From Planctomycetota bacterium (GTDB lineage: Bacteria; Planctomycetota; PLA2; JAEUHO01): a stretch of DNA of 64,000 nucleotides. The stretch is from contig CBDCTJ010000007.1 in assembly GCA_965222115.1 (NCBI GenBank), positions 2,400,001-2,464,000 of the forward strand, in the 5' to 3' direction. Under the pieces are notes generated by a model, which was not told the origin of the DNA, searched no databases, and saw nothing but the letters and a program-made list of their open reading frames with translations. Position 1 is the stretch's first letter. Every line of letters starts with the position of its first letter. A program made the translations under genes and the position numbers. This document shows positions 1 to 64,000 of the stretch, one piece after another.

Positions 1-1425
1 GGCGGGCCGGTTGGGTTCTGGGACAGGCTCAGGGAGCACTTTACCCGGATTCAATATGCCCGTGGGATCCCATGCGTGCTTGATGGCGCGCATTATGCGA
101 ATTGCAGTTTCATTTCGACAAAGTGACAAATACCGGCTCTGGGCACAACCCACGCCGTGTTCTCCGGTAATGGTCCCGCCGAGCGATACCGCAAGCTTAA
201 AGATGGCCTCAATGGCCGGGCGCAAGCGTTTCTCGCGCATCGCGCGATCCGGCGTATCCGTCAAGACGTTCACATGAATGTTACCGTCGCCCGCATGGCC
301 ATACGAAATCTGTCGAATCTTGTACTTTGCGGCAATGCGACGCACGCCGCGGAGCAGTGCGGGCACTTGACTAGGCGGTACGGCGGTGTCGCACTCGATG
401 TAGGCCGCCTGATTCTTCACCGCCTCGCCCAAACACGTACGAACACGCCAAAGTTCACGCTCCTTTTGTGGCGTGTCGGGTATGAGTGCGTCGAGGGCAC
501 CGTGTTCCATCAACAACCCACCCACGCGCATGAGCGTTTGTTCAACCGAGTCCTCATCAAAGCCGTCGATCTCGAGTAATATCTGTGCTTCGGAATCGGA
601 GTAGGGAACCGAGCGGCCCAAGTGTTCTTCAGCGGCCAACAATGCAGCGCGTTCTACTAATTCGAGCGCCGCTGGCGTTACTCGCGATTTGTACACTTCG
701 ACAAGTGCTTTCGCAGCGGTGTCTAAGTCATCAAAAGCCGCAAGTAGTGAACGCCTGTGCGTGGGATGGGGAATCAAGCGCAGCGTGGCCTCGGTGACCA
801 CTGCCAATGTGCCTTCACTACCGACAAGCAACTGGGTCAGATTGTAGCCCGCCACATCTTTGCGCAATTTGCCACCGGTGCGTACGACGCTGCCCGAGGC
901 GGTGACGGCCTCAAGCGAAAGCACATAATCTTTCGTCAAGCCATACTTCACGCAGTGGGGGCCGCCGCTGTTCTCAGCAATGTTTCCGCCAATCATGCAC
1001 GAACCCGAACTCGCTGGATCCGGAGGGTAGTAGAGGCCGCGCTCCGCGACCTCTCGCTGCAGCTCGCCGGTAATCACGCCAGGTTGAACGCGACACATGA
1101 GATTGGCTTCGTCGATTTCCAGAATGCGGTTCATCCGCTGTACAGAGAGCACAATGCCGCCAAATACAGGCAGCGCGCCGCCAGAGAGCCCCGTGCCCGC
1201 ACCGCGTGGCGTAACGGGTAGTCCATACGTGTGTGCCAGCTTGAGAATGGCCGCGACTTCCTGCGTTGCTTCGGGGAAAACGACAACTTCAGGGCGATAC
1301 GCCAAGTCCTCGGTTTCGTCGCGACCGTGAATCGCAAGCGTGGCCTCGTCCACTATGCAGCGCTCACCGAGAAGTTCGCGGAGCGCGTGTAGGTGATCCT
1401 GGGTGACGGGTGGAAACGAACGCAT
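1..1425 (-). CDS. FAD-linked oxidase, GlcD/D-lactate dehydrogenase family (runs off the left edge just before its stop)
   Basis: Not in the ORF track because there is no stop in the window. Manual translation from ATG at 1425 gives MRSFPPVTQD..., PRGAGTGLSGGA, YYPPDPAS..CMIGGNIAENSGGPHCVKYG and C-terminal WDPTGILNPGKV, all family motifs. Confidence 0.9.
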   Translation of the reverse strand, partial: MRSFPPVTQDHLHALRELLGERCIVDEATLAIHGRDETEDLAYRPEVVVFPEATQEVAAILKLAHTYGLPVTPRGAGTGLSGGALPVFGGIVLSVQRMNRILEIDEANLMCRVQPGVITGELQREVAERGLYYPPDPASSGSCMIGGNIAENSGGPHCVKYGLTKDYVLSLEAVTASGSVVRTGGKLRKDVAGYNLTQLLVGSEGTLAVVTEATLRLIPHPTHRRSLLAAFDDLDTAAKALVEVYKSRVTPAALELVERAALLAAEEHLGRSVPYSDSEAQILLEIDGFDEDSVEQTLMRVGGLLMEHGALDALIPDTPQKERELWRVRTCLGEAVKNQAAYIECDTAVPPSQVPALLRGVRRIAAKYKIRQISYGHAGDGNIHVNVLTDTPDRAMREKRLRPAIEAIFKLAVSLGGTITGEHGVGCAQSRYLSLCRNETAIRIMRAIKHAWDPTGILNPGKVLPEPVPEPNRPA

Positions 1426-1504
1426 ACCACTATTCTCTAACCGCCCTCAAGCCAGTGCGGAGAAAAACGGCTGCCTCTGGCATCATTTCGTGCACGGAGG
1501 TGCT

Positions 1505-3757
1505 ATGGATCGACGCAGCGTGTCGCGAGTTCTTTGGACGACTGTGCTTCTGTGTGCGTGTACTTCGCCCAGACCGGCGCGAGCCAAAGATGAAGCGACC
1601 AAACCCGGTCCCTGCCCCTTAGAGCAAGCGCTCGCAAAGGCAGGCCTCACCGTGGATGACCTCGGCTACCGGCCTCCTGCTCATTTTGCGCGCTATCCCC
1701 ATCCGGAAACGACGCCGCATGTGATGCCGTTCTTTGAGGATCTCTTTGCCCGTCCTCTCGACACGTACGAGTTCACGCGCACATTGGGCAACGTTGTCGA
1801 AGATGAGCTGACGCCACAGGCACTTACGGCACAGCCCAAGAAGCCCGGTACCGGCGAAACGCTGTTTCGACTTGGTGTATCGCTTGCAACCGAACGTCGA
1901 ATCGGGGGCTTTCGCCGCTTCAAGGTAAACCTGCCTCCTAAGGCACCTAAAGAAGCGCCGCTTCAAAAGGCGCTGGCGAAGTGGGGTGTCGAGGACGTCG
2001 CTGAGGTGGCGGATCTTGTCCCCGGGAACATTCGGCGCGCACTGGCGCTCACCCTACTGGAACTTCACGACGCTAAGATATGGATCGATCGAGGATTGCG
2101 ACGCGTTACGCCCAAGCAAAGATCCGAACTGTATCGACTCATGCCCGACACAGCCGAACACACCCCGGACGGAACCCAATACGATTCCGTCGTCGATGAC
2201 ATTGCCGATGTAGTCGACGAACACTCGTTGTGGTACGGATGCTTGAAGGCCCTTCAGTCCAGTCAGAATACGCGTCGTCGTCTGGCGGCATTGAATCTTA
2301 CGAAGATGGAACTTGGGCTTCTGTATGTGACGATCCCAACACTCGCGGGTCCCATTGTGTTGAGCAATATTCCAACAAAGGGTGCACCGAAGCGGGCGCC
2401 ACTGCTTTGGATCCACTGGCAAGAACACCCGATGGCACCGCGCTCGCCGCTTGGTGCTACCGACGCCACGCGGAACCTGAGCGTTGCGGTGCTGATGCCG
2501 CCACTTGAGTCATCGAAAGATTCGTCCGAACCAGAATCGACGCCCCCCATGAAGGAAGAATCCACCACATCGCACGAGTCACGTCCCGTTGCACGAGGCG
2601 TATTGGGCTGTGGGATTGTCTACGCCGCGGGCGATGTTTCTCAACAATGGGCAAGTTCGTCGTGGGGCCTTGGCGCGGGGTTCTTTGGCTTGGGTGCGCT
2701 AATCGATGAGGGTGGAAACGACACGTACGAGATTCCCGGCCAGGGACAGGGTGCGGCGTTCTTTGGTGCCGGATTGCTGCTGGATGCCGCTGGAGATGAT
2801 TCCTACAACTTGCGCAAGGGGGATGGCCAGGGGTTTGGCGGACCCAATGGCATCGGCATACTTGCCGATCGTTCTGGCAACGATCGTTACTACAGCGAGC
2901 CCTTGGCATCCAAAGCCGGGCGTGCCGACTATCACTCAAAGAACAAGATTGCCGTTAGCAATGCACAAGGCGTTGGATCCGGGCGACGTGGCGACATAAG
3001 CGACGGGCATAACTGGGCCGGTGGCTTGGGCGCGCTGATTGATGTAGACGGAGACGACCACTACGTCGCTGGCAACTTCTCGCAAGGATTGGGATACTGG
3101 TATGGCACGGGATTGATGTGGGATGGCGGAGGTGACGACAAGTATCACAGTGTGTACTTCACACAGGGCTCCGGCGCACATTTCGCCATTGGCGCATTGA
3201 TCGACGAGGGCGGCAATGACGAACACATCTTGAGCGAAACCGGCGGCGCGGGACTTGCGTTTGGTTGGGACTTGGTGAACGCGATTCTGATTGACCGTGG
3301 CAATGGCAATGATCGTTATGAGGCCAAGAAGATTTCCATTGGCGTAGCCGAGGTGCGCAGCAACGCCATCTTTATCGATGAAGGCGGCGACGACGTCTAC
3401 GTCATGAACGCCAAAGGCAAGGGCTTTGGTGATGTGGACGATCGGGCTTCTTACAAGAAACCGCGCCGCGACTCGGTGCTTCACTTTCGCTTGCCTCAAG
3501 CAGCCCTGTTCATGGATTTGGGCGGCTCGGATACCTACCTTCGGCGACCCAAGCCCGCCAAAGACGCCAAACCCGATGATCCGGCAAAGGAAGACACGGC
3601 TGATAAACTTGCGGGCGATGGCCGCACGTGGCATCTGCGTGCGAAAGACGAGCACGCGTTAGGCGGATTTAACTGTTGCGTAGCAGTGGACGGTGAAATG
3701 AACGCAAACTGGCTAGGGTTTCTGCGCGCGTGGCCTAGGCGAGTGGGGGTCAAATGA
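1505..3757 (+). CDS. Secreted protein with about nine Gly/Asp-rich repeats (GxGxLxDxxG(N/D)DxY), probable Ca-binding beta-solenoid; function unknown
   Basis: GGAGG before ATG 1505; N-terminal signal-like segment; repeats such as GLGALIDEGGNDTY, GAGLLLDAAGDDSY, GIGILADRSGNDRY, GLGALIDVDGDDHY. Confidence 0.75.
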   Translation: MDRRSVSRVLWTTVLLCACTSPRPARAKDEATKPGPCPLEQALAKAGLTVDDLGYRPPAHFARYPHPETTPHVMPFFEDLFARPLDTYEFTRTLGNVVEDELTPQALTAQPKKPGTGETLFRLGVSLATERRIGGFRRFKVNLPPKAPKEAPLQKALAKWGVEDVAEVADLVPGNIRRALALTLLELHDAKIWIDRGLRRVTPKQRSELYRLMPDTAEHTPDGTQYDSVVDDIADVVDEHSLWYGCLKALQSSQNTRRRLAALNLTKMELGLLYVTIPTLAGPIVLSNIPTKGAPKRAPLLWIHWQEHPMAPRSPLGATDATRNLSVAVLMPPLESSKDSSEPESTPPMKEESTTSHESRPVARGVLGCGIVYAAGDVSQQWASSSWGLGAGFFGLGALIDEGGNDTYEIPGQGQGAAFFGAGLLLDAAGDDSYNLRKGDGQGFGGPNGIGILADRSGNDRYYSEPLASKAGRADYHSKNKIAVSNAQGVGSGRRGDISDGHNWAGGLGALIDVDGDDHYVAGNFSQGLGYWYGTGLMWDGGGDDKYHSVYFTQGSGAHFAIGALIDEGGNDEHILSETGGAGLAFGWDLVNAILIDRGNGNDRYEAKKISIGVAEVRSNAIFIDEGGDDVYVMNAKGKGFGDVDDRASYKKPRRDSVLHFRLPQAALFMDLGGSDTYLRRPKPAKDAKPDDPAKEDTADKLAGDGRTWHLRAKDEHALGGFNCCVAVDGEMNANWLGFLRAWPRRVGVK

Positions 3758-3880
3758 CGTTCCCATGCCTACTTACCTATAGTCCCAAGCACGTTTCACG
3801 CAGACCGCCAACCGATTGGACTCACGCGATTCCATAGTGTAGGACATGAAGCACCCCACCTCGATCCGGAGCGTTCGACC

Positions 3881-4327
3881 ATGAAGATGACACTCGAGAC
3901 TTTCATCAAAGGCACACCCGAAGCGGTCTTTCGTGCCGGCACCGACTTCGCCAATATGGCCGATCACATCGACGGCATCACGAAGGTCGAAATGCTCACC
4001 CAAGGCGACGTCGGCGTGGGCACCAAGTTCAAAGAGACACGCAAAATGATGGGTAAAGAAGCCACCGAGGAGATGGAAGTTACCGCCTTCGACCCCCCGC
4101 GCTCGTACACGCTGGAGGCCGATAGCTGCGGCGCACGATTCACTAGCACATTTGTCTTGACGCCCAAGGATGACGGGACCCATGTGGCGCTCAATATCAG
4201 TTCAAAGGCACAGTCGTGCATGGCGATCGCGTTCGCGCCCCTAGGCTTCCTGATGAAGGGCACAATGAAGAAGATGATTCAGAAGGATTTGGATAACTTG
4301 AAGAGGAACGTTGAAGGTGGGGTGTAG
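3881..4327 (+). CDS. SRPBCC/polyketide cyclase-like (START superfamily) protein
   Basis: 148 aa; PEAVF...GVGTKFKETR...VTAFDPP...C-terminal helix KDLDNLK pattern. Confidence 0.8.
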   Translation: MKMTLETFIKGTPEAVFRAGTDFANMADHIDGITKVEMLTQGDVGVGTKFKETRKMMGKEATEEMEVTAFDPPRSYTLEADSCGARFTSTFVLTPKDDGTHVALNISSKAQSCMAIAFAPLGFLMKGTMKKMIQKDLDNLKRNVEGGV

Positions 4328-4415
4328 GGTTAGGAGAAAGAGGAAGATTCAGATTCAGTGAAGGGGTTGGCGTCTCAAACGTGCACGCGCTTTGAGACGT
4401 TACCTCTTCGGATAC

Positions 4416-5120
4416 CTATTCGGACGACGGACAAAGATCCGACAGCGGACACTCTCCACACTTCGGCCTTCTCGCAATGCAAATCGCGCGGCCGTGATGA
4501 ATCAACATATGGCTCAACTCAATCCACGTGTCTTGCGGATGCAGCTTCATCAGATCAAGTTCAATATGAACGGGTGAGTCTTTCTTGGTCCAACCAAGTA
4601 GCGTGCTGATGCGCTTTACGTGGGTATCGACAACCACGCCGTCGGCTAGCTCCCAGATCACGCCGCGGACCACGTTGGCGGTCTTTCGCGCAACGCCCGG
4701 AAGGGTGAGGAGATCGTTCATGGCTTGGGGGATCTCGCCGCCGTAGTGTTCGGAGACGCGAGTGGCCATGCCAACAAGGCTCTTGGCTTTGTTGCGAAAG
4801 AAGCCGGTGCTGCGAATGACGTCTTCTACCTCAATGAGATCGGCGCGGGCGAGCGCGGTCGGTGTGGGCCAGCGGTGAAAGAGTTGCGGCGTAACCATGT
4901 TCACGCGTTCGTCGGTACATTGAGCACTCAAGATGGTGGCGGCTGTCAATTCGAATGCGTTGCGGTGGTGGAGGGCGCACTCGACATCGGGGTAGGTCTG
5001 TTTGAGTTGGGCGACGACTTTAGCGGCCTTTGCTTTAGAGGCGGCGGTGACACGACGTCCCCGATAGGCGCCCTTTGACTTCTTCGCCTTGCGCTTCTTT
5101 CGTGATGTGCGCTTCTTCAC
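4416..5120 (-). CDS. nth: Endonuclease III
   Basis: ATILSAQCTDERVN, HhH motif LPGVARKTANVV, VVDTHVKR, 4Fe-4S motif CIARRPKCGECPLSDLC. GTG start at 5120 overlaps the upstream TGA. Confidence 0.95.
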   Translation of the reverse strand: MKKRTSRKKRKAKKSKGAYRGRRVTAASKAKAAKVVAQLKQTYPDVECALHHRNAFELTAATILSAQCTDERVNMVTPQLFHRWPTPTALARADLIEVEDVIRSTGFFRNKAKSLVGMATRVSEHYGGEIPQAMNDLLTLPGVARKTANVVRGVIWELADGVVVDTHVKRISTLLGWTKKDSPVHIELDLMKLHPQDTWIELSHMLIHHGRAICIARRPKCGECPLSDLCPSSE

Positions 5121-6523
5121 GAGCCGGGTCCTCGTGGCGTGGTGAGCCACTTGGTGAATGTTGCGGCATTCCACGTGGAGATGACCGAACGTCGTTCCCA
5201 ACCACCGCGCCGTGCCTGTCCCACCGATAGCAACACGTCGTCAAGTGTGCTCGCGTCGTAAGCCTGGGTCATGGGGAGCATTTTGACGCCGAGCTCTTTG
5301 GCAAGGCGATGCCACCATTCTCCGGGCACGAAGCGACCTGGATCACTCATGAGGCCGATTGCGACGTCGCCCCTGGCGCAGTAAGCAAGGACGGATTCCC
5401 AATCGTTCCAAGACTCAAGTTGCGCGCGCAAGGGAATTGCCAGTACGCGGACACGATGATGGGAACACGCCTTGACAAATAGACTGGTGAGCGATGATTC
5501 TTCGTGAGGTTCAAGCGATTCAAGTTCCGCCATGCCGGGCAAAGATTTCGTTTCGAACGACACGTCGCCACTCTTGTCGATTGCGACTAGCTCCAGACGA
5601 ACTGTGGTAAACGACTCTTCGCCCTCGGTGACAGGTTCTACGTGATCCATGGGATTAGGTTCGGGGCCGTCGTGCTCATTGTAGCGATCGGCGAACATTG
5701 CCCATGCGTAGCCCTCGGACCGAATCTGTGGCACGAGGAACGAGTCTTCGAATGCACCATTGCCACGCGTGGTCTGAACATTAGCAAAGCCCTGAATATC
5801 GCGCATGGTTACAAGGTCGTCCGGATTCGTGCAAAGCATTGGCCACTCGCGACACTCCGGCGGAACAATGGGCAGGTCCATGGCAGCGAGCATGGACTCT
5901 TCGCTCCCGATCCCCTTGGCCTCAACCGTATGCTCCCCGACAACGGACTCAATGAACGTGTTCGGTCCCGTTGTTACAACGAGTGTGCGGAAAAATGCCT
6001 CCGGATCCTCGTCAAGCACAGTCAGCGCTACTGGAAGACCAATGTGCGACACGGCACGAGAGACGCCATCGCGGGGGTGTTCGACTGAGTGCCACATGGG
6101 GAGTTGGTCGAATGCTTGCTGGACCGCCTTCACGTCATGGCCTGTGGCGAGCAGTTCGAGCACGGCAACGCGCGGAGCCATGCAACGAACTGCGCCGGTA
6201 ATTGCAAGACGCAACACGCTCAGCTCCGTCTGCAGGCCCGAGAATATGTCTGACGCGACGGAGCGCGCATTGCGAAGTGCAAAGGTCGTGCGTCCCCAAG
6301 CCTGCTCGGCGAGCGCCTGTTGCAATCGAATCTGGAGATTGACAGGATCGAGGCTGTCGTCCTCAAGGTTCATCCGTCGGAACTGATGCTGGTGACAGGC
6401 GCGTTCGACGTCCTCGACGCTGTCGATAGCAAGCCGCGAGGCGATCTTGCGCCATAGGGCGGCGGAAACCTCGCATGCCTCGGCAATGAGCAAACAGTCG
6501 TCGGTGGTGTCGGCGGGGGGCAC
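5117..6523 (-). CDS. Degenerate DNA polymerase X / PHP-domain protein (catalytic residues apparently lost)
   Basis: ITGAVRCMAPRVAVLELL corresponds to AGSxRRxxxxxxDxDIL; TTG..F; LPIVPPECRE corresponds to LPxIPPELRE; LVTMRDIQGFANVQTTRGNG corresponds to DIxGDLHxHTxxSDG; C-terminal GQARRGG..VISTW. Confidence 0.7.
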   Translation of the reverse strand: MPPADTTDDCLLIAEACEVSAALWRKIASRLAIDSVEDVERACHQHQFRRMNLEDDSLDPVNLQIRLQQALAEQAWGRTTFALRNARSVASDIFSGLQTELSVLRLAITGAVRCMAPRVAVLELLATGHDVKAVQQAFDQLPMWHSVEHPRDGVSRAVSHIGLPVALTVLDEDPEAFFRTLVVTTGPNTFIESVVGEHTVEAKGIGSEESMLAAMDLPIVPPECREWPMLCTNPDDLVTMRDIQGFANVQTTRGNGAFEDSFLVPQIRSEGYAWAMFADRYNEHDGPEPNPMDHVEPVTEGEESFTTVRLELVAIDKSGDVSFETKSLPGMAELESLEPHEESSLTSLFVKACSHHRVRVLAIPLRAQLESWNDWESVLAYCARGDVAIGLMSDPGRFVPGEWWHRLAKELGVKMLPMTQAYDASTLDDVLLSVGQARRGGWERRSVISTWNAATFTKWLTTPRGPGS

Positions 6524-6593
6524 GCCGAAATCCTACCGCTGGATTCGGTCGGGATCTGCGGCGATTCGCATCGGGTCTAACTAGAATGCCGGT

Positions 6594-7325
6594 ATGCGTC
6601 TTCGAACCGACATCGTAATTGCAGCGGTCATCGTCCTCTTGTGTGCGTGGGCAGTTGCCAAGCAGTTTGGCTATGACCCCTTTAGCGATGGCCGGCCAGA
6701 TCCCATAGAAGTAGGAGCCACGCTCGACATGACCCAAATGCTCATGGACGTGGCCGATAAGCCGCAACCCGTGGCGCTGAACGAACTTGCCGGGAAGAAG
6801 GCCACCGTGTTTTATAGTTGGAGCACGTTCTGTCCCTGCGTAGCTGCATTGGAGCCCCGTATTCATGGGCTCTACGCCAAGTTCAATGAGCAGAAGAACG
6901 GCGTATCGTGGATCGCCATTGCCGGTGAACCGAAGGACACCCGCGAGAGCGTCCGAAAGCTCATGGGCGAGATACGGTCCTGCCAATACATGCTGCTCGA
7001 CCCCCGGCAGGATGTGTGCGCTCAACTTGGTTTCAAGGAAGCCGTGCAAGTTGTCGTCGTTGACGCATCGGGCAAGCTGCTCTATCGCGGCGCGTTGGAT
7101 GACGACTACGAGAAACCCACGCGGCACTATCTCGACGAGATCTTGACGGCCATCGTGGCCGACAAACCCCTGCCCTATACGAGCACCGAGCGGGTCTACG
7201 GATGCGCCTTCGACGATCCCGCATCGTGCGAACTCTATGAGGAAGGCATCGTGCCCGCGGATGCGAAGCCCACGAAGCAGTCTGCTCCGACGAACAACGA
7301 CTCCTCGACGAAGAAGCCTTCATAG
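6594..7325 (+). CDS. Membrane-anchored redoxin (thioredoxin/peroxiredoxin-like) protein
   Basis: N-terminal TM helix, WSTFCPCV, LLYRGALDD and YGC motifs. Confidence 0.8.
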   Translation: MRLRTDIVIAAVIVLLCAWAVAKQFGYDPFSDGRPDPIEVGATLDMTQMLMDVADKPQPVALNELAGKKATVFYSWSTFCPCVAALEPRIHGLYAKFNEQKNGVSWIAIAGEPKDTRESVRKLMGEIRSCQYMLLDPRQDVCAQLGFKEAVQVVVVDASGKLLYRGALDDDYEKPTRHYLDEILTAIVADKPLPYTSTERVYGCAFDDPASCELYEEGIVPADAKPTKQSAPTNNDSSTKKPS

Positions 7326-7595
7326 AACGGCCAATCCTCGCGGGCAGGCGAATCCGCCGACATCTACGAATCGGCGCCAATTTCGCACAGAATTCCTTGT
7401 TTCACCACACGAGCGATCGTCCGTTGCACCGTGCCACTTCGTTATGGCCGCGCTAGCAACTCGCTGATTCCGGGCCGACAGAAACGCCCGCGACGCATGC
7501 GACCTGCGCACTAGAGCCAGACCGTCCCCGCTGGTACGTTACGCCTTCCAGAGGTTGGTGGCGCCGAGTGTCGGCGCGGGTCGCGGAGTAGTCGA

Positions 7596-9050
7596 TTGGT
7601 TAAGATTCCTGTTGGAATCCCTGTAGTCATTGCCGCCGTAGGGACGGATCCGCGTTTCGCCAAACTGGTGACGCGCTATCTGCTCTCCGCCGCATTTTGG
7701 CTGTTGCTGGGGAGCGCGCTCGGGCTGTTGGCCGCATTCAAACTCGTTCATCCCGATCTCCTCGGGGATGTCGCATGGTTAAACTTCGGGCGCATTCGTC
7801 CGGCGCACGTCATGACGGTGCTCTTTGGATGGGCCTCGCTGGCGCTTGTCGGTCTTTCGTTTTACGTCATCGTTAAGTGTGCGTGGCTGCCAACCCACAA
7901 GCCGCTAGGCAGCGTCGAGCGTATGATGGCCAATGCGGCGCTCGTCCTTTGGAACCTTGGAGTGGCCATTGGCATGGTTGTCATGTTGGGCGGCGACCTG
8001 AATGCTGGGCGTGAATATCGCGTCTATCCCATCTACGCCATGGCGCCCATCTTCATTGGCGCTGCCCTGATTGGCATCATCTTCTATCGATGCCTTGCGC
8101 GACGCGCCGTCAAGACAATCTACATCTCGGCGTGGTTCATTTTGGCGTCGTGTTTCTGGGTGGCGGTCACGGTGTTCATGGGGTACCAGCCGTGGTGGCG
8201 CACCGGCATTGCCGATCGCATCGTGGATGGCTTCTATATTCACAATGCTGTGGGCATGTGGTTTACGCCCTTGGCCGTTGGCCTCACGTACTACGCCCTG
8301 CCCAAGCTCCTCAACAAGCCGATTTACTCGTACGCACTCGGTGTGCTCGGCTTCTTTACACACATTCTCTTCTATACCGTGATCGGCACCCACCACTACG
8401 TCCACTCGCCCGTGCCCGTGTGGATGCAGTCGATGGCCGTCATCTTTAGCGTGGCCATGATCGTTCCCGTGTGGGCAAGCACCGGCAACTTCCTGCTCAC
8501 CATGAAGGGCGAGCGTGTTGCCATCAGCCATAGCTACTCGCTCCCGTTCTTTGTGATTGGCGTGATTGGCTATGCCTTGGCGTCGCTTCAAGGGACGGCC
8601 GAGTCGCTACCGGAAGTTCAGGAGACGCTGCACCTCACACACTACACGGTGGGGCACGCCCACTTCGCGCTCTACGCCTTTGTGAGCTTCTTGGTGTGGG
8701 GTTGCATTTACGGACTGGTTCCGCGCATGACCGGGCGCGAGCCGCCCGTGTTGCTCGTGGGCGTCCACTTCTGGCTGGCACTGGCGGGCATCATCATCTA
8801 TGTCGTCGGTCTGTGCTGGGGCGGCCATAAACAAGGCGGTTCGTGGGTTGAAGGCGAGCCCTTTATCGAATCCGTTCGATCCGTTGCACCGCACATGGTT
8901 TGGCGCGCCGTTGGAGGCGTTTTGATGACTGCCTCACACGTGGTGTTCGTGGCCTGCCTTTGGCGCATGCGGCCGGGCGCACTCACCATGGCGTTTGGTG
9001 CCGAAGGCGGTGAGTCAACGATGGCGGGTCCCAGCGGAGCAGCATCGTGA
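7596..9050 (+). CDS. ccoN: cbb3-type (C-family) heme-copper oxidase subunit I
   Basis: Many TM helices; FGRIRPAH, REY, HNAVG, GTHH and GHAH supply all six metal-ligand His. Start codon uncertain. Confidence 0.88.
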   Translation: MVKIPVGIPVVIAAVGTDPRFAKLVTRYLLSAAFWLLLGSALGLLAAFKLVHPDLLGDVAWLNFGRIRPAHVMTVLFGWASLALVGLSFYVIVKCAWLPTHKPLGSVERMMANAALVLWNLGVAIGMVVMLGGDLNAGREYRVYPIYAMAPIFIGAALIGIIFYRCLARRAVKTIYISAWFILASCFWVAVTVFMGYQPWWRTGIADRIVDGFYIHNAVGMWFTPLAVGLTYYALPKLLNKPIYSYALGVLGFFTHILFYTVIGTHHYVHSPVPVWMQSMAVIFSVAMIVPVWASTGNFLLTMKGERVAISHSYSLPFFVIGVIGYALASLQGTAESLPEVQETLHLTHYTVGHAHFALYAFVSFLVWGCIYGLVPRMTGREPPVLLVGVHFWLALAGIIIYVVGLCWGGHKQGGSWVEGEPFIESVRSVAPHMVWRAVGGVLMTASHVVFVACLWRMRPGALTMAFGAEGGESTMAGPSGAAS

Positions 9051-9754
9051 TTTTCGATATGCATAAGAGCCATCGCTTCGTGTTCTGGGCTCCAGCGCTG
9101 CTCTATTCGGTGTTGGTCTTGGTGGTGGCGGTGATTCCCGCGATCAGCGCGAAGGACCTGGAGTCAAAGCAACCCAAGCCCGAGACGTCTGAACTCGTGG
9201 CGAAGGGGCGCGAGCTGTATCTCAGCTACAACTGCGTGTGCTGTCATTCTCAGCAGATTCGCGGCGACTGGCATAAGCGCTACAAGACCGGTGGAGGCTG
9301 GGTTACGCCGGTTCTCACCGCCGATGCCATTTATTCGCGGCAGCGTGCTTCCGATGCGAAAGATTATCTGCACCAAGATCCGCCGCTGCTTGGTACGCAG
9401 CGAACCGGTCCCGATTTGACGAATGTGGGCGACCGATTGCCCGGGGCACAGTGGCACTACTGGCATCTCTATGATCCACGTTCGGTATCGCCCGATTCCA
9501 TCATGCCGCCCTATCGCTTCTTGTTCACCACCGAAGAACCCCCCGCGTCGGAGGTTGGAAACTACGACCGCGTAGACGTGATCGACGGCTTGGGCGTGAA
9601 AGGTGGCAAATTATGGGCCAAGCCGGAGGCAAAGGCGCTCGTGGAATACCTCTTGGATCTGCGCAACAAGGATCCGAGTGAAGAAACGTTGGGGACCGAC
9701 GACGGCACCGCACCCAATAAGGGCGACGCGCCCAATAGCAATGGAGGGAAGTAA
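9047..9754 (+). CDS. ccoO: cbb3-type oxidase subunit II (monoheme cytochrome c)
   Basis: CVCCHSQQIR, LLGTQRTGPDL, HLYDPRSVSPDSIMPPY; overlaps the ccoN stop. Confidence 0.9.
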   Translation: MIFDMHKSHRFVFWAPALLYSVLVLVVAVIPAISAKDLESKQPKPETSELVAKGRELYLSYNCVCCHSQQIRGDWHKRYKTGGGWVTPVLTADAIYSRQRASDAKDYLHQDPPLLGTQRTGPDLTNVGDRLPGAQWHYWHLYDPRSVSPDSIMPPYRFLFTTEEPPASEVGNYDRVDVIDGLGVKGGKLWAKPEAKALVEYLLDLRNKDPSEETLGTDDGTAPNKGDAPNSNGGK

Positions 9755-10035
9755 TGTTGCTGGCCGTGCAACACGCATTCGCCGGTAGCCCTTTCGCTGG
9801 CGGTCATGTTCATCCGTCCTGGGAGTCCTTTGGCGCCTTGGAATGGACGGTGATTGGGTTAGCAGGCCTCATCACGGCGTGGTCCATCTGGAAGTGTGTG
9901 AGCTACACGATCCGACCCGGCGAAGACGATCCCGCACACATCAAACACGGCATTTTGAATGACAGCGTTGCCATTGATGCAACACTCAGGCAAGTAGAAG
10001 TTACACGTACGAGTGACACGAGGTGCGCACCATGA
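9754..10035 (+). CDS. Small single-TM protein in the oxidase cluster
   Basis: Overlaps both neighbours (TAATG, ATGA); one hydrophobic helix followed by PGEDDPAHIK. Confidence 0.65.
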   Translation: MLLAVQHAFAGSPFAGGHVHPSWESFGALEWTVIGLAGLITAWSIWKCVSYTIRPGEDDPAHIKHGILNDSVAIDATLRQVEVTRTSDTRCAP

Positions 10036-12233
10036 CGACGTCACCTATTCCCGACAAATCCGACATCAAGATCTATCTCGATGACTCTACGGAACCGTTT
10101 AAGACCGCCCAGCCGCCCGTTCGTTTTCCATTCTCCACCATCAACTTGCCCGACGGTCCTCACGTACTTCGTATTGAAGCGAGCAACGGTCTCGCGCCGC
10201 CATCCGTCAAGGAGATTCCGTTTCGCGTGCGGAATGGCGTGGCGCTAAGTGTGTCCGGTCTTGAACCGGAGCAGACGATTGGTGGTCAAGTCGAGCTCAT
10301 TGTCAATGCCTATGCGGGCAACACCGAAGTCGACTTTGAACCCGGTAAGGCCGAAACGCCGCGCCCCGTTCCCACCTGGGCGTGGGTCGTCTTGCTTGGC
10401 ATCACCGCATGGTCGCTCTTTTACATGTTCAATCCCAACCGTCCACCGCGTGAAGCCGCTGCGGCGTTGCGACGCCCATCGTGGGAAATGGGCAAGCAGG
10501 TCTATGTCAATACGTGTGCTAGGTGCCACGGCGAAGATGGACTCGGCCGCAAGAGTTCGGTGGGGGATAAGGGCGTCGCGCGCCTGCGCGAAACACCCAC
10601 GCTTGCCGTAGCGCAGACTCCGTTTCGACTGCTCAAGAAGGTTTCCATGGGGGTCCACGGCACGCAAATGCCTGCGTGGGGCCAACTTTTGAGCAACGAG
10701 GAAATCGTATCGGTTGTCAACTATGTGCGTACCAGTTGGGGACACGACGCATCCACGATTGTGCTCGACAAGCGTCATCCCCCCGAGGGTATTGAAGAAC
10801 TCGAGGCTCGGCTGGCGCAGGCCATGAAACACAAAGACGCGGAGGAAATGGGGCAGTGCTGCTGGCCCAAGACCACGCGCCCCGCGCTCTACCGCACTGA
10901 CTTGCCAAAGGGCGGCGTCAATGGCACGCGCGATGTGGCAAAGGCATGGAATTCATACTTCAAAGCACTCTGCGATGGTCGCATTGAAGACTTCCAACTG
11001 CTCGAAACGCGCTACGACTACGAGCCCGAGACGGTACACCACGAGCGCGCGCGGGTGGTTGCTATGGGGCGTATCTATCTTTCGACGGTGACCGACTCTG
11101 GCAAACTCGAGCACAAGCGCGGCAGCTTTATTCGTGTGTATGGCCGCAATGGCAAGGATTGGTTCCTTGAGTTTGATTTCGCGGACATACCGATGGCGAT
11201 TGGATGTGAGCCCGATGCCGTGGCCGATGGCGTGGTGCACGCAACACCGGGTAGCGGTACCCCGACCTCAGGCAGCACATCAACGTCCCAGCCTCCCGCT
11301 GCGCATGGCGCACTCAGTTACGAGAATGTGCAGAATCTATTTCGCGCGTTGGAGCCCAATCCCCAAGACGCGCCCCACGATGCGTTCTGGAATCTTCCCT
11401 ACAAGGAATTCGTTGAACTTGTGTTCCCCGAATCCTGGGACGACTTCGACAACAAGATCAAAATGATCAAGGTGGGGGACGGTGCGAATTCCAACTTGAT
11501 TCGCGCGTTGCGTGATGGTCGCGGCATTGTCGTCGACCTTCCCGGTGGCAAGACTAAGACGATCAATATCTCGCGTATGCCCAAGGGCGCGAAGCCCATG
11601 CCCGCCGAAGACATCGACGCCATATCCAAATGGATCGATGCAGGGTGTCCGGAACATGCGTCGGCAGGCAGTGTTGCGCCGAAGGACTCCGGACCGGGCG
11701 GCGTGCCGAAAGATCCAGGTACGACACGTGGACCCGCGCCAGGCCAACCGGTTGGATTTGCCGACGTCATCGCAGCGTTCAAGCGACTCAAGGGCAGCCC
11801 ACAAGATGCAGGCCACGAGGCATTTTGGGAACGCGGCTATGCCGACTTTGTGTCGCTCAAGTTTCCCTTCTCCTGGGACGACCCCGACTTGCAGATCCGA
11901 ATGATTGAGCCCTGGAATGCAGCGGGCTCCAACATGATTCGAGCACTTCGGGACGGAAAGGGCATCGTGGTCATAAAGGACGACGGGAAAACCATCACGA
12001 GGGACATTCCGCGTATGCCCAAGAACAGTCCGCCCATGCCCGAGGCCGACATTCAGATGATTGAGCGCTGGATCAACGCTGGCTGTCCCGAGAAGCCTGG
12101 TGGTAAGCCATTTGCGCCAAAGCCCGGCGGCTCGGGTACGAGCAAAGGCCGCGACGTCTCCGATCAACCTAGCGAGTCGGGCGGAGCGAATCCGGCGCCG
12201 AACGAGTCGTTCCCAGAGCCGGACAAGAAGTAG
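10032..12233 (+). CDS. Multidomain cytochrome c: Ig-like N-domain, TM, class I cytochrome c, NTF2/SnoaL-like domain, two tandem C-terminal repeats
   Basis: CARCH plus MPAW axial Met; TM WAWVVLLGITAWSLFY; internal duplication at about 11310-11654 and 11748-12092. Confidence 0.75.
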   Translation: MTTSPIPDKSDIKIYLDDSTEPFKTAQPPVRFPFSTINLPDGPHVLRIEASNGLAPPSVKEIPFRVRNGVALSVSGLEPEQTIGGQVELIVNAYAGNTEVDFEPGKAETPRPVPTWAWVVLLGITAWSLFYMFNPNRPPREAAAALRRPSWEMGKQVYVNTCARCHGEDGLGRKSSVGDKGVARLRETPTLAVAQTPFRLLKKVSMGVHGTQMPAWGQLLSNEEIVSVVNYVRTSWGHDASTIVLDKRHPPEGIEELEARLAQAMKHKDAEEMGQCCWPKTTRPALYRTDLPKGGVNGTRDVAKAWNSYFKALCDGRIEDFQLLETRYDYEPETVHHERARVVAMGRIYLSTVTDSGKLEHKRGSFIRVYGRNGKDWFLEFDFADIPMAIGCEPDAVADGVVHATPGSGTPTSGSTSTSQPPAAHGALSYENVQNLFRALEPNPQDAPHDAFWNLPYKEFVELVFPESWDDFDNKIKMIKVGDGANSNLIRALRDGRGIVVDLPGGKTKTINISRMPKGAKPMPAEDIDAISKWIDAGCPEHASAGSVAPKDSGPGGVPKDPGTTRGPAPGQPVGFADVIAAFKRLKGSPQDAGHEAFWERGYADFVSLKFPFSWDDPDLQIRMIEPWNAAGSNMIRALRDGKGIVVIKDDGKTITRDIPRMPKNSPPMPEADIQMIERWINAGCPEKPGGKPFAPKPGGSGTSKGRDVSDQPSESGGANPAPNESFPEPDKK

Positions 12234-12301
12234 CGCCTCGTTGGGCGTGGAATTCCGGCTTCCGATCTGAGTTTCGTGCGTGCTCCGGTCATTCACTTCG
12301 C

Positions 12302-12329
12302 TTGGCAATCCCGCCCGCCCGGGTATCTT
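12302..12329 (+). promoter_or_regulatory. Putative sigma70 promoter of tRNA-Lys
   Basis: TTGGCA-16 nt-TATCTT, the same layout as upstream of tRNA-Ala. Confidence 0.4.
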
Positions 12330-12365
12330 CTCCCCCCGCGCTTGACGCGCCAATCAAACACACAC

Positions 12366-12439
12366 GCCCGCTTAGCTCAGTTGGTTAGAGCAACGGATTC
12401 TTAATCCGTGGGTCCGGGGTTCGAGTCCCTGAGCGGGTA
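12366..12439 (+). tRNA. tRNA-Lys(CTT), CCA not encoded
   Basis: Cloverleaf: acceptor GCCCGCT/AGCGGGT, D arm GCTC/GAGC, anticodon arm ACGGA-TTCTTAA-TCCGT, T loop TTCGAGT. Confidence 0.95.
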
Positions 12440-12497
12440 CTTTCCATAGCGCAAATAATGGCCTTTCTGCTGCTGTCCCTCCTGTGCTCCAAACTTC

Positions 12498-12520
12498 ATC
12501 GGGGCAGATATCGGGGCAGA
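12498..12520 (+). repeat. Putative integrase arm-type sites (left)
   Basis: ATCGGGGCAGA twice in tandem; matched by ATCGGGGCA/ATCGAGGCA at 20589-20610. Confidence 0.65.
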
Positions 12521-12531
12521 AAGGACCTCCG

Positions 12532-13584
12532 ATGGCATGGATCGAGTGGCACACAACCAAAGAGGGGCAACGCACTGCAACTGTGCGCTGGCGATTCAAA
12601 GACGGCACAAAGGGACGCGAGGCGTTAGGAGTCATTGGCGCCAAGCGCGCTGAGATGTATCGCACGCATGCCGAGAAGCGATACGAAGGCAAAGACCCCG
12701 CATTGCTCCATCAAACCGACGCGAGCCTCTCGCTTGGTCTGTTCCTTGCGCATATGCGGGCCACGGATGTTTCGAGTGAGACCGTCGGCTACTACAAGGG
12801 GAAACTCACACCCGTGGTTGACGCACTTGGCCTGCGCTGGCAGTCGTGGTCGCCGCTTGCGATCGAACGGTTCTTGATGCGACGAGACTGCTCGCCGGCT
12901 ACGAAACGAAAGACGCTTGGCGCCATCCGACGCTTCGTGAGATGGGCCGAGCGAAACGGCGCGCCCGTGCACGACATGACCGATGGCGTGAGTTTGCCAA
13001 AGTCCAAGCCGGTCATTCGCGAGTACTTAACGCTCGAGCAAGTTCAAAGCGTTATCGCTGAAGCAGAGGGCCATGCGTGGCTTCAGGCGCCGGTTGCGCT
13101 GGCTGCATACGCTGGATTGTCGCTAGGCGATCTACGGTCTCTCGACTGGTCTGAGGTCGATCTCGAGAAGAACGTGATCCGACGAGTACGCGACAAGACG
13201 GGCGAGCGCATGCTCACGCCGCTCATTCCACAGCTCGTTGCCATCCTCCGGCGCGAGTGGATGCGACAGGGGCGGCCCGCTGAAGGATCTGTATGCTCTG
13301 AGTTTCCGCGCAGCAAGAGCAGCGCGGGGAAAGCGCTGCGCGCGCTCCAGGTCGCCGCGGGTATCTCTGACGCCCCCAAGGGTCAGAACGGCTGGCACCG
13401 CTACCGCCGCTCCGTTGCTACGACACTCCACAAGCTCAAGGTTCCCGGCCCGATTATTGGGCAAGTGCTCTCACATGCCCCTGACTCGATGATGTGGGCA
13501 AAGTACGTCGTGGTTGACGAGGACGACGTCGTAGAAGCCATGGAGAAGCTGGGGCGTGAGGTTGAGCGGGTGGCTGGGGGATAG
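12532..13584 (+). CDS. Tyrosine recombinase/integrase
   Basis: YAGLSLGDLRSLDW (box I, Ser at the Arg position), RDKTG, HRYRR (HxxR), VLSH, AKY. Confidence 0.9.
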   Translation: MAWIEWHTTKEGQRTATVRWRFKDGTKGREALGVIGAKRAEMYRTHAEKRYEGKDPALLHQTDASLSLGLFLAHMRATDVSSETVGYYKGKLTPVVDALGLRWQSWSPLAIERFLMRRDCSPATKRKTLGAIRRFVRWAERNGAPVHDMTDGVSLPKSKPVIREYLTLEQVQSVIAEAEGHAWLQAPVALAAYAGLSLGDLRSLDWSEVDLEKNVIRRVRDKTGERMLTPLIPQLVAILRREWMRQGRPAEGSVCSEFPRSKSSAGKALRALQVAAGISDAPKGQNGWHRYRRSVATTLHKLKVPGPIIGQVLSHAPDSMMWAKYVVVDEDDVVEAMEKLGREVERVAGG

Positions 13585-14162
13585 TCACCCTACACTTCCC
13601 GCGCACCGCGGCACTCCCATCCAGGCCTTGACTGGAGCGCAACCCAAAGGGATCTCTTCCGCCTCGCCTAGCCAGGGTGGCGAGGACGGCTCGGGCTCTG
13701 CCGCTGCGGTGTGGCTGCTGTGCTCGATGCTCAGCGGCAATCCGCTACGCTCTGCGCCAAGTAACATGATCTGCATGCTATGAGAGTATCCGCGTCACGG
13801 CGAATCGAGCCCATTCGAGGGCGAGCGCCCCGATCATGTCCTCCAGTTGACACCTTGCGTTTCATACGTGCGTGCAGATTAGATCAAGATGGTCGAGAGA
13901 GCGCACTGTCGGTCCATGAAGGTCTCCGGGGATGTCGCTCTCGACCGCCCCGCCAGCCTGTCGCTACAATTCGATCCCTTTCAGCGGATATGACCGCGCG
14001 ACATCGCGCCTCGCCCTCTATTCCCGAATCAGATAATGACGGATAAATTGCATCTGAATCCTCCATTGGATTAGATTGCACGGCTTGCAAGGCCATTATT
14101 TGGGATATGAGCCGCATTAGCCGCTTTCCAAGACAATTATTTTTAAGATAGGGTTTTTCTTG

Positions 14163-14191
14163 TTGCATATCTAGTTGGGATAGCGTACGAT
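14163..14191 (+). promoter_or_regulatory. sigma70-type promoter
   Basis: TTGCAT-17 nt-TACGAT in an AT-rich patch, followed by GGGAGG and ATG 14227. Confidence 0.65.
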
Positions 14192-14226
14192 GATCAATCA
14201 TAGGACCCGGAATAGGGAGGTTTCCC

Positions 14227-14730
14227 ATGCCGCTTGATGATCTCGATCGCCAGCAAATCCGAAAATTCGAAGCGCGAATGGAGTTGGCTTTAGCGGAGTT
14301 GCGCAAATGGCAGACCGCCATCAATGCCGTTCATGAGGCAGCGGACGAGAAGCCTCCCTATGACCTTCAGGATTCAGTGAGGGGTGTGGAAGAAAGGAGC
14401 GTTGGCGTAGGCTACGGGCGTGGCGAATTCCATGGGAAGCCTCTCGCCACCGTCGTCAAGCGGATTATCAGGGATCAAGGCCCGATGAGCGCGCACGAGT
14501 TGTACGAAATCATGGAAGGCGGCGGATTCGACTTTGGGGATAGCTCGGAAGGTAAGGCGCTCCATGGACTGAAAATCAGCCTGGGCAAGAATCGAGCTTT
14601 CACGAAGATGCCCAATGGCTTCTACAACATCGCCACTGAGGGTGTTAAACGCCGCAAGACCGTCAAACGCGTGCGAATAGGAGCGGATAAGGACAACGAC
14701 GAAGAGGAGGGGGCGCATGAGAGCGTGTAG
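14227..14730 (+). CDS. Coiled-coil plus winged-helix (HARE-HTH-like) putative DNA-binding protein
   Basis: Strong RBS; N-terminal heptads; LATVVKRIIRDQGPMSAHELYEIMEGGG...LKISLGKN..F.K...G.Y pattern. Confidence 0.65.
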   Translation: MPLDDLDRQQIRKFEARMELALAELRKWQTAINAVHEAADEKPPYDLQDSVRGVEERSVGVGYGRGEFHGKPLATVVKRIIRDQGPMSAHELYEIMEGGGFDFGDSSEGKALHGLKISLGKNRAFTKMPNGFYNIATEGVKRRKTVKRVRIGADKDNDEEEGAHESV

Positions 14731-14733
14731 GGG

Positions 14734-14980
14734 CGCGTCGAGCGTCCTCTGAAAAGAGCGGGGCGGGACAGCGAAACCCACCAGCCCGGAAAGCGACGGG
14801 AAGTACCGCCGCCCCGCTCAACTCGACGCGAGGAGTGGCCGTTTAAGCAGCCGCTCCTCACCAAACCTCTCAGTGTTGCCGCTCCCACTGGGAGTCCGCA
14901 TGAATACACCGATTTGGCTCGTACGTACCAGTATAGAGACTAATTCGGCTGTTTGGCGGTGTCAAGAGAGCGGCTCTCTC
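14734..14980 (+). ncRNA. Candidate structured RNA / leader (family unassigned)
   Basis: Nested perfect stems CGCGTCGAG/CTCGACGCG and GAGCGGGGCGG/CCGCCCCGCTC, then several further hairpins. Confidence 0.4.
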
Positions 14981-14999
14981 ATTCTTGGAGCCAAATACA

Positions 15000-15140
15000 A
15001 TGGCAAAGCCAAAGTTGAATAGCCGCAAAGCCCCAAAGGGCAAACGACTCATCTTTCGGCCCTGGATCACGCACCCAACTACAGGGAAACGGATCTATCC
15101 ACGCAACGGCAAAGTCTTCCCAATTTGGATTGATGACTAA
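15000..15140 (+). CDS. 46-aa basic small protein
   Basis: GGAG RBS; MAKPKLNSRKAPKGKRLIFRPWITHPTTGKRIYPRNGKVFPIWIDD; followed by a terminator. Shorter than any ORF in the supplied track. Confidence 0.7.
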   Translation: MAKPKLNSRKAPKGKRLIFRPWITHPTTGKRIYPRNGKVFPIWIDD

Positions 15141-15180
15141 GCCAATCACGTCGCACACTTCATAGTGCGACGACGTATCT

Positions 15181-15238
15181 ACAGCGTCGCCCCGTATGGC
15201 AAGTGAGGGCTTGCGTGCGCGGGGCGGCGCTGTCTTTT
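15181..15238 (+). terminator. Intrinsic terminator
   Basis: ACAGCGTCGCCCCG...CGGGGCGGCGCTGT stem followed by CTTTT. Confidence 0.6.
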
Positions 15239-15553
15239 ACGCCCTACGCATTACCCGGTCCGCGAACACATGGATCAGGCGGCCTCTCGCCTTGCGGGGA
15301 CCACGTGTGTCGCTCTTCGTTCGCACCCTGATTCTTCGAATCCGATTTTCCTGGCGGACTCCACGCATGAATTACGAAGATCAATTAGAGCACTTCGCTA
15401 AAGCGCGAGATTGGCGTCATTTAGTGTGCAAGATTTGTGTTCGCTTAAGAATTCCTGGCGGACTCTGGGTGTGGTTTGCGAGGTAGGGGGTGTGGGGAAT
15501 GCGTAAGGACGCGCGACCCGTGAATCTAGCAACTTTGGTATAGGAGAATCGGT

Positions 15554-15940
15554 ATGCGTGTAGAGAACCGAAAGTGGAACAATGCGATGATGGGCACAAG
15601 CAACGCCTGGGCGAACCTGCCCACCCCGATGGAGTTGGAGGTTGACGGAGAAGGAAACAACTTGCTCGTTTTCGTCAACTTGTCAAGGGTGCAAAACAAC
15701 TCAAGAAATAGGAATGTCAGTTTTCGATTGGTCGTGGACGGCGCGCCGATCGCGCATGTAAATACCGGCGACGCAAGTCACTGGGGCTACGACGCGCTTT
15801 CTTTTCACGGGTATACCCGCGTCGGTAACGGGCATGTGCACGTGGAGGTCCAATACTACACGCAAGGTGGAACCGTGATTTGGTATGACAACAATGATGG
15901 AAGGCAAGAGCGCCTCTTGACTGCCGTTCGCTTCGGCTAG
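15554..15940 (+). CDS. Hypothetical beta-rich protein
   Basis: AGGAG RBS, 128 aa, alternating beta-strand pattern, downstream hairpins. Confidence 0.65.
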   Translation: MRVENRKWNNAMMGTSNAWANLPTPMELEVDGEGNNLLVFVNLSRVQNNSRNRNVSFRLVVDGAPIAHVNTGDASHWGYDALSFHGYTRVGNGHVHVEVQYYTQGGTVIWYDNNDGRQERLLTAVRFG

Positions 15941-16116
15941 ATATCGAGGCTTCCGCAGGGCCTCCACGTCCACCACGTGGGGGCTCTCTTCGTTTCGGTG
16001 CTTGGTGAATCGGCCGCACGTGGGGCATGTCGCAACTGAAAATGCCCGTGGGCAAGCGGCTGTCGGACGCAAGTACGAAAGAGCGCCGCCCACGGACATG
16101 AATCTAGTTGACTCAT

Positions 16117-16269
16117 CTAGGGCTCTACGCCATTGCCTCCACATCGAGAGCAGCGTCCAGAGCCATAGCACGTGCCACACGAGCCAGGGCCTGAACCGTT
16201 GTCACCCGTTCCGAAGCAAGATCCCTGGCACTTGCCGATGCCGTCGCAATGTTGACATCGTCCAGCCAT
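16117..16269 (-). CDS. 50-aa DnaJ-type CxxCxGxG zinc-finger mini-protein
   Basis: AAGGAGG RBS; CQHCDGIG, CQGSCFGTG, CGTCYGSG, CSRCGGNG. Confidence 0.75.
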   Translation of the reverse strand: MAGRCQHCDGIGKCQGSCFGTGDNGSGPGSCGTCYGSGRCSRCGGNGVEP

Positions 16270-16286
16270 TTCAGCCTCCTTTCTCA

Positions 16287-16475
16287 CTAGCAGGGCGCGC
16301 CGGTTGAGTACCAATCGCCATAGTTGACGTCAGTGACTCGTGAACTCCCGTCGTCATAGTGGGTCACCGTTGTGACGACCTTCCGCCTGTGCAGTGTTTG
16401 GGCATTCGTTGAACTGTCGTGCCTGCACTCAGTTTGATACTCGGTGCGGTGCTCTTTACGGACTTCTTCGGCCAT
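16287..16475 (-). CDS. 62-aa hypothetical protein
   Basis: AGGAG RBS; co-oriented, 17 bp upstream of the zinc-finger gene. Confidence 0.6.
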   Translation of the reverse strand: MAEEVRKEHRTEYQTECRHDSSTNAQTLHRRKVVTTVTHYDDGSSRVTDVNYGDWYSTGAPC

Positions 16476-16689
16476 TGCATTCTCCTAATTGCAGCTCACT
16501 TGAGTCGCTACTAGGATGAACGCAATTGGGGTTGGGTTCGCCTCATGGGAATTGACAGACGGATGTGAGTCGCCTTCTCGACATCGCGACTTGAGTTCTC
16601 GTATGGTGTCCATTGACTTGCGGTTTCATCTTCTATGCGCCGCGAGACTGGTGAACCGGCGCGCATGGAGAGAGGGTAGTGATCTTCTC

Positions 16690-16854
16690 CTACTTGGGAG
16701 CGCGCAAAGCGAACACGAAGTAAATCAAACTCGCCGCAAGAAACACGATGTTCACTGTCCTCGCAAACGGCGGCGCACCTTTAGGCCAAATCTGGCCGGC
16801 GAGCACGACGACGTTGAGCAGCAGGAGAATGGGGATGAGTGCTCGGTTCTTCAT
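16690..16854 (-). CDS. 54-aa two-TM membrane protein
   Basis: AAGGA RBS; MKNRALIPILLLLNVVVLAGQIWPKGAPPFARTVNIVFLAASLIYFVFAL. Confidence 0.65.
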   Translation of the reverse strand: MKNRALIPILLLLNVVVLAGQIWPKGAPPFARTVNIVFLAASLIYFVFALRAPK

Positions 16855-16945
16855 TTGGGTTGGTCCTTGGGGGGTGTAACGCGTTGGCGGGTTGCCACAC
16901 GCTTGGTGAATCGGCCGAGCATGGAGAGAGGGTGGCGTGAGAGAG

Positions 16946-17320
16946 TTAAAACGAAGACGCAATCACAACGGCGAGCATACAAATCAACCCGGCGGTCACG
17001 AGTGCCGATGCAACCTTGTAGAGCCTCGTTCGTTTGTTGACAAGCTCGACGCTCGGATTCCAGTCAACTTGAAGAACGACTATAGAGGGAATACAGGAAG
17101 CGAAAAACAGGAGTGTGGAACATAGGCGGAGCGCGGAAGCGGCATCTTGAACGCCTCCGGCAGCGAATGGAATCGAGTTAAGCACCATTACCAGGGATGC
17201 CAGCTGGAGGAGCGCAGAGCACTTAGCGTCTAGAATGTTGAGTTGCTTATAGAGGCGCTTCTCGGCAGCGGCGGTATTGAAGACCGGTTGGCTATCTGGC
17301 GTTTGATCGTTCAACGTCAC
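16946..17320 (-). CDS. Three-TM membrane protein
   Basis: LDAKCSALLQ followed by three hydrophobic helices; stop directly followed by the repeat motif. Confidence 0.65.
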   Translation of the reverse strand: MTLNDQTPDSQPVFNTAAAEKRLYKQLNILDAKCSALLQLASLVMVLNSIPFAAGGVQDAASALRLCSTLLFFASCIPSIVVLQVDWNPSVELVNKRTRLYKVASALVTAGLICMLAVVIASSF

Positions 17321-17452
17321 ACTCCCAGTTGCCTGAGGCTCAAATCGTTCGTGGCCTGTCTCGTCGGACTACCGTCCTGCCCCGTCACCCTCGCGGGTAA
17401 TTCCACTCCTAACACGTGACAATGCCACTGAAAGCAAGCGTCATGAGGATAC

Positions 17453-17788
17453 TCATGCTCTCGCGGGTGACCGTGCGGACTTGTGTCCGAGCCAGGCTGA
17501 AAGGACAAGCCCGCAGGCACCAGCGATTGCCCAGTAGATCGAAGATGTCTTGAGTTCAGCCGCATCATTAAACATCGTTTGGACTCGAGGAGGTGACTTG
17601 TATATGGTAGTAGGTGGATATCTGGTCCCCCGGGAATACCGGCCACTCCTAGCATGCTCAAGCGACCGTATGGCATCAAGAGTGATAGCCTTGACCCTGA
17701 AATCCTCTGATTTTTGATATTTAGCGTTTGCCTTCCACATCATGAACATCGAGCCTAGAAAGAGCAGGCCCACAAGCATCATGCGCAT
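17453..17788 (-). CDS. Two-TM membrane protein
   Basis: AAGGAG RBS; N- and C-terminal hydrophobic helices. Confidence 0.6.
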   Translation of the reverse strand: MRMMLVGLLFLGSMFMMWKANAKYQKSEDFRVKAITLDAIRSLEHARSGRYSRGTRYPPTTIYKSPPRVQTMFNDAAELKTSSIYWAIAGACGLVLSAWLGHKSARSPARA

Positions 17789-18178
17789 CGAGTCTCCTTT
17801 GCTTGTTCCTTGTTCTGTTTTCGTAGGTGGCGAAGTTCTATCGCCTTCGCGGGCCACTCATTATTGAAACGCTCGACGCGTGTGAATCTCAATACTCAAA
17901 CAAAGGCAGGAGCGTCGCCAACCTGCACATCGCCCCTTGAAGCCATCAGCCTGGTGCGGATGATTCCCGTAAGCATTGGCGGCGAGTATAGGTCGCAGGC
18001 TAGTGAACGGCGCCGCAGTTTTTGAAGTTGTAGCCCCACGAATTTTTACCCTTTGGGAACTGGGTGTTGAAAACCAGCCTCTCCGAATGAGCAATTGACT
18101 TTGCTCCTGAAGTGTTTGTGAAATTGCCTTTCTCATGAACACGACCGTCGCGTTCTTGGCCAGTATAGCGTCAGAAGC

Positions 18179-18442
18179 ATGCGCTTCCACAAACATGCAG
18201 AAACAGATGGCCACGCTCCGACGCGAGTGCGAGTGACGGACGCACTTCGACGTCTCGCGACAGTGGAAGCCAAGGCAGATCGAAACGCCGACGAGGACTT
18301 CAAGCGCCACGAAGCCGAGCAGATGCTGGAGCGGATTGACGCGAGACTTAGGGCTCTAGAGGCAAATTCAAAAATAGCGTCGATACGCACGTTGTGGAGC
18401 GTAGAGTGGATGCTGACGCTGGTGGCTGCTTCTGGGGCGTAA
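18179..18442 (+). CDS. Coiled-coil protein with hydrophobic C-terminus (possibly degraded)
   Basis: Heptad-like LERIDARLRALEA; start uncertain. Confidence 0.35.
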   Translation: MRFHKHAETDGHAPTRVRVTDALRRLATVEAKADRNADEDFKRHEAEQMLERIDARLRALEANSKIASIRTLWSVEWMLTLVAASGA

Positions 18443-18892
18443 GAGTTCCCCATCCACCACGATTGCTTGCATTCGACCAGGGGAGATCCCCACCGGTGTC
18501 ACTGTTGGGGTAGAGTGTGTGTTGACGCCCTCGGCTGCCCAATGGCGTAAGACCTAATCCCCTAACCCGAATCTCTCGAGATTCGTTTTCATGAAGGTCC
18601 CCGGGGGTGTCGCTAATCGCACGACATGCGATCGTCAATGTTGTGCTGTCGCAACCGGCAAAGCGGCTGTATAAGGCGAAGTGGGCGAAGACTAATATGG
18701 ACGCGGCTCCGCTACCTGCTCTCATGCGCGCGATGTCCGGCGGTTGCTTGTCCACACCAAGCAACTGGATCTTCCATTCCGCACACCGAGTTTCGATCTA
18801 CGCTCATTCAAAGAAGGTCCCCATCGGCATCATCTTCCCGCGCTACGCGCCCAACACAACTCCGACGAGGTGACTCCGTTACATGCCTTGGT

Positions 18893-20485
18893 TCACCTTT
18901 TTGCAGGCGATTCGCTCTCAGCTTCGCAGGGACCACCTTGCCGCTGCTCCCTGTAGTAATCAAGCCATGTTCTATCTATGTCAAGGGCCTCACCGCTGCG
19001 CAGGGGGACGTCAAACGGCGGGAGCCCGCCGGGCCTGATTGAGACGAAGTCCAGCATGCGCGGGCCTGCATATGGCAGCCAGCCTTGCGCGAGCGCACGT
19101 TTTAGAAATGCCCTGCCCTCTGATGACTCATAGGGAAGAGGTCTGTAGCCTCTGGTCAGTTTGTCGTAGCGATCGTCAAAGTACCCGACGATCGAAACCA
19201 ATGGGCGCGAGGAAAGTTTGTGGTTTCTCCAACAATTGATTGTGTGAATTCGAGACCCTACCTCTTTGTCATGTAGGTCATCTTGACTGTCCTGTTTGCG
19301 GACATTTTCGATACTCGCAGTTAATATGGATTTACCTCTCAATTTGAATCGCCTTGCAACTGGTAGATTGACCATGTGGGGCCATTCCCTGCATTCGCCA
19401 CTTGCGGCTTGCCTGTTTCTGAATTTCTCGCAACTGGTTGAGCTGAGATCATCACCCCAGCAATCAGCTTCCCAAACTCCCTCAAGGCTAATCCAATCCA
19501 CAGAACGCAAGAGAGCATTTCTGGTGTTCTCATCCGCGCTTTTGAACTCGCGACCGTTACTTCCGCAGAGTGGATATGAGTTGACAAGGCTCCAGGGGTT
19601 CTGAACACAAACCACGAAGTCCTTGGATTCGTTTCGCGCGCGGGCCGTCTTCGCCAGCTCAACCACGAGGCGAGCCATATTGCTCACTCCCTGATCGCGG
19701 CATCTTTCATACAATTTGCTCGCTGCTTTCTTCGCTTTCTCTTGATCATTCGCGTCCTCATAAAGATCTTTCAAGTATTCAAGGACGAGCGCCTGCTTTA
19801 CTCGATTGCCATTGGTGTCTGGTGTGGCTCCCTTCTTCTCAGGCTCATACATCCACCAGCTATAGTCAGCAATGCCGTTGATGTTGTCAAGAAACACGCC
19901 GTCAAATCCAGCCTTTATAATTTCATGAAGATAGGATGGTCCGGTTCGTGGTTCACCTTTTGATTTGCGATCTCCGAGTAAAATGCGCAGCCATTCCGAA
20001 TGATTCGGATCCATGTAAAATTCTTTGTGCGTACTATCTGACCAGCTGCTTGGCATCAGTACGCCAGTTGCGAGAGACTTGGGAAACTTACTTGTGCCAA
20101 AGAACTTCTTTTTCAGGTGCTCCTTGTTCTTGGAAGCCGTCCAATAATCCCGCCAGGTTTCGCAGCACCCTACATTTAGATATGCAATGACGAGTCCATC
20201 ATTGTTGCGAAGGAATTTTCGATACAACTCGACGGACGAGTTTTCTTTGCCATTGATCGCGTCGTCAGGATCAATAACGACGACGTCGTAGTGGCCCTTG
20301 ACGCGTTCGAGCTTCGATGGGCGGGGAGTGTCTAGTATTGAGGCCCATGCCATCGCGTTACGAACCTGTGCTCGCTTGCCTGCTACTTTAGCTTGCTGGT
20401 CGTCAGCAGCGGCTTTCGGGCTAGCGGCCACCAAAAGCGCGATCGCCAAAATTGACACTCGCCGAATTCCTACGCCCATAATCAT
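18893..20485 (-). CDS. Secreted endo-alpha-1,4-polygalactosaminidase-like glycoside hydrolase (GH114 / PelA-like)
   Basis: Signal peptide; YDVVVIDP, VIAYLNVGCCETWRDYW, KAGFDGVFLDN, VQN motifs. Confidence 0.75.
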   Translation of the reverse strand: MIMGVGIRRVSILAIALLVAASPKAAADDQQAKVAGKRAQVRNAMAWASILDTPRPSKLERVKGHYDVVVIDPDDAINGKENSSVELYRKFLRNNDGLVIAYLNVGCCETWRDYWTASKNKEHLKKKFFGTSKFPKSLATGVLMPSSWSDSTHKEFYMDPNHSEWLRILLGDRKSKGEPRTGPSYLHEIIKAGFDGVFLDNINGIADYSWWMYEPEKKGATPDTNGNRVKQALVLEYLKDLYEDANDQEKAKKAASKLYERCRDQGVSNMARLVVELAKTARARNESKDFVVCVQNPWSLVNSYPLCGSNGREFKSADENTRNALLRSVDWISLEGVWEADCWGDDLSSTSCEKFRNRQAASGECREWPHMVNLPVARRFKLRGKSILTASIENVRKQDSQDDLHDKEVGSRIHTINCWRNHKLSSRPLVSIVGYFDDRYDKLTRGYRPLPYESSEGRAFLKRALAQGWLPYAGPRMLDFVSIRPGGLPPFDVPLRSGEALDIDRTWLDYYREQRQGGPCEAESESPAKR

Positions 20486-20588
20486 CCTCCACGCTGTTCT
20501 GGTTCAAACTTGAACCCGCCAAGTTAGGGCTCTCGCGTGCGTGGTCAAGTTGGCTACGCAATCGCTCACCCAGTCGCGCGGGCTGGCC

Positions 20589-20610
20589 ATCGGGGCATCT
20601 CATCGAGGCA
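20589..20610 (+). repeat. Putative integrase arm-type sites (right)
   Basis: ATCGGGGCA-4 nt-ATCGAGGCA, matching 12498-12520. Confidence 0.6.
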
Positions 20611-20725
20611 ACACCTCCAGAAACGGCGATTGGCGCGACTTTGCGTGTGTTGACAGTTAGCGCCAAACGGCTAGTATTAGCCACAAATCCTCATTTTAAG
20701 GGTGCGGCAGAATAGCCATTTTCGA

Positions 20726-20769
20726 ATTCTTAATCCGTGGGTCCGAGGTTCGAGTCCCTGAGCGGGTAC
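20726..20769 (+). repeat. att site: displaced 3' half of tRNA-Lys
   Basis: 43 of 44 identical to 12397-12440; begins at the anticodon arm. Confidence 0.95.
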
Positions 20770-20888
20770 GTGTTTATTTAATCAAGGGGCAAAGCCCCTT
20801 ACGCTTCAGACTTGGACTGCGTCGCGTCGCGACTTCTCCAAGATCTGAAGCTATCCCCGTGTGGGCAGTTCGACGCGGATTGTGATTT

Positions 20889-21202
20889 GGCCCTTCGATG
20901 CGCACTGCGTGGATCTTCGATCCACTAGTGCTTACTCAGGATCTACGATTTCATCGGGTCTTCGACCCTCGAAATCTCCGACACGCGCCTAGAGCAATCT
21001 ATACCTTCTTTAGTCGTGGTCACGCGTAGGTGGAGACTCGTGCATGTCACACTTGGTGAAGCGCGTTGGACTCAAGCACCGCAACCTGTCATGTTTCAAT
21101 TCTCAGGAGGCGGATTGAATGTCCAAGGGCAAAGCACTTGGACGTGAAATCCTGAGTAAGCACAAGCGGATCTCTGATCCGTGCAGTGCGCATCGAAGGG
21201 CC
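20889..21202. repeat. Inverted pair of REP-like palindromic units (20889-20942 and 21149-21202)
   Basis: CCCTTCGATGCGC..GGATC.hairpin.GATCC..TGCTTACTCAGG and its reverse complement. Confidence 0.8.
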
Positions 21203-21230
21203 GATCTGGAGGTCTCGTGTGTCCTCAAGT
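21081..21230 (+). repeat. 150-bp direct repeat, copy A
   Basis: Aligns without gaps to 24056-24205 (GCAACCTGT...GTGTGTCCTCAAGT). Confidence 0.9.
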
Positions 21231-21372
21231 TGTGAAGTTCGAGACACGGTTAGAGGCGTAAATTGAGTTATTGAACGCGGACTTGAACGATTCCATTGAA
21301 TGGAGTACATCGCGGCACGGTATACCAGAGTGTGGAAGCCTTCATCTGGCGGTCTACATACGGAGAAGTTCT

Positions 21373-21870
21373 TTGAGTCGGGCAGTCGGTTTCGCATCGC
21401 TTGGAATCGTCCTACTAGCCATCGTAGTTGGGGCTAATGCGCTTCGCCAAACGAGGCAATCGGACTCACTGTCAGTCGCATTTGGAGAGCCTGTCAAACT
21501 CTACTTCCGTTCGGAATTCATGATCCCCGTCGAATCTGGTGGAGAACCCCCGGTTGATTTCGAATGGCGACTTCACGTAACGTTTCTCGCGGATGGGACG
21601 TTCGCCTATCACTGGGTTCCGGGCTCCGACGCATCCGTTCGTGAAGGGGAATTGTATGGAACGTGGCAACTACGTCGTCTCGGCGAAGGCGGCGTGACCA
21701 CTTGGTATCTCATGAGTCGCCCGAATGGCCGGGAATTGAACGCTCAGACGCATGAATGGCCAGTAGTCACTCAAGGCGTCGATGGACGAACGTGGTTCGT
21801 TCCGGTGCTCGACGTTGAACGGGGCGAACTCGAAACGAAGCGAACCTGGGCTATTCGAAGAAAACGGTAG
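21373..21870 (+). CDS. Hypothetical secreted/membrane-anchored protein
   Basis: GGAG then TTG start; N-terminal hydrophobic helix. Confidence 0.55.
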   Translation: MSRAVGFASLGIVLLAIVVGANALRQTRQSDSLSVAFGEPVKLYFRSEFMIPVESGGEPPVDFEWRLHVTFLADGTFAYHWVPGSDASVREGELYGTWQLRRLGEGGVTTWYLMSRPNGRELNAQTHEWPVVTQGVDGRTWFVPVLDVERGELETKRTWAIRRKR

Positions 21871-22002
21871 GGGGTATTGTGCAGCGGTGCCATCCACGGA
21901 AGTTGAGCAAGGTGGCGGGCGAAACGCTGGTCATTTGGGCGCTCGTTGACTTCGGTACAGCTAGGAGGTAATGTGGCGCGCTACATCCGTGGGGTCCCAC
22001 TT

Positions 22003-23964
22003 TCACTCATCGTTCAATTCAATATCTACGACGTGGCGTTCCCCAGCTCGAAGCGTCACTGATTGAGTAGACTTCGGGTGAACAAAGCCTGTTGAGAAGC
22101 CTACCGAGTAAGTCCCTTCGGCGATGTCAGCAATCTCAACGCTTCCGCCCTTGAGATCCTTGCTCCACGACCAGGGTTCGGTGTTCGTGCTTAGTGAATG
22201 GCGCTCTTTGGACCAGATCACCGTGCCGCGTGCAGTCTTTACTAAGGTCCCCTGCTTCATGATTCGGACGAGGAGCGTGGCGCCTTTTCTTAACCTGAAC
22301 GTACGGCGGTATGGCGTTGCGGAAGCATCGAGGGAGTCGGAGATCTCCTTTTCAACGTATCCGGGCGCACTTGCTGAAATTTCCACCGGACCGGCTCTGA
22401 ACGTGCCCCGAAAGATGCCGGTTGGGCGCTCGCGGTTGGCTTCGTTACCTTCCGATCCCCAGGAGGTTACTTCTTCTGGGCGTTCGACGGAATACGACAC
22501 CCATACTTCTGCTTTAGGAATGGGCTTGCGCGTGTCCGAATCCACGACATGGACTTCCATGGAAACTGGTGGTGGGACTTCCAGTCGCAGTCCTGCGATG
22601 TCGTCGGGCACTCGGACGTACCAGGACTGGCCAAATGGATACACCGTAATCATGTAGAGTCCACGCGGTACATCCTGCCACTCGATGGGCCAATGGGATC
22701 CCTGTTCCCGCGTGTCGAGCAAACACTCACGATCAATCCAATCATTATCGTCAAGCGCACCCTCCATCCGGATACGGCTTGGTCTGCGTCCCCAAGCTGA
22801 TGGAACGATCAGCTCACCGCGGACGTCGTGCATTGAATCGGAGTCTTGAGGAGGAATGTTGATGGATGCGTCTACCGCTTGTCCGGCATGCACCTCGACG
22901 TCCTGCTGGGCCCACACCTCAGAAATGAACAAGTCCGAGTCTCTGCCCACAAGCACTTGCCATGTACCGGGTCGCAGGCCGGACACTCGGAAGTGATCGT
23001 TATCCACTTTGACCAATTCGCCAGAGCGCAACATTTTGGCCCTTTTGTCATTCAGCATCTCGGATTCGACACCATCCATCACCCGCGCGATGCGGATCGC
23101 GTAGGGCGGGAGTGCCTTTGGGCAGATTACTTCTACGTTCAATCCGCCGCCCACCTTCAGCGAAACGTCTATGACTTCGACATCGGGCGAAGCTTCGACA
23201 CGCGCCCAGGCGCAATCGGGTGCACGAACCCACCAAGACGTTGGACGATTCGTACGTGGCAATTTGATCGATCCGCTTTCGTCGGCGGCGCGGCGTTTGC
23301 CTTCAAGGGAAGCGGCTGATGGTGTGGGAAACTCTCTGCAGTACTCATCGGATCCAGACATGCAGTAGGCGTATGCGTCGGCACGAGCGTTGCCGCGTTC
23401 GTCCGTGACCGAAAGGACGGTCTTGTCCACGACGCGGACAACAATTTCGAAAAGACCTGGTCCGATTCGCTTGGCCTCTTTGGAGTGATTGTCCGACACC
23501 CGTCCATCTAAAGTCATCGCATGGACTTCGTATCGCTTCGCCGTTACGGGTAGGGCAACCTTGGCGTACCGACGAATTCTTAGCCAGAACTTGTTGTTGA
23601 CGTCATCATCCGCTACCAGCGAGACGAGAATGTTCCATGGCTTAACGCCGGACCCCACGAAGCGAACTTTTACGCGTGGGCTTGTGTCGGTTGGTGGGTT
23701 GGCGGGCAGTTTGGTGACGGCGGTCTCTATGACCCCTGACTCTACGACCTCGGTTTCGACTATCGGATTCGAGCTGCGATCTCCTGTACCAATCAAGAGC
23801 GGGGCTTCATCGTGCTGAGTTTCGTTGGTCTCCGATTGCATGGATACAGCGTTTTCGGGCGCCCGCCCTGATCGGTCACTCATTGCAAGCCATACAATGA
23901 CCCCTGCAGCTATGGCTGTAAGTGTCCATCCCACCAGCCGCGAACGATCAAGTCGCGTATCCAT
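22003..23964 (-). CDS. Membrane-anchored protein with carboxypeptidase-regulatory-like (beta-sandwich) repeats
   Basis: GAGGAG RBS; N-terminal TM; VVDSDTRKPIPKAEV, SAPGYV, FRVSGLRPGTW motifs. Confidence 0.75.
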   Translation of the reverse strand: MDTRLDRSRLVGWTLTAIAAGVIVWLAMSDRSGRAPENAVSMQSETNETQHDEAPLLIGTGDRSSNPIVETEVVESGVIETAVTKLPANPPTDTSPRVKVRFVGSGVKPWNILVSLVADDDVNNKFWLRIRRYAKVALPVTAKRYEVHAMTLDGRVSDNHSKEAKRIGPGLFEIVVRVVDKTVLSVTDERGNARADAYAYCMSGSDEYCREFPTPSAASLEGKRRAADESGSIKLPRTNRPTSWWVRAPDCAWARVEASPDVEVIDVSLKVGGGLNVEVICPKALPPYAIRIARVMDGVESEMLNDKRAKMLRSGELVKVDNDHFRVSGLRPGTWQVLVGRDSDLFISEVWAQQDVEVHAGQAVDASINIPPQDSDSMHDVRGELIVPSAWGRRPSRIRMEGALDDNDWIDRECLLDTREQGSHWPIEWQDVPRGLYMITVYPFGQSWYVRVPDDIAGLRLEVPPPVSMEVHVVDSDTRKPIPKAEVWVSYSVERPEEVTSWGSEGNEANRERPTGIFRGTFRAGPVEISASAPGYVEKEISDSLDASATPYRRTFRLRKGATLLVRIMKQGTLVKTARGTVIWSKERHSLSTNTEPWSWSKDLKGGSVEIADIAEGTYSVGFSTGFVHPKSTQSVTLRAGERHVVDIELNDE

Positions 23965-24055
23965 GCTTCGCTCCTCGAAGTCGCGATGATAGCACGAGCG
24001 ACACGGCTTGTAGTTTGGCGAAATACACCTTGTAACGTCGAACTTGTTTGGTCCT

Positions 24056-24205
24056 GCAACCTGTTGCGCTTCAATTCTCGAGAATCGTGTTGAATGTCCA
24101 AGGGAACAGCCCTTGGACGTGAAATCCTGAGTAAGCTCAAGCGGATCTTTGATCCGCAAAGGGCGCATCGAAGGGCCGATCTAGAATGAGTGTGTGTCCT
24201 CAAGT
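24056..24205 (+). repeat. 150-bp direct repeat, copy B (contains a REP-like unit at 24126-24177)
   Basis: Aligns to 21081-21230. Confidence 0.9.
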
Positions 24206-24228
24206 AGAGACTCGCGACGCAAATTCAC

Positions 24229-25068
24229 CTACTTCTCCAGCGTCAACTCAATGCGCGTAACGCCCCGCAACTCTATGTTCTTCTCACCGCCGACCGTGCG
24301 ATAGATAAACTGGCCGCGGCGATTCAGCATGATCGTCGGAACGACGCCTGTGCGTGCATCGAGTAGCGCCTTACTAACAGTGATGTCGTCGCCATCGGCA
24401 GTGATGAGGCGTGCTAAGGCAATCGCGCGAGACTCGACAAGGTCGAGCACATCGGCGAGGTGATAGCCACGTCGCTTTCGGCGCGAATTTGGATTTCCTT
24501 TCTTCGAGCGATCGGTGGCTGGTGTTTGCGAGAGTTCGAACGGCTTGAGTTGATTCATCTGATCGGAGGTCAAGCGCTGCGGCTGTTCACTGAGCGTGAC
24601 GACTTCGAGTGACTTGGCGTCCTTGTTTGGCTTGGCTTGAGGCACGGTTCGGATATGGATCGACGTTGCCGCGTAGAGCGCGAGCGATGGTTTCTTGATG
24701 AGACGGCGTACTTCCTCGGTGAGTTCAGGTCGATCCCGGCGAAAGATCCCCAAGGCGGGACGTCCGCCATCATCAAGAAACAGTATGACATCTTGATCTC
24801 GATAGCGTTTCGCTGGTTCTTCGATGCGCAAGACACGCGAGGGACTCCTGGCCTCTAGTACAAGCCACGTCTTGTAATCTGGTAGCCCTTTGGCGATCGC
24901 CTCATTCAAATGCAGTCGAGGGTGAAGCGCCTCGGCGCTCAGCAACGCACGTTCGTTGCCATCTAGGAGGACTCGCAGCGTTCCATTCGACGTGGGCATC
25001 GGAGCCGAGTTGTCGCCGCATGCGGTGAGCACCAGCCCGGCAAGAATGAATGAGAGTTGTCTAAACAC
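24229..25068 (-). CDS. Hypothetical lipoprotein
   Basis: GAGGA RBS, GTG start, lipobox LTAC. Confidence 0.65.
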   Translation of the reverse strand: MFRQLSFILAGLVLTACGDNSAPMPTSNGTLRVLLDGNERALLSAEALHPRLHLNEAIAKGLPDYKTWLVLEARSPSRVLRIEEPAKRYRDQDVILFLDDGGRPALGIFRRDRPELTEEVRRLIKKPSLALYAATSIHIRTVPQAKPNKDAKSLEVVTLSEQPQRLTSDQMNQLKPFELSQTPATDRSKKGNPNSRRKRRGYHLADVLDLVESRAIALARLITADGDDITVSKALLDARTGVVPTIMLNRRGQFIYRTVGGEKNIELRGVTRIELTLEK

Positions 25069-25229
25069 GTTCGTCCTCGCTCCCAGACGCCGCCCAACGG
25101 GCCCGTTCGATCTCAATCGTAGCGCACTGCGTTGAATTGGCGCCAGGAGGGCAAGTGCTTTCAAATCTGAAAAAATGCTGTATAGTTTGGGTCGCACATG
25201 AGCGCGTCGTGGCACGCCTGGAGGATCCA

Positions 25230-26870
25230 ATGAAGTTCTTATTGCGTCTATTGTGTATCCCAGCTTTCGCGCTTTCACTCGCCGCTTGCGGCGGCGGGGG
25301 CGGTGGAAACAACGCGACGCCTCCCGGGCAGCAGATCGCGGTGCTCGATGTTGATATCGCGGCCGGCACGGTAACCGTGACCAGTCCTGCGAGTCATCTA
25401 GTTGTTACGGGAACGTCGACCGACGATGGCGGTGGCAATGCCACGGTGAATCTCTCGGTATTGAGCAACTTTCCACGCTTGCTATTCAATTTGAAGGCGC
25501 TCGTAACGTCGCTCAGCGACGGGACCACCGCGGGCGACGGCGATTTTGCCGGCGATCCGTACGTCTACTTCGGACCCAACGCGCTTGCGCCAGCGGCCAC
25601 CGAGTCGAGTTCGCTGACCATTACGGGACTTGGTGGCACCACCTTCAGCATGACCGTTGAGTGGGTGGACCATCCCATGGTGTTTGTGCCCGGCGACAAC
25701 AACGGTGGAGGCCCGATCCTTGCCATGGACTCATCAGGGACTGGCGAGAACAACCCGATCGATACCGACGCATTCGCGCTTCATGCAGGAGGAAACGCGG
25801 GCAATCAAGGCGGGGCCGTGTCCCCAGACGGCCGCTTTCTTTACCTGGCGCCAAGAAATCAGCCCGGCATCATCACGGTCGATCTTACGACCATGACCCC
25901 CGTGATGGGTGCCGACTTGACTGGTGGCACGATCGCGTTCGACGCCACAGGTTCAGTAGGTTTCCTTGATGACGTCATCATGTCGCCCGATGGGCAGTTC
26001 CTTTATGCGCTCCTGACGGAGGGATGTCATTCCGGCGGCAGTTTTGGGGGCGACGTCGATGGACATGGCGGTGCATCCCTCGTGGCACCTTCGGATGTTC
26101 ATATTGTAAAGCTCAATCGCGTGACACAGGCAGAGGTTGGACGTGCCACGTTGGCGACAGCCCTCCCGCTTGTTGATGGCAATTCTCCAACGGGCAAGGG
26201 ACTCAGTCTCTCACCTTCGGGTACGCGGCTCGCGGCATGCATACGAGAGGGTGGGATGGTGTACGTTGTGGACGCCGCAACAATGACTATCTTTGATGCA
26301 GACCTCGTTACGGCGGGGACGCAGGGATTTGACACGACCAGCATTGGGAATCGGCCGCGCAGGACGGTTTTCCGCGACGACAACAGTGTGCTCGTCGCCC
26401 TCTCAGGCGATGGGGATTCGAGTGGCGGTACACACGACTCAACAATGTTGACGATCGATGTTGCCGCTCGCACCGTTGGGTCCTTGGCGCCGGCGGCGGA
26501 GTACGCCGGGACGTACACATACAACTACATCGGTGCCGTTCGCAGGCACCCGGATGGGCGCATGTTCATCTTTCACCCCTACAATGACAACTTCCCCTGT
26601 GTAGCTGCCTATGATTTCGGCGCAAACATGTGGACGACCGCGTTTGACAATCCAGACTCGTTCGATACGGCGGGCGCGTGCTTCAGTCCCGACGGATCAA
26701 GGGTGTATATATACGTCCGACGAGGTCTCACAGACGTTGAAGACTCTTTGGTGATCCTCGATGCCGATACCTTGCTCATCGAGCCCATGGAGGCGACCGG
26801 TGATGACGAAGTGCTAACCCAAGGCACGAACACGCCCTACGGCCACACCTGCATCGTGACGCCGTTCTAG
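25230..26870 (+). CDS. Lipoprotein with YncE/YVTN-like beta-propeller
   Basis: GGAGG RBS; lipobox LAAC-GGGGGG; repeated SPDGR.LY blades. Confidence 0.8.
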   Translation: MKFLLRLLCIPAFALSLAACGGGGGGNNATPPGQQIAVLDVDIAAGTVTVTSPASHLVVTGTSTDDGGGNATVNLSVLSNFPRLLFNLKALVTSLSDGTTAGDGDFAGDPYVYFGPNALAPAATESSSLTITGLGGTTFSMTVEWVDHPMVFVPGDNNGGGPILAMDSSGTGENNPIDTDAFALHAGGNAGNQGGAVSPDGRFLYLAPRNQPGIITVDLTTMTPVMGADLTGGTIAFDATGSVGFLDDVIMSPDGQFLYALLTEGCHSGGSFGGDVDGHGGASLVAPSDVHIVKLNRVTQAEVGRATLATALPLVDGNSPTGKGLSLSPSGTRLAACIREGGMVYVVDAATMTIFDADLVTAGTQGFDTTSIGNRPRRTVFRDDNSVLVALSGDGDSSGGTHDSTMLTIDVAARTVGSLAPAAEYAGTYTYNYIGAVRRHPDGRMFIFHPYNDNFPCVAAYDFGANMWTTAFDNPDSFDTAGACFSPDGSRVYIYVRRGLTDVEDSLVILDADTLLIEPMEATGDDEVLTQGTNTPYGHTCIVTPF

Positions 26871-26953
26871 TGATTCGTCAAAGACGAATCAGTAAGTTGT
26901 GTTCTTCTCACGCGTGGAGTTTCGAGTAGAGCTCTTGAGCTTGGTCCGCGCCT

Positions 26954-27249
26954 TCGTCGGCGCGACCATTTGCCGTCTTGGCATCCAAGATGTCCTCGCG
27001 CACACTCTCGCGAAACGTTCGCTTGAGCAAATCATCAACTACACCCGCGATGGGTACAGCCACCGGCCCCAACCGGCCTCAACCGGCGCGCAACGAGGTT
27101 AGCACCGGGCACCGCGGGTTCATCTCGTCACGAAAGAATCTTGCGCATTACTAGAATTGCCGGCTTACCAGGTTGTATCAATCCTGCAATCCCTCCGCGC
27201 CACATGCCGTTGCCCGTTTCGTAAGGCGCGGCGCCAAAGATCTCTGCAA
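26954..27249 (-). pseudogene. Degraded fragment homologous to the HEAT region of the 34548-37709 gene
   Basis: Nucleotide similarity to about 35215-35500 (e.g. GGCATCCAAGATGTC, TTCGCTTGAGCAAATCA, AGCACCGGGCACCGCG), with a small CAACCGG tandem insertion. Confidence 0.8.
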
Positions 27250-27543
27250 GCGATGCGCGTTCCAATTCTGAACTTAGCGGTGTGACATTCGCCTGGCGAC
27301 AGCAAATTGGCGCGATTCACTTCGACTAAGCAGCGGGTGAGCCCTCGCACACGCCCACTTGCAAGCCCAACGTCCGCTAAGAATGGGCGCCTGCCGTGGA
27401 TTGTAAACGTACGTGTTTCGATTCATGTACTGCACGTAAAGGGGTGTGAGGACCACCGGCCGTCGAAAACGCCGTCCTGGTAGGTTTCGCAACCATTCGA
27501 AGATGACGGTGCGAATTGACGGTTCGCCTAGGAGGTTCAGACT

Positions 27544-28587
27544 GTGGCATACGCACGCTTGGTTTCATTGGTTGTGCTGACGTTCGCGTTCAGTTTGCCC
27601 CATGCGGGTTGTGGAGGCAGCAGCGACACGATTACGCTTCAAGGTTCGGGCGCTAGCTTTCCCGCGCCGATCTACTCGCGCTGGTTTAAAGAGTACAACC
27701 GCGCCAATCCCGACGTGCGCGTCAACTACCAATCGGTGGGTTCAGGAGCCGGCGTTAAGGCGTTCATCGCTGAGCAAACCGATTTCGGCGCAAGCGACGC
27801 GGCGATGAAGGACGGTGAGATTGCGCAGGTCAAACGCGGTGCCGTGTTGCTTCCTATGACCGCTGGAAGCATCGTGTTGGCCTACAACCTTCCGGGTGTG
27901 AAGGAACTAAAGTTATCCCGCGATGCATACTCGGGCATCTTCCTTGGCAAGATAAAGAACTGGAACGATCCGAAGATCACGGAATCCAATCCAGGCCTGT
28001 CGCTCCCGGATCAATCGATCACGATTGTTCGCCGTTCGGATGGCAGTGGGACCACCTACGTGTTCACCAAGCACCTCGCCGAGATCAGTGCGGCGTGGCG
28101 CGCGGGCCCGGGGGTCGGCAAATCGATCAGTTGGCTTGGCAACAATGTAGGTGGCAAGAAGAACGACGGCGTTGCGGCACTCCTGAAACAGACCGAAGGT
28201 TCCATCGGTTACGTGGAGTACGGATTCGCGGTATCTACGAGTCTCTCCATGGCGTCCCTAGAGAACAAGGACGGCCACTACATTCATCCCTCTCCGGAGA
28301 CAGCACAGGCAGCCCTCGCCAACGTCACGCTACCCAGCAACATGATTGCCTGGGTTTCGGACCCATCGGGTGCGAACTCCTATCCGATCGTGACCTACAC
28401 ATGGATGTTGATCTACAAGCAGTACGCCGATGCCAAGAAAGTCAAGGCGCTCAAGCAAGTCCTCAAGTGGTGCTTGAACGACGGTCAAAAGTTGGCCAAT
28501 GAACTTCACTACATCCCGCTTCCCCGAAACGTGGTCGAGGTTGTGAGTCGGGCGGTGGATGGCATTGCCACGGGGGCTAGCAGCTAA
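27544..28587 (+). CDS. pstS: Phosphate ABC transporter substrate-binding protein
   Basis: GSGASFP, YQSVGSGAG, DFGASD, RRSDGSGTT, IGYVE, YPI motifs. Confidence 0.97.
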   Translation: MAYARLVSLVVLTFAFSLPHAGCGGSSDTITLQGSGASFPAPIYSRWFKEYNRANPDVRVNYQSVGSGAGVKAFIAEQTDFGASDAAMKDGEIAQVKRGAVLLPMTAGSIVLAYNLPGVKELKLSRDAYSGIFLGKIKNWNDPKITESNPGLSLPDQSITIVRRSDGSGTTYVFTKHLAEISAAWRAGPGVGKSISWLGNNVGGKKNDGVAALLKQTEGSIGYVEYGFAVSTSLSMASLENKDGHYIHPSPETAQAALANVTLPSNMIAWVSDPSGANSYPIVTYTWMLIYKQYADAKKVKALKQVLKWCLNDGQKLANELHYIPLPRNVVEVVSRAVDGIATGASS

Positions 28588-29562
28588 GTGAATGTCTCTT
28601 CACCCGTAGCTGCCGTTACGCGGGGGTACGCGCGACCGCCCACGTCGCGCGAACTCATTGTTGATCGGTTCTTTCGAGGTCTCGCCCGAGCGTTCGCGGC
28701 AGGTACGATCTTACTCCTTGGCTGGATCATCTTTGTGATTGGCAAGGAAGCAGCGCCGGCGGTATCGCGTTACGGAACCGACTTTCTTACCGGAACCACA
28801 TGGGATCCTACGCGTGAGCAGTTCAGTATTCTCCCCGAGATTCACGGCACGCTCTATACCTCGATCTTTGGTCTCCTGCTCGGTGGGTTTCTCGGGGTTA
28901 TCACGGCGATCTTTCTGAGTCAGGGATTCTTGGGCCCGCGCCTCGAGCGAATCATGAAGAACGTCGTCGAGCTCTTGGCGGCGATTCCCAGCGTAGTGTA
29001 CGGACTCTGGGGCATCTTCTTCGTGATTCCGGCTGTCAAGCCGGGCGCCGATTGGCTCCACGAGCACTTTGGTTGGTTTCCTCTCTTCAACACCGAACTT
29101 GTTGGCCCAGGCTTCCTTCCCGCGTCGCTTGTATTGGCCATCATGATTCTTCCAACCGTGACGGCGATCTCACGCGAGGCGATGGTCGCCGTGCCGCCGA
29201 AGTTGAAAGAGGCATCCTTTGGCCTGGGCGCGACGCGGTGGGAAACCATCCGCAAGGTCGTGTTGCCCACATCGGCGACCGGTGTGTTCGGTGCGCTAGT
29301 CCTTGGCTTTGGCCGCGCGCTCGGCGAGACGATGGCACTGGCCATGCTCGTCGGCAACGATAACGTGCTCAGTTTCTCTTTGTTCTCTCCCGGAAACACG
29401 CTGTCCGCGCTACTTGCAAACTACTTCCCTGAAGCAAACGCCGTAGAGGTTGGTGCCCTCATGTACGCGGCGCTTGTGTTGTTGCTCATTACGTTGGCCG
29501 TCAACATCGTGGGATCACTCATCATGCTGCGTGCCGGTCGCAATCTAAAGGGGGTGCGGTGA
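28588..29562 (+). CDS. pstC: Phosphate ABC transporter permease
   Basis: ELLAAIPSVVYGLWG, EAS.GLGATRWE, GRALGETMA. Confidence 0.97.
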   Translation: MNVSSPVAAVTRGYARPPTSRELIVDRFFRGLARAFAAGTILLLGWIIFVIGKEAAPAVSRYGTDFLTGTTWDPTREQFSILPEIHGTLYTSIFGLLLGGFLGVITAIFLSQGFLGPRLERIMKNVVELLAAIPSVVYGLWGIFFVIPAVKPGADWLHEHFGWFPLFNTELVGPGFLPASLVLAIMILPTVTAISREAMVAVPPKLKEASFGLGATRWETIRKVVLPTSATGVFGALVLGFGRALGETMALAMLVGNDNVLSFSLFSPGNTLSALLANYFPEANAVEVGALMYAALVLLLITLAVNIVGSLIMLRAGRNLKGVR

Positions 29563-30431
29563 GTAACGCGGGTCCCGATTTGGTAAAGACACTCAAGAAT
29601 CCGCGTACGTTTTCGAGCGCGTTTCTGTCTGTCATGGCAACAGGCCTGAGCCTCGTGGCACTTTTGCCACTGCTGTGCGTGCTCTACATGTTGATTACGA
29701 AGGGTTCCTCGGCCATCAGTGCGGGCCTCTTTACGGAGTTGCCTCCGGCTGCAGGTATGGATGGCGGCGGCATTGGGAATGCCATAGTCGGTACGCTGGT
29801 GATGACCGGTATTGCGTCGTTGCTCTCAATTCCCTTTGGAATCTTGGCGGCCGTATTTCTGTCGGAGTACGGAGGGACCTCAAAATTCGCAGGTGCCGTT
29901 CGTTTCGCCGCCAAAGTGCTTACGGGATTGCCATCCATTTTGGCTGGTGTCTTTGCCTATGCCATTGTCGTGGTCACGATGGGGTCCTTTAGCGCTCTGG
30001 CCGGGGGAGTGGCATTGGCCGTACTCATGTTGCCAACGGTGCTGCTCACTGCCGAAGAAGCGATTCGGATGGTGCCCAACAAGATGCGCGAAGCAGCGGT
30101 CGGCATGGGGTGCACAAAGGCACAGACCGTGCTCAAAGTTGTTTTACCAACGGCAACACCCGGCATTTTGACCGGTGTCATGTTGGCGGTTGCACGTTCC
30201 ATGGGCGAAACGGCACCGCTGCTCTTGACGGCGTTGTTCTCCGACTACTGGTTCTCCGGTGATGTGAGTGAGCCTGCGGCGTCTTTGGCAGTGCTGATCT
30301 ACAACTTCTCCGGTAGCCCATTTGAGAATCAAATCAATTTGGCGTGGGCCGCTGCGTTGGTGTTGGTCGCCTTGGTATTGGTGATCAATATCGTGGGCCA
30401 ACTGTTCACAAGCAAGCAGGCGGTTCGGTGA
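29559..30431 (+). CDS. pstA: Phosphate ABC transporter permease
   Basis: GGIGNAIVGT, GLPSILAG, ARSMGETAPLL. Confidence 0.97.
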   Translation: MSNAGPDLVKTLKNPRTFSSAFLSVMATGLSLVALLPLLCVLYMLITKGSSAISAGLFTELPPAAGMDGGGIGNAIVGTLVMTGIASLLSIPFGILAAVFLSEYGGTSKFAGAVRFAAKVLTGLPSILAGVFAYAIVVVTMGSFSALAGGVALAVLMLPTVLLTAEEAIRMVPNKMREAAVGMGCTKAQTVLKVVLPTATPGILTGVMLAVARSMGETAPLLLTALFSDYWFSGDVSEPAASLAVLIYNFSGSPFENQINLAWAAALVLVALVLVINIVGQLFTSKQAVR

Positions 30432-30557
30432 CCGGAACTGCAGTAGGAGATCCCATGGTGACGAATGTCGTGAATGCCCCTGAGCCGCCCGTTGCGCCCA
30501 GCGACCAAGCCTTCGCGCTTGAGGCCGACATGAAGAAACTCTATTACGGGAAATTCC

Positions 30558-31980
30558 GGCTCTACTGCTCTTTGTGTGGGTCGTACATTTGCGATTTCTT
30601 GTCCTGCCGCCCCTAAGAGGGCGCGGACGGCAGGAAAAGAAATGATGTTTGTTAGAACAGGCTGTCACAACCTAGAGGTGCCCACGGGACTCATGTTTCT
30701 TTGTTGGTTACGAAATCGACAAATCAACAGAGGAGCCCCATGCGCGCCACCACGTTATTGCATCGGATGATCGATGTCCCGGGGATGTACGTCCGATCGG
30801 TAGATTTTTCGCTGCGTGGCGTGATCGCCACGGTGTCTCCGCGCCATCGCCTGCCTCGTTGCAGTGGGTGTGGGGAAAGGGCCCCGGGCTACGATCGGCT
30901 GAGATCTAGGTTTTGGCGCCACCTGGGGATCGGTTCTACGCGAGTGTGGTTCAGATACTCACCGCGTCGCGTGAACTGCTCCCGTTGCGGCGTGCGAGCC
31001 GAGCAAGTGCCGTGGGCTGAGGCTCAGAGCCGATTCACAAAGGATTTCGAGGAAATGGTGGCGTACTTAGTTCGAACGACGGACAAGACGCAGGTCTCAG
31101 TCCAAATGGGCGTGACGTGGCGAACGGTTGGTTCCATCGTCACGCGTGTCGTCGCGAAACGCCAGGATCCCGACCGACTCTCGAATCTGCGCTGGATTGG
31201 CATGGATGAGTTCAGCCATCTTCGCGGACACAACTTCATTACGTTGGTTGTCGATCACGATCGTCGCCGCGTGGTGTGGGCAGCCGAAGGGAAGGATTCA
31301 GCGACGCTACGCAAGTTTTTCGAAGAGATATCGCCGGAGGACGCTGCCAAGATCGAAGGTGTAACGACGGATCTGGCGGGATGGAACCGCAAAGCCATTG
31401 CGACACACATCCCTCAAGCCCAAGTTGTATTCGATCGCTTTCACATCCAGAAGCTAGCAGGCGTGGCACTCGATGAAGTACGCCGCGAACAGCTACGAGA
31501 ACTTCGAGGCACTGATCAAGGTCGGTTCATTTTCTACTCGCGTTACGCAATCCTAAAGAACTACTGTGACCTCGATTCGAAGCAGCGGACCAAGCTCAGC
31601 GAGATCGAGCGGACGAACAAGAAGCTGTATCGCGCTTATCTCCTAAAGGAGTCGCTTGGTGCGGCACTGGATTACCTTCAACCGAAGCGAGCTCGGCGCG
31701 CCCTTCGTGAGTGGCTGGCTTGGGCGTCGCGATCCAAACTCAAACAGTTCGTGCGATTGGCCAAAACGCTTCGGGAGCACTTCGATGGCATCATCGCCTA
31801 CATCAGTTGCCGCATGACCAACGGCATCGTGGAAGGCATCAACAATCGGCTCCGCATGGTGGCTCGACGAGCATACGGATTTCACAGCGCCAAGGCGCTG
31901 ATCTCTATGTTGTTCCTGTGCAACGGCGGCATCGAACTCCATCCGAAGTTGCCATGACCCACATGAAGAGCAGGAGACTC
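30558..31980 (+). mobile_element. ISL3-family insertion sequence (1423 bp)
   Basis: Starts GGCTCT; imperfect 25-bp terminal IRs (20 of 25); 8-bp target duplication GAAATTCC at 30550-30557 and 31981-31988. Confidence 0.95.
30740..31957 (+). CDS. ISL3-family transposase
   Basis: Zinc finger CSGC..CSRC, IGMDEFS, VFDRFHI, TNGIVEGINN..R.AYGF. Confidence 0.95.
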   Translation: MRATTLLHRMIDVPGMYVRSVDFSLRGVIATVSPRHRLPRCSGCGERAPGYDRLRSRFWRHLGIGSTRVWFRYSPRRVNCSRCGVRAEQVPWAEAQSRFTKDFEEMVAYLVRTTDKTQVSVQMGVTWRTVGSIVTRVVAKRQDPDRLSNLRWIGMDEFSHLRGHNFITLVVDHDRRRVVWAAEGKDSATLRKFFEEISPEDAAKIEGVTTDLAGWNRKAIATHIPQAQVVFDRFHIQKLAGVALDEVRREQLRELRGTDQGRFIFYSRYAILKNYCDLDSKQRTKLSEIERTNKKLYRAYLLKESLGAALDYLQPKRARRALREWLAWASRSKLKQFVRLAKTLREHFDGIIAYISCRMTNGIVEGINNRLRMVARRAYGFHSAKALISMLFLCNGGIELHPKLP

Positions 31981-32744
31981 GAAATTCCTGGCGGTTCGAG
32001 ATACGCATATCCAGATCGAGCGCGGCAGCATTACGGCGTTCATTGGGCCTTCTGGTTGTGGGAAGAGCACGGCGCTTCGCTGTCTAAACCGAATGAACGA
32101 TCTCATTCGTGGGTTTCGCTTCGAGGGGTCTATCTACTTTCGCGGCCAGGATATCTATGCCGCGGATGTGGATCCCGTGGCGGTACGTCGTCACATCGGC
32201 ATGGTGTTTCAGCACCCCAACCCATTTGCTATGAGTGTCTACAAGAATGTGGCCTTTGGCCTAAAGCTAAATGGCTTCAAAGGGGACTATGACGAGCGTG
32301 TTGAGAAAGCACTCCGCGGCGCCGCCATCTGGGAAGAAGTCAAAGACAAGCTGAATCAAAGCGGCCTGTCACTCTCCGGAGGGCAACAGCAGCGGTTGTG
32401 CATTGCTCGCGCGATTGCAACGGAACCTGAAGTGCTGCTCATGGATGAGCCCTGCTCGGCCTTGGACCCCATCGCCACCCGTCGCATCGAAGAATTGATG
32501 CAGGAGCTCAAGAAGAAATACACGATTGCCATTGTCACTCACAATCTCCAGCAGGCACAACGCGTTGCCGACAAAACGGCATTTATGTATGTCGATACTC
32601 AGGGCGGCGGTCGTACCGGCTACTTGGTCGAGTACAGCGGCACAATCTTTGATGATCCGCAAGAGGACTCAACGAAGGAGTACATCCGTGGTGAGTTTAG
32701 CTAGCGCACGTCGTCACACGGTTGGGCGGCGTCGGCGTGTCTGT

Positions 32745-33797
32745 ATGGCGATCTCCGTACTATGCATGGGGGGGAGCCTGCTCTGCCTGCTCTGCCTGCT
32801 TCCTGCTTGCGGCGCCAGCGATGCCTCCCAGAACAAGGCCGCCGTATATCTTCGCGGCGCGGGGGCTACGTTCCCGAAACTCATCTACCAAAAGTGGATC
32901 GAGACGTACGAACGAGAGCATCCAGCCATCGATATCGAATATGAGGCTGTCGGTAGTGGTGATGGGGTCAAGCGCTACCTTACAAACGAACCTGGGCTGA
33001 CCTTCGGGGCCAGCGATGTCGCGCCGAATCCGAATCAACTTGACATGGTCCAGCGAGGAGCGGTGCCGATACCTATGACCGCGGGGAGTATTGTGCTTGC
33101 CTACAATCTTCCTGGATTTGACGGCGAGTTGAGGCTCTCCCGCAACGTGATGGCCGGCATCTTTTTGGGCACCATTTCCCAATGGAATGACGAGCAGATC
33201 AAGGCCAGCAATCCCGGGAAGTCCTTGCCCGATCGCGCTATCACCGTGGCCGTCCGCATGGACGGATCAGGCACCACATCGGTGTTTACTGAACATCTCG
33301 CCGCCATTAGCCCTGCCTGGCGCGACGGCCCAGGGATAGGAAAGCGTATCGACTGGCCCTCGCGCACACTTCCAGGTCGAGGAAATGCAGGGGTCGCCGC
33401 ACGGATTCAGCGTTCTCCGGGGTCCATTGGTTACATCCAGTATGGCTTCGCCCAGAAACTGTCGTTGCCCCTGGCCACGTTGGAAAACAAGGCTGGCAGC
33501 TATATCGCGCCAAGTGGAACAAGCGGCACGGCCATGATTGCGAGCCTGAAACTCGATAAGTACTTATGTGGTAGTAACCCCGACCCCGATGGCAAAGACG
33601 CTTATCCCATCGGCTCCCTAACGTGGATCTTGGCATACGGACGATACACCGACACCGCCGAGTCCAAAGCGCTTCGAGACTTTCTCAGTTGGTGCTTGAG
33701 CGAAGGCCAGAGCTATGCAGAAGGTCAAGGGTATCTCCAACTGCCCGATCATGTTCGCAAGCGGGCACTTCAAGCCGTGGGTACGATTCAGCCCTAG
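32745..33797 (+). CDS. pstS: Second phosphate-binding protein (lipoprotein)
   Basis: Lipobox LPAC; GAGATFP, YEAVGSG, RMDGSGTT, IGYIQ, AYPI. Confidence 0.93.
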   Translation: MAISVLCMGGSLLCLLCLLPACGASDASQNKAAVYLRGAGATFPKLIYQKWIETYEREHPAIDIEYEAVGSGDGVKRYLTNEPGLTFGASDVAPNPNQLDMVQRGAVPIPMTAGSIVLAYNLPGFDGELRLSRNVMAGIFLGTISQWNDEQIKASNPGKSLPDRAITVAVRMDGSGTTSVFTEHLAAISPAWRDGPGIGKRIDWPSRTLPGRGNAGVAARIQRSPGSIGYIQYGFAQKLSLPLATLENKAGSYIAPSGTSGTAMIASLKLDKYLCGSNPDPDGKDAYPIGSLTWILAYGRYTDTAESKALRDFLSWCLSEGQSYAEGQGYLQLPDHVRKRALQAVGTIQP

Positions 33798-33884
33798 TGC
33801 ACGTGCACGTGTGATGAGATTCAGTGCAGGCCTCCGCGCGTTCATCGATCGTTCGACGAGAGCGAACAGCCTGCAGGAGAACCC

Positions 33885-34541
33885 ATGATGGGTGCACGGC
33901 GTCTGAACCTCAAGTCGATTGAAGACTCGCTTCGTGCGGTCCAGAAAGACTTCCCGCGTATCAATTCGATCATCAAATCCAAGCGCGAACACATGTCGGA
34001 CGAGATCGTTGAGAATATGCTTGCGGGCTATGAACAGATCAATCGCTACCTAGCGAAAGATAAGCCGCTTCTTGTTCGCAAGCGTCGCGATCACGTATTG
34101 GAACTCAACCACACCGTGCTATGCGGCGCCGAATCCAAGCGCCGCAAGGAGTACAAGAAGCACATCGAGAAGACGCGTGAGCGTTTCTTTTTTGCCGATG
34201 GGTTCAATATTGACGTGTTGCTCGACTGGTATCTTCGACACCGAGATCGCTCGGTGTGGCGTCGCGCATCCGGTTGGTATACGCGCTCAGTGAGTCGTCC
34301 GCAGCTCTTCTTTGAAGGCAATCATCGAACCGGCGCATTGCTGATGAGCTACATGTTGGCCCGTAAGGGCCATCCCCCATTCGTTCTTTCCGTAGACAAT
34401 GCCAAGGGATACTTTGATCCCTCGTCCATGATTAAGCGTACGCACAAGAACAAGCGCACGCTCATGTTTCGCATTCCCGGCCTCGACAAGAAGTTCTCCA
34501 AGTTTTTGCGAGCCCACGCGGATGGTCGGCACTTGAAGTAG
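33885..34541 (+). CDS. Fic/DOC-like protein with variant motif
   Basis: QLFFEGNHRTG aligns with HPFxDGNGR. Confidence 0.65.
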   Translation: MMGARRLNLKSIEDSLRAVQKDFPRINSIIKSKREHMSDEIVENMLAGYEQINRYLAKDKPLLVRKRRDHVLELNHTVLCGAESKRRKEYKKHIEKTRERFFFADGFNIDVLLDWYLRHRDRSVWRRASGWYTRSVSRPQLFFEGNHRTGALLMSYMLARKGHPPFVLSVDNAKGYFDPSSMIKRTHKNKRTLMFRIPGLDKKFSKFLRAHADGRHLK

Positions 34542-34547
34542 CGCCCG

Positions 34548-37500
34548 TTAGTTGCCAGCCACAGCCGCCAACGCCTTCTGCGCGGCCTTCGAGACTTTGA
34601 GGTTGGTGGAGCGAATGTGCTTCTTCAAAAACGTCTTGGCAGCCTTGGCGTCGGGCCCGATATCGCCAAAGGCGTTGATGGTTTGAATGAGGTCAAAACT
34701 TGTCTGGGTGCGTCCAATGGTCAGCAGAGGGCGAACGGCAGGTTTGCCGATCTTTGTGAGCGCGGTGAGCGCTTCCCATCGTTCCGTGTGTTGTGGATCC
34801 CGGTACATGGCGGCGAGTGGCTTAACAGCGCTCTTGGCCTCTTCGCCCATCATGCCCAGCACACGTATGGCGGCAACGCGCAAAGCGGGTTCCGTCGATT
34901 TGAGGTTAGATTTCATGAGCCTGACCGCCTCTTTGCCGCCCTTGGCAACCAACTGAATGGCTTCTTCGGAAAGTGCACGCGGCTTCTTGCCGATGTAGCC
35001 CAGCAAATCCTTTGTGGTGGCGTGACCCACGCGCTGCAACGCGCGAAGTGCATGCACGCGAATCGGATCGGGGTACGACTTGCTGGCGAGTAACGTATTG
35101 AGTGCGGCGACCGACGTGTCGCTATCATCGGCCACCGCTGCGAGCACCTTGGCTTCGCGTATGCCTCGCTTGGGATTCTTCTGAACGATTTCAAGCAAAT
35201 GGTCAATCGCACGATCGTTGGCGCGCCCAATTGCCGTCATGGCATCCAAGATGTCCCCGCGCACACTCGCGTGCAGTTTTCGCTTGAGCAAATCACCAAC
35301 GACGCCCGCAATGGGTGCAGCAACCGGCCCCAAACCGCGCGCAACGAGGACAGCACCGGGCACCGCGCGTTCATCTCGTCCGGAAAGGACCTTGCGCAAC
35401 ACTGGAATTGCCGGCTTGCCAAGTCGTATCAGACCCGCAATGCCTCCGCGCCACATGGCGTCGTCCTTTTCATAGAGCGCCGCACCAAAAATCTCTGCAA
35501 ACTCGGACTGTGGCAGTTTGAGTGTTGCAAAGGCCTCCTCGCCCATGCGACGAATCGTGGGCGACGGATGAATGAGTGCGCCGCATAGGTGAGGGGCCGC
35601 ACGCCGCGGGTTGGCGTGGGCGAGCGCAAGCATGGCCAAACGACGCACGCGCGAAGGACCCTTGTGAACCAAGGGAGCGATCTTGCTGGCATGCGACTTA
35701 ATGCGTTCCGGGGCAATCAACGTTAGCCGCTGGAGGATCGCCAGCCGATGTTCGTCATCGTCGGAGTCAAGTGCTGCGTGCAGTGCGGCCACCACATCAT
35801 CCGAGGCCTGTTGTTGGAAGCCCGCAAGGGCCAATGAAGCGACGGCCCTGATGGAGGCGTCGCTGCTCGTTAGGGATGACTTCAAGATTTTGATGGCAGT
35901 GTCTTCCCCAGGCACAAGCGCGAGTACCGCGGTTGCGGCTTGCGTAGAAACCGTTGTGACCGGATCCGTCATGGCCTTCGTCAGCGCTTCTTTGGCAGGG
36001 GTTGCGCCGTCTCGAGCGTGGGCTAAAGCAGCCGCAGCCGCCGTTCGAATGTCCGCATCACGATGTCTAAGCAAATCCGCGACGCGTCCGATTGCGGTTG
36101 CGGGCAGCGTGAGCTCGTGGGCGAAGCGAGTAAGCAACGTGCGCAGGACGGAGATGTCCTTTTCAGTCAAATGCGCGGCGAGCTTGGTTGTGCTCGAGCT
36201 TGCTTCATTTGGTAGGAAGGCGCGAATCGAGGCGGCTCGCAGTACGGGATCTTTGCTGCGCATGAAGGGCGAGACGACCTCGTCCAATCCGGGCATACGG
36301 TGCAGCGCAACAGCATCCAAGAGGTGCGCGCATTCATCAGCGTTCACCGATTCGCTTTGGAGTCGCGCTTTGATGTGTCGGTGCAAGTCGTTGTGCGGCG
36401 TGTGGTAGCCGTTTGCGAGTAGGCACAATACGCACATGCCGGTGGCATAAACGCGTCCACCATCGGGTCCCCACACGCACTCCGGATTCCACGATCCCGC
36501 ATAGCCGCATGCGTCGCCCGACGTGACTTGACTTGGGAGCAGGGCCTCGACCAAGGCGTTATCCCACCGCTTCCACGCTTCACCACCAACGGTCGCCATG
36601 GCTATTGTGCCGTAGTACCAATAGTAGAGATCTGTAGATCCACGCTTCCGGTCCCACCGAGGCAGTCGGGATAGCACTTGATTTTGACTGCGCTTGTTTA
36701 CACGATGCCATTCTTGCGGCATCTCAGTCGCTGTTGGCGACGTAAGCCGTATCGCCAATGCGCACGCTGTCATGGATCGAGATTCTTCGGCTGGAAACTC
36801 GTCGATCAATTCTATCGGGCGTGCGGATCCAACGATCTTCGAAAAGTACCCCGCGCGACCTAGCCGTGGGTTGATGATCTGCTCACACCATGCGAGCGCA
36901 CCCTTGAATGCCTTGTGCGGGACCGAAAACGAAGGCGCGACGCCACCGTGCCGAATGGCCAACTCGTTTAGACGCCACGCGGCGACCAGGGGCATAAGCA
37001 CAGATCCTGTCATGGACGTGTCGTTTTCACCCGGCCGAATGCCGTAGCGCCACGCAAGGTTCTCGTTTCGACACAATTCAATAAAGTCAATTGCTCGCTG
37101 AGCAATCGGAACGAGGTCACGATCGCCCGTAACGATCACGGCCATGACGAGTGCGTATGTAGCAAACGCATGATTGTACAAATAGTGCTGCGATGAACGC
37201 GGGCTGATACATCCCTCTTGATCCTGTACCTTCTTTAGATAGTCGATTCCCTTTTGCACCGTATGTCGAAAGGGACCCTTGCACTGGTGCCGATGGCCCG
37301 CCGTCAGAAACGCACGCAGCGCGATACCCGTGACCCCGACGTCGTAGGGGGACTTACCCGCCCCCTCGTTCTTGCGGGCGCCCTCGGCAACCTCCTTTCC
37401 ATGACACCAATGCCCGAACTCGGCGGCGCGCCAGCCGCCATCGGGCGCCTGATGTGCCGCGAGCCAACGAAGACCGTTCTCGATGGCCTGGATTCGTTCA

Positions 37501-37709
37501 CGTGCCCGAGCCAGCTTGGCAAGCCGAACCGACGGATGCAGGACGCCGTGTGCCAAGAGCGCGGCAATCTGCCGGTCTTCCGTACTGAGTTCAGCGGCCG
37601 TTGTTGCCGGCTCCTTGGCAAACGATTCGGGCATTGGACTCGTAAACAAAAGCACCATGCACGCAAGAGCAGCCACCCTTCGTCGAAGGCGATTCAAGAC
37701 GTGGCGCAT
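34548..37709 (-). CDS. Secreted prenyltransferase/squalene-cyclase-like repeat protein fused to HEAT repeats
   Basis: GLRWLAAHQAPDGGW, YNHA.AT.AL, WRY, YYWYYGT, GGRVYAT motifs, then many HEAT-like repeats. Confidence 0.85.
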   Translation of the reverse strand: MRHVLNRLRRRVAALACMVLLFTSPMPESFAKEPATTAAELSTEDRQIAALLAHGVLHPSVRLAKLARARERIQAIENGLRWLAAHQAPDGGWRAAEFGHWCHGKEVAEGARKNEGAGKSPYDVGVTGIALRAFLTAGHRHQCKGPFRHTVQKGIDYLKKVQDQEGCISPRSSQHYLYNHAFATYALVMAVIVTGDRDLVPIAQRAIDFIELCRNENLAWRYGIRPGENDTSMTGSVLMPLVAAWRLNELAIRHGGVAPSFSVPHKAFKGALAWCEQIINPRLGRAGYFSKIVGSARPIELIDEFPAEESRSMTACALAIRLTSPTATEMPQEWHRVNKRSQNQVLSRLPRWDRKRGSTDLYYWYYGTIAMATVGGEAWKRWDNALVEALLPSQVTSGDACGYAGSWNPECVWGPDGGRVYATGMCVLCLLANGYHTPHNDLHRHIKARLQSESVNADECAHLLDAVALHRMPGLDEVVSPFMRSKDPVLRAASIRAFLPNEASSSTTKLAAHLTEKDISVLRTLLTRFAHELTLPATAIGRVADLLRHRDADIRTAAAAALAHARDGATPAKEALTKAMTDPVTTVSTQAATAVLALVPGEDTAIKILKSSLTSSDASIRAVASLALAGFQQQASDDVVAALHAALDSDDDEHRLAILQRLTLIAPERIKSHASKIAPLVHKGPSRVRRLAMLALAHANPRRAAPHLCGALIHPSPTIRRMGEEAFATLKLPQSEFAEIFGAALYEKDDAMWRGGIAGLIRLGKPAIPVLRKVLSGRDERAVPGAVLVARGLGPVAAPIAGVVGDLLKRKLHASVRGDILDAMTAIGRANDRAIDHLLEIVQKNPKRGIREAKVLAAVADDSDTSVAALNTLLASKSYPDPIRVHALRALQRVGHATTKDLLGYIGKKPRALSEEAIQLVAKGGKEAVRLMKSNLKSTEPALRVAAIRVLGMMGEEAKSAVKPLAAMYRDPQHTERWEALTALTKIGKPAVRPLLTIGRTQTSFDLIQTINAFGDIGPDAKAAKTFLKKHIRSTNLKVSKAAQKALAAVAGN

Positions 37710-37760
37710 GGCGATTCTCCAAGGTGGCTTGCGACTATCGTTGGCGATATGCGTCGTCGA

Positions 37761-39152
37761 CTACCACTTCCCGTTCTTGCTGTTTACCTTTGAAAACGCC
37801 TTCCAACTCTTGTCCATGGCGTCAAATAACGGCGCAACGGCCTCATCGTACTTGGCGATGAGGCCCTTCGGGCACTTGAGCTTCTTCGCTTTGGTGCGTA
37901 GTTCCTTCATTTTATTTCGAAATGTCTTGTCGTGAATCTCGGTCCAGAGAAATCCCTTCACCACTGCGTCTACACCGTGTCCGAAGGCGTCCTTCTCCTT
38001 GCCCCCGCGCTTCGCGGCAAAGTACTTTTTCAGATGGGTAACGGCGACCTTCTTGTGCTTCTTGAAGGTCTTGACGTGTGTGTCGAGTATCGTGTCACAG
38101 GCAGGAATGCCCATAAAGCGGCGAGCAAAGTAGATATAGTGAGCCGCTTGCTCGGAGTCATCGAGCGTAAGCGAGTCTTTCTCGCCCAGCTTCATGGCTT
38201 CAAGGTGCTCCTTGATCAGGTTGTCGATGGTCTTGATCGCAGCCGCCGCGTCCTTCTTTAGCTTCGCGGGGGCGTCTTCCGTCTCCGAAATCCGCATGGC
38301 GAGTTGATAGGCCCCAGCGTAGTCGTGGCGCTCGGCATTTTTGACTTCTCCAAGCACATCGTTCCAACACACCGCCAATCGGTCTATGTCGTCCGTCGTC
38401 ATGCCCTCGACCCACGCGAGTTGCTGGCTCGTATGCGGTACGGGACCATTGTGCTCGGCCGGCCAGTGATTCCACCACTCAAGGCTTCGCAGTCGAAGTA
38501 GGGGATACTTGCGTTCCGCGTAGCTCTCATAACCGCCCACGCTCTGTACGTACGGTACAGCCGGATCCTGCGTGCCGTGCATCAACACGATGGCTTGATG
38601 GTGGCCCTTCTTTCCCAGTTTGGTCTGAGTCCAGACGCCACTGGCATGAGCAACGACGCCCTGTACGTCCGCCGGGTACTCCCCTGCATAGTAGAGTGCG
38701 AAAAAGGAGCCTTGACTGTGTCCATAGATGTACGTTGCCCGCACATTAAGTAGGCTCATGATCTCTTTGTGAAATTTGTTGAATTTCTTAGCGTCGGCAG
38801 GGCGACCGAATGAGTTGAACTGGATGGGCGTCCGCTGTGACGTGCCATCCGGACTCACGACGATGTCGTCGGGTCGAAAGCTCTTGGATGCGTGGTTGGC
38901 AAACCCCCAGCGATGATCGAGGTTTGAACCGTGGAGGATAAACGTGAGGTTGGCGCCCTTCTTCTTGTCGTAGTTCTTGGGAAGTCGATAGTGGTAGGCA
39001 ATGCCGGTTGGCGATGTCCATTTGAACTGGGTGCCCGCTTGTTTGGGGCTGGGCTCACGTTCGACGATCGACTTAGCAATCGCATCGGGACCCCACGTCA
39101 GGCTCCCCAATAGCCATGCGAGCGCCGCGAATACACGTATGAGCTGCATCAT
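37761..39152 (-). CDS. Secreted alpha/beta hydrolase with helical C-terminal domain
   Basis: Signal peptide; LHG, GHSQG nucleophile elbow, HGTQD. Confidence 0.8.
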   Translation of the reverse strand: MMQLIRVFAALAWLLGSLTWGPDAIAKSIVEREPSPKQAGTQFKWTSPTGIAYHYRLPKNYDKKKGANLTFILHGSNLDHRWGFANHASKSFRPDDIVVSPDGTSQRTPIQFNSFGRPADAKKFNKFHKEIMSLLNVRATYIYGHSQGSFFALYYAGEYPADVQGVVAHASGVWTQTKLGKKGHHQAIVLMHGTQDPAVPYVQSVGGYESYAERKYPLLRLRSLEWWNHWPAEHNGPVPHTSQQLAWVEGMTTDDIDRLAVCWNDVLGEVKNAERHDYAGAYQLAMRISETEDAPAKLKKDAAAAIKTIDNLIKEHLEAMKLGEKDSLTLDDSEQAAHYIYFARRFMGIPACDTILDTHVKTFKKHKKVAVTHLKKYFAAKRGGKEKDAFGHGVDAVVKGFLWTEIHDKTFRNKMKELRTKAKKLKCPKGLIAKYDEAVAPLFDAMDKSWKAFSKVNSKNGKW

Positions 39153-39309
39153 CGCCTCCCGTAGGCCTCCCCCCGGCCTGCCACCATGTTAGCAAAATTC
39201 GAACGCAATCGACCGGACCCTCGTGAGAAGCGAGCGAGGGCGGCTACCTTTCGCATACGAAACAGCCGATAAGATCTCGACCTTTATACGTCCCAAGGAA
39301 GCTCCCGTG

Positions 39310-40572
39310 ATGCCCGCCTGGCCTCCCCGATCCAATGAGCATCAAGGATGGCCGATGGACGGCGCGTCCTCATCATCGGCGTTGCGCTGGGAAGTGCTTC
39401 GTTCCCTGCTCCCGCTTCGCGCGCTCTCCGGAGCATGGGCCGCGTTGATTCGGCCGGGTCAAGAATCGCTCGGACCCACCTTTGTGTTGGCGTGGTTTGA
39501 AACGATGGGGGCCACCGTGACGCCGTTGGTGCTCGTAGCGCGCAGCGAAGACCGGACGTTGGTAGGGCTGCTGGCCATGGCGGAATTCCCCGGCGGACGA
39601 CTCGTGTTCGCGGCCTCGATGGAGGGCGGACAACACGGCGACGTCGTGGCGCTTCCCGAGAACGGGGATCACGTGGCGCGCGGTGCGCTGGGCGCCCTTC
39701 GGTCATATGCATGGAAACACATTTCGTTCCAACGCCTTGCGGCCAATGGTCACTTGGCCCGTTCCTTGGTGGCCGAGGGGCGACTCGGACCGACGCGCGC
39801 GTTTATGAGTGCCGCGGTTCCGCGCATCGAGCGTATGACTACATGGAGCGCATTTCTCAAGTCCAGAACCAAGAAGGTGCGTCACGAGATTCGGCGGCAC
39901 ATTCGACGCTGGGAAGAGACACCGGGTGCGGCCATACGCTGGTCCGATGGACGTCACGCGCTCGACGAAGACATCGACACCCTCTTCAAGCTTCACGAAC
40001 GACGTTTTCGATCCCGGCAGAAACGAACGCAATTCACGGGCTTTTACCAGCGCGTATTCCACAAACGTGTCGCGCGGCGACTGGCACGAGAAGGTCGCCT
40101 CTTGCTCGTCTTTCTTGAAATTCACGGGCGACCCGTTGCAGCGGCCTATGGATGGCACGGCGGCAATACGACAACGCTCTATCAAACGGGATTCGATCCT
40201 TCGGCTGCAAAGCTGAGTCCCGGTTATCTCGTTGCGATCTTCGCCCTGCGCGATGCCGTGATTGGCGGCGGGCGTAGTGTGCTCGATCTTGGCGAGGGGT
40301 GCTACGAGTGGAAACTACGCTGGTCCAATAGTAGCGAGCATCTCATGGACGTTGTGGTGCATCGCCGCGGCGTCATGGGCCGACTACGTAATGCCGCCAC
40401 CTCCACGCTTGCCGCCATTCGTGCGTACCTTCGTCGCCATGTGAGAAAGATCGATTGCCACGGCGCGGTAAATCCGCGAGGTTCTAAGAAACACTGCAGC
40501 AGCATTCAGTGTTCTGCGTGCCCGGCACGAAACGTCGGATCCCACGGACGTCCACGGCGGAAGAGCAAGTAA
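39310..40572 (+). CDS. GNAT acetyltransferase, CelD/BcsL-like
   Basis: YQTGFDP..AKLSPG, LDLGEG.YEWK.RW. Start uncertain. Confidence 0.85.
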   Translation: MPAWPPRSNEHQGWPMDGASSSSALRWEVLRSLLPLRALSGAWAALIRPGQESLGPTFVLAWFETMGATVTPLVLVARSEDRTLVGLLAMAEFPGGRLVFAASMEGGQHGDVVALPENGDHVARGALGALRSYAWKHISFQRLAANGHLARSLVAEGRLGPTRAFMSAAVPRIERMTTWSAFLKSRTKKVRHEIRRHIRRWEETPGAAIRWSDGRHALDEDIDTLFKLHERRFRSRQKRTQFTGFYQRVFHKRVARRLAREGRLLLVFLEIHGRPVAAAYGWHGGNTTTLYQTGFDPSAAKLSPGYLVAIFALRDAVIGGGRSVLDLGEGCYEWKLRWSNSSEHLMDVVVHRRGVMGRLRNAATSTLAAIRAYLRRHVRKIDCHGAVNPRGSKKHCSSIQCSACPARNVGSHGRPRRKSK

Positions 40573-41345
40573 CGCACTTGCTTCCACAACGTGCGATCCC
40601 CGTAGCGATACAGTGTGCCCATGCCTTTCTGAGGCGCTGCGGAGAGCGAGCCATCCGCAATCGCAGGTACTAGGGGCGGAATAGACTGAGCAGCGTCTCG
40701 AACACAGGCAATCCAACAATCAGATTCGGTTGCCGTGGGGGGCACCATGACGATGCGTTGCCAATACACGTCCCCCGTGTCGGAACCTTGAGCGACTTTG
40801 TGTACGGTGTATCCAATGCCCGACGCGTCACGATTGTAGAGCGCCCAGAACAGCGTATGGCCACCGCGATAGGCTGGAGCGATACCCCAATGCACGTTCA
40901 CGGTTCCGCGGGTAGGAATCTCGAAAATGTGCCTGCGCAACATGGGCGCGCCCGAGACAAGGATGACATCGGGCTTTAGCTCTCGGAGTAGGTGGGCCGT
41001 AGACTGTGCATTGACTTGCCACGTGGGAACTTCATGAACGGGGACGGAAAGCGACTCTTCAGGTGCGGAGTCTCCGCCCGCGAACGCGGCGCGCACCTCG
41101 TCGTCGATGGATGCCAAGTGTGGATTCAGCACGAGTTCTCGGATCTTACTCGAGACGCTCTTCCATGGATGGGCGAGTACGCGGCGCACGAGAGATGGCC
41201 GCGAGGGATTCGGTGAGTCCAGCAGCTTTAGCACGTGGGTGACGCATCCTTGCTGAATGAGTGCGTGCGCAAGATGCGCGTGGGGCGCACCAAAGGCGCT
41301 TAGAAAGAGCACGCGCGGGCGATCGTGGGGGGTGGCGGCGTCCAC
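40506..41345 (-). CDS. Formyltransferase-family protein
   Basis: VNVHWGIAPAYRG, FWAL, GYTVH, DTGD. Confidence 0.85.
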   Translation of the reverse strand: MDAATPHDRPRVLFLSAFGAPHAHLAHALIQQGCVTHVLKLLDSPNPSRPSLVRRVLAHPWKSVSSKIRELVLNPHLASIDDEVRAAFAGGDSAPEESLSVPVHEVPTWQVNAQSTAHLLRELKPDVILVSGAPMLRRHIFEIPTRGTVNVHWGIAPAYRGGHTLFWALYNRDASGIGYTVHKVAQGSDTGDVYWQRIVMVPPTATESDCWIACVRDAAQSIPPLVPAIADGSLSAAPQKGMGTLYRYGDRTLWKQVRYLLFRRGRPWDPTFRAGHAEH

Positions 41346-41473
41346 GGGTTCCTATCGTCCATCGCGTGCCGGCTCATTGCCACATCTTTGAACTATGCGC
41401 ATGCGACAGAGGGCCGTTTCGGATAGTCTACGCTCCACGCCAATCGCGCACAGACACCCGCGAGGAGACGCTC

Positions 41474-42049
41474 ATGTCGGAATTGTTCGGTCTCAAGAAG
41501 TTCATGATTCGACGTAAGATTCTCACCATCTTCGGTGCTTCATTTCATATCTACGATTCGAACGATCAAGTCGTTGGATTCTCGCGTCAAAAGGCGTTTA
41601 AGCTCAAAGAGGACATTCGCATCTTCGCTGACGAGAGTATGCAGGCCGAGCTACTGACCATTCAAGCGCGCCAAATCGTCGATTTTTCCGCCGCCTACGA
41701 CATTGTGGATGCCACCGAAGGCAAGAAGGTGGGGGCCTGTCGTCGCAAGGGGTGGACGTCCATTTTGCGGGACTCTTGGGAACTCCTAGATGACGGTGAC
41801 AACGTGGTTGGAAAGGTCATTGAAGATTCCGGGACCAAGGCCATGTTGCGCCGGCTCCTCTCCAACCTTATCCCGCAGCGGTTTCATGTGTCTGATGATG
41901 ACGAGAAACCTGCCGCTTTCTTCAAGCAGCGCTTCAATCCCTTTGTCTACAAACTCGAAGTCGAAATCGCCGACGACAGCGGCGTGGACCCGCGCGTGCT
42001 TATGGGTGCCGCCATCCTCATTTCTGCCATCGAAGGACGGCAGGGCTAG
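41474..42049 (+). CDS. LURP-one/scramblase-like protein
   Basis: GAGGAG RBS; QKAFKLKEDI, DPRVL...ISAIEGRQ. Confidence 0.75.
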   Translation: MSELFGLKKFMIRRKILTIFGASFHIYDSNDQVVGFSRQKAFKLKEDIRIFADESMQAELLTIQARQIVDFSAAYDIVDATEGKKVGACRRKGWTSILRDSWELLDDGDNVVGKVIEDSGTKAMLRRLLSNLIPQRFHVSDDDEKPAAFFKQRFNPFVYKLEVEIADDSGVDPRVLMGAAILISAIEGRQG

Positions 42050-42074
42050 CGCGGCGACGTGGGAGAAACGTGCG

Positions 42075-42341
42075 ATGTCGATTCGCGTTTCATGCAAGTG
42101 CGGCAACCGCTTCGACGTCGCCGACAGCCTCGCCGGCGGCATTACCAATTGTCCCAAGTGTGAGCAGGCCACTCAAGTCGAAGGTCTCGTCGATCCTATG
42201 TGGACGTTTCTGCGCGTGCTCGCGCTCGTCTTGTGGGCGCTGGCTACAGCAGTTGCATATCAGCTATGGGGCTTTCCAGGCGCAGCGATCACGGCGCTCA
42301 CCGTCGGCGGGCTATTTCTGCTCATCAGAATTGCGATGTAG
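42075..42341 (+). CDS. Zinc-ribbon two-TM protein
   Basis: MSIRVSCKCG...CPKC followed by two TM helices; GGAG RBS. Confidence 0.7.
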   Translation: MSIRVSCKCGNRFDVADSLAGGITNCPKCEQATQVEGLVDPMWTFLRVLALVLWALATAVAYQLWGFPGAAITALTVGGLFLLIRIAM

Positions 42342-42586
42342 AAACTCCGCGCGTTTGCTCGCGGCATTTGGCAACATTCCGCATCCAGCACCACCACGAA
42401 TCAGTTACGTGTTCCTGCCTCGGGTTGCGCTTCGTGCTCTTCGCGTGGGCTGTTGACCACCGAGCAGCCACTGAAAGCACCCCGCCGTCGCCAGTCCACG
42501 TTTGGTGGCCTTCGACCCTGAACTTTGAGCTTCGTTTCGCGTCTAGTATGTAACGCTCTTCCACTCGAAGCTAGCGAGGAGGCACT

Positions 42587-43603
42587 ATGCGACGTACCCA
42601 TTTGTTCACTGCTTTGATTGCATCGACGGTTCTGGTGGTCATCGATGGCAGCCTGAACGCTCACGCCCGTTCGCCCGCCGAAGTCACACACGACGTGGAA
42701 ACTCGATCCTCATTCGGACCCGACGATTCGGATCATGGATGGACGAGTAACGACGGCGCCCAGGCACTTGAGGTGGAATCGGGTGTGTTGCTTGTCAAAG
42801 ACATTTCAGACGACTGGCACTGGCTTACAGCGCCTAAGAAGTTCCACGGCAATTGGCGGGACGTCGATCATATCCAGTTTCGCGTACGCGCGGATCATCG
42901 CCGGGACACGAGCGAGGCCATCGTGGTACAGATTGCAGGTGATGGGGGCGTGGCCACGCAAGAACTCCACAGCCGATTGGTTTTACGTGGTACGTGGCGT
43001 ACCGTACGTGTACCGCTTAAACCGGTGTATTGGCGCGTCAAGGGGTCATGGCCGGACATCGTCAAGAACGTCGCTCGCTTTCGCCTACGGCTCGATCTCA
43101 ATGGCAGCAACGGCGGGGGGGAAGTCGTGAGTCTCGACGATGTGCGATTGGTGAAGTCAAGGTCGCGATCCATGGCAAGCGATCTCAAGGGATGGCGTGC
43201 GCGGGGCGGTACCGTCCGCGTCGATGGCGAGCAACTCCTTGTGGAAGACACTGCGCAGGGTTGGTGTTGGCTTCGTGCGCCCGAGTCGTTTCGTCGAGAC
43301 TGGCGTGAGGCCAAACATCTCACGATACGCGTGCTGCCGGATCCAGAACAGGTCGTCAATCAGACGATGCGCATTCAAATAGAGGGTTCCTTTGGCATGG
43401 CCTATCGAGACATACCCACAAGTAGATTTTCCCCGGGCAACGAATCACGAATCGACGTTCCGCTCTCTCATCATGGTTGGGTCGTGAGCGGCAACTGGCA
43501 CGAAATCACCAAGCATGTATCCGACTTCTGGATTCGCGTTGACTTGACTGCGCACAAGGGCCGCGGCGAGGTAACTCGAATTGTGGATATACGCGTTGAG
43601 TAA
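42587..43603 (+). CDS. Secreted protein with two laminin IV (laminin B)/CBM-like jelly-roll repeats
   Basis: Internal duplication WHWLTAPKKFHGNW / WCWLRAPESFRRDW and W.V.G.W..I.K.V..F..R.DL. Confidence 0.6.
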   Translation: MRRTHLFTALIASTVLVVIDGSLNAHARSPAEVTHDVETRSSFGPDDSDHGWTSNDGAQALEVESGVLLVKDISDDWHWLTAPKKFHGNWRDVDHIQFRVRADHRRDTSEAIVVQIAGDGGVATQELHSRLVLRGTWRTVRVPLKPVYWRVKGSWPDIVKNVARFRLRLDLNGSNGGGEVVSLDDVRLVKSRSRSMASDLKGWRARGGTVRVDGEQLLVEDTAQGWCWLRAPESFRRDWREAKHLTIRVLPDPEQVVNQTMRIQIEGSFGMAYRDIPTSRFSPGNESRIDVPLSHHGWVVSGNWHEITKHVSDFWIRVDLTAHKGRGEVTRIVDIRVE

Positions 43604-43642
43604 CTAATCTCATGACCGATTACTTCATTCCGTCCACGTCCA

Positions 43643-43692
43643 CCCTTCGATGCGCACCGTGTGGATCAAGGATCCGCTTGTGCTTACTCAGG
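43643..43692 (+). repeat. REP-like palindromic unit
   Basis: CCCTTCGATGCGCAC..GGATCAAGGATCC..TGCTTACTCAGG, same family as 20889-20942. Confidence 0.8.
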
Positions 43693-44241
43693 GTCTCGTG
43701 CAGATGAACTCTGCTCATCTGATCTCGACGTCCACGTCCACGTTAAGGCGGTGCGAATCGTTTATCGGACGCCTGCCCTTGAGTACGGGTTATGGGTAGC
43801 GGGTGACGGGAGTTTGGAAGGCGCAACCGGTTGCTCCAGCGCGATCGGTACGCGCGCGCGCCGCTTGTGATGGAACTCCAGCTTGAGAACGAGTTGGCGT
43901 TGTGACGCGGGGCTCGGTTTGCGCGAACCGCTCGCGTGTGCCCTCCTTTGCCTTTCCTAGGTGAGACCTTTCTTCTTTAAGCTCAAGCCACGTCATATTT
44001 CAAGGCAACTCCACGCACACTCATGTCTCAGCCCGTAACGCTTGCGCTTCGTTTCTTAGCGTTCTTCGTGTGAGCTTCTTCTTCCAAGACCGTCCTGCCA
44101 TCGACAATCGTCAGCATTCACCAATCGCGATCCCCAACGCTTGCGCCTCTCCGCCTCTGCAACGTGGCGCCTCCGCGTGAGGTCGACTGCTCGTGACTCC
44201 ACCAACACCTCCACCCCGGCCGGGATGAACTACGCAGGCGC

Positions 44242-44712
44242 TCAGCAATCCTCATCGCTCGCGGACGCCGTACTCAATGTGTGCAATGCCATCGGTTTGT
44301 CGCCGTGCATGCTTTCGGCGTCATCCTTGCGAACCCAGAGTTCCCAGTCATTGCCATCCGGATCTTTGACCCAGAACTTGTTCGCGACCGCGTAGCAACA
44401 TGTGACAGCGTCTTCGCGTAGCGGGTTTAGGCCCGCGGCTTCCAACTTGGTACCCCACTGCTCGAGGAGCTCATCGGATTCGATCTCGATCCCAAAGTGC
44501 TGTTTGGTTGCTGTGGCCGTATGCCCGAGCTCATGATTGAGCGCCAAGTGAATCGCCGGCGCGTCGAGGCGCCAGTTCGCGTAGTCGGTTTTCACCTTGC
44601 TCGGTACGCGCCCAAAGAGGGTGGTGTAGAAACTCACGCTGGCATCGAGGTCCCGTACGAGCAGGCTGATATGAACACGGGAGGTACTGGGGATTGCTGT
44701 ATTGGGGATCAT
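44242..44712 (-). CDS. ArsI/CadI-family VOC metalloenzyme
   Basis: RVHISL.V.DL..S..FY..LFG, HFGIE, TCCYA..K.WV.DPDGN.WE. Confidence 0.88.
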   Translation of the reverse strand: MIPNTAIPSTSRVHISLLVRDLDASVSFYTTLFGRVPSKVKTDYANWRLDAPAIHLALNHELGHTATATKQHFGIEIESDELLEQWGTKLEAAGLNPLREDAVTCCYAVANKFWVKDPDGNDWELWVRKDDAESMHGDKPMALHTLSTASASDEDC

Positions 44713-44800
44713 GCGCGTAGGTCCTCGCGAGGGGCAAACCGGTCCGAAACCCTCATTCTACCGCACACCCAGCCGGCCTCGATTCTCGGAAATGCAGTCT

Positions 44801-44828
44801 TTGCACCCCGTCGTTTCGCCCGTATCCT
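44801..44828 (+). promoter_or_regulatory. Putative sigma70 promoter of tRNA-Ala
   Basis: TTGCAC-16 nt-TATCCT ending 15 bp before the tRNA. Confidence 0.5.
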
Positions 44829-44843
44829 CACGCCCCTCCACAC

Positions 44844-44920
44844 GGGGGCATAGCTCAGCTGGCTAGAGCACTGGCTTTGCAAGCCAGGGGTCAAGGGTTC
44901 GAATCCCTTTGCCTCCACCA
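44844..44920 (+). tRNA. tRNA-Ala(TGC) with encoded CCA
   Basis: Acceptor GGGGGCA/TGCCTCC with G3:U70, anticodon arm CTGGC-TTTGCAA-GCCAG, T arm AAGGG-TTCGAAT-CCCTT. Confidence 0.96.
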
Positions 44921-46260
44921 CTTTCAATCCCGCAACAAACCAACGTTTCATCGGGTTCGTTGCGGGTTTCGCGTCGATCGCCTTCTGCGTTCCGCCTGTC
45001 CACTTGGTTGCAACCAGATGAGACCGAATGCACCGAAATGGCACCAGAAGGGGTACAAATTGGAGCACAGTCTGCTGCGTCTCCAGAGGCGAGCATCTCG
45101 CCGATCACATGAACGGATTCGGGCGCATTTACAGCCGAGCGGTGATCGAGCAAGCGCGGATCTGTATAGACCGACATCGTCGTTTCAATGTTGGCATGAC
45201 GCGCAAGATGCTGTGTTACTTGCGGGTCTACTTTCGCAGCACGCAGCCCGGTGACGAATGTGCATCGAAGGCTATGGAAATCTACGTAGCGGCCTTGCAT
45301 ATCCTGATACGCGATACCGGCCGCCTCCAAATCCTTGCGCATCGTACGCATGACAGGAATCCACCCAGAAGGAAACACCTTCGCATCTGGATTGTTCACT
45401 TCCGCTGACCGTTGTCGAAGGGCTGGCGCGAGGCAGGAGGGAAACGATGCGTACTGTTCCCGCCTGCTCTTGGCATTGGCGGCACGAATTCGAATCGTCT
45501 CACGCTCCAAATCGACGTCGGCCCATGTGATTGACCCGAGTTCTTTCCTGCGTATTCCGGTAAGGGCCGCGAATCCGTAGAGAAATGAGCGGCGAGAACC
45601 TTCCTTTGTCAATCGCACGCGCTCTTTTCCCGTGACTCCCTTGTGGATACGCGTCTTCAACGCATAGTCGAGCGGTCTAGCAGCGGCCGCCTGTATCAGC
45701 CTGGCGAGTTCTTCGGGCGCCAACGCTCTTCGCTCCCTAGCCCGATCCTCTGCCTCATTCCTCGGCTTGAGGGCCGTAAACGGATCTCTGCGCACCCGTT
45801 GATGTCGGTGGAGCCAGCGCCCGAACTGCCGAAGCGCCTGATAATGGCGGTTCACAGAGCGAGCGCGGAGGCCCTGATTTCCGATATCCGAGAGCCACCT
45901 CGCTGCGAGCGCACCGTCAAGTTGATCCAGCGATGTCAGCCGCGTATCTGTAACGAATCGGCGTAGACACTTCATACGGTCTGTGAAGTGTCCGTCGCTC
46001 ACTCGCCTTGACCGCAGTGCAGACTCAAAGTCAAGCACATGTTGCGCGAGGGGGCGCGTCGAATGCTCGTCAAAGTGATCCGTGAGCCCCGCAGCTTTCC
46101 GCTGTTCGGTGCGAATCATCTCAGCCTCGCGTGCTCCAGCCGCCCGCTTGTCAGTTAGCCCGGTTGACTTTCGAAATTTGCGGCCCTCAACACTGAAACG
46201 CGTCCACCAAACAGGCGAGAGCCTTCCCGACTTTGGGTTCTTGCGTCGATAGAGGCTCAT
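44863..46260 (-). CDS. Tyrosine integrase whose C-terminus reads through the att site
   Basis: LTGIRRKEL, AKSRR, FHSLR, ARH, SVY: complete R-K-HxxR-H-Y set. Stop codon lies inside the tRNA D arm. Confidence 0.93.
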   Translation of the reverse strand: MSLYRRKNPKSGRLSPVWWTRFSVEGRKFRKSTGLTDKRAAGAREAEMIRTEQRKAAGLTDHFDEHSTRPLAQHVLDFESALRSRRVSDGHFTDRMKCLRRFVTDTRLTSLDQLDGALAARWLSDIGNQGLRARSVNRHYQALRQFGRWLHRHQRVRRDPFTALKPRNEAEDRARERRALAPEELARLIQAAAARPLDYALKTRIHKGVTGKERVRLTKEGSRRSFLYGFAALTGIRRKELGSITWADVDLERETIRIRAANAKSRREQYASFPSCLAPALRQRSAEVNNPDAKVFPSGWIPVMRTMRKDLEAAGIAYQDMQGRYVDFHSLRCTFVTGLRAAKVDPQVTQHLARHANIETTMSVYTDPRLLDHRSAVNAPESVHVIGEMLASGDAADCAPICTPSGAISVHSVSSGCNQVDRRNAEGDRRETRNEPDETLVCCGIESGGGKGIRTLDPWLAKPVL

Positions 46261-46496
46261 CGCTTCCTTCCTCTCTGCTTCTCTAGAGCTTTCAAGCCAA
46301 TATCCAACGCCTCGCGGAATATAACGCTACGACTAATGGGCTTGTCCTTCGTACCGTGCCGCCTCTGCAGCCGCTTGGCCCGTTTCACAAGGTCCGCCGG
46401 AAGCCTCATGCTCACGAGCATTTCAGAAACGGTGCCGTACGGCTCTTTCTCGATTCGATTCTTCATAGGCATGAGTGTATCACAGATTGGTTTCAT
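46257..46496 (-). CDS. Ribbon-helix-helix/CopG-like regulator
   Basis: VSMRLPADLVKR...SRSVIFREALDIGL; ATGA-coupled to int. Confidence 0.7.
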   Translation of the reverse strand: MKPICDTLMPMKNRIEKEPYGTVSEMLVSMRLPADLVKRAKRLQRRHGTKDKPISRSVIFREALDIGLKALEKQRGRKR

Positions 46497-46705
46497 GGTC
46501 GATGCGTCCTTTCATCTATGTAGTGCTCCAGGTGTCCGGGGCGGACCATGATTCGTTTCGGTGAGACGCGGACTACGGGAAACGAGCCACTGGCGATTCG
46601 TGCTCGCAGAGTCCGTTCTGATAAGCCGAGGATCTTGGCGGTTTCCTTAACCGTGAGCAGGGGTCGGGGCGCTCCCTGCGGTTTTTGGCGGCTTCTAGGT
46701 TGCAT
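46493..46705 (-). CDS. Excisionase-like HTH protein
   Basis: LLTVKETAKILGLSERTLRARIASG.FP.VRV; GAGGGG RBS. Confidence 0.85.
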   Translation of the reverse strand: MQPRSRQKPQGAPRPLLTVKETAKILGLSERTLRARIASGSFPVVRVSPKRIMVRPGHLEHYIDERTHRP

Positions 46706-46833
46706 GGCCGTCCCCCTCTTCTCTTGCAAGGGGTTGTGTCCCTCAACGAGTTTCTGTCCGGTTGAGGACCTGAAATAGGGGTTGATAACGGCCTCTCCCA
46801 TTCGCTGCATAGGTGCGGCAGAAAGGGAGAGCG

Positions 46834-48156
46834 ATGAGCGAGAAACAGAGGTCAGATCGAGGATCGTCAGGCAAGGGGCGCGACGGGGGCGGGAAAGAGT
46901 TCCGTCCGCCGAGGCGCAATCGTTCGGTGGGAACGCGACGTCCCGGTTCCAAGGGGGAGTACTCTGGGGAAGAGCGGTTGTTGCTGTTGGACACATGGCA
47001 GCGATCGGGCTTGCCGGCGACGGAGTTTGGTCGCTTGGTGGGCATCACGCCTCAGACGTTGAGTCGTTGGAAGCAACGGTTTGATGCAGAAGGCCCTGCC
47101 GGGCTATTGGGCTATCGCCGTGGTCAGCGAGGCAGCCGCCTGCCGGAACATGTGCGTCGAGCCATTTTGATGTTGAAGGAACAGCATCCGGATTGGGGGC
47201 AAGACCGCATTCACGACATGTTGCTGCGCTCCCAAGGTCTGCAAGCCAGCGCGGGCGCGGTGCAGCGGGTGTTGAAGGAGGCGGGGTACGAGGTCCATGC
47301 TTTTCGGACGAGGCCCAACCCACCCAAGCCTCAGCGTTTTGAGCGCTCTCGTCCCAACGATCTTTGGCAAACCGATCTGTTCAGCTTTGTGCTCAAGCGC
47401 CAACGCCGCCGTGTGCACCTGGTTGCTTACATGGACGATCATTCCCGCTTCATCGTTGGGTATGGGCTGCATGCATCGGCTTCGGGCGCGCTTGTGCGCG
47501 AGGTGTTTGAGTCCTCGATTGCCAACTTTGGCGCGCCGAAGGAGATTTTGACCGACAACGGGACGCAGTTTCAGACGTGGCGTGGGAAGAGTGCGTTTAC
47601 CAAGCTCTGCGAGCGGCGAGGCATTAAGCAAGTTGTGGCGCGTCCACGGCGTCCGCAGACGCTGGGCAAGATCGAACGATTTTGGGGCACGATTCATCGG
47701 GAGATGATTCAAGCCGCCATTTTCCGTGACCTGGACGAGGCGCGCGAGCGCATTGCGCACTTTGTGGGCTATTACAACTTTCAACGCACCCATCAAGGGA
47801 TCGACGGCTTGGTACCGGCGGATCGCTACTTCGAGGCGGTGCCCGAGATACGCGCCACCATCGAGGCGAACGTGGCCAAGAACGCCAAAGAACTTTCCCT
47901 TCAAGGCAAACCGCGTAAGCATGTGTATTTGACGGGGCGTGTGGGTGAGGAGTCGATCTCGCTTCATACCGAGGGCACGAAGGTTGTACTCACGGGCGAA
48001 GAGGGTGTTCGCGAGGAAGTGGATCTTTCTGCGCCCGGGCGCCGTGTGTCGCTTGAGGCGTCGGATCCGGGCACGAGTTCATTGGATGAGGTGCTAACGG
48101 AACTTGAGACATTGACGCCGAGCGAGGCGAACGACGAGGAGGGAGGTGCAAGATGA
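46834..48156 (+). CDS. IS481-like DDE transposase (HTH, HTH, rve core, C-terminal extension)
   Basis: WQTD, DDHSR, LTDNGTQF, GKIERFW, YNFQRTHQG. Confidence 0.92.
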   Translation: MSEKQRSDRGSSGKGRDGGGKEFRPPRRNRSVGTRRPGSKGEYSGEERLLLLDTWQRSGLPATEFGRLVGITPQTLSRWKQRFDAEGPAGLLGYRRGQRGSRLPEHVRRAILMLKEQHPDWGQDRIHDMLLRSQGLQASAGAVQRVLKEAGYEVHAFRTRPNPPKPQRFERSRPNDLWQTDLFSFVLKRQRRRVHLVAYMDDHSRFIVGYGLHASASGALVREVFESSIANFGAPKEILTDNGTQFQTWRGKSAFTKLCERRGIKQVVARPRRPQTLGKIERFWGTIHREMIQAAIFRDLDEARERIAHFVGYYNFQRTHQGIDGLVPADRYFEAVPEIRATIEANVAKNAKELSLQGKPRKHVYLTGRVGEESISLHTEGTKVVLTGEEGVREEVDLSAPGRRVSLEASDPGTSSLDEVLTELETLTPSEANDEEGGAR

Positions 48157-48611
48157 CCAAGGGACTTGCAGCGCTTCAAGGGAGCAAAGCGGCGAAGCGT
48201 TTCATGCTGGTGCTGTTGGAGGCACTGTCGGGCGCGTGCAGCACGACGGAAGCGGCCAAGCGCTTGGAGATCTCCAGTGCGCGGTACTACCAACTGGAGC
48301 TGCGTGCGCTTCAGGGAATGATGAGTGCGCTTGAGCCGCGTTGTAGGGGACGGCAGAACACGCCCGAGCGCATGATTTTGATGCTTGAGAAGGAGAAGCG
48401 TGATCTGGCACTGGAGCTACGACGTGCGCAGAACTTGTTGCGCGCGGCGCGGCGTACGGTGGGCATCAAAGCGTCGAAGAAGCGTGCGGGCACGAAGAAA
48501 AAGCGACGACGTAAGAAGCCACGGGCGCGCGTGGTGCTGGAGACGTTACGAGCAAAGGAGGTGGGCGATGGGTCGACGCAGCCAGACCGAACCCCTCATT
48601 CAGGCGCTTGA
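48153..48611 (+). CDS. HTH plus coiled-coil accessory protein A
   Basis: STTEAAKRLEISSARYYQL..LEPRCRGR, then heptads and a basic tail; ATGA overlap and GGAGG RBS. Confidence 0.8.
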   Translation: MTKGLAALQGSKAAKRFMLVLLEALSGACSTTEAAKRLEISSARYYQLELRALQGMMSALEPRCRGRQNTPERMILMLEKEKRDLALELRRAQNLLRAARRTVGIKASKKRAGTKKKRRRKKPRARVVLETLRAKEVGDGSTQPDRTPHSGA

Positions 48612-48969
48612 TGCCAGTGAGCTGGCGCGCGAGCGCGTAACGATCATTCTTCTCACGCTAACGGGTGATTGGAGCGTGGCCGATGCGATGGAGCGGCTCT
48701 CGATTTCGCGCACACGGTTCCAGGATCTTCGAAGGACGATGTTGCAAGCGGCACTGTTCGCGTTGGAACCGGGCCGAGCCGGACGCCCGCCTCGATCACG
48801 TGATCCGCGTAAAGAGGCCATGGAGTCATTGCGCAAAGAGATCGCGACCTTGGAACAGGATCTCAAACGCACGCGTGTGCAACTCGAGCTTGCTCGGGGT
48901 CCAGCGGCCAAAGCGATCCAGCGTCGATTGGAGAGTGCGTTTCTTTCCAAGACCTGGAGCAAGAAATGA
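48568..48969 (+). CDS. HTH plus coiled-coil accessory protein B (paralog of A)
   Basis: AAGGAGGT RBS; SVADAMERLSISRTRFQDL..LEPGRAGRP, then heptads. Confidence 0.8.
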   Translation: MGRRSQTEPLIQALDASELARERVTIILLTLTGDWSVADAMERLSISRTRFQDLRRTMLQAALFALEPGRAGRPPRSRDPRKEAMESLRKEIATLEQDLKRTRVQLELARGPAAKAIQRRLESAFLSKTWSKK

Positions 48970-50084
48970 AAGTCTACGTCAGTTCCCAAGCGCAGTGCGC
49001 CCACGACCGCCGTGATCGCGCCGTGCAGGTGGTGCGAGCGGCCGCGCCTCAGGTGCGCGTTGCGGTGCGCAACGCGGTCGCCAGCACCGACCAGGTAAGT
49101 GAGCGAAGCATTCGGCGTTGGGATCAGCGTGAGCGCGAAGGCACACTGAAGCCTAAGAATCGTGGCCCCAAGCCGCGTGCCGTTGATCGGGACACGCGTC
49201 AAGGCGTGATTCTCCTCATGCTCGCCCTTGGGCCCTGCGCGGGTGTTGCACAGATTCGCTCGATGTTCGAAGAGGTTCCCTATCGCATGATCACAAGCAT
49301 GAAGAAGCGCCTAAAGCGCGTCCGGGAACGGCGTCGCGGACTGTACGAGCGGCGACTCAAGTGGATGCGTGCGGGCACGACATGGGCGATGGACTTTACC
49401 AAGCCCACCGCCAAACTTCCCGACGGCTACAAATGCTTGCTTGTGGTTCGCGACTTGGCGAGCGGGATGCGATTGACGTGTGTGCTGTGCAAAGGGGAGC
49501 GAACCAGCGAAGTGCTAAAGTGTCTGCGAACCCTCTTCGCGGCCTATGAGCCGCCGCTTGTGATGAAGCACGACGGCGGCCCGGCCTTCTTGGCCCACAA
49601 GACGCAGAAACTCCTAGAGTCCCGTGGCGTTGCGTCGTTGCGCTCGCCGGCCTACACGCCTTCGTACAACGGATCCGTGGAGCGCAGCCTTGGGTGGATG
49701 AAAAAGCGCATACAACACATCGCCCACCGCGAGGGCCATCCGGGCATCTGGGGCGCATGGGACATCGAACATGCACGGCGCCAAGCAAACGGAACGCTGC
49801 GCCCGTGGGGTCCAAGAGGACCTTCACCGATCGAGGCGTTTATGCAACGTGATCCCATTACGCCAATCGACCGAGAGGCATTCAAGCGTGCCGTCGATGA
49901 AGAAGCACAGCGTCAACTCGTAGCACACGCGCGAGATCCACGTAAGATGGATCGACCGATTGCGATGGACGTGCTGAAACGAAGATCAATCACACATGCG
50001 TTACAAAAACTCAAGTACTTAACGATTCGGAGAGGCCGAATATCAACACCCATTTCCCCAGAGCAACCGGACAGAAACTCGTGA
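48966..50084 (+). CDS. Second DDE (rve) transposase/integrase
   Basis: WAMDFT, RDLASG, KHDGGPAF, YNGSVER; ATGA overlap; stop codon lies within the right IR. Confidence 0.88.
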   Translation: MKVYVSSQAQCAHDRRDRAVQVVRAAAPQVRVAVRNAVASTDQVSERSIRRWDQREREGTLKPKNRGPKPRAVDRDTRQGVILLMLALGPCAGVAQIRSMFEEVPYRMITSMKKRLKRVRERRRGLYERRLKWMRAGTTWAMDFTKPTAKLPDGYKCLLVVRDLASGMRLTCVLCKGERTSEVLKCLRTLFAAYEPPLVMKHDGGPAFLAHKTQKLLESRGVASLRSPAYTPSYNGSVERSLGWMKKRIQHIAHREGHPGIWGAWDIEHARRQANGTLRPWGPRGPSPIEAFMQRDPITPIDREAFKRAVDEEAQRQLVAHARDPRKMDRPIAMDVLKRRSITHALQKLKYLTIRRGRISTPISPEQPDRNS

Positions 50085-50090
50085 GGGACA

Positions 50091-50585
50091 CATGTAATCC
50101 GTGGATGGGACTCCTCTCCAGGGTCAGAAATTAGAGTCGACGAAGTTGAACTTGACGAGGAATCAGAGAAGTCTGAAACCGATCAGCGAGACGAGCATAA
50201 GAAAGAGGTTTTGGCGGATCTCGCCGCGGAACTCCGCACTCTAATAGAAGCTCAGTATAACTACAGGGTTCGACTGGCTCGCTTGCTAGACATTCAGGCT
50301 AGATATGAAGAGTCTAAGTCTAATCAGCCAGACCCTAGTCCCCCGCCAACGTCGCTTCCACCCAAGGACAGTCCGCCAACTTCTCCCAAGGGTGATCTGC
50401 CAGTGTATCCTCCCAACCAGCCAGGCCCGGCTTTCGGGCCCTATTTTCCCGGCCCATGGGGTTATCCTATCCCTCCTCCATGGCTATGGCCATTGAGGAG
50501 AACGCAGCCTTGGTGGCCTCAAGCTCTCCCAGATCCGCTCAGATTTTGGGACCGGCGCACGGGCGAAGAGATCTTTCCGTGTTAG
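50091..50585 (+). pseudogene. Probable 5'-truncated gene remnant with Pro-rich C-terminus
   Basis: Frame appears open from near the element boundary with no good start or RBS. Confidence 0.4.
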
Positions 50586-50598
50586 GCAAATTTGGACA

Positions 50599-51465
50599 GT
50601 GAGAGGCCGTGTTGGTTATGCAGAAAGTTTCGACGCCTCCGGCAAGATCAATGGGAGCCGGTCCTTGATTGTGCCCAATTACAGGTCTAGAGCGACTCTG
50701 TTGTCCGTTATCTTCATTGGAGTCTTGCTTGCATCCCTCTCGGTCGCATGTCCTCAGCTACATAATTCGACTAAGAGTAGACATAAGAGTGAGCCGCATC
50801 GATGCAAACCCACTCGTTTCAAATTCGGAGAATTGACGTCTGCATGGGGTCAATCACAGGTCGCCGCCATGTTGGCGGATCGCCCTCAAATGGCATTGGT
50901 GACTACAGTCGATGGGTCAATTAGAAAACTCAACTCGCGAGACCCTATTTGGATGTGGGCAGTTGAGCAGTTTAGCGAAGAACTCGCAGGTGGGCGAGTT
51001 GCGTGGCGGTCAGAAGAACCTTCTGATGTCCCGAATGGCGTCTTGGGAACGTGTCACTTCAGCCCGAATCGTGGCGGAGGACATATTCGTTTGGCGCGCG
51101 GGAAATTTGAAGAGTTGTGGTCGACGTTCGTGTTCGAAATGCACAATATCAGGAGTAGAGACTTGTTTCTCGCCTTGTACGACCAAGCTCGGAAGCTCGA
51201 AATCTGGGAACGCGACTTCGTAAAATCCGCGATATCAATTGAGCACAAATCTCTACTTGATCTCAAGAGATACTATCGAGAGCATTGGCTACCCTGGGCC
51301 CGCCATAATGATGTCGCGACCGATCCTAGTGAGTGGCATATGGATACGTTGAATTCTGCCATTGAGTGGTTCTATAGGGTGGAAGAGGAAAGGCCGAGCT
51401 ACGTCAAGTATTGGCAAAAAGTGTGGGGGCAACTGGCGCGAATACCCGAACCAGAGAATAAGTAA
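50599..51465 (+). CDS. Hypothetical membrane-anchored protein
   Basis: 288-aa ORF with N-terminal hydrophobic helix; contains ELWSTFVFEMHN. Confidence 0.6.
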   Translation: MRGRVGYAESFDASGKINGSRSLIVPNYRSRATLLSVIFIGVLLASLSVACPQLHNSTKSRHKSEPHRCKPTRFKFGELTSAWGQSQVAAMLADRPQMALVTTVDGSIRKLNSRDPIWMWAVEQFSEELAGGRVAWRSEEPSDVPNGVLGTCHFSPNRGGGHIRLARGKFEELWSTFVFEMHNIRSRDLFLALYDQARKLEIWERDFVKSAISIEHKSLLDLKRYYREHWLPWARHNDVATDPSEWHMDTLNSAIEWFYRVEEERPSYVKYWQKVWGQLARIPEPENK

Positions 51466-51479
51466 GTCGGGATGCTGGG

Positions 51480-52199
51480 ATGACGGTATCATCTCAAGAT
51501 GGGTGGCCCTGTGAAGCGAGGTTGCTGGTCGTGGCATATACGTCGCTCCATCTCACAGAACGGATGCACCCGTATTCAGCGCGGGCGGCTACGCCAAGAA
51601 ACCAGCAAGTATCCGGACCGACTACCCCTCCACTACGCGCTTTCGCCATCTCCATGTGGATTCACGGTGATTCTGGAACTACATTGACGTTGCGCTGCAA
51701 AGACCCTGCGCACGACATCGCCTATTGCGTTGGAACCGACAGCCCTGATCGAGACGTGGAGTTGGTAGGAGTGGACGTGGACGGCAAACTTGCGCGCTTT
51801 ACTGTCAGTCGCGGCGACGAGCAGCACACGTTCAGGTTCGATCGCAGCCGTGAGTTTCACAGCAGCGTGATTCGATTCAGTCCGCGTGGAGCAGCTTTAG
51901 GCGCTCAAGGCTATCAATCCCAAGCGGTCGCAAGCTCCAAGCACCCAGACCTCAAGGCAGTTCCTTACTTCGATGACCGCGGCAAGTGCATTGGCATGCG
52001 AGTGACGGGAATAAGATCCGAGTCGGGTTGGGCTGGCTTAGGCCTTACGCGTGGTGACGTACTACTCGCCGGAGATGGGATCGCGGTGAAGCAGCCTGCG
52101 ATGTTTCGAAAACGAGTGAGGGAAGGGTGGTCGCCAAAGAGTCTCAAGATAGGGAAGATTGACGGTAACGGGCTTCGAGAGGTCGAGCTGGGCGGGTAG
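51480..52199 (+). CDS. PDZ-domain protein (GspC C-terminal-like), possibly truncated
   Basis: GMRVTGIRSES..AGLGLTRGDVLL..DG pattern; poor N-terminus. Confidence 0.5.
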   Translation: MTVSSQDGWPCEARLLVVAYTSLHLTERMHPYSARAATPRNQQVSGPTTPPLRAFAISMWIHGDSGTTLTLRCKDPAHDIAYCVGTDSPDRDVELVGVDVDGKLARFTVSRGDEQHTFRFDRSREFHSSVIRFSPRGAALGAQGYQSQAVASSKHPDLKAVPYFDDRGKCIGMRVTGIRSESGWAGLGLTRGDVLLAGDGIAVKQPAMFRKRVREGWSPKSLKIGKIDGNGLREVELGG

Positions 52200-52555
52200 C
52201 TGGATGTATCACGTTGTGGGGAGGGGTGGTGTAAATCCTTGGGAGAATTGGGTTTACGAGCGAGCGTCCAAACGCACGTTTTTTCTCACGGGTTTTGGGG
52301 CTTTCTGCGCATTTACCCTGTTGCGCTTTGGTTGTCTTCCTGCGTATCCGTGGCTTGCTCCAAGAGAGCCCGAGCGGCCCGAATGAGGGGGAGTGGATCC
52401 GGGACTGTCTCGGCGAGCTTCAGGAGGTCCGCTGCCATCTCTGCTGGGGTAGGCACATGCACGCTCTGACGCAAATGGGGCACACTGGAGGGCACACCCA
52501 GGGCGTGTACCTGTCGTATGTCCTGATCAACCTGGCAGTTGCGACCTGTGTCGAT

Positions 52556-52602
52556 TGGCTTTGCAAGCCAGGGGTCACCGGTTCGAATCCGGTTGCCTCC
52601 AC
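52556..52602 (+). repeat. att site: displaced 3' half of tRNA-Ala
   Basis: 43 of 47 identical to 44872-44918; all differences are in the T stem. Confidence 0.95.
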
Positions 52603-52814
52603 ATTTGATCGCGCGACCTATATTGAATCGCGCGTCTCATAGCGATGGATACGGTGTACGGGAAGAAACCACACTATTTTGAGGAAGTGTTATTTTCTTT
52701 GCCGGGCACCAAGCCAAAGTCCAATCCACATCGTTTTGACATATCTCAGCGTTCCAACGAAGTCCCTTGTCGGGACGCTCCGTGACTCGGATCAGGTAGA
52801 GATCCGCATTTTTG

Positions 52815-53165
52815 TCACGACTCCAACGCATTGACAAACGCGATAAACAATGCGACCGACGCAAACAAGCCGAAGATACCAATGCCAAATGCCACGCGCC
52901 GCGATAGCCATCTTGACGTGCTGCTCCCCGACAAAACATAGAGTAGTCCGCTCGCTGCGAACATAAAGAGGCAGATATACGCGAGCGTCCGAATGAGCCT
53001 CGTGTCGGGCCTTGGGCCCCAGCTGCCCATATTGCTCATGCCTTGGGCCCAAAGGAAGGCGGTGACGCCAAACAACGCCATCAATAGGGGCACTGTAATG
53101 ATTGCGACGCCGATCCACGCGCGATTGCGTCGCTTCTTCCTGGAGATTCGATTGGAACGAGACAC
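52815..53165 (-). CDS. Three-TM hypothetical protein
   Basis: Basic N-terminus then three hydrophobic helices; 2 bp after the upstream stop. Confidence 0.6.
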   Translation of the reverse strand: MSRSNRISRKKRRNRAWIGVAIITVPLLMALFGVTAFLWAQGMSNMGSWGPRPDTRLIRTLAYICLFMFAASGLLYVLSGSSTSRWLSRRVAFGIGIFGLFASVALFIAFVNALES

Positions 53166-53167
53166 CG

Positions 53168-55624
53168 TTAGTCGTCCGATTGCTCTGTAAGTGCTATTTC
53201 CACATGTTCACCGGGGCGTCCGTTGGCACTTCCTTCGAAGGGCTTGCCCTTAATCTCACAGTAGATGGATATGGGCCATGTTCCGGGCGGTATGTCGAGT
53301 ATCTCGAATGACCGCTTTGATGTGTTCCACTTAACTCGAAAGGAGACTTCCGCTTCATACTCGCTGAAGTTTGGTCCCAGCGGTCCACCAGGGAGAGATA
53401 CGAAATGCTCCTCAATATCGGCCAATGAATGGCCATCCGGCGCAATCAACTGCCCGCGAATGGAGTTCGCCAGATGGGTGTCAATGTGAACCATGTCTGT
53501 ACTCGGCGTGATGCCTAGCTTGTATCCGCCGCGCCCGCCTGAAAGTCGAAGGACGCACACATTGAACTTCCCGGTGGGGGACACCTCATTGAATGTGGCT
53601 ACGCCATCCCGATTGATGGGCGCACGTCGAAAGATGGAGAAGCTTCCCACCTGCTGCAGGTATGCCATCTTTCCCCGATCATCCACATTCCAAGGGTGAA
53701 ACCGGACGTTGAGTTCGATGGGCAATGCGCCTCGATCCAGCATCAGAGTTACGTTTTTTGCGCCTGCGTCGGCCTTAGCACCTTTTCGGACACCGTCCGC
53801 CGAGAGCGTGTATTGCCCTTTGCGAAGTCCGACTAATACGAATCGGCCATCGCTGTCGGTACGCGTACCCGGATAACTCACGGTGTAGCCATCACTAAGC
53901 GACGCCTCCGAATCCCGAGTCGGTACGGTGCCTCCATAGGGCATGCCGTTCCCGATACCCCTAACCCAGATTCCCTTCACCGGCTTGCCATCCCTGTCAA
54001 TTATGCGTCCTGAAATCTGATGGGCGAGGGGCAAGACGAATCGATTTTCGCCGCGATTCCACACTTCCTGAAACACGGGCAACACATCCTTTCGTCGTGG
54101 CGGGGGCTGTATGTCAATGCGGTAGTCCCTATCCGGTAGTAGGCCCCGAAGCTCGGCGACGCCCTCCTCATTTGTCGTGGCTTCACTCTGTACGTCGGTG
54201 CTTCCGCGCGGGAACGTCGCGAAGACTCTAGCGCCTGCGATCGCAATCCCTTGTTCATCTATCACGGTGACCGAGTGCTCTTCGCCTCGCCTTAGTTCGA
54301 TGATGAGCTTCTCTTGCCCCGGTGTTGCCCGCAACGAATCGATGCGGCAAAAGGGGCCTGGCGCACCAGATACATCAACTACGTAGGGCGTGTTGGCAAG
54401 ACCCTCGAACCGAAACTGCCCCGTGCTATCACTCACACACTCGTGCGAACTGTAGCGCTTCAGTTTTGATGGCTTCCATGCAAGTAACTTCTCCTCGATT
54501 TCGGGAAACGGCATTAGTGCGCGAACCTTGACACCCGGTATGGGGTCGCCGTCAATGGTCTGAACGACGCCGACCAGTTCACATTGTTTCTTGCGCTGAA
54601 TCACGGCTTGTGCCAATGGAAATGGGCCGGCAATCTGCTCACCCAGCCCACGCTCCGGGTCGGCGTGTAGGAAGACGAAGTACTTCGCACCGGCTACATG
54701 CTCGATTCGAGTTGGCGTATTGAACGGGGAGACTCCAAACCATGCGGAACTTGAGTGATGGCTCGACAGAGAGATCAGCGACCCCGAAGACGCGACAAGC
54801 TGACCGTCTATATCCAGCGTTTGGATCCGAAACACGACCTTGTCCCCAGGTCGCGCGCGCATCATCTGGACGGCAACGTCTTGAGTGCCCGCTTCTGCCG
54901 AAACGTGCCCAGACCAAGCGCCTTCCTTTGACGAACCTAGAACAACAAACGACTTCTTTCCTGACTCTAGCGCGTAAATCGAAAATCTCCCATCCCCATT
55001 CACGTCAAAGTCGGGCCTTGGAACACCTTGCGCTTCTGGCTCTATGAGAATGTCACTCGCATGCAGTCCGGGGGGTAAATCAATGTGACCATGAATCGTC
55101 AGTCCCGGGGAGAGCGCAACACGAAGCTCGAACTGACCCGGCGAGAGCTTTCTTGGCGTACCTGTATCCCTCTTCGCGATGTAGCGACGTGCATTGACGA
55201 AGAATGAGTCCACACTCGCCCTAACATTGCTAACTCGAAATCGACCCAAAGCGTCCGTCTGGCCCGTGGAGATCCGATAGATAGACTCTCTCTTAGCGAT
55301 GCCAACCGATACATGCTGACTGCTGATGGGCGACTTATTGTCCTCGTCTACGAGATATATCGTAACGGTATCCCGGTCGTCACTCGTGGCGGCCTCTTGC
55401 TTCGGCGCGGGTATGGCTTGGCGATTCGATCCGCGAAGCGCCGCTCCCCCGACTTCGACGCGTCTTGTCTTTGTAGTCCTTGATTCGCTATTGCGATCTT
55501 TGACAGGCGTCGATTCTCCACTTCGACGGTGTCCCGTTGCAAGCACCATCACTCCGATGGTCAACGCAAGTCCAACAACACCGATTACGAGCAGTCCGTT
55601 GCGATTCGTTCCATGTCTATTCAC
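53168..55624 (-). CDS. Membrane-anchored carboxypeptidase-regulatory-like repeat protein
   Basis: N-terminal TM; repeated G.V.D..G.PI.G..V and TDSDGRF.L.GL motifs. Confidence 0.8.
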   Translation of the reverse strand: MNRHGTNRNGLLVIGVVGLALTIGVMVLATGHRRSGESTPVKDRNSESRTTKTRRVEVGGAALRGSNRQAIPAPKQEAATSDDRDTVTIYLVDEDNKSPISSQHVSVGIAKRESIYRISTGQTDALGRFRVSNVRASVDSFFVNARRYIAKRDTGTPRKLSPGQFELRVALSPGLTIHGHIDLPPGLHASDILIEPEAQGVPRPDFDVNGDGRFSIYALESGKKSFVVLGSSKEGAWSGHVSAEAGTQDVAVQMMRARPGDKVVFRIQTLDIDGQLVASSGSLISLSSHHSSSAWFGVSPFNTPTRIEHVAGAKYFVFLHADPERGLGEQIAGPFPLAQAVIQRKKQCELVGVVQTIDGDPIPGVKVRALMPFPEIEEKLLAWKPSKLKRYSSHECVSDSTGQFRFEGLANTPYVVDVSGAPGPFCRIDSLRATPGQEKLIIELRRGEEHSVTVIDEQGIAIAGARVFATFPRGSTDVQSEATTNEEGVAELRGLLPDRDYRIDIQPPPRRKDVLPVFQEVWNRGENRFVLPLAHQISGRIIDRDGKPVKGIWVRGIGNGMPYGGTVPTRDSEASLSDGYTVSYPGTRTDSDGRFVLVGLRKGQYTLSADGVRKGAKADAGAKNVTLMLDRGALPIELNVRFHPWNVDDRGKMAYLQQVGSFSIFRRAPINRDGVATFNEVSPTGKFNVCVLRLSGGRGGYKLGITPSTDMVHIDTHLANSIRGQLIAPDGHSLADIEEHFVSLPGGPLGPNFSEYEAEVSFRVKWNTSKRSFEILDIPPGTWPISIYCEIKGKPFEGSANGRPGEHVEIALTEQSDD

Positions 55625-55704
55625 GGTCAGAACAGTAACACGTGCTCATGTTGTGGGCATTGAATTCTGGACGATACAGTGTCGAGACAATCCACACCTT
55701 ACCT

Positions 55705-56223
55705 TTAATGTGAGCCGCGATTCTTTCCAACGCATTGAAGATCATTGTCCCATGCTCCATATTGCCTATCCATTTGGCGAACAACTACGTCATGGGGCAG
55801 GTTTGAAACGCTTGTTCTTGTTTGTCGAAATGCGTGAAATTTGCCCGTACACCGTATCTTTACGAGCGTTCGACTTGGATGGGTATTCACATCGTCAATG
55901 CGATGCACGAACGACTGATCGCGCATATGTGCGCGCGCTGGCATGGCGGTGTCGAGCGTTTCACCGTTCTCACTAAGCACGAGAGCGATGGAAAAGCGAT
56001 TGTAGGGGACGCCGCTCATCGACAACGTCTGAGTAGCGGCACCGTTTTCTGACGCCGAAAGCGTCTTGTGAACCAAAAACCGATCTTACGTCGTTGATGG
56101 ATCCCCATTCTCATCGGCATAGGCGTCGAGCCGCACGCCGCCTCCTCCACCGCCACAGGCGGTGAGTGAGAGCGCAGCGAGCAATACAGGTAGATAGCAA
56201 AGCAGGTTATTTGAGGGATACAT
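55705..56223 (-). pseudogene. Lipoprotein gene with in-frame TAA
   Basis: AAGGAG RBS, ATG 56223, lipobox LTAC-GGGGGG, TAA at 56086-56088, same frame continues to 55705. Confidence 0.6.
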
Positions 56224-56416
56224 TGCAGGTCTCCTTGACCCCATCCCCCGGGGTCAGGAGCTACATAGGATTTGCCCGCTGCGGATGGCGCGAAACTCGG
56301 CGAAATTCTTCCGCGCGTCAGCCCTGTCCCCATTTTTAGCGGCTTCGAGTTGCTCCGACCCGCGAAATCCGAAATTTTCCGTACGATGCCGACCGAAACA
56401 CGTCTGTACGGGTGTC

Positions 56417-59400
56417 ATGTCAATGGATGCCGAACTACTTGAGCGCTACCGCACGCAGGGGGATCGCGATGCGTTGAACGAACTCTTGGGGCGTCACTAT
56501 CCCCACGTGTATCAAGTGGCATTGCGGCTTGTGCACAACGAGTTCGACGCGCGCGATGTTGCGCAGTCCGTGTTCCTCAAGGCGATTCGAAGTGTTCATC
56601 AGGTTCGTAATCCCCGCGCGTTTCGTTCGTGGTTACTCAAGATCACGGTGAATGAGGTGCGTGGGGGGTGGCGCAAGCAGCAACGCGCACCGCATCTGGA
56701 ACAGTTGTTCGGCGAGATCGTGAGGACACAACCCGCCACACAGTCCAAGCAAGCAAGTCGTCGTGAATTCGAGTTGGCGCTTGAGAATACTCTCGAATCA
56801 ATGCCCCCTGAGCTCAAGGCACCTCTTGTGCTGCGCTATTACCAGGCGCTCTCTTTGTCGGAAATCGCGGAGATCTTGGAACTTCCTAAGTCCACCGCTC
56901 AGTTTCGTCTTCAGCGAGGCGTAAGGCGCCTTAGGCGCCGATTCGGTCGTAAACGACTTTCGCTCATGGCGCCATACCTGTCCGAGATATCGATTCCTGG
57001 AACCGCTTCGGCACTCGTCACGGTGGGAGGGCTTTTCTGTATGAAAACAATCATGATTGGCGTTGGAGCCGTCGCCGTGATCCTTGGCGTCCTTCTCTTC
57101 CTGCTTAAAGCCGAGCCGCCTTCGTTTTACGCGCCATCAACGGCCAAAGGCGAAACCGATTCCCACGAATCGGACGAGGATCGTGACTCTCCACCAAAGC
57201 TAACCGCGAGCACAACGTCGGAGACTACCAGTCAGGAATCGAGTGAGACGATTGCTGACGTCGTTACTACAACGGGCCCTGGTGTGATTGGAGGCGTGGT
57301 CTTGGCGGAGGCTAGGGGACATCCCGTTTCGCACGCGCGTGTGGTGGTTCGATACGCACGCCACCACCGCAACAACTGGGTTACTGACGATCACCCCAAC
57401 GCTTGTGCCAATGTGTACTCAACCGACCGCAACGGTGAGTTTCGATGCCACGAGCTTCCTGTCGACCGCGTTTACGACCTACATGTGTCGCATCCAGACT
57501 TTGGTTATGTCGAACGTTGTGGCGTCACATTGAGCGTGTCGAGTCAACACGTCAATATGGGTGTTGTGGAGTTGCCCGAGCAGCGTGCACTTCGTGGCAT
57601 TGTTCGAGATGTGAACGGCACACCCGTCGCCGGCGTGAACATCTATGCAGGTGACTACGATCGAGCACTGCCCATGCTCTCGCCCACGCTCTCGTCAACG
57701 CTTCGACGGGGCGTGACGACGACAAGTGACCGACACGGGAAGTTCACCCTGCACGGGCTTGCGCCGGGATTCCATCGATTGCTCGCCATGCATCCGGGGT
57801 ACGCAAGCACGGTTCGATCGAAGGTTTTCGTGCCACGCACCGCCAAGCCAGCGCACATAGATGTCACACTGAACGCTGTGAACGTTACATCGGGCCTGGT
57901 ATTGGACGAGCAAAAGCACCCCATCGCAAACGCCCTGATCATCGTGAACATCGATGAATTTTTTGAGCGAGGCTCGCGCGGATTTTCGTATCGACATCAC
58001 TGGTCGCGCATTCAGTCGGACGAACGAGGCATATGGCGCGTGACTGATTTCCCCGCCGATGGGCCCTATACCGTGTCGATTCGGATCGAGAAAGAGGGAT
58101 ATCAACCGAAGGATGTTGAGTACATTGGGCTGGGCTCCAAGTTAATGCCGGTTACCCTCACATCGAGTGATACGAAATTGGGCACCGTTGTGTCCGGAAC
58201 CATTGTAGACGATCGAGGCGCACTTGTCGATGCGTCCAACGGCCAAGTGTGGCTTGTTTCCGTAGATAAACCGCGTATCGCGGGCACGTTTGATTCACTC
58301 ACAAGTCAATATTCGTTCGAGGGCATAGCGCCGGGTCTCTATTCGATTCATGCGGATCTCTTGGGCTATCGGCGTGGCATCAAGAGTGACGTGCGCGTGG
58401 CGTCCAGCCCGCTACCTGACATCCGCGTCTCGGTGTTGCGTGGACTCACATTGAATGGTCGAATACTCGATGCCAAGACCGATGAGCCCATTCCCGGTGC
58501 ACAGCTAATCTACCGTGGATTTACGATACACGCCGACACCATGGGTGCCTACGAACTCGGGGGACTGTCGAGCGGACGAACTACAGTCGGTGCAATCGGG
58601 CTGCGCGCTGCCGGTTACTTCGATGCATCGCCGTCATACTTCGCACCAAAGGACGCGCGTCATCACACACTTGACTTCAAGATGATTCCGGTAGACGAGG
58701 GCATCACAGTTCTCGGCAAGATAGTGGATGCATTTGGCAAGCCGATCGCGGGTGCCCACGTGCGCTACAAGACGGTCGACGGTGTGGTTCGTTCAGTTTC
58801 TGCATTTTCGAAGCGTGATGGATCGTTCGAGTTCCCGCCTCAAAAGGCCGATGCTCTCGAATCGACAGTCACGTTGATGGTGACCCACTCGCGATTTGCA
58901 CCGTTGGAAGTTGGCGTGCCGAAGGCGGAAGCGCACCTACCGAACACGGTAGTGCTCAATCCAGGCAGATCGGTTGCGGGCACGGTCAAGGACTCAAGGG
59001 GCAAGCGTGTCTCTCACGCGCATGTAACCGCCGTGATCGGTCGAGTGCCCACGCGCCTCAAGGAAGGTGCGTTCGATGATCGCGAGGTGGCCAGCGCCCG
59101 TGAGATTGGGAGCGTCCTAGCCGACGCACGCGGAGACTTCGTAATTGAGCATCTGCCTAGCGAGGCCCTCACCCTGTTGGTCACCGGCACCCGTGTGCGT
59201 TATACGATGGGGAAGGACCATATCGGACATGTGATTGCCAAGGGTGCCTCCGATGTCGTCGGTGTCTCGGTTCCGATTGAGCGCGAGCAGATTGCGGAAG
59301 GCGTTGTGGTCTATGGCGATGGAACCCCTGCCCATGACGTGTCCTTACGTGCGTCGTCTACATTTGCGTGGACGCCCGTCCGGGAGGACGGGTCCTTTCG

Positions 59401-59752
59401 CATCGATGGCATCTACGGGCGCGGCGCTCAGCTCAAACTGAACGGAGTTACTGTTCGCCCGCGCGTCGCGCCCATCGAAGTCGCCGATCAGCCCATGCGC
59501 ATAGTCGTGGATCGCTGCGGAATCGTTCATGGAACTGTGGGACTATCGGATCGCATACGTGCCGGTGCCGACGTTGTGATCGAGCGTTCCGATGGTGTGC
59601 ATGAGCGAGCACCCTTGCAACGAACGGGCGCGTTTCGGTTCACGCGTGTGTTGCCGGGCGACTACGTCCTGCGCCTGGGCCAAATCGAACTCGCCGTCAA
59701 GGTCAAGGCCGGCGAAACGACCGATCTGGGCGCACTGCGCGTCGAGAAATAG
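56417..59752 (+). CDS. ECF sigma-70 factor fused to TM and multiple carboxypeptidase-regulatory-like domains
   Basis: Region 2 (DARDVAQSVFL..FRSWL..I..N), region 4 (LSLSEIAEIL..P.ST...RL.RG), TM, then beta-sandwich repeats. Confidence 0.9.
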   Translation: MSMDAELLERYRTQGDRDALNELLGRHYPHVYQVALRLVHNEFDARDVAQSVFLKAIRSVHQVRNPRAFRSWLLKITVNEVRGGWRKQQRAPHLEQLFGEIVRTQPATQSKQASRREFELALENTLESMPPELKAPLVLRYYQALSLSEIAEILELPKSTAQFRLQRGVRRLRRRFGRKRLSLMAPYLSEISIPGTASALVTVGGLFCMKTIMIGVGAVAVILGVLLFLLKAEPPSFYAPSTAKGETDSHESDEDRDSPPKLTASTTSETTSQESSETIADVVTTTGPGVIGGVVLAEARGHPVSHARVVVRYARHHRNNWVTDDHPNACANVYSTDRNGEFRCHELPVDRVYDLHVSHPDFGYVERCGVTLSVSSQHVNMGVVELPEQRALRGIVRDVNGTPVAGVNIYAGDYDRALPMLSPTLSSTLRRGVTTTSDRHGKFTLHGLAPGFHRLLAMHPGYASTVRSKVFVPRTAKPAHIDVTLNAVNVTSGLVLDEQKHPIANALIIVNIDEFFERGSRGFSYRHHWSRIQSDERGIWRVTDFPADGPYTVSIRIEKEGYQPKDVEYIGLGSKLMPVTLTSSDTKLGTVVSGTIVDDRGALVDASNGQVWLVSVDKPRIAGTFDSLTSQYSFEGIAPGLYSIHADLLGYRRGIKSDVRVASSPLPDIRVSVLRGLTLNGRILDAKTDEPIPGAQLIYRGFTIHADTMGAYELGGLSSGRTTVGAIGLRAAGYFDASPSYFAPKDARHHTLDFKMIPVDEGITVLGKIVDAFGKPIAGAHVRYKTVDGVVRSVSAFSKRDGSFEFPPQKADALESTVTLMVTHSRFAPLEVGVPKAEAHLPNTVVLNPGRSVAGTVKDSRGKRVSHAHVTAVIGRVPTRLKEGAFDDREVASAREIGSVLADARGDFVIEHLPSEALTLLVTGTRVRYTMGKDHIGHVIAKGASDVVGVSVPIEREQIAEGVVVYGDGTPAHDVSLRASSTFAWTPVREDGSFRIDGIYGRGAQLKLNGVTVRPRVAPIEVADQPMRIVVDRCGIVHGTVGLSDRIRAGADVVIERSDGVHERAPLQRTGAFRFTRVLPGDYVLRLGQIELAVKVKAGETTDLGALRVEK

Positions 59753-59878
59753 CCAGCTGGCGGCTTTGAGACCAGGGCGTATCCGGTTCATTTGCTTCGT
59801 GCACCAACGTAGGGACTAAGTGTGTAAGGGCTTCGCCCATTCGAGCGATTTTCTGCGCTCTGTCGTAGTCTTTTGGCG

Positions 59879-61549
59879 ATGGAGCCCGAAGACGTCCGCT
59901 ACCTCGCTGCTTTTGACAGCTTCCGCTTACCGCAACACCTCACCGACGTATTGGTGATCGGCACGGGCGTGGCGGGCTACTCAGCGGCGCTTTGGGCCGC
60001 ACGTGGCGGCGCGCGCGTCATGGTGTTGGCCAAAGGCGAGCCGGGCGAAAGCAATACCGCCTACGCGCAGGGAGGCATCGCGGCGGTGCTCGCCGATGCC
60101 AAGAGCCGCAGTGATTCTCCCGAGGCTCATGCCGCCGACACAATACGCGTAGGGCACGGCCTGTGCGACGCTACGGTTGTCGAACGCGTCGCGCGCGAAG
60201 CGGCGGATCGCGTCGCGCTGCTTCAGGAACTCGGTGCGGCGTTTGACCTCAATGAAAAGGGCGTGTTGGCACGCGGACTCGAAGGTGGACATAGTCGGCC
60301 ACGTATTCTTCATGCGCGCGGTGATGCAACCGGCGCCGAGATTCGCGATGTGTTGGCCAATGCCGTGACGTCCCACAAGAATGTAACGCGCTGGGGCGGT
60401 GCATTTGTTGTCGATCTTTTGAGCGACGACGACGGGCGCTGTCGCGGTGCGCTTGTGTTGTCGCGCGGGCATTTGCGTTGCGTTTGGGCGAGTACGGTCG
60501 TTTTAGCAGCGGGTGGCTACGGCCAGATCTATCAAGAGACGAGTAATTATCCCGGTGCATGTGGCGATGGGGTTGCGGCCGCGTTCCGTGCTGGCTGTGC
60601 AGTGCGTGATATGGAGTTCATTCAGTTTCATCCCACCACGCTCTATCTCGCGGGTGTACCGCGTATGCTGATCACCGAAGCGGTTCGCGGTGAAGGTGCA
60701 CACATCGTGGATGGTAATGGGGAACGATTCCTAAAAGACGTTCACGAGCAGGCCGAACTTGCCCCGCGCGATGTGCTTTCGCGATCCATTCTCACTCGCT
60801 TGGCGAATCCGGAACATGGCGGGGTGTTTCTCGATCTGCGCCATTTGGATACTGAGAAGATGACGAAGCGCTTTCCGGGTGTGGCACGTTCGTGTGCGGC
60901 GCATGGATTGGATATTGGCGAGCATCGCATTCCCATTCGACCTGCCGCGCACTACACGATTGGCGGTGTGATTGCCGACATTGAGGGGCGAACGGCAATT
61001 CCTGGCCTCCTGGCGTGTGGTGAAGTGTCGTCAACGGGATTGCATGGCGCCAATCGACTCGCTAGCAACTCACTCTTAGAGGGCCTCGTTGCAGGGCGTC
61101 ATGCGGGGGAACACGCGGTTCGCGATACGCGCGGAAAGAACGTTCGACCCGTAAAGATTCGAAGCGATGTCGAGCGACCGCGCGAAGGGCGTATCGATGT
61201 GCGCGACCTGCGGATTTCGCTCAAGGCGCTCACATGGCGTGATGTTGGAATTGTTCGAAATGGCGCCGAATTGATGGGGGCAGAAGGCGCCATCACTGCG
61301 TGGGAACGATTCGCGCACCGGGTGGGGAGCGAGGAAGACACGCGTCGCCTGACGCTACTCAATATGCTCTGTGTGGCGCGCCTGGCGAGCAAAGCGGCCC
61401 ACATGCGCGAAGAAAGTCGTGGCACACACTTCCGTCTGGATTACAAGAAGCGGGACGACAAGGCGTGGCTTGGACATATCGTTCACGTGCGCGGCGAAGG
61501 AACACGATTTGAACGAATGCAGTCAGCAGACGACGGAAGCCGTGCATGA
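59879..61549 (+). CDS. nadB: L-aspartate oxidase
   Basis: IGTGVAG, AQGGIA, EGGHS, QFHPT, ITEAVRGEG, HYTIGG, GLHGANRLASNSLLE, ESRGTH. Confidence 0.95.
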   Translation: MEPEDVRYLAAFDSFRLPQHLTDVLVIGTGVAGYSAALWAARGGARVMVLAKGEPGESNTAYAQGGIAAVLADAKSRSDSPEAHAADTIRVGHGLCDATVVERVAREAADRVALLQELGAAFDLNEKGVLARGLEGGHSRPRILHARGDATGAEIRDVLANAVTSHKNVTRWGGAFVVDLLSDDDGRCRGALVLSRGHLRCVWASTVVLAAGGYGQIYQETSNYPGACGDGVAAAFRAGCAVRDMEFIQFHPTTLYLAGVPRMLITEAVRGEGAHIVDGNGERFLKDVHEQAELAPRDVLSRSILTRLANPEHGGVFLDLRHLDTEKMTKRFPGVARSCAAHGLDIGEHRIPIRPAAHYTIGGVIADIEGRTAIPGLLACGEVSSTGLHGANRLASNSLLEGLVAGRHAGEHAVRDTRGKNVRPVKIRSDVERPREGRIDVRDLRISLKALTWRDVGIVRNGAELMGAEGAITAWERFAHRVGSEEDTRRLTLLNMLCVARLASKAAHMREESRGTHFRLDYKKRDDKAWLGHIVHVRGEGTRFERMQSADDGSRA

Positions 61550-62874
61550 AAATTGATCGCGGACCCAAGGTTCGGCGCGGTGGGGGAGATCGCGAGAAAG
61601 CGATCCTCGTGGGACTCAAGTTGCCAGGCGATCCTGTGTCGTATCAAAAGCCCCTTGATGAACTCGAACGACTGGCCGATACTGCCGGCGCCGACACCGT
61701 AGACAAAATTGTGCAGTCGCGTGACCGTCCCGATGCCAAGACCTATATTGGGAAGGGCAAAGCCGAGGAAATCGGTGAGTTGCTGGTCGCCACGGGCGCA
61801 GATCTCGTGATCGTCGATCACGACTTGAGTCCGTCGCAGGCACGCAACCTTGAGAAGGTCATCAAAGGACGCGTGATTGACCGCACCGAGTTGATTTTGG
61901 ACATTTTCGTGCGTCGTGCGAGTAGTGCGATGGCCAAGGCGCAAGTTGAGTTGGCGCAGATGCAATACAGTTTGCCTCGCCTAAAGCGCTTGTGGACGCA
62001 CCTCAATCGGGAGGTGGCAGGCGGACGCGTAGGGATTGGTGTTCGTGGGCCGGGTGAAAAGCAGATTGAGACTGACCGGCGCCTCGTGCGGAGGCGAATT
62101 CGAGACCTGCAACGTGGACTGAAGGAGATGCAAAAGCATCGCGTGCTCCAAACCAAAGCACGCGACAAGTTCTTTACGATCTGTTTGGTGGGTTACACCA
62201 ACGCGGGTAAGAGCACCCTGTTGCGTGCATTGACCGGCGCCGACGTGTTCATTCAAGATCGGCTGTTTGCAACGCTCGATACCACCACGCGGGCCTGGGA
62301 AATTGCACCGGGCCGCAAGGTATTCTTGTCGGACACGATTGGTTTCATCCGCGATCTGCCCCACCATCTCGTGAGTAGTTTCCTGGCAACGCTCGAAGAA
62401 GCGCGGCGCGCGGATCTCCTTTTGCACGTGGTGGATGTCGCCGATCCGGATGCACTGGAACACGTCGATGTCGTTCAAGAGGCGCTGTATTCGATTGGTG
62501 CCAGTGCGGTGCCGCGCATTACGGTGCTCAACAAGATCGATCGTCAGCGTGATCCCGTAACGCTAAGGTTGCTCGAGGAGCAACGCGCGTCGTGCGTGCG
62601 CACCAGCGCACAAACGGGCCGCGGCATAGACGAGCTACGAGACGCGGTGTATGGCTACGTCACGCGACACCACGTCAACCTCACCCTTTCGGTCTCCGCA
62701 GGCCGGGGCAAGTTGCTCACGCAAATACGGGAGTGGGCCGAAGTTGACGCCATTCGCTATGACGGCGACGACGCCATCCTCGACGTCCGCATCGACCGTC
62801 CCCATGCCCGCCGCCTCCAGGAGATGGGCGTCCGCGTCCTTGAAGGTGCGGAGCAAATCGCCCTCTCCGAGTAG
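61546..62874 (+). CDS. hflX: GTPase HflX
   Basis: RGPGEKQIETDRR, GYTNAGKST, LFATLD, DTIGF, NKID. Confidence 0.97.
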   Translation: MKIDRGPKVRRGGGDREKAILVGLKLPGDPVSYQKPLDELERLADTAGADTVDKIVQSRDRPDAKTYIGKGKAEEIGELLVATGADLVIVDHDLSPSQARNLEKVIKGRVIDRTELILDIFVRRASSAMAKAQVELAQMQYSLPRLKRLWTHLNREVAGGRVGIGVRGPGEKQIETDRRLVRRRIRDLQRGLKEMQKHRVLQTKARDKFFTICLVGYTNAGKSTLLRALTGADVFIQDRLFATLDTTTRAWEIAPGRKVFLSDTIGFIRDLPHHLVSSFLATLEEARRADLLLHVVDVADPDALEHVDVVQEALYSIGASAVPRITVLNKIDRQRDPVTLRLLEEQRASCVRTSAQTGRGIDELRDAVYGYVTRHHVNLTLSVSAGRGKLLTQIREWAEVDAIRYDGDDAILDVRIDRPHARRLQEMGVRVLEGAEQIALSE

Positions 62875-62888
62875 TCGGCCAACTCTCA

Positions 62889-62960
62889 TGCGCCAAAAAT
62901 ACCTGGTATTTCTGGCGCACCGCGGAGCACGCGCCACAAAAGGCAGGCCTTTGTGGCGCG
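62889..62960. terminator. Two hairpins between convergent genes (terminator or REP-like)
   Basis: TGCGCCA..TGGCGCA and CGCGCCACAAA..TTTGTGGCGCG stems. Confidence 0.5.
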
Positions 62961-62985
62961 GGCCATTTCTGGTGGGGCGGGTGAG

Positions 62986-63999
62986 TTAGGTGGCGGCGGG
63001 GGCGAGTTCGGAGTCGCCCTCGACCTTGTGGGTGAGTGCCCAGGGAACGAGCATAACGAGCCCGTAGACGAAGGCGATAGCACCAAACACCAGCCACCAT
63101 GCGAGCCACACAAGGAAGATCACCGGGCTGAGGATCAGGAGCAGCGGATTCTCCAGGCACTTGGCGAGCATGCCCTTGGGCGGCGCGAAGCCCTTGATCT
63201 TCTCCCACAGCCACGGCAAGTAGAGCAGCAGCGGCGACGAGATGGCGATCGTCGAATAGGTACCGATGATCGAACCCAGGATCAGGAGGAACGCGAAGCC
63301 TTCCAGCACGTTTCGTTGCCCGATGTTGAACGCAAAGAGCGCCAAACACACGAGCAAGAACGTGGCCGACGTCTTGATGGTTCGCGCCAACGTCTGATTG
63401 ATCGACAGGTTGATCAATGGTGCGTCAATATCGGGTCGCTTGCCGCGGTTCTCACGAATACGGTCAAAGATGACCACCGTGTCATTGACCGAATACCCAA
63501 CGAGCGTCAGGAACGCGGCCACCATTGCCAGGTTGATCTTGGCATCCACGATTCCGAGCGTATTGGCGATTGCCACCAAGCCGAGCGTAATGGCGACGTC
63601 GTGGAAGAGACACAACACCGCCGCAAAGCCCATCGCCCGCGAACGGAATCGAATCGCGATGTACACAATGATGCCCAGCAACGACAACACGAGTGCCAGC
63701 ATGGCGTCGTTCTTCAGTCGCTGTGCGACGCTCGAACCAATCACGTCCGTCGAACGGAATGGTGCGCTCAAGCCGAAGTTTTCTTCACTGAGCCCAGCGT
63801 TTCCTACGTCCTTTGCAATCTCGGCGCGGAACTCAGGCCCGTCCAAGTACGCATCCAGTCGATTTTGAAGATCGTGCCAGTCGCCGTCGAGCGAGTCGCC
63901 GTTTGCGGCTGTGGTCTTAATCCAAATGTCAAAGGCGTTGAGTGCAGCAATCGGCTGTTTCGCCGGGCGTACCACCACCGCGCGTTTGAGTCCCTGGAC
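62986..63999 (-). CDS. secF: Protein translocase SecF / SecDF C-terminal part (5' end outside the window)
   Basis: YIAIRF, LFHDV, LTLVGYSVNDTVVIFDRIREN, SINQTLART, GTYST. Confidence 0.93.
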   Translation of the reverse strand, partial: VQGLKRAVVVRPAKQPIAALNAFDIWIKTTAANGDSLDGDWHDLQNRLDAYLDGPEFRAEIAKDVGNAGLSEENFGLSAPFRSTDVIGSSVAQRLKNDAMLALVLSLLGIIVYIAIRFRSRAMGFAAVLCLFHDVAITLGLVAIANTLGIVDAKINLAMVAAFLTLVGYSVNDTVVIFDRIRENRGKRPDIDAPLINLSINQTLARTIKTSATFLLVCLALFAFNIGQRNVLEGFAFLLILGSIIGTYSTIAISSPLLLYLPWLWEKIKGFAPPKGMLAKCLENPLLLILSPVIFLVWLAWWLVFGAIAFVYGLVMLVPWALTHKVEGDSELAPAAT

Positions 64000-64000
64000 T

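What the first reader, a model, noticed from the sequence alone, without database searches (positions are those of the whole stretch)
46737..50090. Single transposon with two intact DDE transposases and two paralogous HTH adaptors
Seen: one pair of near-perfect TGT...ACA terminal IRs encloses four overlapping co-oriented genes (DDE-1, HTH-A, HTH-B, DDE-2). Both DDE proteins keep a D-D-E triad (WQTD/TDNG/KIER and WAMD/HDGG/SVER). A and B align with each other (GSKAAKR..LL..LSG..S..EA..RL.IS..RY..L..LEP..GR versus ASELARE..IL..LTG..S..DA..RL.IS..RF..L..LEP..GR). The DDE-2 stop lies within the right IR, and I see no internal IR. Known: IS3, IS481, IS21 and IS66 each use one DDE enzyme, and the Tn7 heteromeric transposase pairs a DDE enzyme with a restriction-like nuclease. 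Inference: this may be a heteromeric two-DDE transposase system with division of labour (one enzyme per end or strand, or circle formation versus integration) and IS3 OrfA-like subunits. I do not recall a named family with this layout.
Basis: partly seen in the sequence, partly recalled or inferred. Interest (0 to 1): 0.85.

Follow-up and report, generated by a model that had tools for sequence, protein, structure and literature searches.

The report
Transposon family with two DDE transposases
This is a recently active 3.4-kb jumping gene from a widespread, apparently undescribed family that always carries two different cut-and-paste-type enzymes plus two small DNA-binding helpers, and that leaves no duplicated target sequence where it lands.

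Summary
The element runs from 46735 to 50092 (3358 bp), two bases further out at each end than reported. It has TGTGT...ACACA tips, bipartite inverted ends and four co-oriented, overlapping genes: DDE-1, HTH-A, HTH-B and DDE-2. The genome holds a second, 100% identical full copy and one solo left end, so the four genes move as one unit. The layout is not a chance nesting. 56 of 62 testable DDE-2-seeded loci carry DDE-1 upstream, and 20 of 22 DDE-1-seeded loci carry DDE-2 downstream. By MAG labels the loci span about ten phyla. Both catalytic triads are intact in 53 of 53 distinct elements. Both enzymes are under purifying selection and have co-diverged. A and B are paralogues resembling IS3 OrfA, and B is fused to DDE-2 in some relatives. 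No internal inverted repeat exists. None of 26 elements shows a consistent target-site duplication, which is odd for DDE transposons. Left and right ends differ in a conserved way. That both enzymes are needed is strongly implied. That they form one heteromeric transposase is untested. Nine full-text literature searches and the NCBIfam IS-family models gave no description of this layout, but ISfinder could not be queried.

The parts
46735..50092 (+). Whole transposon, 3358 bp
   Evidence: The ends are set by two 100% identical copies and one solo left end with different flanks.
46735..46764 (+). Left terminal inverted-repeat box (TGTGTCCCTCAACGAG...), 30 nt
   Evidence: It has one more base than the right box between the tip and the CGA core, a difference seen in 11 of 14 measurable relatives.
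46772..46798 (+). Left subterminal box (GAAATAGGGGTTGATA..GGCCTCTCC)
   Evidence: One copy per end. It is conserved at about position 40-65 of both ends in 27 distinct elements.
46813..48156 (+). DDE-1: IS481-type transposase, 447 aa from GTG 46813, or more likely 440 aa from ATG 46834. Triad D188/D248/E288, with an extra C-terminal region of about 100 aa.
   Evidence: NF033577 230.1 bits against a cut-off of 224. Pfam rve, HTH_32, HTH_28. Triad kept in 53/53. Fold nearest to IstA, TnsB and MuA.
48153..48611 (+). HTH-A: small helix-turn-helix plus coiled-coil plus basic-tail protein, 152 aa
   Evidence: Conserved position in relatives. 9 of 36 orthologues hit HTH_28 and 5 of 36 hit HTH_Tnp_1. 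dN/dS 0.06 in one pair.
48568..48969 (+). HTH-B: paralogue of HTH-A, 133 aa from ATG 48568 (the frame is open from 48385)
   Evidence: A/B profile comparison gives probability 99.3%. 28 of 36 orthologues hit HTH_28 and 23 of 36 hit HTH_Tnp_1. It is fused in frame to DDE-2 in 6 of 28 long relatives.
48966..50084 (+). DDE-2: divergent integrase-fold DDE protein, 372 aa, triad D143/D203/E239
   Evidence: Pfam rve 2e-12. Below every NCBIfam IS-family cut-off, best IS481 at 66.3 against 224. Triad kept in 53/53. AF2 pLDDT 89.4. Fold nearest to retroviral integrases.
50029..50056 (-). Right subterminal box, which also encodes the conserved DDE-2 C-terminus RRGRISTPI
50064..50092 (-). Right terminal inverted-repeat box, 29 nt, containing the DDE-2 stop codon
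   Evidence: In most of the 32 relatives listed the element also ends 8 nt past the DDE-2 stop.

Best explanation
**What it is.** The element is an autonomous, recently active insertion sequence. It belongs to a widespread four-gene family within the IS481/IS3 (retroviral-integrase-fold) superfamily. Its mobility appears to need two different catalytically competent DDE enzymes.

**Anatomy (shown).**
- Each end has two protein-binding boxes: a terminal TGT box and a subterminal box.
- The genes form two modules, DDE-1 with HTH-A and HTH-B with DDE-2. They are translationally coupled in one operon.

**Mechanism (inferred).**
- A and B are OrfA-like DNA-binding or bridging subunits. B works with DDE-2, since the two are fused in some relatives.
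- The transpososome contains both enzymes, and each carries out a different chemical step.
- My preferred version: the IS481-type DDE-1 liberates or circularises the element, as IS3 and IS481 transposases do. The integrase-like DDE-2 then joins it to the target.
- The conserved left/right asymmetry of the ends would tell the complex which end is which.
- The absence of a target-site duplication suggests the joining geometry differs from the staggered attack of single-enzyme DDE transposons.
For: **Shown.**
- Two 100% identical full copies and a solo end share the same ends.
- There is no internal inverted repeat.
- 56 of the 62 DDE-2-seeded loci with at least 2600 bp upstream carry co-oriented DDE-1, 53 of them with two small-gene hits. 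20 of the 22 DDE-1-seeded loci at 48% identity or more with at least 1500 bp downstream carry DDE-2.
- Both triads are invariant in 53 of 53 distinct elements, and 51 of 53 have both frames fully open.
- At dS 0.34-0.76, dN/dS is 0.06-0.18 for DDE-1 and 0.135-0.27 for DDE-2. For A and B it is 0.06 and 0.09.
- The two enzymes co-diverge: Mantel r 0.77, with 0 of 2000 permutations as high. The trees share 19 bipartitions against 0.2 expected.
- DDE-1 and DDE-2 are only distant relatives, 23% identity over 75 aa, E 0.06, so this is not a recent duplicate.
- HTH-B is fused to DDE-2 in 6 of the 28 representatives of 470 aa or more among the top 150 hits.
- Ends are bipartite and left/right asymmetric across 27 elements.
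- No target-site duplication of 2-40 bp appears in 13 copies whose ends are fixed by multi-copy comparison: score 0.54 against 0.34 for mismatched pairs. Only 1 of 13 further elements has a 3-bp match.
Against: - No direct evidence shows that the two enzymes bind each other or that both are needed.
- Contigs of 4 runs from one study showed no circle junction and no empty site.
- No empty site was found in 40 relatives. Absence of a duplication therefore rests on flank comparison alone.
- Flank swapping by recombination or intramolecular transposition can erase duplications (PMC11708052, listing and abstract start only). One cross-pair in one genome shares 4 bp.
- Six of the 62 testable DDE-2-seeded loci lack DDE-1. 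Five are truncated copies and one (L082) is a lone 33% homologue.
- Most relatives are MAG contigs, many of them short, so phylum labels may be wrong for some.
- Selection on a selfish element could also keep a regulator intact, not only a second catalyst.
Confidence: 0.6

Rival explanations
1. Only one enzyme, probably the IS481-type DDE-1, is the transposase. DDE-2, with B, would be a regulator, an inhibitor, a target-choice or immunity factor, or an enzyme for a side reaction such as resolving intermediates. It would be kept because it improves the element's long-term survival.
For: DDE-1 alone reaches the IS481 family cut-off, and single-enzyme IS481 elements transpose. DDE-2 evolves about 1.5 times faster and has a higher dN/dS. 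IS3-type elements do use truncated or alternative products as regulators (established knowledge).
Against: A pure regulator has no need for an intact D-D-E triad, yet it is kept in 53 of 53 elements over about 64% mean divergence. The DDE-2 C-terminus and stop codon are built into the right end. Loci with DDE-1 at 48% identity or more and enough DNA downstream almost always carry DDE-2 (20 of 22).
Confidence: 0.22
2. An old accident: one insertion sequence landed in or beside another, the inner ends were lost, and the two transposases are now redundant passengers of one another.
For: The two modules, DDE-1 with A and B with DDE-2, each resemble a complete IS3/IS481-like coding set. This origin is plausible for the family's ancestor.
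Against: Redundancy predicts frequent loss or decay of one enzyme. Instead both are intact in 51 of 53 distinct elements, both triads in 53 of 53, both are under purifying selection and they co-diverge. The order is kept across about ten phyla by MAG label. No internal repeat remnants exist.
Confidence: 0.05
3. The missing target-site duplication is secondary. The family makes a normal short duplication, but copies in these genomes have exchanged flanks by recombination or arose by intramolecular transposition.
For: Both full copies in this genome lie on one contig in inverted orientation. One inverted pair 27 kb apart in G013 shares ACCT across copies. PMC11708052 (listing and abstract start) reports that duplications are often lost this way.
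Against: The two 100% identical copies here share nothing in any left/right cross-pairing, nor with the solo end. Across 13 copies in 4 genomes only that one same-genome cross-pair scored 3 or more. 12 of 13 single-copy elements also lack a duplication.
Confidence: 0.25

Closest known systems
IS481 family insertion sequences
   Same: DDE-1 reaches the NCBIfam IS481 cut-off (230.1 against 224). Tips are TGT...ACA. The transposase has HTH-HTH-rve architecture with no frameshift.
   Different: IS481 elements encode one protein and make duplications of 2-15 bp, mostly 6 (PMC10045372, passages read). That they are about 1-1.3 kb long is recalled. This element is 3.36 kb, has four genes including a second DDE far below the family cut-off (66.3 bits), and shows no duplication.
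IS3 family (OrfA / OrfAB)
   Same: Small OrfA-like helix-turn-helix plus coiled-coil proteins: HTH_Tnp_1 hits in 23 of 36 B orthologues. B precedes an rve gene lying in the -1 frame, and B-DDE-2 fusions exist. Tips are TG...CA.
   Different: There is no slippery site: B and DDE-2 overlap by ATGA only. DDE-1 scores 152.9 against a cut-off of 160 and DDE-2 scores 51.9. There are two enzymes and two OrfA-like proteins, and no 3-5 bp duplication.
Tn7 heteromeric transposase (TnsA + TnsB)
   Same: The idea of two different nucleases in one transpososome, each cutting a different strand. TGT...ACA ends with several binding boxes. The DDE-1 fold resembles TnsB.
   Different: TnsA is a restriction-enzyme-like nuclease, not a DDE protein. 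This element has no TnsA, TnsC-type ATPase or target selector (Pfam) and no 5-bp duplication. These Tn7 features are recalled knowledge.
IS21 (IstA + IstB) and Mu / Tn552-type two-protein systems
   Same: The best structural match of DDE-1 is IstA (8q4d, E 1.6e-14). They are multi-gene operons between TG...CA ends with multiple boxes.
   Different: The partner in those systems is an AAA+ ATPase. Here the partner is a second DDE enzyme and no ATPase domain is present.
Paired-paralogue recombinases (XerC/XerD; Tn554 TnpA/TnpB)
   Same: Two paralogous catalytic subunits are both retained, each thought to act on its own strand or site. Tn554 also makes no duplication. These points are recalled, not tested here.
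   Different: Those are tyrosine recombinases with different chemistry. The likeness is by analogy only.
Spy / PHIS eukaryotic DDE transposons
   Same: They are DDE transposons reported to insert without target-site duplication (PMC4122938, title and abstract start; PMC10045372, passage).
   Different: They are eukaryotic, with an unrelated transposase superfamily (PIF/Harbinger-like) and one catalytic protein.

Membership tests
IS481 family | Transposase matches the family model at or above its curated cut-off | tested here: met
   DDE-1 scores 230.1 bits against a cut-off of 224, which is marginal. DDE-2 scores only 66.3 bits.
IS481 family | A single transposase gene between the inverted repeats | tested here: not met
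   Four genes including two DDE enzymes lie between one pair of repeats. The layout is conserved in 56 of 62 and 20 of 22 loci.
IS481 family | Target-site duplication of 2-15 bp, mostly 6 bp (PMC10045372) | tested here: not met
   No duplication of 2-40 bp beyond chance in 13 copies, and 1 of 13 further elements with 3 bp. No de novo insertion was observed.
IS481 family | TGT...ACA terminal inverted repeats | tested here: met
IS3 family | Transposase matches the family model at or above its cut-off | tested here: not met
   DDE-1 scores 152.9 against 160, and DDE-2 scores 51.9.
IS3 family | OrfA and OrfB joined by programmed -1 frameshifting at a slippery site | tested here: not met
   B and DDE-2 are in the 0 and -1 frames but overlap only by ATGA, with no A-rich heptamer. 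DDE-2 has its own start and its own N-terminal helix-turn-helix region.
IS21 / Mu / Tn552 / Tn7-like (DDE + AAA+ ATPase) | An AAA+ ATPase partner gene | tested here: not met
   None of the four proteins has an ATPase domain in Pfam or NCBIfam.
Tn7 heteromeric transposase | A TnsA-type restriction-like endonuclease paired with TnsB | tested here: not met
   No such domain is present. The second enzyme has the rve fold.
Nested or composite insertion sequences | Each transposase has its own inverted repeats, and the genes also occur apart | tested here: not met
   There are no internal repeats. The genes are linked and co-diverge.
Proposed four-gene two-DDE family (this report) | Order DDE-1, HTH-A, HTH-B, DDE-2; bipartite TGT ends; right tip a few bases past the DDE-2 stop | tested here: met
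   The window element has all of these. So do most relatives.

The most novel reading that the evidence does not exclude
The family uses an obligate heteromeric transposase built from two distinct integrase-fold DDE enzymes. Each is served by its own OrfA-like adaptor, and each recognises one of the two conserved, non-equivalent ends or performs one of two steps. Integration occurs without a staggered cut and so leaves no target-site duplication. This would be a transposition pathway not described for DDE elements.
Probability: 0.3. Interest if true: 0.88.

Novelty: new variant of a known kind. Interest (0 to 1): 0.74.

Why it matters
All characterised bacterial DDE insertion sequences use one catalytic transposase. 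The one well-known heteromeric case, Tn7, pairs a DDE enzyme with a different kind of nuclease.

A widespread family that has kept two divergent DDE enzymes, two adaptor paralogues and asymmetric ends offers a natural system for three questions:
- How catalytic steps can be split between integrase-fold enzymes.
- How ends are told apart.
- How a DDE element could insert without a duplication.

There is also a practical side. These elements are currently annotated as two unrelated transposase genes plus hypothetical proteins. IS counts and boundaries in Planctomycetota and other environmental genomes are therefore being misread.

Tried and rejected
**Complex prediction.** DDE-1 (residues 46-447) with DDE-2, both with alignments, scored 0.00 and gave no verdict. 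This is no evidence either way.

**Empty sites.** I searched both copies with their flanks against 40 relatives. Only the transposase genes matched, and no flank was conserved.

**Sequencing runs.** Four runs of one study, probably the source sample, were available as contigs only. They showed no joint, no circle junction and no empty site. The loose ends were the other copies' flanks.

**Plasmid collection.** tblastn with DDE-2 gave no match.

**DDE-2-only loci.** L033 and L037 looked like a one-gene element. They have only the right end and are truncated remnants.

**DDE-1-A fusions.** Long DDE-1 frames in L052 and L074 are not in frame with the A match, by my arithmetic on the coordinates, so I dropped the idea.

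**Literature.**
- Nine full-text searches (plus the ISArsp14 lead) found no description of an insertion sequence with two DDE transposases.
- ISArsp14 and ISBli29, 'large ISs with passenger genes' in PMC10045372, encode a transposase, a resolvase and an ATP-binding protein (PMC6305408, passages). They are unrelated.
- mostly returned materials-science 'RVE' papers.
- ISfinder and TnCentral could not be queried.
- I did not ask for any paper's supplements.

**Flank oddity.** Inverted-repeat flanks in L013, L023 and L084 might mean palindromic targets or longer true ends. This is unresolved.

**Rows dropped before counts.**
- One search kept only loci with one DDE-1 tblastn piece, frames of 400-540 and 330-430 aa, and a closed upstream end. 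That left 58 (57 loci plus the window element), of which 53 were distinct.
- One search left out L031, L049, L058, L062 and L095 (doubtful tips) and L153 (a duplicate of L022).
- One search left out those six, plus L075-L078, L111 and L112 (already counted or duplicates), plus elements with under 25 nt of flank.
- Alignments A2 and A3 left out the near-duplicates L017, L077, L108, L111 and L112. A3 also lacks L061 and L072.
Full report
**1. What is in the window**

*Inverted repeats.* A perfect 19-nt inverted repeat lies at 46746-46764 / 50064-50082. It reaches outward to TGTGTCCCTCA at 46735 and TGAGGGACACA ending at 50092. The left arm carries one extra A. The 25-nt left tip is unique in the window, with 0 matches in 100 shuffles.

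*Genes.* Four co-oriented genes lie between the arms.
- DDE-1: 46813-48156. An ATG at 46834 behind AAGGGAG is the likelier start.
- HTH-A: 48153-48611.
- HTH-B: relatives align from the ATG at 48568. It ends at 48969.
- DDE-2: 48966-50084.
- DDE-1/A and B/DDE-2 overlap by ATGA. A and B overlap by 44 nt.
- The DDE-2 stop lies inside the right arm.

*Other copies.* The genome holds a second full copy, 100% identical over 3359 bases, on the same contig in the opposite orientation. It also holds a 154-bp solo left end. The three left flanks and two right flanks diverge exactly at TGTGT and ACACA. The unit is therefore 46735-50092 (3358 bp), and it moved recently as a whole.

*No internal ends.* No internal copy of the terminal box or of the subterminal box exists.

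**2. What the proteins are**

*DDE-1.*
- It matches Pfam rve, rve_3, HTH_32 and HTH_28.
- It just reaches the NCBIfam IS481 cut-off, 230.1 against 224 bits. It falls short of the IS3 cut-off, 152.9 against 160.
- It has a conserved extra C-terminal region of about 100 residues.
- Its model (pLDDT 77) is nearest to IstA of IS21, then TnsB, MuA and retroviral integrases.

*DDE-2.*
- It matches only rve (2e-12).
- It lies far below every IS-family cut-off. The best is IS481 at 66.3 bits.
- Its model is confident (pLDDT 89.4) and is nearest to foamy-virus, RSV and MMTV integrases. A sequence profile also hits only integrase cores.

*Relationship of the two enzymes.* They are distant: 23% identity over 75 residues, E 0.06.

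*A and B.*
- They are paralogues: BLASTP E 1e-9, and profile against profile gives probability 99.3%, E 1e-20 over 96 columns.
- 28 of 36 B orthologues hit HTH_28 and 23 of 36 hit HTH_Tnp_1, the IS3 OrfA type.
- 9 of 36 A orthologues hit HTH_28 and 5 of 36 hit HTH_Tnp_1.
- The Atlas look-alikes of A carry the same families.

**3. Is the layout chance nesting?** No.

*Seeding with DDE-2.* A DDE-2 alignment seeded a scan of one genome per species, which kept 80 loci.
- 62 of the 80 have at least 2600 bp upstream.
- 56 of those 62 carry co-oriented DDE-1. 53 of them show two small-gene matches and 3 show one.
- Of the six without DDE-1, five are truncated copies (L033, L047, L073, L088, L089) and one is a lone 33% homologue (L082).

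*Seeding with DDE-1.* A scan of metagenome contigs gave 43 loci.
- 22 of them have at least 48% identity and at least 1500 bp downstream.
- 20 of those 22 carry DDE-2. The exceptions are L125 and the 32-residue fragment L133.

*Taxonomic spread.* Record titles place the loci in Planctomycetota (most), Acidobacteriota, Gemmatimonadota, Elusimicrobiota, Thermodesulfobacteriota, Myxococcota, Pseudomonadota, Actinomycetota, Verrucomicrobiota and Nitrospirota. All are MAGs and many contigs are short. The firmest non-planctomycete case is a 286-kb Sandaracinaceae contig (L036).

*Family size.* DDE-2 has 387 cluster representatives at E 1e-30 or better among 1.84 billion proteins.

**4. Are both enzymes kept working?** Yes.
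- 58 elements (57 loci plus the window) passed my length and integrity filter, and 53 are distinct.
- D188/D248/E288 of DDE-1 and D143/D203/E239 of DDE-2 are invariant in all 53.
- 51 of the 53 have both frames fully open. L061 and L072 have one stop in DDE-2.
- In pairs with unsaturated dS (0.34-0.76), dN/dS is 0.06-0.18 for DDE-1 and 0.135-0.27 for DDE-2.
- In one pair, dN/dS is 0.06 for A and 0.09 for B.
- Pairwise distances of the two enzymes correlate: Mantel r 0.77, with 0 of 2000 permutations as high.
- Their trees share 19 bipartitions against 0.2 expected under label shuffling.
- DDE-2 diverges about 1.5 times faster.

**5.

(a) *Bipartite ends.* Each end has a terminal box of about 29 nt and a subterminal box at about 40-65 nt, with one copy of each per end. 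In the right end the subterminal box encodes the conserved DDE-2 C-terminus RRGRISTPI. In most of the 32 relatives listed the tip lies 8 nt past the DDE-2 stop.

(b) *Conserved left/right difference.* The left end has one more base between the tip and the CGAAAT core in 11 of 14 measurable elements. The fourth base is G in 25 of 27 right ends, but G14/C12/A1 in left ends.

(c) *B-DDE-2 fusions.* Among the top 150 DDE-2 relatives, 28 have 470 or more residues. Six of those 28 carry a B-like domain fused in front of DDE-2, and B scores better than A in five of the six. This links B functionally to DDE-2.

(d) *No target-site duplication.*
- In 13 copies whose ends are fixed by multi-copy comparison in four genomes, I tested lengths of 2-40 bp. 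The score was 0.54 against 0.34 for mismatched flank pairs. The best matches were one 3-bp and one 2-bp match.
- Among 13 further single-copy elements, one has a 3-bp match.
- Cross-pairing flanks between copies, the test for flank exchange, gave one 4-bp match in the same genome.
- Three or four single-copy elements instead have flanks that are inverted repeats of each other. This is unexplained.

**6. Mechanism**

*Shown.* The element is one mobile unit. It has two intact enzymes that have stayed together over a long time, two adaptor paralogues, and asymmetric bipartite ends. No duplication is visible.

*Inferred.* Both enzymes are needed for propagation, because selection on a selfish element acts through transposition and neither triad has been lost. 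A likely model is a mixed transpososome in which the OrfA-like proteins place each enzyme on its box.

*Preferred division of labour.* DDE-1 makes the excised or circular intermediate, as IS3/IS481-type enzymes do (established knowledge for IS3/IS911). DDE-2 performs integration.

*Limits.* The complex prediction gave no verdict and counts for nothing. The main rival is that DDE-2 is an accessory or regulatory enzyme. The redundancy rival (two fused insertion sequences) fits the data poorly.

**7. Comparison with known systems**

- *IS481.* DDE-1 is an IS481-type protein and the tips are of IS481/IS3 type. The element fails the single-gene and duplication criteria. IS481 duplications are 2-15 bp, mostly 6 (PMC10045372, passages read).
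- *IS3.* It fails IS3 membership: scores are below the cut-off and there is no frameshift site.
- *IS21, Mu and Tn7.* It has no ATPase of IS21, Mu or Tn7 type and no TnsA.
- *Literature.* Nine full-text searches (and the ISArsp14 lead) found no description of a two-DDE insertion sequence. The sources that name DDE-2 relatives call them only 'transposase family protein' or 'DDE-type integrase'.
- *Not possible.* ISfinder could not be searched.

**8. Verdict**

The element belongs to a conserved two-DDE, two-adaptor family that I could not find described. The heteromeric mechanism and the absence of a duplication need the bench.

Noticed in passing
window 44844-46708: A tRNA-Ala (44844-44920, +) overlaps the 3' end of a tyrosine-integrase gene (44863-46260, -). 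This is followed by a small TraM-like ORF (46257-46496, -) and an HTH_17 excisionase-like gene (about 46493-46708, -). Together they look like an integrated island at tRNA-Ala. The transposon sits 27 bp upstream of the excisionase-like gene.
   Followed up: partly
L002:4859-5138 (flank of the second copy, next to its left end): The DNA abutting the second copy's left end is itself a dispersed repeat. Copies 77-90% identical lie at G000 C7:2094401, C3:462539, C5:77352 and C7:515336, and the repeat starts at about the insertion point. The transposon may have landed at the edge of another repeat.
   Followed up: no
window 51538-51628: A short dispersed repeat of about 90 bp has copies 88-91% identical at G000 C5:86708, C1:67718, C1:270154 and C7:2543888.
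   Followed up: no
L015 vs L017 (two copies in genome G013): These copies are 99.0% identical over 3412 bases. One search counts 19 synonymous and 12 non-synonymous differences in DDE-2 but only 1 difference in DDE-1. This suggests mosaicism or gene conversion between subfamilies.
   Followed up: no
L013, L023, L084 (and L080): The sequences just outside the TGT...ACA tips are inverted repeats of each other (7 of 9, 4 of 4 and 7 of 8 bases). About 1% of mismatched controls reach the same score. They could be palindromic targets or longer true ends in those subfamilies.
   Followed up: partly
L018 and L149 (genome G013, contig C44, 27 kb apart, inverted): The left flank of one copy ends in ACCT and the right flank of the other begins with ACCT. 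This is what an intramolecular replicative inversion with a 4-bp duplication would leave. It could also be chance among 156 pairs.
   Followed up: no
L110-L112, L114 (metagenome contigs): A divergent subfamily has about 1.9 kb between DDE-1 and DDE-2 instead of about 0.8 kb, with only weak matches to A or B. It may carry different or additional small genes.
   Followed up: no
G000:C7:364508-364661 (L003): A solo 154-bp left end of the element breaks off inside the start of DDE-1. It is a remnant of a third copy or of a rearrangement.
   Followed up: partly
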